Shown here piece by piece: positions 1-20,000 of a DNA stretch of 20,000 bases. The stretch lies in NCBI GenBank assembly GCA_000934665.2, contig JYFJ02001718.1, positions 51,089 to 71,088 on the forward strand, written 5' to 3'. The notes beneath the pieces were generated by a model. It did no database searches, was not told the DNA's origin, and was given only the letters and a program-made list of their open reading frames with translations. This stretch comes from Catajapyx aquilonaris (taxonomy: Eukaryota). Both the position numbers and the translations under genes were made by a program. The first letter of the stretch is position 1. Every line of letters begins with the position of its first letter.

Positions 1-75
1 AAGTAAATGTTAGTTCAGAGATAGTGCAATTAAATGCGAATTACAATTTTCATATATGGAGCATTTGCAATTTAC

Positions 76-2512
76 CTTGGCCCTCTTTTCCGCGTAAGCC
101 TGCATGTAAAAATTGAAGAAAAAAAGAAATATAATTGGCCCCAGTATGATTACCAAGTATTTTCCCACTAATGAACTGGGACAACCATTGAAGAATGTTT
201 GCGCCTGATGTAATGTTCCGAAGACAAACTGAACCTGCGAAAAAAAGACAACGAAAAACCATTGTATTTTTAACAGAACAAACACTTGTGTTTTATGTTT
301 ACCTTACCATCTGCATGAGAGTTAAGTACCGCTTCCACCATAAGAAGTTCTTGTATCCTAGTGCAGCTATTAAGTAGTAGGTGTACATCACGACATGAAT
401 GAAGGAGTTTATTAAAACTAAAAAGGTCCAGTGCCCCACTGAAAACACAATATAAGTTAATCCTAATACATTGGTCCATCACTTTGAAGGAATTAATACA
501 TAGTTAAATATTCTCGCTCTTAACTTACCTCCAGCAAATCTCGCCATATACCAAACAAAGAATGGCATTGTTGCATGATGTGCAATGTGAAGATTTGTGA
601 CTTGTCCAAAATTTTTGAGCAAATTGAAGAACACCTGCATGGTTATTTAAAAAATCGTGATCAAAAATTCAACCTTGGGAAATGTCCAGACCCACCGTGT
701 CCAGTAAATCCAAATATTTGGCAAAATAATACCACCCAATCGCTTGCACCATCTACAGAGAAAAGAAAGATGTAGAGTACATATTATTAAATCGCAATCT
801 AGCTTAACTGCAATGTAATAAACTTCATGAAATATTGCACACTGTACACTTGGAAAAATCCAAATATCATCGGAAAATACATAATGCACATACCGTCAAA
901 TGGTGGGAGATTGTGCCACTTTTGGAGGTTTTCCTTGCAAGCAAACCAGAGTAATTGATATTATATCAGAACGAATATTTTACACAACATTGCTGCACAT
1001 CTCACCTTTCAGATCATACGTGAAAATAATTTTTATGTACTAAGGGAGGGGAGATATAAATTCTTTTCTGTGCCACAATTTCACCTTCTCATCATATCTG
1101 GACATGGGGCCACGATGACCCACCCCACTGTGGGGGGGGGGGGGAGCTTCAATATCCCATTATTATAATTATTCAATTATTGAGCGAAATTGTTTATAAG
1201 AACTAAACAATGAGCACAATGGAATAAGACAACAATAATATATTGTTACAATAATGGGATGTCAATGGACCTTTGAGGCTTTCTAGTCCTTTGTGATTGA
1301 CGATTTCCGACCATGGGTGTCCAATCTCAAATTTCTTCCCTAGGCAGCCCCTACACACCCTAGAGAAGTCTGTCCAGAATTACAGGAAACACCTTGTTGA
1401 ATCAATACAGTTCTAATATAATAATAATCAGTGCAGGACGACTAAGGGACGTTAAGTGCAGGGCGTTAAGGGATTCAACCGTGCATTTGGTGAAAAAAGC
1501 ATGAAATTTGGTAAGAATGTCCCTGAGAGCATACTCTTCAAATTCAGATATGGCGCCAAGGCCGTTTTCGCCCAGGTGGCCCGTAATTGCGGGTTGGCTA
1601 CCTTGAAGCGAGTTAAAAGTCTTTTCTGAGCGTACTATGCCTCTCAGGCGGATATGTGCCAAACAAACGTTGTAGAGAAACATGCACTCTACAAAAAATT
1701 TCAAGTACCTTTTCCACGCACGGTCCGTATTTTCGTAGCTACAGCGACTTGAAAAAGACTTTTCACTCTCTGAAGGGTAGCCAACCCGCAATTACAGGCC
1801 TCCAGGGCGAAAACTGGCGTGCTGGCGCCATATCTGAATTTGAAGGGTATGCTCTCTGGGACATTTGTAGCAAATTTCATGCTTTTTTCACCAAATGCAC
1901 GGTTGACCCATTATTAGTCCCTTAACGTCCGGACTAAGTGTTATATTCGAGAATAAATATAAATAATAATAAATCAGATACCTTCATAGCTTGCGGGCTC
2001 TGTGAATAATCTGAAGGCTGGCAAGTGAAGCTGTATCCATTGAACCAACCTCCTTGAATGCACTAGAAGAGGAGGAAGAAACATTCAAATCATGGTCATA
2101 TCACCATCATCAGATATTCCCTGAATCCCATCAAACGGACACTGACCAAATAGACAATCCAGACGTTCAGAATCACTTGGAACGTATTGTACACTATTAG
2201 GACTTTTCTGAGCTGGAAAGGTTTCCTGCCAGTCATGAACCTCGGAAGGAGGTAACACACCAAATAAATGTAAACCAGCATGGATCCAAAGACAATAATG
2301 CCACTTTCCATCATCGGCAACGACTTGAAACGTAGGTCTGTAATGGAAAGTGAGCAATATACGTATTATTCACCAAGTAACTATACCAGGTCATACCAGC
2401 ACTGCCCGAGTCCAGGCACTTTTCTACCTTCATTGTCGTAAAATGCATAGTGGTATTGTTGAATCACAAACGTGCCCAAATTAGTTCGATTGTTTATTTC
2501 TGGATGCTCCAT
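76..2512 (-). CDS. Fatty-acyl elongase (ELO/ELOVL family), paralog 1; 3' end truncated by the window edge
   Basis: Exons (minus): 2428-2512, 2147-2337, 1982-2062, 696-752, 529-634, 308-438, 76-234. Introns are GT-AG and exon sizes match the paralogs. Motifs: KYLDLLDT, HIAHH (HxxHH), NSFIHVVMYTYY, LWWKRYLTLMQMVQ. An in-frame upstream ATG exists at 2551. A donor follows exon 7 at 75, with a branch-like CTAAC near the edge, so exon 8 is outside the window. Confidence 0.93.
1260..1397 (-). mobile_element. Possible Tc1/mariner-type terminal-repeat fragment (MITE end) in elongase-1 intron 3
   Basis: The reverse complement begins ACAAGGTGTTTCC...ACTTCTCTAGGGTG, resembling the TACAGGGTGT-type termini of Tc1/mariner-derived MITEs. 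Recognised from memory only; no partner end found. Confidence 0.3.
1430..1940. mobile_element. Non-autonomous inverted-repeat element (MITE/foldback-like), ~500 bp, in elongase-1 intron 3
   Basis: Arms at ~1475-1626 and ~1751-1906 are reverse complements, and 1475-1510 matches 1871-1906 perfectly over 36 bp. Outer GGGCGTTAAGGGA (1461-1473) pairs with TCCCTTAACGTCC (1918-1930). There is a small internal hairpin TGTAGAG..CTCTACA. No transposase and no clear TSD. Confidence 0.8.
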
Positions 2513-2696
2513 TACGTCAAGGTCTGCGACTTGTGCGGATGACTCGTTCATGTAGAATAATGTAAATATTCTGGAGGCGCAAATCACTTTCTTCGGTGTT
2601 GACTGCTGTGTATACACCTGCATTAAGAAGCAGTGCCTTTAATATCTATGAAGCAGTACGTAGAATTACGGATACAACTGTTGGTCGCTGTGTCGT

Positions 2697-2697
<1 letters not shown>

Positions 2698-2748
<51 letters not shown>
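2698..2748. repeat. (ATC)17 microsatellite
   Basis: 17 perfect ATC units, read directly. Confidence 0.97.
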
Positions 2749-4609
2749 TTTATCAATAAAATCAGTGTGGGTGCAAAATTGTACAAGTTTGCATTGCACT
2801 TGTTCTCATGAGCCGAGAAAATTATTTTCGTTGGCCTGTGACTTAGGCCTACTGTTAGTATAAGCTACACTGGTTAACGTGGTTTGATGGCCTGCACTGC
2901 TTAAGAAGATATTACGTGCTGATGCAATACATTAATACAGCTAAAATTTAATACGAAATTGCAAGGCAGAGAAGCCATTATCAAAATTCGATAAAAATAT
3001 AGTTCCATTAAAAACTGCATAAACTGAGATGAGGTTTCTCTTGGGTGACAGCTAATTATCTATTAGAAGCAAATAACTCTGAGATGAACAAAATTGATTT
3101 ACAAATAACTAGAAAAATCTACAATTTACAGAGTATCCTAACAACAATATTGAATAATAACAATAATATAAGATAATTGGGAAATTGTAAAACTTATTAT
3201 TTTAATAATAATAATCTGAACCTGGCTGATCACTCTTGTAGGCCTACTTACCACTTAGCGACTGCAGTAGCCTAATAATACTCTTGCACTATTGCAGATG
3301 ACAATAATAGTGCACATATGAGAGCCGTAACTGTGACTGAGGCTGCAACAGTGTAGTCGCATATAGGCGTCTCTCTTTTTCTCACATATTCTTTTCTCCT
3401 CCCGAAAGTTTTTGAGGAAGTAATTATTACACCATTCATCAATCGGATCTACTGTTGATTTCATAAGTCATGTTCAAGCAAAATAGACTATTTCGTAATT
3501 TTCTTTTCATGATGAAATGGCTACCTCCATATCGTTTATGGGAATTCGTATGTTACGGCATACCTATACTGAATTTTTATCTTGCCTCTTTTAGTATTTG
3601 ACGTCATCTGAGCCAATAACGTTGTTACATCAGAATGTTAAAAAAGTCATAATTAATCCAGGTGATTTTTTATTGTGAAATGCAAGGCTGTGTTAGTGTC
3701 GCTTTTTCTATAGGACGTCATTCAGAAGCTTATCAACCAATCATGTATTTGTTGTTGAACTTTTTGCTTATTTCTTCAACCACAAAGCATTACGACACTC
3801 AAGATAAAGGCACCGTACTCTCTTCCGTTGTTGAGAAATACCTAATGGGACTTCTGTAATATAGTAGTTACATAACAATTAGTGAAAAATTCCCCTCAAA
3901 ACTTCAAAAAAGAGCGAAAATTATGCACACCCGTCACACATATCCATATGCATTATTCTTCATTGATATGTTATTATTGTTGGTTCATTGTTTCCAACAA
4001 TCAATGACAAGCAATAGCCGGTCGTAACGCAATTTAACCCCCTTCTGCTTTGCGTATTGATTGGTCACATACCCAACACTTCAGATTGCATTGATGTTTT
4101 TCAGCAAAATCGATGGAGTGTGTTTGTTAATCAAATAAGGCTATTTAGTGATAGAATCATGTCCAATTATTGTTTGAAGTGTGTACTGCTGACCTTAGAA
4201 TTTGCGCTAATAATACCTATTTCATATGGCCACAAAATCATGTGATCGGTCAATTTTTTGTACGTTTTATTTTATTTTCTTCATCAACTTGGATGAAGGA
4301 TGGGTAGACTGACCAATCAATATTAAGTTGGTGAATATCTTTGCAAAATAAGGTTAGTAAAGCACTGGAAGAGTTGGTACTTGGTAGCTATGACTGATGG
4401 GGTTGTTGCTCATACAATCAGAGAAGAATGATTCCTTCCTCTTGTTCTGATTGACAGGCCAAAAAAGGAGATGATGAACCCATTTGTGGGAGGGAGATTA
4501 TTTTGGGGATGCCTGCTCAGGATTGTCGAGATGCAGAGCCAGAAAGGTAGGAGGACTGGACTATAAAATGTTTCATATCATTGCGAAGTGTCCCCCTAAA
4601 AGGGCTCTG

Positions 4610-4654
4610 CCCCAACAATGGGGTTACTTAAATAAAATAAAATAAAATAAAATA
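4610..4654 (+). repeat. Stem-loop plus (TAAAA)n tail, possibly the 3' end of a decayed non-LTR retroelement
   Basis: CCCCA-ACAA-TGGGG hairpin (4610-4623) followed by TAAATAAAATAAAATAAAATAAAATA. The retroelement origin is inferred. Confidence 0.35.
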
Positions 4655-6044
4655 TTACAAAGTAGTGTTTATAAAATTGTGATTGCGATGATTATTTGAA
4701 CTTGTATTTCATTATCCCATGCTGGTGATTTGTCACTGTGTATTTTCTTACAAGGAATTTGATGGCACATATGATTTTGTATTCGGTATATGTTGATTTT
4801 TTTGCCACGTTACAGAATGAAAGCTGTGTTGACCAAACACACGTGTGTGTCCAGATTTGTTCCAGGGACACACCAGATATAAGACGAGATTGCAATGAGA
4901 AGGCTCAAAATTACCACCCCTTAAAAACCAGTAACAGAATTAGGATTTCTCAAATTTCTTTGCTACAATGTTTTAGTATCAGGATAATGAACATAAACCA
5001 AGAATATTATTCAATATTGGGCACACCATCTGGTACAAATCTGGCTGAACTGACATGGAATGACCCATATAAGAAACATCTAGAGAGGCAGCTACCTGAT
5101 ACAGCAAAACTGTATGAGCAACATTGCTAAATCAGAGGTATTATGGCAGAAAGTCAGCATGTTTGCAAAAATCTTGCTCACCTTAGTGTACAATATCATA
5201 ACGAGGTTTTTCTGTGTTGTTTTACTTGTTCCATTATAATACTAACTTGTAAAATTAAATGCCGTCTGCAATATTATCTTGCACGCTTACAAAATGTTAA
5301 TGAAGTTTTTCCCTCTGAGGAAAACAATCTGTATAATATCAGTCCTTGAAACAATTACAGTTTAAAGTCATTACTTTGTGTGTCTCATTGTGATTTTGAA
5401 CGCTGACGTTTTTTGACAAAATATTTATGCAACTATTCAGTAAGTTTGACTGCAGCATCCAGCTGTAAACGTAACCTACTATATTACGCAGTTGATTGAT
5501 TGTGGAAGAACCATCATACTTGCCTTTTTTTTCCACTTCCTGGGTTCGCATGTATTGACGTGGGTGATTTCTTTGTAGTATGTGCCAACATTCTTCGGAA
5601 ACCACAAAATAATGATGATTGCGGCAGAAATGAATTATGTTGCTCTTGCCCAACATCCCATTGCAGTATACCACTTAAAATCATCAACTGATTTTTTTTT
5701 GTTATGCGATAATTCTGTTTGTGTAATAATTGGATTTGTTCTCCAGTTGCAGGTCAAGTGATACACCATATAAGTCAGGCACTTCAGATCATCATTTGCT
5801 TGTTGCAAACTCTCCGTATGTCTCAGCATCTCCAAGTTGTTGAAATCACTCAACAGTAAGTATGGCTGCAGAGTCATCTTCCAGAAACCTTAATTTCGCC
5901 ATTAATTTTTGGTAATGTCTGTAGGAGCGCCATCATATTTGAAAGCTGGCTTATTTTTCATTTTATTTCACTTGGTCAATAAAATTTAATGTAAGTGTCA
6001 TAATGTCATAATGCAAATGTTATTTTTATATTCTTTTAATAGAT

Positions 6045-7968
6045 ATGGGCTACAAAAGTGATGTTGGCGTGGCCAACAGTCCAAGCACTAATGGAACAGC
6101 TGGAGTAAAATCTGAGTAAGAGTAATTATAATTTTACTACTATTACTGGTACTACTAACACAAGAAATGCACTGATAATAAGAATATTGTATTGTACAGG
6201 CGCAGTCTATCAGGAGAAAAGCCCAAAGTGACCTTCACTGGAGTCCTGGATGAAACAGACACGGATGTAACCTCTGAGGTGTTGGAATATGTGGCGAAAG
6301 AAGAGGCGGAAAAGAATTACCCTGTTGAAATTGTGTGGGGGAATGTTTACAAATTTGTGGTTTTGCATATCTTCGCCTTTTGCGGATTGTATAATGTCGT
6401 GACAGGAAGGGTTTCAGGAAAGCATATCCTTGCAAGTAAGTATCTAGAACAACTATGGTGTCCTACTAACTTAATATTCATTGCAAGGTGCACTTTAAAT
6501 AAAGTAATGGTGTAATGAGGAGTTTTAGAATCAAAGTTGTGAATCTTGCAATTGACAAATTGATTTCACTTCGCGAAACCCTCCCGCCCTTACATTACAA
6601 AAATTGTTAAGCTACACATAAATCAAATATTTGTTGATGTAGTAAACAATCCATATTCTTCCTACCCTCATCTTGGACCGTAGAGCTTGACAGTGTACCA
6701 TCAACAATACCCCATGTTCATAATTATTACGCTTAAAAAGTGTATATGAATTTATTTTAATTAATAACAATGATATTCTCTGCGAAGTTGTCCTATACAG
6801 TTTCATGCTCAACTTTGGCATCGCTGGAGGAGCGCACAGACTATGGGCCCACAAGGCATACAAAGCGAAACGTGTACTTCAGATCTTCTTGCTCTATCTG
6901 CAGACCGCTGCCGGACAGGTAATGCAGGTCCAATGCAGGTGGGAATGTCAGCACACATGTCCCTTTTGTCTGAATCACCTTTCAGAACTCCCTGTACGAT
7001 TGGGTTCGGGATCACCGTATGCACCACAAGTTCACCGAGACCAATGCAGACCCACACAGCATGAAGAGAGGCTTCTTCTTTGCTCACATGGGTTGGCTCA
7101 TGTGCAAGAAGCATCCGGACCTCAAGGCGAAGGGAAAGATGATTGACATGAGCGACCTGGAGAAAGATCCGATTGTTATGTGGCAACACAGGTTTGTAGG
7201 AACCAGGCTTTAATTTTTAGAAATGATATTAATTAGTAATTATGTTTGGGTGCTTCGGTGCTACAATTTTATAGTACACTTTAAGGCAGCTACAGTCAGC
7301 AATTTATTATAATTCCATGATGTTCCAGCATTTCATTCATTTCATTTACAGGAACTATGTGATGCTCTTCTACATCATTGGTCTTGTGATTCCAGTACTA
7401 GTATTGAGGGTGCTCACCCATGAAACGTGGCTATACATTTTCACAGCAACACTAACGAGATATGCAGTGGGACTTCATATTACCTGGCTCATCAACAGCT
7501 ATGCCCATGCTTTTGGAGACAGGCCGTATGACAAGTAAGTGGTCTAAGTGTGCATGTGCGACCAATTAAACACTCAACGCATCAGTTATGTGTCGAGTCG
7601 AATTTTGAACTCATTTCTACCCCTCCAGGGATGTACAGGCTACGAATTCGATATTCATGGGATACTTGGGAGTTGGAGAAGGCTTCCACAACTACCACCA
7701 CGTGTTTCCATGGGATTACAGAGCAGCTGAACTTTACTTTTATAAAGGGTCCAATCTGACTGGTCTGATGATCGATGCTTTTGCTAAACTGGGTCTGGCA
7801 TACGACCTGAAGACTGTGGATCAGAACATGATAAAGAACAGGGTTCTGAGAACTGGAGATGGAACTCACCACGTTTGGGGCTGGGGAGACAAGGACATTC
7901 CCAAACTCCATGTCGAGGCTACCATCACACTCAATGGGAAAGAAAGCCAAACCCACAAAAAGGATTGA
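6045..7968 (+). CDS. Integral-membrane acyl-CoA desaturase (SCD/Delta9-Delta11-like family), ~388 aa
   Basis: Exons: 6045-6115, 6200-6435, 6788-6918, 6986-7191, 7352-7534, 7629-7968 (1167 nt, in frame). Three His boxes: HRLWAH, HRMHH, HNYHH. Also TGVL, IVWGNV, ADPH..RGFFFAHMGWL, RPYDK, GEGFHNYHHVFPWDY, RTGDGTH..WGWGDKD. The first coding exon and the exon-3 acceptor (AAG at 6787) are the least certain parts. Confidence 0.95.
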
Positions 7969-8151
7969 GATTTAAAAAAAAAAAAATGCAGGATAGCAAT
8001 ATGACCAGGTTATTTACCAGCCTTTCATGACTCTCCTTGTTTCCTTTTAAATGTTGACGGTATTCAATATATATATTTTTTTGCATTTTTGTACGTTCAC
8101 TCATTTGATATGATATCATGTCACATGTGCGTGAACGGATTAAAACAGATC

Positions 8152-8190
8152 AATAAATCTACTTGGTGATGGGCATGTTGATGCAATAAA
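8152..8190 (+). terminator. Candidate polyadenylation signals of the desaturase
   Basis: AATAAA at 8152-8157 and 8185-8190, ~190-220 nt after the stop, followed by a T-rich tract. Confidence 0.5.
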
Positions 8191-8623
8191 AACTTGTCCA
8201 TTACAATGTTTTTTTTCAATTCTCGGTGAAAATTTCAAGATGGCTAAATATATAAAGTTGCTTGTTGTGTAATTGAATGGCTTTGATTGGAAAGATTACA
8301 GTCACATGAGATATTTAACCAAATATGACTTGGAAATAGGGCAGTTTTTAAAGCGGGATTCAGTGATGAGCTTTCTGGTACTTGTGAAATGTCTTCTTTA
8401 ATAATAATTAATCATTATCCTGTATATGCTGATCTATACAAATGGGAATATTGGCGGCAATATCAAATACACTTTGCTATGAAGTCATTATGATTTAATT
8501 TATAACAAATTTTTCTCGGGCATCAGAACTTATCCATCTGCTACAAGTACAGGACAAAACCAATTCCTGCTTGCATGACCTTGAGTAATTGTTCCATCGA
8601 ATGAACCAAACTACATGAAAGTG

Positions 8624-10209
8624 TTATCCTTGCAAGCAAGTGAACTCCTTTATGTGGGATTGTACTTTTGCTATTGACACCTGAAAATAAGTTCAGAAAT
8701 ATATAAACTACATGCAATTTTCACTAGAATACTGGAAAATCTGCAATGTATAAGAGTACTTACGCTGCTATTTCTCCTTCCTTTGTAGGCTTGTGAGTAG
8801 AAATTATAAAAAAGCATCAGCAGGCTAGGTCCCAATGGGATGGTCAAAATTCTCGTAAATCTGGGATAGTTGCATTCGTTGAAGAACAATTGATATTCGT
8901 GAATAGCCAAGATAATGAACTGAGCCTGAAATTAAATAGTTTAATTATGGTAAATATGATCGCCGATTGTAGAAGACAACGTTGTCTTACCATTTGCATA
9001 ATAGTCAGATACTTTTTCCACCACAAGTATTTCTGGTAGCCTAATGCAGCCAGCAAGTAATACATGTACATTACTACGTGGACAAAAGAGTTGCACAGAA
9101 TCACCAATGTCCAGTGCCCACCTGTTAATGAAATTAATTGTACCACATGCAACACAGTCACAATATGCATGATAGTATTTTTGTCCAAGGAATATACTTA
9201 CCACCTATAAATCTTATTGTATACCACACGAAAAATGGCATCAACATGTGATGAAACATGTGAAGAAAACTGACTTGCCTGTAACTCTTCCGCAGTACAA
9301 AGAATGCCTAGGGTGTGAAAAATATGTCAGAATGTAGTATACCGTGTCTTTTGAAATACAGATTTAAACCGTACCGTGTCCAACCAATCAACAAACTTGG
9401 CAAATAGGTACCACCAACATGCATCCAACATCTGAAAACAGGCGTAATTAGTTTAAGAACACTGTTCGACAAGGAAGCATTTGCTCGGGTTATGATGTGT
9501 GTTTCAATACAGAATATACAATACAGAAAATACTTATTGAAACACACATCATAACCCCTAGAAAATGTTTCCTTGTCGAACAGTGGAATTGATCATAAGT
9601 ACAGATTCATAATGCAAGGGTCTGGCATACACAATTAAATATTGACCTTTTTCAAAACTACTTGACCCTGGTAAATAATGGTATAGCATGTACAGTTATT
9701 ACCGCCATTGCTTTCGGATTCCTGGAGAAATCTCCTGGTTGGCACCTGAAACTGTATCCATTGAACCATCCTCCTCTGACACACTGCAAATGATCATTTT
9801 GTTCTGAACATGTTTAATCATCCTTTGGACTTCATGTTCTCACCAGGATTATAATCCATATGTTCAAGGCTACTTGAAATGCGTTGTAGGCCATGATGAC
9901 TCTTTTCATCTGGAAAGGCTGTCGATCCACCATGAGCTTGGGAAGTGCATAACATGAGAGGAGCAAGTAGCCCAAGGTTGACCACACGATCAGGGAAGTG
10001 CTTCCCATCAAGGGCCACTCCATCATGCGAGGATCTGAAATGTACTGGCCATTGAAGCCTAATAGGTGTCAAAATAAACAATGTGATGCCTACATGGCAG
10101 AACACTTACCTCTATTTTTGTTTATGAGGAAATGGTACTGCCGAGTCATATATGGAACTAAAGAGGTAATATTCTCGCTTGTAATGTCACTCATGATGGC
10201 GAAGTTCAT
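8624..10209 (-). CDS. Fatty-acyl elongase (ELO/ELOVL family), paralog 2, ~294 aa
   Basis: Exons (minus): 10110-10209 (alternative ATG 10194), 9844-10034, 9703-9783, 9375-9431, 9202-9307, 8991-9121, 8764-8925, 8624-8680. Motifs: [53 protein letters not shown]. Ends ...KEFTCLQG*. Confidence 0.95.
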
Positions 10210-10211
10210 GA

Positions 10212-10622
10212 CTGTTGAGATTTAAAAATTTATTAGATTTATATGAGCGTATTTGAGCGATCAATATTGAACATTTGTAACGTAAGTCAAGAAACACAAT
10301 CATTTTTCCGTAGGTTTGAGTTATGTCGAAGTCCTGTAATATGTTGTCTCTGTATACTCAGCCATCACATTATGGACACAAGCACTGACCACACACTTGG
10401 ACTACAACGTAAGTAAATACCACAGAAAAATAATGTTAATAACATGAAAATTCTCACTCTTCAAAATGGTAAAATTGTCGTTTTCATTAGATCAAGCTAT
10501 GCAAACGACCCTTTTTCTTACCTTCTGAACTTCCAACAAAATGTTACCAACTGGACCCAGCTATAGGAGCAGTATTGCTCAGCACTGCTCTTGAGCATGA
10601 TATACTTTGCTGAACTTATATA
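10212..10622 (-). promoter_or_regulatory. Candidate TATA box, 5'UTR exon and 5'UTR intron of elongase 2
   Basis: Minus-strand TATATAA at 10622-10616, donor AAG|GTAAGA at 10521, and acceptor ...TCTCAACAG| ending at 10212, 2 nt before the ATG. Confidence 0.45.
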
Positions 10623-12659
10623 ACTTATACGAAGCGTGAAAAATTCATACTTTTCTCGTGTTATTATAACTAATTTTTAGTGTAGTTGCAACATTATCCC
10701 AGGAATTATTTTACTAGGGTCTTTGCGGGTGTGATATGGGCGGGATTGGATGTTTCCTGAGAAAAGTACGTATTTAAAAAAAAAGTTTGCGAAATATGCA
10801 CTGATAAAGTACACTCAATTGACATCATTTCCATTTGAGAAAATACCATGTGTGACGCAAGGATCAAACTAGTGACCTCAGAAGGGATACATTGTGGCCA
10901 CCACGTCTTTCCTGGAATACCCTTGGTTTTGAACCTCGAATAGATATGGGCTTGGTATCATATACATGGGACACTCCTGGGAGTATTTTTTGTTGCTTCA
11001 GTAGTAAAGAGCATGTCACTGTACAGTGCAAAACGAAGAATATATTAGTAAGTTCGTATAGAGATACAGTAGTGTGCATTTGCAATGGGAACTGACTTAC
11101 ACATAACAGTAGGCCTACTGTTAAGAAGCAGTAGTAATAATATCCCTGAGACGAGCCTGTGTGAAAGTGACGCTGGAGTTAAGTGTCTGGCACGCAAACA
11201 ACGAACAATATAATTATTATTTCGGTAGAAGGCTTGCATAATTATTATGATGGAAGTTTTCCAGTGTACGCGGAGTCAGAGGTTGGGAAAGGTTATGGGT
11301 AGGTTAAATAAAGGTTACAAATTTATGGCGCAGTAGGAACCGTAGGAATGTGCAATGATTTCTGCAAAGTGCAAATTTTCTAAACAGATCTGTTGGCCAC
11401 TACATAAGATAATATGACTGGTATAAGCTACAATTTTGTAATTTCAGTATATATACACTGTATATCACAGTATTATTGTTCCAAAGTTTTCAGATGTAAT
11501 GGAACCAAATAATATTATCAGTTTCTTGAGAATATATTTTCTCGATTACACAATCATGTTCATGATACCTTCAACAAGTAACACCGTATAAGATTATGCT
11601 GTAGCCCTATATATTACGCTACGCATAAAAATCTGTTTGTAAGTTTAGACCTAAATTGAAAGCTGTGTATCATTGCGGCTACGTCGAAATTTGCGATTTT
11701 TTTTTGGAAATGCCATTCAGTCGAGTGACACTTAGTTGGGCATGACATCATAATTTAAAATAAATATTTATGGAGAGAATATATGTACACATATTTCCGC
11801 ACGTCCTCAATAACTTTTAGCAAATTGCATTTAATTGTTATAACTGATACGCAGCAGCTTAATAAGAAGAGGCTTAGTTAAAAATCGCTGAAACATTCAC
11901 TTCAATTTTGAAACACTGCATAGCATGCGAAAGAACAATCGTATACAGGTGCAGACATGGCGTGAGAGGAAAATTCACTGTTATTAAATTACTGGCCGCA
12001 ATTGCTCTTGAGCTCTTCAACATGAAATCATTTTAATTGAAATGTTGCGCGTAATTACGTGAATGGCGCCACTTGAAAGAATTTGTTGAAAGAGCTCTGT
12101 CTGGGTGTTGATAAATGGCGATTGTACTCTCATGACTTACTGTACATGAACAGACATCAGTTGCAGATTAAATATTTTTCGTTCACCTTCTTATACTTGG
12201 TACAATAATAAATTATGTAACTTATGCCTATTATTAAGTACACATGATAATGGTTTTGAATAGAATCTTTCTGGGGCTATAATATAGCATTAAATATCAG
12301 TCCCGAAAAATGTAAAATAATAATTGCATCATTGTGCAACAAGTTTCTCGGAAGAAAGTTTGGATACGGCTTAAAGGAATGACATTGGACTAGGACAAGT
12401 GTTATTAATATTTCGTACTGAAAAGTATTTTTGCATCTCAGCAGTTCACGCAGGAGAAGATATTAAGTTATATCAAGAGCTATGATAGACCTCTATACCA
12501 TTTTAAGAGCTTAATTCCGGGTTCCTATTGTTGTCCTTCGAACACTTAAATATGCAATTATTTTCTCAGACTGGAAGTGACCTTCTTTAAAACATGTCAA
12601 TTAATTATGACCTCAGCTTTAAATGACGCAGCACTTTGGAATAATTGTTTTTTTTTGTC

Positions 12660-12693
12660 TGTGTGTATGTATGTGTGTGTGTGTGTTTGTGTG
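12660..12693. repeat. Imperfect (TG)n microsatellite
   Basis: TGTGTGTATGTATGTGTGTGTGTGTGTTTGTGTG, read directly. Confidence 0.8.
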
Positions 12694-12971
12694 GACTGGC
12701 GAATTTTTCTGTGAAACATACAATATCCAATAAAAGTATTTTGGGATGCGAATTATACAGTATACGGTTTATTATAGATAATTGCATTAAAATATATGTC
12801 CATGTAATGACTAAGGCTGTCACGTCTAAAAATGGAAACAGGCTACTACTTATGATGGAAAATTGATTTCATGATTGACTTTGTCAACTGTATTGTATAG
12901 TCAACGCCTCCGAGGATGTTGAACCGTTTCAGCTGCATTCTGTCTGGCCAGTAGTATCTTCATGTGCCTCA

Positions 12972-14956
12972 TTATGTGCGCAAACAAGCCATCTTTTTCC
13001 CATATAGATATACCATTTTAGAGATTCCGATATCCTGAAAAAATGAGTCAGTGTCATCGTAAAGATAAAATACTATATTCTTGTATCAAAGTGCAATTAT
13101 GTCTAAGTTATTTTCCAAGGAAAAAAAGGAGTAGTGACTTTCATCCAAACACGTTGAATATAATTATTTACCTTGCTGCTTTTTCGCTTGTAGGACTCTC
13201 TATAAAAATTGTAGAAGAGTGATAGGATGGTTACCCCCAACGGTAGGGCCAAAATTCTCGTAAATTTGGGATAATTGCATTCGATGAAATACAACTGGAA
13301 TTCATGGACCATCAATAATATGAACTGACCCTGTAGAGAGAAAAAAAAGTAGTGAGTAAATAACATAAGACTGTTAGGGCAATAAATAAATTGGAGATAT
13401 TTTTTTTTAAAAAAAGGGCATCCGTCCGAGAAGTCATTTAAGGAAAAGTAAAATAACTGCCCATTACGTTATTTAGGTCAGAAAAGTTTTGAGAGACATT
13501 CCTTAGTTTTCACAAAATTATTTGGATTGTCTATGAATAAATTTTGAGAATAAAATATTAAGCTTACATTATAATTTGATGAAATTTAATAAAATTGGAA
13601 GGTATATTATTCTGAATTATGTTATTGAATTATTATTTTAAAGTAACATTCAATCGATAATGTTGGGTTCTCTTCCACGTGGAATAAGAGTGAAAATAGG
13701 CTTAAAATAATTATTCAGGTGCAATACTGAGTCACAAATTACGTCACCATTTGCAGTGCAGTCAGGTACTTTTTCCACCACAAATATTTGTGGTAGCCCA
13801 GTCCAGCCAGTAAGTAGTAAGTGTACATGAGGATGTGAATGAAGGAGTTGCATATGATCAGTAGTGTCCAATGTCCACCTGAAAAAGTAAATGCCGATAA
13901 ATTCGCATTAGATTGAAGATAAGTACAGTTATCTAGTACAGCAGACAGCATATGACTTTACCTCCGATGAATCTGACGACATACCACGCCCAAAATGGCG
14001 TAGATATATGGTGGTACACATGCAGGAAGCTGACTTGCCCATAGCTCTTTCTCAGCACAAAAAATACCTAATCATCAGATATGTCCATATTAGAGCTCAC
14101 TCATTACGATGTACGTCGTAGAAACTGTTGCGCAATGAACTCGAGTCCTTACCGTGTCTAGCCAATCCACATATTTGGCGAGGAGGTACCACCAGCATGC
14201 ATACACCATCTGTAAGAAGAGTTACTTGAAGTACTGTATAATAAGCTACTGCCCAAGTTGAAGGTCCCATCAGTGGGAACGAAGAAACGTTGATTGATTT
14301 TGTCTCATTGCCACATTGTGTATAAATAGTGTGATAATATGAACAGCATTTCCACCTACCCTCATCGCCTTCGGATTCCTGGAGAAATCACTTGGTTGGC
14401 ACATGAAACTGTAACCGTTGAACCATCCTCCTTGGACACACTGCAAATCAGATCAGAAATCATGGCTCAAACTGACAACACCCCCAAAAAATGTGCTAAC
14501 CAGAGCAACAATCCAGGAATTCAACAGCACTTGAAACGCGTTGTAGACCATCAGCGTCTTCTGAAGTTTCATAGGTTGCTTCTTGGTCATGTATCTCGGT
14601 AGGGCAAAGCACACTGCAAACAGGTAAACCATGGCTGGTCCCAAGATGACAAAGGCACTTGCCATCAAAGGCAGCTCCAAGAAGCGAGGATCTAAAATGA
14701 TTTCAAAATCAAGTCAGTAAATGACCAAATTACATAGAGGCATATTTCCTCCGCGAAAACCAGTTTCACCAATATGCAATGTGACAATATTTGATTTCAG
14801 ACATAATATTATGTTAGATTCTTTTAGTGCTGTCAGACTTATACAATAGTTTAAAATACGCACAGTACCTTCATTGTCGTATAAGATGTAGTCATATTGC
14901 TTTATGACAAACGGAACCAATGTTGTCTCATTACTCGCTGCTGTCATGTACTCCAT
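12972..14956 (-). CDS. Fatty-acyl elongase (ELO/ELOVL family), paralog 3, 291 aa
   Basis: Exons (minus): 14869-14956, 14501-14691, 14360-14440, 14153-14209, 13962-14067, 13748-13878, 13172-13330, 12972-13034 (876 nt). Motifs: [56 protein letters not shown]. Ends ...[10 protein letters not shown] strong 5'UTR acceptor ends at 15016. Confidence 0.95.
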
Positions 14957-16608
14957 TATTATGACTCAAACTGCACCGTATCTTTCTAGGTACTGAACCA
15001 GAGGCAAAGAAGTGTCTGGATAAAAAAGAAAACTGTAATACCCTGAAAAAATGTTGCAAGGTAGAATCTATTATAAACGTTCGAGTACATCTTGAGTAGT
15101 AAATTATACAATTAACGGCTGACGTAAAATGAAATGGCACCTCTTTTTTCGGAATGCGTTTTTATTGTGGGCGGAGTTGGTATGTGTACAAAGCTAATAT
15201 GGGTGTGTTATGCGGTATGTGATCGTGACTTTATTTGTGGGAATTTTTAAGCCAAAATTGCATTCCTGGCTGTGAGATGAGAGATGAAAAAAAATGCAAT
15301 ATAAAGAGGAAGTACAAAATTTTAGAGTAGATGAACGCTGAGAAGGCCGTCCTTGCTTAACCTGATGATGCAATTAGCGCTATGATTGGTGATATGGGAA
15401 TTATTCTTTTCAGAGAACAATAATAATTATTTTAAGCAGTTGCTTCGGAACGTTTCCTCATATCAATACAGGTAAGTATTAACTGCTAATCTTAGGCCAA
15501 TCATTCATCAATAGAGTGAACAGTGAAGGGCTCTAATTTTACGATATGTGCAATATACACAATATCAGAAACTTCTCTTGGAATTACTAAGACTAGATGG
15601 GAATATTATTACATTATTTTGTAGAACTGTAAGCTCTAAAATGGCATGCAGAAACACTGCAACTGTGATTTTTTTTTCTTTAAAAACATGACGTAAATTC
15701 GGACATGCAAAACCTACGTCAAAGGCTGATGGAAAGATTCATGATTCACTGTTGAAGTTCCGGGTATTGCAGACTTGCGAAAAAATTTGCTCTTGACCAG
15801 TAACTTAGTGTTTTTGCTAACTTATTTCATTGATATCATTTATTAGGAAACTCCATTTCAAATACTTACAGCTTTTAATTTTTAAAAAAACATTTGCCAT
15901 CATATTTTGCTGTAACATTTTCATTCATGGCTGTATCAGCGAATGTTACGTGAATGGACCGAATTATTGCCATAGTGCGCAATTGGTATTCATTAATTAA
16001 ATCGCTCTAATTGGGGAATGTCGTTGTAATTAAACTATTCCCATCAATACCGGGCGTGTAACAGGGCGAACGTTAGTCAAAAAGAGAGACAGGGAAGACA
16101 ACTTTCCATACGCGGGATATACCGTACAGTACCATCTCTTCATAAAATAATAACATATTTAACACTGTATCGTCAACAATATATTATTACAAAGGTATAA
16201 TACTCGTATTGAGGACGCATCTTGTACAGTACAGTTATACCTCATACATTCGGTATAAAACTTACAGATGTCATTATCTTGAAGCAATAATTATATTATA
16301 AGCTCTTATACTGTGTAGGATTTTAACAGAGATTTTAACAGATCCTTGAAGGGGTATTCCCATCAACAAAGTTTTCGTGCATTTACAGTTGTTCGTGCAG
16401 GTGTGGTGAAATTGCAACATGCAGAAACACGTCAGAATAATGATGTAGTGTCACGGAAAGCTTAAAATGATTAGTTTAAAATGATTAGTTATTCTCATTT
16501 AGCAAATCCTACTGTTGCTAAACTCGTGTTTTTTTCGCAATACATCTCATCCCATCCATTAGAGGTCTACATAATATTTTTGATAACTTGACCCATATGT
16601 TATGATCT

Positions 16609-18006
16609 TCACGTTTGTAGACAAACAAACTTTCTTCCCTGTTGATAAGCCATTTCCACCGCTGTCATTTTCTGAAAATGGTCGGCATTAGTTCCATTAA
16701 AACGTCCTAATAATTTAACACATTTTCACTATTACCTTTAAATCTTTTTCCAAGTATGCCTTCATGTAGAAATTGACAAATAGGATAATTATTGATGGCC
16801 CCAAGGGAAGTGTCAAAAATTTTGTCAACTGCGCAGCGGAGCATTCATTGAAAAACGCCTGCAGCTGATGCATTATTATGACGACGAACTGAATCTGAAC
16901 AAAACGACATTTTTGTATCAATTGTATGTAGTCTCAGCTATAAAATAGTGCATACTGAGCACAATGTAAGTTTGTTACCATCTGCATGAGCGTTAAGTAT
17001 TTCTTCCACCAGAGGAAATTCTTGTATCCCAGAGCAGCTAACAGGTAATAAGTGTACATCAGTACATGAATGAAGGAGTTGCATAAAATGACGAAGGTCC
17101 AGTGTCCTCCTGGAAGTTCAATCAACTATTTACATAACTTGGTCCATTATTGTCGAACCAAGTTCATTATATTTGTCAGCTTACCTCCCGTGAACCTGCA
17201 GATATACCACAACCAAAATGGCATCGATATGTGATGATAAAGGTGAAGAAAGCTGACTTGTCGGAAACTCTTTCGTAATACGAAGAATACCTGCAGACTG
17301 CAAATGTCAGTGCCAAAATATTTAGCTCTAGTTTTTTCATACCCACCGTATCAAGGAAATCCAAATATTTGGAGATAAAATACCACCAAACAGCTTCCAC
17401 CATCTGCAGGCAAAGGGAGTAAATTTAAGTATGAAAAAATTTGAACGGTCATTATCACGAGTCAATCTGGTTTGTAAATAGCACATCACCATCAATGCTT
17501 TAGAGCTTCCTGAGAAGTCTCCAGGCTGGCACGTGAAGCTGTAGCCGTTGAACCAACCTCCTTGGACACACTGTACACGAAAAAAAAACCGTGTCACCAC
17601 ATCATGCTGCTAGAGCATTCAAAAACATGGACTGACCAGGTAAATAATCCACACGTTAAGAATCACTTGAAACTGGTTGTAGACCATAAGCACTACTCGG
17701 AGCTTGAAGGGTTTCCGCCCCATCATGAACTTCGGAAGAATGTAACACACCAGAAAAAAATACGTCACTAACGATCCAACAATAAGGGTCACACTTCCCA
17801 TCATCGGCAGCTTTGTGTAACGAGGGTCTGTAATGAAGAAAAAAAATTGCGACATAACAACCACGCACCATTACATGAAATTAAACTGTTGCATTATTCC
17901 AGTACTTTGGATTGCACTCACCTTCATTCGCATAGAGCAGATAATTGTACTGCTGAATAACGTAACTGACCAAATTGGTAGAATTTTCTGTTTCCATTAC
18001 TTCCAT
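16609..18006 (-). CDS. Fatty-acyl elongase (ELO/ELOVL family), paralog 4, 290 aa
   Basis: Exons (minus): 17922-18006, 17637-17827, 17490-17570, 17347-17403, 17185-17290, 16979-17109, 16736-16894, 16609-16671 (873 nt). Motifs: [56 protein letters not shown]. Ends ...GRKFVCLQT*. Confidence 0.95.
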
Positions 18007-19283
18007 CGTGTGGCTGGTTGCTTCTTACACAGGTGTACGAGCACTAATGGGCCACTAAAAGGCATGCCCACTTCCGCTTTGCCCTAAAGAGTCAGTCACG
18101 AAAAAGGCAATACGTGTATAGAGAGGGTCATGGTATCAGATTCTCCAGACATGCATGATCCCAGTGGCGTTATTTTGCCAAAGAGCAATTGCACTCAGTG
18201 GGAAAATGTGTCGTAATTTATCATTTTTGAGGGAATCTTTTCCCAAACCTTGAGCTTGATTGCACGAACTTGACGCGCAAATAAGGTTGTGTAATGCAGG
18301 GCAGCGTAAAGTCCACGATTTCTAAGAATGAAGAGATAATACGATGCCACTACTGTGATATCCCTTTTAATGAACTGATAGTTTCATTGTTGATATTGTT
18401 GACAGTGATGATGTTAATAAAATTCATTATCTTTTCCACAGAAGCTGCATGGATCTGGTCTATGGACTCTCATTATGCACTCGATGGGCTCGCCTGAGAG
18501 AAAATAATTATTAGTCAGTTTGCATTCAAAGGTACATATGGAAAGGTCTTGGCAAAAATAGCTTTCCATAATATGCAAAAATGAGTGTAGGTCGTTTTAT
18601 TTTCTCGAGTCCAGATTATTCCCTGCTGCTGGCACTCGAAATGTGATTTGTATGCAGATCCTTGTGTATGCATTTCCCTACTATGTGCTTGCCTCTCAGA
18701 TTGATAAATTTCCAGTACTATTAGTCATTGAACAAAAATCTAGTTACCTGCCTTTTCCATCACATCGATAATGTCTCAAATGGTTAACAGTTTGTGACTG
18801 ATTACCGTGATTGGTATAGCTCTTTATTTGTGTGATTGTGACATGTCAATTACATTTTTCGATATACCATTGCAATATAATTATGAAATCATGGGTCTGG
18901 TTGATTTTCTGACTCAAAAATAGGACTTCGTTTGGTGATTGGTCTTATATAATTATAGGGTTGTCATTTCTCAATAATAATGGCATGCAGCTACAAAAAA
19001 AACAATATTTTCTGAAAAGCTCCTGGGTATTTCAAACCCTCGTTTATTTAAATCGCCGGAAGTAAATTATATGTCCTTTTAAATCCACTTTTAATAATTA
19101 GATAATGGAATCATGTTTAAAAGAAATATACCAAGCCTTTAAAAATGGACTTTAGTCAAAATGAATTAGTAGCACCGATATTTTACATATTATGCTTTCT
19201 TGAAATGAGAAGGAACAACCATAGCTATGATGTTTTATAATCCTGCAGTGGAACTACTACTTCCAAGAGGTGGGTATCTACTG

Positions 19284-19589
19284 GTGGCTGGTAGGCGAAT
19301 GGTTAGCGTCGCCTCTTGCTGGTTCTAAGGACCCACGTTCGATCCCGGAGAGTCGCGACATTTTTTTCTTCTCTCTCCATTAAATGTGTGGGATAGAAGT
19401 TGCAAATGTAATAAAAATACCGCCTGTCCTGGGAAGGGGGTGGAGAGGGGGAAACCAGGAGACACTTGAAAGAGACATGAAGGTATAGAGGCCAACCCTA
19501 CACGAAATTTTGCCTATCTAAAATGGCGTCGACGATCTGCGCATCTCCACCCACAGCGGAAGAGGGCGGGGATTTATTATTTTATTAAT
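19284..19589 (+). mobile_element. tRNA-derived SINE-like element (or tRNA pseudogene plus flank)
   Basis: Pol III box-A-like TAGGCGAATGG (19292-19302) and box B GTTCGATCC (19337-19345). GTGGCT/AGTCGC can form an acceptor-like stem with G-U pairs, but the anticodon and T arms are poor. A GC-richer body ends in a TTA-rich tail at ~19574-19589. Confidence 0.6.
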
Positions 19590-19845
19590 CCATAGAGCAA
19601 TGCTACGAAACAGTGATGCCGAAGGTCCGTCCTGATGACCACAAGGAGGTCACCACTCGCCTACGTCACATTCACACTGATACCAGCCAACAGGGACTGC
19701 TACATTTGGCTAGGGGCATCATAGAGAGATTATACTGTATATCCATGTACTGTGCTCTGTACAGTCTCATTACGAAAGCTCCGACAGATGGAGACTGAGG
19801 TAGTAGGGCCTGCCTCTGACCAAAAACCTAACATTAGGGCCTTTC

Positions 19846-19858
19846 AGGTCAAAGGTCA
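19846..19858 (+). promoter_or_regulatory. Perfect DR1 nuclear-receptor element AGGTCA-A-AGGTCA
   Basis: Exact 13-bp DR1 consensus (HNF4/COUP-TF-Seven-up/RXR-USP class), ~1.85 kb upstream of the elongase-4 ATG. Function is inferred. Confidence 0.5.
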
Positions 19859-20000
19859 GCCTGCAACAAACCATTGAAAATGACCTTAAAATTGTGCCGA
19901 ATCATTTGCATATGCTGGTTATTTTATTGGACCTATAGTTAAATTTCTGGGAGCTAATAATTGTGGGGGTGATAGGTTTGAGAATGGAACTCCCTGGTAT

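Follow-up and report, generated by a model that had tools for sequence, protein, structure and literature searches.

Four tandem ELO elongase genes with a First-Desaturase-type acyl-CoA desaturase gene on the opposite strand

Five genes of two enzyme families were located within 18 kb of the window (the whole stretch of 20,000 nucleotides analysed). Four are ELO/ELOVL elongases (E1 to E4), all on the minus strand, and one is an SCD-type acyl-CoA desaturase on the plus strand, placed between E1 and E2. The gene content of the window was far beyond chance. With moderate confidence, the arrangement is explained as an elongase tandem array, of the type of the Drosophila eloF cluster, with an incidentally placed, dispersed desaturase paralogue.

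A Pfam scan was performed on 21 ORF pieces. PF01151 (ELO, GNS1/SUR4; gathering score 27 bits) matched 11 of the 21; seven of these matches exceeded the gathering score, and every one of four minus-strand groups contained one or more of the seven. For PF00487 (FA_desaturase), two pieces on the plus strand scored 18.3 and 18.6 bits, short of the 29.7 cut-off. Homology-guided spliced alignment yielded complete models for all five genes, with GT..AG boundaries in 29/29 introns and no internal stops or frame disruptions. The original prediction of five intact genes from two non-homologous families in 18 kb was borne out by Pfam, by the spliced models and by the intact His boxes, and the five genes are under purifying selection.

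The E1 gene (10..2512, minus strand) was modelled from spliced alignments to five reference elongases, which were concordant at internal boundaries. Its coding exons are at 2428-2512, 2147-2337, 1982-2062, 696-752, 529-634, 308-438 and 76-234, with the acceptor of exon 2 at 2337 in the spliced model. Position 76, which had been taken as the end of this gene, proved to be a donor-like site with no stop; a putative minus-strand read-through tail leads to a stop at 10-12. Intron 3 of E1 is 1,229 nt long and contains a foldback. Spliced alignment placed E2 at 8671..10194 (minus strand; exons 10110-10194, 9844-10034, 9703-9783, 9375-9431, 9202-9307, 8991-9121 and 8764-8925), with a putative read-through tail to a stop at 8671-8673 or, alternatively, a putative mini-exon at 8624-8681, both on the minus strand. 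By the same approach, E3 was placed at 13103..14956 (minus strand; exons 14869-14956, 14501-14691, 14360-14440, 14153-14209, 13962-14067, 13748-13878 and 13172-13330), with a putative minus-strand read-through tail to a stop at 13103-13105, and E4 at 16715..18006 (minus strand; exons 17922-18006, 17637-17827, 17490-17570, 17347-17403, 17185-17290, 16979-17109 and 16736-16894), with a corresponding putative tail, also on the minus strand, to a stop at 16715-16717. Each elongase gene has seven coding exons, with identical intron positions and phases. Pfam ELO scores were 42.8 bits for E1 (exon 2), 55.6 and 38.7 bits for E2, 49.3 and 38.8 bits for E3, and 54.7 and 37.2 bits for E4; scores against the reference-elongase HMM were 301, 338, 329 and 313 bits, respectively.

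The catalytic histidine box of ELO elongases is HxxHH, and the other named boxes of the family are KxxE/DxxDT, NxxxHxxMYxYY and TxxQxxQ. HxxHH was intact in all four copies (LHIAHH in E1, LHMFHH in E2, LHVYHH in E3 and LHLYHH in E4), and the alignment revealed AKY/FxDxLDT, NSFxHxxMYxYY and LTxxQM in each copy. E1 deviates beside the His box (FFNLLKN..QVTNLH). Elongase exons, including an exon of E4, matched the structure of human ELOVL7 (6y7f) with E values of 9e-11 and 2.7e-6, as single-exon sequence matches only; FLHxxHH and NxxxHxxMYxYY were aligned, the His box of E4 with FLHVFHH of ELOVL7.

The desaturase gene (6045..7968, plus strand, 388 aa) was modelled by spliced alignment to P0124, P0135 and P0142, and has six exons on the plus strand: 6045-6115, 6200-6435, 6788-6918, 6986-7191, 7352-7534 and 7629-7968, the last ending in a TGA stop. 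The spliced sequence scored 455 bits against the reference-desaturase HMM. Four of its exons matched mouse and human SCD1 structures, as single-exon matches only, with E values from 1.2e-29 to 4e-8 (4zyo 1.2e-29, 4ymk 4e-18). All three His boxes are intact (HRLWAH, HRMHH and HNYHH), as is NSYAH; they align with HRLWSH, HRAHH, HNYHH and NSAAH of 4zyo/4ymk, in agreement with the general forms HRLWxH, HRxHH, HNYHH and NSxxH. The desaturase was sister to the unnamed protein P0124 only (59.5% identity), and was 46-51% identical to the next 14 best-matching references, delta-9-like proteins included, with a long stem. It is a divergent paralogue, predicted to be of the First-Desaturase type (delta-9/delta-11 class), and is distinct from the delta-9 housekeeping orthologue.

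E1 to E4 formed a single clade in the IQ-TREE phylogeny of 40 rows (support 100/100, stem 2.05) and in the FastTree phylogeny of 111 rows (SH 99). The youngest pair in the tree was E1 and E4, and E1, whose end branch was 0.94, had diverged most of the four. The clade had no close relative: the best-matching of the retrieved proteins shared 41-51% identity with it, and for exon 2 of E4 the maximum was 53% across the 150 top-scoring of 1.84 billion representatives. The usual features of a tandem array, namely local paralogues in the same orientation with the same gene structure, were all present. The elongases are an old, constrained tandem family, because synonymous sites among them are saturated (pS 0.63-0.86), dN/dS is low (0.18 for E1/E4 and 0.13 for E2/E3) and pairwise amino-acid identity is 51-63%. 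The array is lineage-specific, and its four genes are predicted to be functional.

The desaturase was confirmed to lie head-to-head with E1 and tail-to-tail with E2, whereas the predicted 655 bp between the stops of the latter pair holds only with the putative mini-exon at 8624-8681; with the E2 read-through, the convergent spacer (7969..8670) measures 702 bp stop to stop. Poly(A) signals for the desaturase were found on the plus strand at 8139, 8152 and 8185, and for E2 on the minus strand at 8499 and 8402. The divergent spacer from the E1 ATG to the desaturase ATG (2513..6044) is 3,532 bp long, contains no recognisable gene and includes an (ATC)17 microsatellite at 2698-2748; at 3.5 kb, it is not a compact bidirectional promoter. 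No 8-10-mers were shared across the five 800-bp upstream regions (shuffle means 0-0.8), a comparison of low power with five short sequences. No conserved non-coding repeats linking the genes were found, as all seven direct-repeat families corresponded to elongase exons or the (ATC) microsatellite.

Scans with Pfam, reference HMMs and Rfam upheld the expectation of no other recognisable gene in the window. Pfam gathering scores were reached by 0/64 ORFs with a length of 50 aa or more (62 outside the genes and two within E1 intron 3). When reference-protein HMMs were compared with all 756 ORFs that were 18 aa or longer, the matches were 24 elongase exon ORFs (six per gene) and five desaturase exon ORFs; all remaining ORFs had E values of at least 0.16 against the elongase and desaturase HMMs, with no pseudogene in the window. 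The Rfam scan of the window returned no matches. Fatty-acyl reductase, CYP4G and FAS genes were absent from the window in the Pfam and HMM ORF scans, and no second desaturase was found within the 20 kb by the reference HMM.

In the ER elongation cycle, ELO elongases carry out the condensing step, as 3-ketoacyl-CoA synthases. Both they and acyl-CoA desaturases are ER enzymes that use acyl-CoAs, and they are biochemically sequential. The elongases of the window would extend acyl-CoAs by C2 units via the HxxHH histidine, and the desaturase, with its di-iron centre and with cytochrome b5 as a separate partner, would place an initial double bond in a saturated acyl-CoA. Jointly, both enzyme types could supply monounsaturated very-long-chain acyl-CoAs, and the five enzymes are plausibly functionally complementary.

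Under the preferred reading, tandem duplication would have given rise to the four elongases, and a dispersed desaturase paralogue would have landed among them by chance or rearrangement. Each gene would have a separate promoter, instead of belonging to a jointly regulated, selected cluster. If the array is tandem and the desaturase there by chance, any pathway link would come from what the two families do biochemically in general and not from linkage. A chance model of random placement assumed a genome of about 13,000 genes, with ELO genes numbering about 15 and First Desaturases about 11 (counts from PMC11297609 and PMC4298175). By this estimate, roughly 1-3% of insect genomes would contain a desaturase-elongase neighbour pair by chance. 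Such an adjacency between the families is uncommon, yet not significant after allowing for the very many windows scanned, and incidental adjacency is kept as the default reading.

What defines the metabolic gene clusters of plants and fungi is co-expression and a pathway shown to be shared, and they usually comprise at least three enzyme classes. The locus resembles such clusters (compare PMC2776167) in its neighbouring non-homologous enzyme genes with one pathway possible, and differs in having two families only. The Drosophila cluster of five elongases (eloF, CG8534, CG9458, CG9459 and CG16904) spans about 10 kb and is a precedent for a single-family elongase array of such a size, and in D. 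prolongata all five shift expression together, with shared cis-regulation proposed (PMC12044895, available text). The present locus is like that cluster in having ELO paralogues that arose by tandem duplication, keep a conserved exon-intron structure and lie within a single block of 10-20 kb. Unlike that cluster, described in the available text as elongases only, it has an opposite-strand desaturase between copies 1 and 2, and its paralogues are far older, with saturated synonymous sites. A region of Nasonia chromosome 1 dense in CHC genes, with 8 elo, 13 far, cyp4g1 and CG14688, overlaps CHC QTL according to the portion available of bioRxiv 10.1101/2021.10.18.464893. Several non-homologous families of the hydrocarbon pathway are co-localised in that region, much as two non-homologous families that may serve such a pathway are in the window. 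The Nasonia region, as described there, is low-recombination, pericentromeric and defined at linkage-map scale, far coarser than the present 18 kb; no desaturase is named in the available portion, and the window has no FAR or CYP4G. Insect First Desaturases normally occupy their own core cluster (Desat A1-E), with lineage-specific copies dispersed elsewhere (PMC4298175, available sections). The desaturase of the window is like them in its delta-9/delta-11 class and three His boxes; unlike the core cluster, it stands alone among elongases.

Some observations run counter to incidental adjacency. Both partners are fast-evolving lineage-specific paralogues with long stems, the array is old, with no foreign gene interrupting it over 18 kb, and the two families act in sequence biochemically. 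Fast-evolving lineage-specific copies are the kind that usually takes on the making of specialised lipids, for example cuticular hydrocarbons or pheromones. As E1 and E4 (the youngest pair), with E2 and E3, bracket the desaturase, its residence inside the elongase array may be long-standing. A true two-family metabolic gene cluster, with linkage kept by selection, regulation shared through common enhancers or a common chromatin domain, sequential action on acyl-CoAs and one lineage-specific product class, is a tentative and rather doubtful alternative. The cluster would set the unsaturation and chain length of its products, for example alkenes, wax esters or some contact pheromone. None of the results contradicted the originally proposed co-regulated, co-inherited module, and the indirect comparisons lent it no support. 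The presence of two non-homologous, sequential enzyme families as the sole genes in 18 kb, the intact and constrained state of all five genes, the divergence of both desaturase and elongases as lineage-specific paralogues, and an ancient elongase array that is still contiguous are all consistent with such a cluster. So are the possible concerted regulation of elongase clusters in Drosophila (PMC12044895, in part) and the co-localisation of several CHC-pathway families (8 elo, 13 far and cyp4g1) in Nasonia (bioRxiv 10.1101/2021.10.18.464893, in part). However, the low-power comparison of upstream k-mers and non-coding repeats gave no signal of shared regulation, the divergent spacer extends over 3.5 kb, and the window has no reductase, CYP4G or FAS gene. 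Furthermore, no elongase was found on any of 50 desaturase-bearing metagenome loci (a weak test, as most are contigs of 1-4 kb from unidentified organisms), no precedent for a tight animal elongase-desaturase cluster was found in full-text searches of the literature, and chance adjacency is plausible at the number of windows scanned. It is unlikely that this is a single 18-kb 'chemotype' locus, in which selection for co-inheritance and shared regulation would hold a lineage-specific desaturase in an ancient elongase array and which would encode, for a hydrocarbon, wax or pheromone blend particular to the species, the double bond together with the range of chain lengths.

The genes might instead make up a housekeeping or nutritional lipid locus with no specialised product and irrelevant linkage. 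It would serve membrane or storage lipids in general, for instance with fatty acids, monounsaturated and very-long-chain, that go into sphingolipids, waterproofing or reserves. Both families do include housekeeping enzymes, canonical catalytic motifs are seen in all the genes, and for an insect-like arthropod the cuticular-hydrocarbon role is an assumption. Housekeeping orthologues are, as a rule, well conserved. Such a locus is quite unlikely, given the long stem of the desaturase and its 46-51% identity to the next 14 best references (delta-9-like proteins included), the 41-51% identity of the elongases to their best retrieved proteins, and the ceiling of 53% for E4 exon 2 among its 150 best-scoring matches. 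The putative nature of the elongase 3' ends would be compatible with an artefact or decay, that is, an assembly chimera of unlinked loci or some copies being unexpressed pseudogenes. This is very improbable, as GT..AG was found in 29/29 introns with no frame disruption, dN/dS is well below 1, and base composition along the window (GC 0.33-0.44 in 1-kb windows) has no abrupt break, with no N in the window sequence examined.

Pathway genes that are not homologous are often clustered in fungi and plants, but rarely in animals. If the linkage were conserved and the five genes co-expressed, the locus would offer a compact, tractable test of whether arthropod lipid-signal genes are brought together by selection, and would pinpoint the genes controlling unsaturation and chain length in the species. 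As found, it is a well-annotated array of elongases that has an unusual neighbour, and it provides candidate genes for work on cuticular or pheromone lipids in this lineage.

Reference arthropod elongases and desaturases were retrieved with two exon queries and aligned to the DNA with a purpose-written splice-aware aligner, after which the splice sites were inspected. This gave one SCD-type desaturase gene on the plus strand (6045-7968; six coding exons, 388 aa; introns of 84, 352, 67, 160 and 94 nt) and four ELO/ELOVL elongase genes on the minus strand, each with seven coding exons: E1 (2512 to 76, or 10), E2 (10194 to 8764, or 8671), E3 (14956 to 13172, or 13103) and E4 (18006 to 16736, or 16715). 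All 29 introns were GT..AG, internal stops were absent from the five models, and exon positions and phases were identical across the four elongases, whose cores are 270-271 aa each. The window is eukaryotic in character, with short GT..AG introns and a GC content of about 33-44%. With Pfam, ELO (PF01151) was found in 11 of 21 stop-to-stop ORF pieces, 7 of which exceeded the gathering score and fell into four groups on the minus strand. FA_desaturase (PF00487) was recognised in two pieces on the plus strand, both times under the gathering score. Scored against HMMs of the retrieved proteins, the spliced elongase models reached 301-338 bits and the desaturase 455 bits. Outside the genes and in the long intron of E1, 64 ORFs were 50 aa or longer, and none of them reached a Pfam gathering score. 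As the two family HMMs, run against every ORF of 18 aa or more (756 in total), matched only 24 elongase and 5 desaturase exon ORFs, relic copies are absent. Rfam gave no matches in the window, each of the seven direct-repeat families consisted of elongase exons or an (ATC) microsatellite, and no reductase, CYP4G or FAS gene was present within the window. The spliced models, Pfam, HMM and Rfam results therefore confirm the original prediction of four elongases and one desaturase with no further recognisable gene.

The original prediction needs amending at the elongase 3' ends, which allow two readings. In all four, GTAA directly follows a conserved Lys/basic stretch (exon 7 ends at 76, 8764, 13172 and 16736), and is either the donor of a conserved last intron leading to a mini-exon or encodes the Val residue of a K-V motif, which is also C-terminal in several reference proteins (P0011, P0014 and P0021). 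Read-through tails beyond the GTAA were 6-30 codons long and unconserved; candidate 3' mini-exons were found in E2 and E3 only and were likewise not conserved. The predicted distance of 655 bp between the stops of the convergent desaturase and E2 holds only with an unverified E2 mini-exon (8624-8681), and read-through gives 702 bp. The start codons of the head-to-head pair, E1 and the desaturase, are 3,532 bp apart; this spacer carries an (ATC)17 microsatellite at 2698-2748, and a (TG)n run is located at 12656-12693, between E2 and E3. An AG with a T-rich run before it sits 2 nt ahead of the desaturase ATG (6036-6047) and suggests a 5'-UTR intron, with the transcription start further upstream within the shared spacer.

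A near-perfect foldback of 441 nt was observed at 1470-1910, inside intron 3 of E1, and because of it E1 has the sole intron longer than 1 kb. Its arms are 94% (1475-1558/1823-1906) and 84% (1557-1625/1753-1821) complementary, with a DNA fold of -167 kcal/mol (z -25 versus shuffles). It could be a MITE/foldback transposon or a hairpin-RNA locus. Intron 3 of E2 contains a 30-nt inverted repeat (9460-9489 and 9556-9585; 90% complementary, 66 nt between the arms).

The catalytic features of both families were present. The His boxes read HIAHH, HMFHH, HVYHH and HLYHH in E1 to E4, respectively, and all four elongases share the NSFxHxxMYxYY and LDT boxes; exon 1 of each carries an N-x-T/S sequon. 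Human ELOVL7 (6y7f) aligned with the corresponding E4 exons (E 9e-11 and 2.7e-6). The desaturase motifs HRLWAH, HRMHH, NSYAH and HNYHH aligned with the motifs that supply the metal ligands in SCD1 (4zyo, 4ymk), whose structures matched four desaturase exons with E values from 1.2e-29 to 4e-8. Beside the His box, E1 exon 5 (529-634) reads FFNLLKNFGQVTNLHIAHH, compared with FFVLRKS..QVSFLHxxHH in the three paralogues, and the E1 branch is the longest. Judged from sequence, this divergence may reflect a changed substrate preference or relaxed constraint.

The four elongases are an old, constrained, lineage-specific tandem family. Their pairwise protein identity was 51-63%, synonymous sites were saturated (pS 0.63-0.86), and dN/dS for the two closest pairs was 0.18 (E1/E4) and 0.13 (E2/E3). 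Maximum-likelihood analysis of 40 elongases placed the four copies in a single clade (100/100) on a very long stem, with the internal order E2,(E3,(E1,E4)) and a support of 100/99 for E1+E4; a FastTree analysis of 111 rows agreed with the clade (SH 99). The five best retrieved matches of each copy were only 41-51% identical to that copy, and none of 14 full-length matches in the elongase relative search was closer than 47%. HMMER with E4 exon 2 against 1.84 billion representative proteins gave 265 matches at E ≤ 0.001, none of the best-scoring 150 exceeding 53% identity, and a word-index search with the same exon gave four candidates, none of them significant. The closest and youngest pair, E1 (10-2512) and E4 (16715-18006; 63% aa identity), bounds the array: the desaturase, E2 and E3 all lie between the two. 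Either simple duplication into the adjacent position does not explain how the array grew, or E1 and E4 exchanged sequence.

The desaturase is a divergent paralogue. It was sister to an unnamed reference protein, P0124, with 59.5% identity over 383 aa (SH 100, stem 0.8), and its next 14 best matches were 46-51% identical. Wherever a best match carried a name, it came from an insect, for the elongases as for the desaturase; the named desaturases included delta-9-like ones. An origin of the desaturase as a retrocopy was ruled out by its introns.

A putative loose linkage of SCD and ELOVL3 on one vertebrate chromosome arm was set aside as a precedent, the accessible text of PMC3112091 making no mention of it. 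The closest described object is a cluster of five elongases in Drosophila, spanning about 10 kb, which the available portion of PMC12044895 describes as conserved, of tandem duplication origin and concertedly up-regulated in D. prolongata males. Hydrocarbon-pathway genes of several families co-localise in Nasonia, where, according to the part of the report available, the linkage map places 8 elo genes, 13 far genes and cyp4g1 together in a low-recombination region flanking the centromere (bioRxiv 10.1101/2021.10.18.464893). No description of a tight elongase-desaturase cluster in any animal was found in the literature covered (main texts, outside most subscription journals), and none occurs in the accessible parts of PMC11545969, 10.1101/2021.10.18.464893, PMC12044895, PMC8484720, PMC4298175, PMC9898505, PMC3112091, 10.1101/2023.05.29.542378 or PMC11297609.

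The original prediction read the five genes as a co-regulated, co-inherited module for a hydrocarbon, wax or pheromone product. Biosynthetic gene clusters are defined by genes that serve one pathway, are expressed together and stay linked across species. In favour of such a module, the elongases and the desaturase are both lineage-specific, divergent copies within an old, uninterrupted block. No shared 8-10-mer or promoter motif was found among the five 800-bp upstream regions, a comparison of little power, and the window repeat search found no conserved non-coding block linking the genes; the divergent spacer is 3.5 kb, in contrast to a compact bidirectional promoter. A metagenome scan with desaturase exon 6 returned 50 loci (159,930 bases in total, identity at most 56%), 49 of which the desaturase matched. 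None of the 50 contained an elongase, an absence that says little because the contigs are mostly short, distant and from unknown organisms, too limited for synteny. We consider the co-regulated module unlikely, and its strongest form more doubtful still.

Chance adjacency was assessed with a rough null of random gene placement, assuming about 13,000 genes and taking family sizes from the available portions of the literature (15 ELO genes in a weevil, PMC11297609; 170 First Desaturases across 15 insects, PMC4298175). By this rough inference, a desaturase would lie next to an elongase by chance in about 1-3% of genomes, which is uncommon, and such an adjacency is expected somewhere among very many windows. 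Insect First Desaturases usually reside in a core cluster of their own, with lineage-specific copies dispersed, as described in the accessible part of PMC4298175. The most likely explanation, which we favour by a modest degree, is that an ancient elongase tandem array has a dispersed desaturase paralogue lodged inside it. As predicted enzymes, these elongases and the desaturase are plausibly biochemically compatible.

Follow-up and report, generated by a model that had tools for sequence, protein, structure and literature searches.

The analysed window, that is the whole stretch of 20,000 nucleotides of Catajapyx aquilonaris DNA, contains a cluster of four ELOVL-type elongase paralogs on the minus strand, from now on referred to as E1 to E4. 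Three of them are complete within the window, as stated in the original prediction: E2 (8624..10194, 289 aa), E3 (12972..14956, 291 aa) and E4 (16609..18006, 290 aa). Each consists of eight exons that, when joined by their coordinates, yield open coding sequences of 870, 876 and 873 nt, respectively, with a single terminal stop codon each. Of the fourth paralog, E1 (76..2512), the window covers only exons 1-7; the donor of exon 7, GTAAAT, is found at window position 75, and exon 8 of E1 necessarily lies left of the window, more than 75 nt beyond this donor. The four paralogs agree in exon lengths and phases, all introns are of the GT-AG type and the exon 7 donor is placed at an identical codon position in each of the genes.

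Membership in the ELOVL family is indicated by both profile matches and conserved sequence blocks. Five exon pieces from E1 to E4, including exon 6 of E3 and exon 2 of E4, matched the Pfam ELO family PF01151 (E-values 7e-6 to 6e-13), with four of the five single-exon matches exceeding the gathering score of 27 bits. The spliced models of E1 to E4, assembled from exon coordinates, all contain the HxxHH box in exon 5 as well as the KxxD/ExxDT, NxxxHxxMYxYY and TxxQxxQ blocks, named here as in PMC8073319. Exon 6 of E2 aligned to residues 167-212 of human ELOVL7 (6Y7F; E-value 5e-11), while exon 7 of E2 (8764..8925, minus strand) corresponds to positions 184-239 of the 242 positions of the PF01151 profile. 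Based on this profile and on an alignment, exon 7 of E2 encodes the final transmembrane segment together with the beginning of the tail. ELOVL7 consists of seven transmembrane helices with a lumenal loop between helices 6 and 7, and its tunnel has a cytoplasmic opening. By homology, E2, E3 and E4 are predicted to contain seven transmembrane helices and to possess a cytosolic C-terminus. In the phylogenetic tree, the four copies form one lineage-specific, long-stemmed clade inside the arthropod radiation of ELOVL7/AAEL008004-like elongases, with E1 as the sister of E4.

The C-terminal ends of the three complete elongases are encoded by dedicated terminal mini-exons of 57-63 nt, the three peptides being exactly as first described (coordinates and lengths include the stop codon). 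Exon 8 of E2 (8624..8680, minus strand) is 57 nt long, contains 18 codons plus TAA and ends in IKEFTCLQG; it is joined in phase 0 at the acceptor acttattttcag and is separated from exon 7 by an 83 nt intron (8681..8763, minus strand; GTAAGT...TTTTCAG). Exon 8 of E3 (12972..13034, minus strand; 63 nt, 20 codons plus TAA) ends in GKKMACLRT and follows an intron of 137 nt (13035..13171, minus strand; GTAAAT...TTTTTTCAG). Exon 8 of E4 (16609..16671, minus strand; 63 nt, 20 codons plus TGA) ends in GRKFVCLQT and follows an intron of 64 nt (16672..16735, minus strand; GTAATA...TTTTCAG). A TTTTCAG acceptor precedes each of the three mini-exons, all of which are in phase 0 with exon 7, and in E3 and E4 the mini-exon begins at the first pyrimidine-rich phase-0 acceptor past the donor. 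The splice signals of the mini-exons are strong and their phase fits, and they look like real terminal coding exons giving rise to a short tail that is predicted to be cytosolic.

Although the mini-exons are otherwise divergent, they share a last-nine-residue block of the form [KR]-x-[FM]-[TAV]-C-L-[QR]-[GT]-end. The original prediction that Cys is located exactly at position -4 and Leu at -3 held for all three tails, at an amino acid identity between paralogs of only 20-35% in exon 8 compared with 59-62% in exons 1-7. The claim that basic residues are found just upstream was correct for position -8, which is basic in all three tails, but at position -7 for only two of them. Position -6 is occupied by Phe or Met and position -5 by Thr, Ala or Val. 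The last nine residues have a sum-of-pairs BLOSUM62 score of 67, a value reached by none of 20,000 within-peptide shuffles, compared with a score of 0 for positions -10 to -18. Between paralogs, synonymous sites have reached saturation (pS 0.63-0.85), the conserved residues are encoded by different codons (Cys TGC/TGT/TGT and Leu TTG/TTG/CTA) and the 120 nt past the stop codons cannot be aligned between copies (z -0.7 to 0.4). As the block has been kept despite saturated synonymous sites and unalignable 3' flanks, the Cys-Leu part of the tail looks to be under purifying selection at the amino acid level. It should be noted that this pattern is limited to three sequences with shared ancestry.

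None of the three tails carries a di-lysine ER signal, in agreement with what had been predicted: Leu at -3, Cys at -4 and Thr, Ala or Val at -5 occupy the positions at which a KKxx or KxKxx motif would place its lysines. Alternative terminal exons were also sought, and none of 20 candidate downstream exons was found to have a di-lysine end. The accompanying generalization that ELOVL proteins usually end in KKxx or KxKxx proved too strong for arthropods, with a strict di-lysine end present in 28 of 74 complete-looking relatives in the hit set. A true Cys at position -4 was found in 0 of 270 database relatives among the matches listed and in 0 of 73 untruncated complete-looking relatives. In the exon 6 search, covering 120 arthropod ELOVL proteins, the sole Cys at -4 belonged to a fragment truncated inside exon 7. 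A profile search with the four exon 7 peptides against 1.84 billion representatives returned 318 matches at E <= 0.001 (best match 57.7 bits); among the best 150 of these 318, two had Cys at -4, and each of these was an unspliced fragment whose end is unrelated. Exon 7 of E2 and exon 7 of E3 returned zero matches in word-index protein searches at the 'longer' lengths. The metagenome scan yielded four loci, namely two near-identical insect-like genes, one other relative and one doubtful match, and in the three loci representing relatives the tail continues directly from exon 7, with the ends EKKLA and ERKKA. No relatives were found in the genome-contig and viral-contig scans. Taken together, the protein, profile, metagenome, genome-contig and viral-contig searches returned no orthologue of the window elongases.

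Three further resemblances encountered among relatives were considered and set aside. The GACMP motif of one insect ELOVL subgroup is internal and located far from the C-terminal end, and the idea of a homology of the tail to this motif was dropped, as the tree places the subgroup in another clade. With a widespread use of the same intron position, unspliced fragments would be expected to carry Val past profile position 53; 14 of 146 did, not clearly above background. Two 'stuck in traffic' tails from bees contain the string GCLQ, which is not conserved in the other bees of the set.

We tentatively favor an explanation in which the mini-exons are real exons of a lineage-specific elongase clade and the lone conserved cytosolic Cys is a putative lipid attachment site. 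Stated more broadly, the tail would be a cytosolic motif serving in lipidation or in binding. A motif anchored to the C-terminus would here replace the di-lysine signal or the long unconserved tail of relatives, and its Cys, located beside basic and hydrophobic residues, would accept a lipid. This lipid may hold the tail on the ER membrane, next to where the acyl-CoA tunnel opens. Both S-acylation and farnesylation would be expected to shift how the tail is seated at the membrane, which could in turn affect ER retention or access to the active site. Lipid transferases could reach the tail because it is cytosolic by homology to ELOVL7. Of the two modifications, S-acylation appears somewhat more likely, as it needs no rules for the a2 and X positions and thus fits all three tails, CLQG, CLRT and CLQT. 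S-acylation has no sequence signature and is preferred here from context; farnesylation, for its part, fits CLQG and CLQT and not CLRT. It should also be noted that a Cys exactly at -4 in all three copies is not needed for S-acylation and better fits a motif recognized from its free C-terminal end.

A possible, though rather unlikely, alternative is that the block serves as a lipid-free peptide motif, for example as a sorting or ER-retention signal, as a contact site for a subunit of the elongation complex or as a regulatory lid. The Cys and Leu side chains would then be recognized by their constant spacing from the free carboxylate. Such a role would be consistent with conservation that extends over nine residues up to the C-terminus (Leu at -3, Phe or Met at -6, a basic residue at -8), which is more than a lipid acceptor would need, and with the absence of the di-lysine signal used by the 28 relatives mentioned above. 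According to PMC8073319, crustacean Elovl proteins contain other putative retention motifs, for example RXR. However, the tail matches no C-terminal class that we could name, and in the reducing cytosol, a single conserved Cys points more typically to lipidation than to binding. PDZ ligands, for instance, require a hydrophobic last residue, which the window tails lack, as they lack KKxx.

We consider it unlikely that the tails, or at least those of E2 and E4, are non-canonical CaaX boxes that are farnesylated by FTase without later cleavage, like the 'shunted' boxes of Ydj1, Pex19 and Lkb1. In favor of this explanation, Cys is found exactly at -4 in all three tails despite differing exon lengths (18 and 20 codons), and the tail is cytosolic by homology. 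The original suggestion of prenylation gained some ground from a look-up in the yeast Ydj1 CXXX screen (HM cut-off 3), in which CLQT of E4 (EF 1.55, HM 4.51) and CLQG of E2 (EF 1.22, HM 3.96) score above the cut-off, with EF values close to those of the farnesylated controls CASQ (1.608) and CKQQ (1.627). Likewise, in the farnesylated CKQX series, which also has Gln at a2, 17 of 20 X residues are positive. The specificities of yeast and human FTase are reported to be conserved. However, CLRT of E3 falls below the cut-off (EF 0.13, HM 1.96) and is unlike farnesylated boxes, because charged a2 residues are strictly not tolerated according to the paper describing the screen. In addition, passing the Ydj1 screen says little, since most CXXX sequences react in it. 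The Ras-type HM scores of the three tails, a measure without an established threshold, are 0.87-1.40. None of the three tails is enriched in the GGTase-I screen or acts there like a substrate, with E-scores of 0.083, 0.082 and 0.053 at 42 °C, so that all three tails are depleted in a screen in which thermotolerance appears at 0.9-5.8; the X residues are Gly, Thr and Thr, in contrast to the Leu, Phe, Ile or Met of the GGTase-I criterion. Across the three tails, Leu at a1, the least constrained position of a CaaX box, is invariant while a2 and X vary, which is the reverse of what would be expected under selection for recognition by FTase. To our knowledge, prenylated polytopic membrane enzymes are rare, and the literature searched contains no description of a lipidated elongase, in line with the lack of precedent acknowledged at the outset. 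The more specific proposal, in which these lineage-specific elongases receive a farnesyl group at a non-canonical C-L-Q-x box encoded by a last exon of its own, appears more doubtful still.

Finally, it is very improbable that the mini-exons are unused, with the proteins ending inside intron 7 by read-through and the similarity being a leftover of shared ancestry: exon 8 is weakly constrained overall (pN 0.42-0.51 compared with pS 0.57-0.89) and the E2 and E4 exons show no nucleotide-level alignment (z 0.3), but neutral sequence this diverged would be unalignable like the 3' flanks (z about 0), whereas all three genes keep the acceptor, the phase, the open frame and the stop position as well as Cys-Leu, encoded with synonymous codon changes, and the read-through tails are wholly different in length and sequence (7, 22 and 29 extra residues; 20 in E1).

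The main role ascribed to ELOVL tails is that of an ER-retrieval signal. A cytosolic tail with a selected Cys-Leu end would offer another means of placing or regulating an elongase. If, as we favor, the Cys is lipidated, the location or activity of the elongase could respond to acyl-CoA or isoprenoid levels, which would be relevant to the chemistry of arthropod lipids, cuticle and pheromones. [quoted passage not shown] Judged at the level of sequence, the Cys-Leu tail is a well-supported feature of one gene cluster in one genome and would constitute a modest variation on a known enzyme family.

Among known systems, the window elongases resemble human ELOVL7 and the animal ELOVL family in their PF01151 matches, the HxxHH and signature blocks and, by homology, the seven-transmembrane topology. 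They differ in forming a long-stemmed clade of their own and in their tails, which end in C-L-x-x on a separate exon of 57-63 nt and have no lysine at -3, -4 or -5. Their nearest database relatives are the ELOVL7/AAEL008004-like elongases of insects and crustaceans (exon 6 identity 59-78%), which, in contrast, have long tails with a di-lysine-like or unconserved end. With the 'shunted' boxes of Ydj1 (CASQ), Lkb1 and Pex19 (CKQQ) and Nap1 (CKQS), the tails share Cys at -4 and a polar a2, and CLQT and CLQG score like these boxes in the Ydj1 screen. However, the carriers of such boxes are soluble while the window elongases are, by homology, seven-transmembrane enzymes, and the charged a2 of CLRT, one tail out of three, is forbidden. 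ALDH3B2, a prenylated enzyme active in fatty aldehyde metabolism, is another lipid-metabolic enzyme and has its localization set by lipid modification at the C-terminus; the review PMC13314531 describes geranylgeranylation as required for lipid-droplet targeting. Unlike the window elongases, ALDH3B2 is a non-polytopic member of an unrelated protein family and carries a canonical GGTase-I box.

The window contains four tandem ELOVL-type elongase paralogs on the minus strand, E1 (76-2512, incomplete in the window), E2 (8624-10194), E3 (12972-14956) and E4 (16609-18006), the last three with complete models. On the plus strand (6040-7968), one multi-exon gene encodes an acyl-CoA desaturase. It is located between E1 and E2 and is convergent with E2, their 3' ends being about 650 nt apart; its single exons gave weak matches to FA_desaturase (PF00487; E 0.0035 and 0.0083, both under the gathering score). 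Individual elongase exons matched Pfam ELO (PF01151) at E 7e-6 to 6e-13, the sole solved-structure match of E2 exon 6 was human ELOVL7 (6Y7F, E 5e-11), and the nearest database relatives, among the matches listed, were insect and crustacean ELOVL7/AAEL008004-like proteins. Exon coordinates were derived from open frames for E2 and transferred to E3, E4 and E1 by alignment of translated stretches. All four genes share exon lengths of 85 or 88, 191, 81, 57, 106, 131 and 159 or 162 nt, identical intron phases and GT-AG at every intron, and an eighth exon of 57 or 63 nt is visible in E2, E3 and E4. The joined coding sequences of these three are open with a single terminal stop (289, 291 and 290 aa), and the HxxHH box and other ELOVL signature blocks, named as in PMC8073319, are present in the spliced models.

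E1 exon 5 (529-634, minus strand) differs from the three paralogs at otherwise common positions around the histidine box, with an H-I-A-H-H box and N-L-L-K in place of V-L-R-K; judging by these residues, E1 may have altered activity or be degenerating. Intron 3 of E1 spans about 1.2 kb, compared with short introns in the paralogs, because of a foldback element (1475-1906) that looks like a MITE-type insertion, with 84-nt outer arms (1475-1558/1823-1906, 94% complementary) and inner arms at 1557-1625/1753-1821 (84% complementary). Some 50 nt of perfect (ATC)n/(GAT)n microsatellite (2699-2748) lie immediately upstream of the E1 start codon. Positions 19280-19360 look tRNA-like, with a B-box-like GTTCGATCCCGG; ARAGORN called no tRNA there, and the segment may be a tRNA-derived SINE.

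The original prediction described three elongases ending in C-L-x-x on dedicated last exons of 57-63 nt, with Cys at -4, Leu at -3 and a basic residue upstream. These peptides are present exactly as described, on minus-strand exons 8 of 57 nt in E2 (8624-8680, ...IKEFTCLQG), 63 nt in E3 (12972-13034, ...GKKMACLRT) and 63 nt in E4 (16609-16671, ...GRKFVCLQT), and all three tails keep the three features. A TTTTCAG acceptor, among the best of these genes, precedes each mini-exon. The intron 7 donor sits at the identical codon position in all four genes (GTAAGT in E2, GTAAAT in E3, GTAATA in E4, GTAAAT in E1), and the intron measures 83, 137 and 64 nt in E2, E3 and E4; in E1 it leaves the window at the left edge after 75 nt, which is why the last exon of E1 is not visible. 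Going downstream from the donor, the mini-exon acceptor is the first one in phase 0 to have a pyrimidine tract (threshold 9-of-12) in E3 and E4, that of E2 being slightly under threshold. Read-through without splicing would add 7 to 29 unrelated residues before a stop, and none of 20 candidate alternative last exons downstream encodes a di-lysine end. The mini-exons are very probably real coding exons.

Between paralogs, synonymous sites in exons 1-7 are saturated (proportional difference 0.63-0.85; Jukes-Cantor dS 1.4, 2.2 or undefined), the 120 nt 3' of the stop codons show no alignment between copies (z -0.7 to 0.4), and E2, E3 and E4 are by this divergence judged to be old copies. Exon 8 is loosely constrained overall, with 20-35% amino-acid identity compared with 59-62% for exons 1-7. 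Its last nine residues form a block, [KR]-[KE]-[FM]-[TAV]-C-L-[QR]-[GT]-end, with a sum-of-pairs BLOSUM62 score of 67 versus 0 for positions -10 to -18; a score of at least 67 was reached by 0 of 20000 within-peptide shuffles. The Cys codons (TGC, TGT, TGT) and Leu codons (TTG, TTG, CTA in E2, E3 and E4) differ synonymously, thus pointing to selection on amino acids and not on RNA. The Cys-Leu end is very probably selected, a pattern drawn from three related sequences.

In a FastTree phylogeny of exons 1-7, tail excluded, with 74 complete-looking relatives, E1-E4 form a single clade on a long stem (support 100) in which E4 and E1 are sisters (support 97). The motif would date back at least to the ancestor that E2, E3 and E4 share, and from its presence in these three and the tree, E1 is predicted to carry it. 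Neighbours weakly joined to the clade carry lysine-rich tails, and in related genes on three metagenome contigs the tail is continuous with exon 7 and ends EKKLA or ERKKA. A strict KKxx/KxKxx end is found in 28 of the 74 relatives, so that this ending, held to be usual for ELOVLs, is common but far from universal in arthropods. Among the matches listed, none of 270 database relatives examined has a true Cys at -4; three that showed one were dismissed as truncated or unspliced fragments. Protein, profile, metagenome, genome-contig and viral-contig searches yielded no orthologue of the clade.

Elsewhere in the family, an insect AAEL008004-like subgroup, whose named members belong to a planthopper and a biting midge, conserves an internal G-A-C-M-P-V-[LM]-[DE] in its long cytosolic tail (proteins P0189, P0193, P0208, P0271 and P0272; locus L001/L002, 2022-2100), with an intron apparently directly 3' of G-A-C-M in several unspliced fragments. 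Its cysteine is a second conserved ELOVL tail Cys, unrelated to C-L-x-x. The single 144-aa open frame P0121, on an ENA contig of 2.9 Mb, includes two tandem exon-7-like segments; exon 7 could here have been duplicated in the elongase gene of another species, perhaps with mutually exclusive use of the copies.

In ELOVL7, as described in bioRxiv 10.1101/2020.11.11.378570, the TM6-7 loop lies on the lumenal side and the tunnel is open towards the cytoplasm; by homology, the tails of E2-E4 would therefore be cytosolic and reachable by prenyl and acyl transferases. That the C-terminus is kept exactly speaks for a motif recognised from the free end of the protein, and a lone conserved Cys near basic and hydrophobic residues favours lipidation, which together keep the lipid idea alive. 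We tentatively prefer a lipidated tail, with S-acylation ahead of other lipids, though at somewhat less than even probability. Somewhat less probable is that the tail carries no lipid and serves as a sorting, binding or regulatory motif. The C-terminal -QG of E2 resembles the glycine-end class of C-degrons; the E3 and E4 tails end in Thr instead.

Strict farnesylation of the tails is unlikely. The tetrapeptides were checked in two yeast screens covering all 8000 CXXX sequences, the host here being an arthropod; FTase specificity is reported to be conserved between yeast and human (PMC11152559). In the FTase screen (PMC10320760), enrichment factors were 1.55 for CLQT (E4), 1.22 for CLQG (E2) and 0.13 for CLRT (E3), compared with 1.608 for CASQ and 1.627 for CKQQ, two non-canonical controls that are farnesylated. 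For the summed heat-map scores, which were 4.51, 3.96 and 1.96 in the same order, the authors set the cut-off at 3. With this screen as proxy, the non-canonical CaaX reading suits CLQT and CLQG, which could be farnesylated without cleavage, but not CLRT, which should not be farnesylated, a charged a2 being strictly not tolerated (PMC10320760). The two passes say little, because most of the CXXX sequences supported growth (PMC10320760); the CLRT failure is mild evidence against a prenylation function common to all tails. CaaX conservation is moreover inverted: a1 Leu, the position least important to FTase, is invariant, and the variation falls on a2 (Q, R, Q) and X (G, T, T). Geranylgeranylation should be expected for none of the tails, again by yeast proxy, with GGTase-I scores at 42 °C of 0.083 (CLQG), 0.053 (CLQT) and 0.082 (CLRT), thermotolerance being seen between 0.9 and 5.8 (PMC11304957). 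Least probable, and by a wide measure doubtful, are unused mini-exons, given that read-through ends are unrelated and the Cys-Leu block is kept despite saturated synonymous sites.

As a sequence feature the Cys-Leu tail is well founded, and it would be new within a known elongase family. In line with the original prediction, which knew of no precedent, a full-text literature search found, at the level of the listed titles and abstracts, no elongase described as prenylated or as lipidated at its C-terminus. The nearest documented parallel to a lipidated tail is ALDH3B2, a lipid-metabolic enzyme with lipid-dependent localization, which according to PMC13314531 requires geranylgeranylation to reach lipid droplets.
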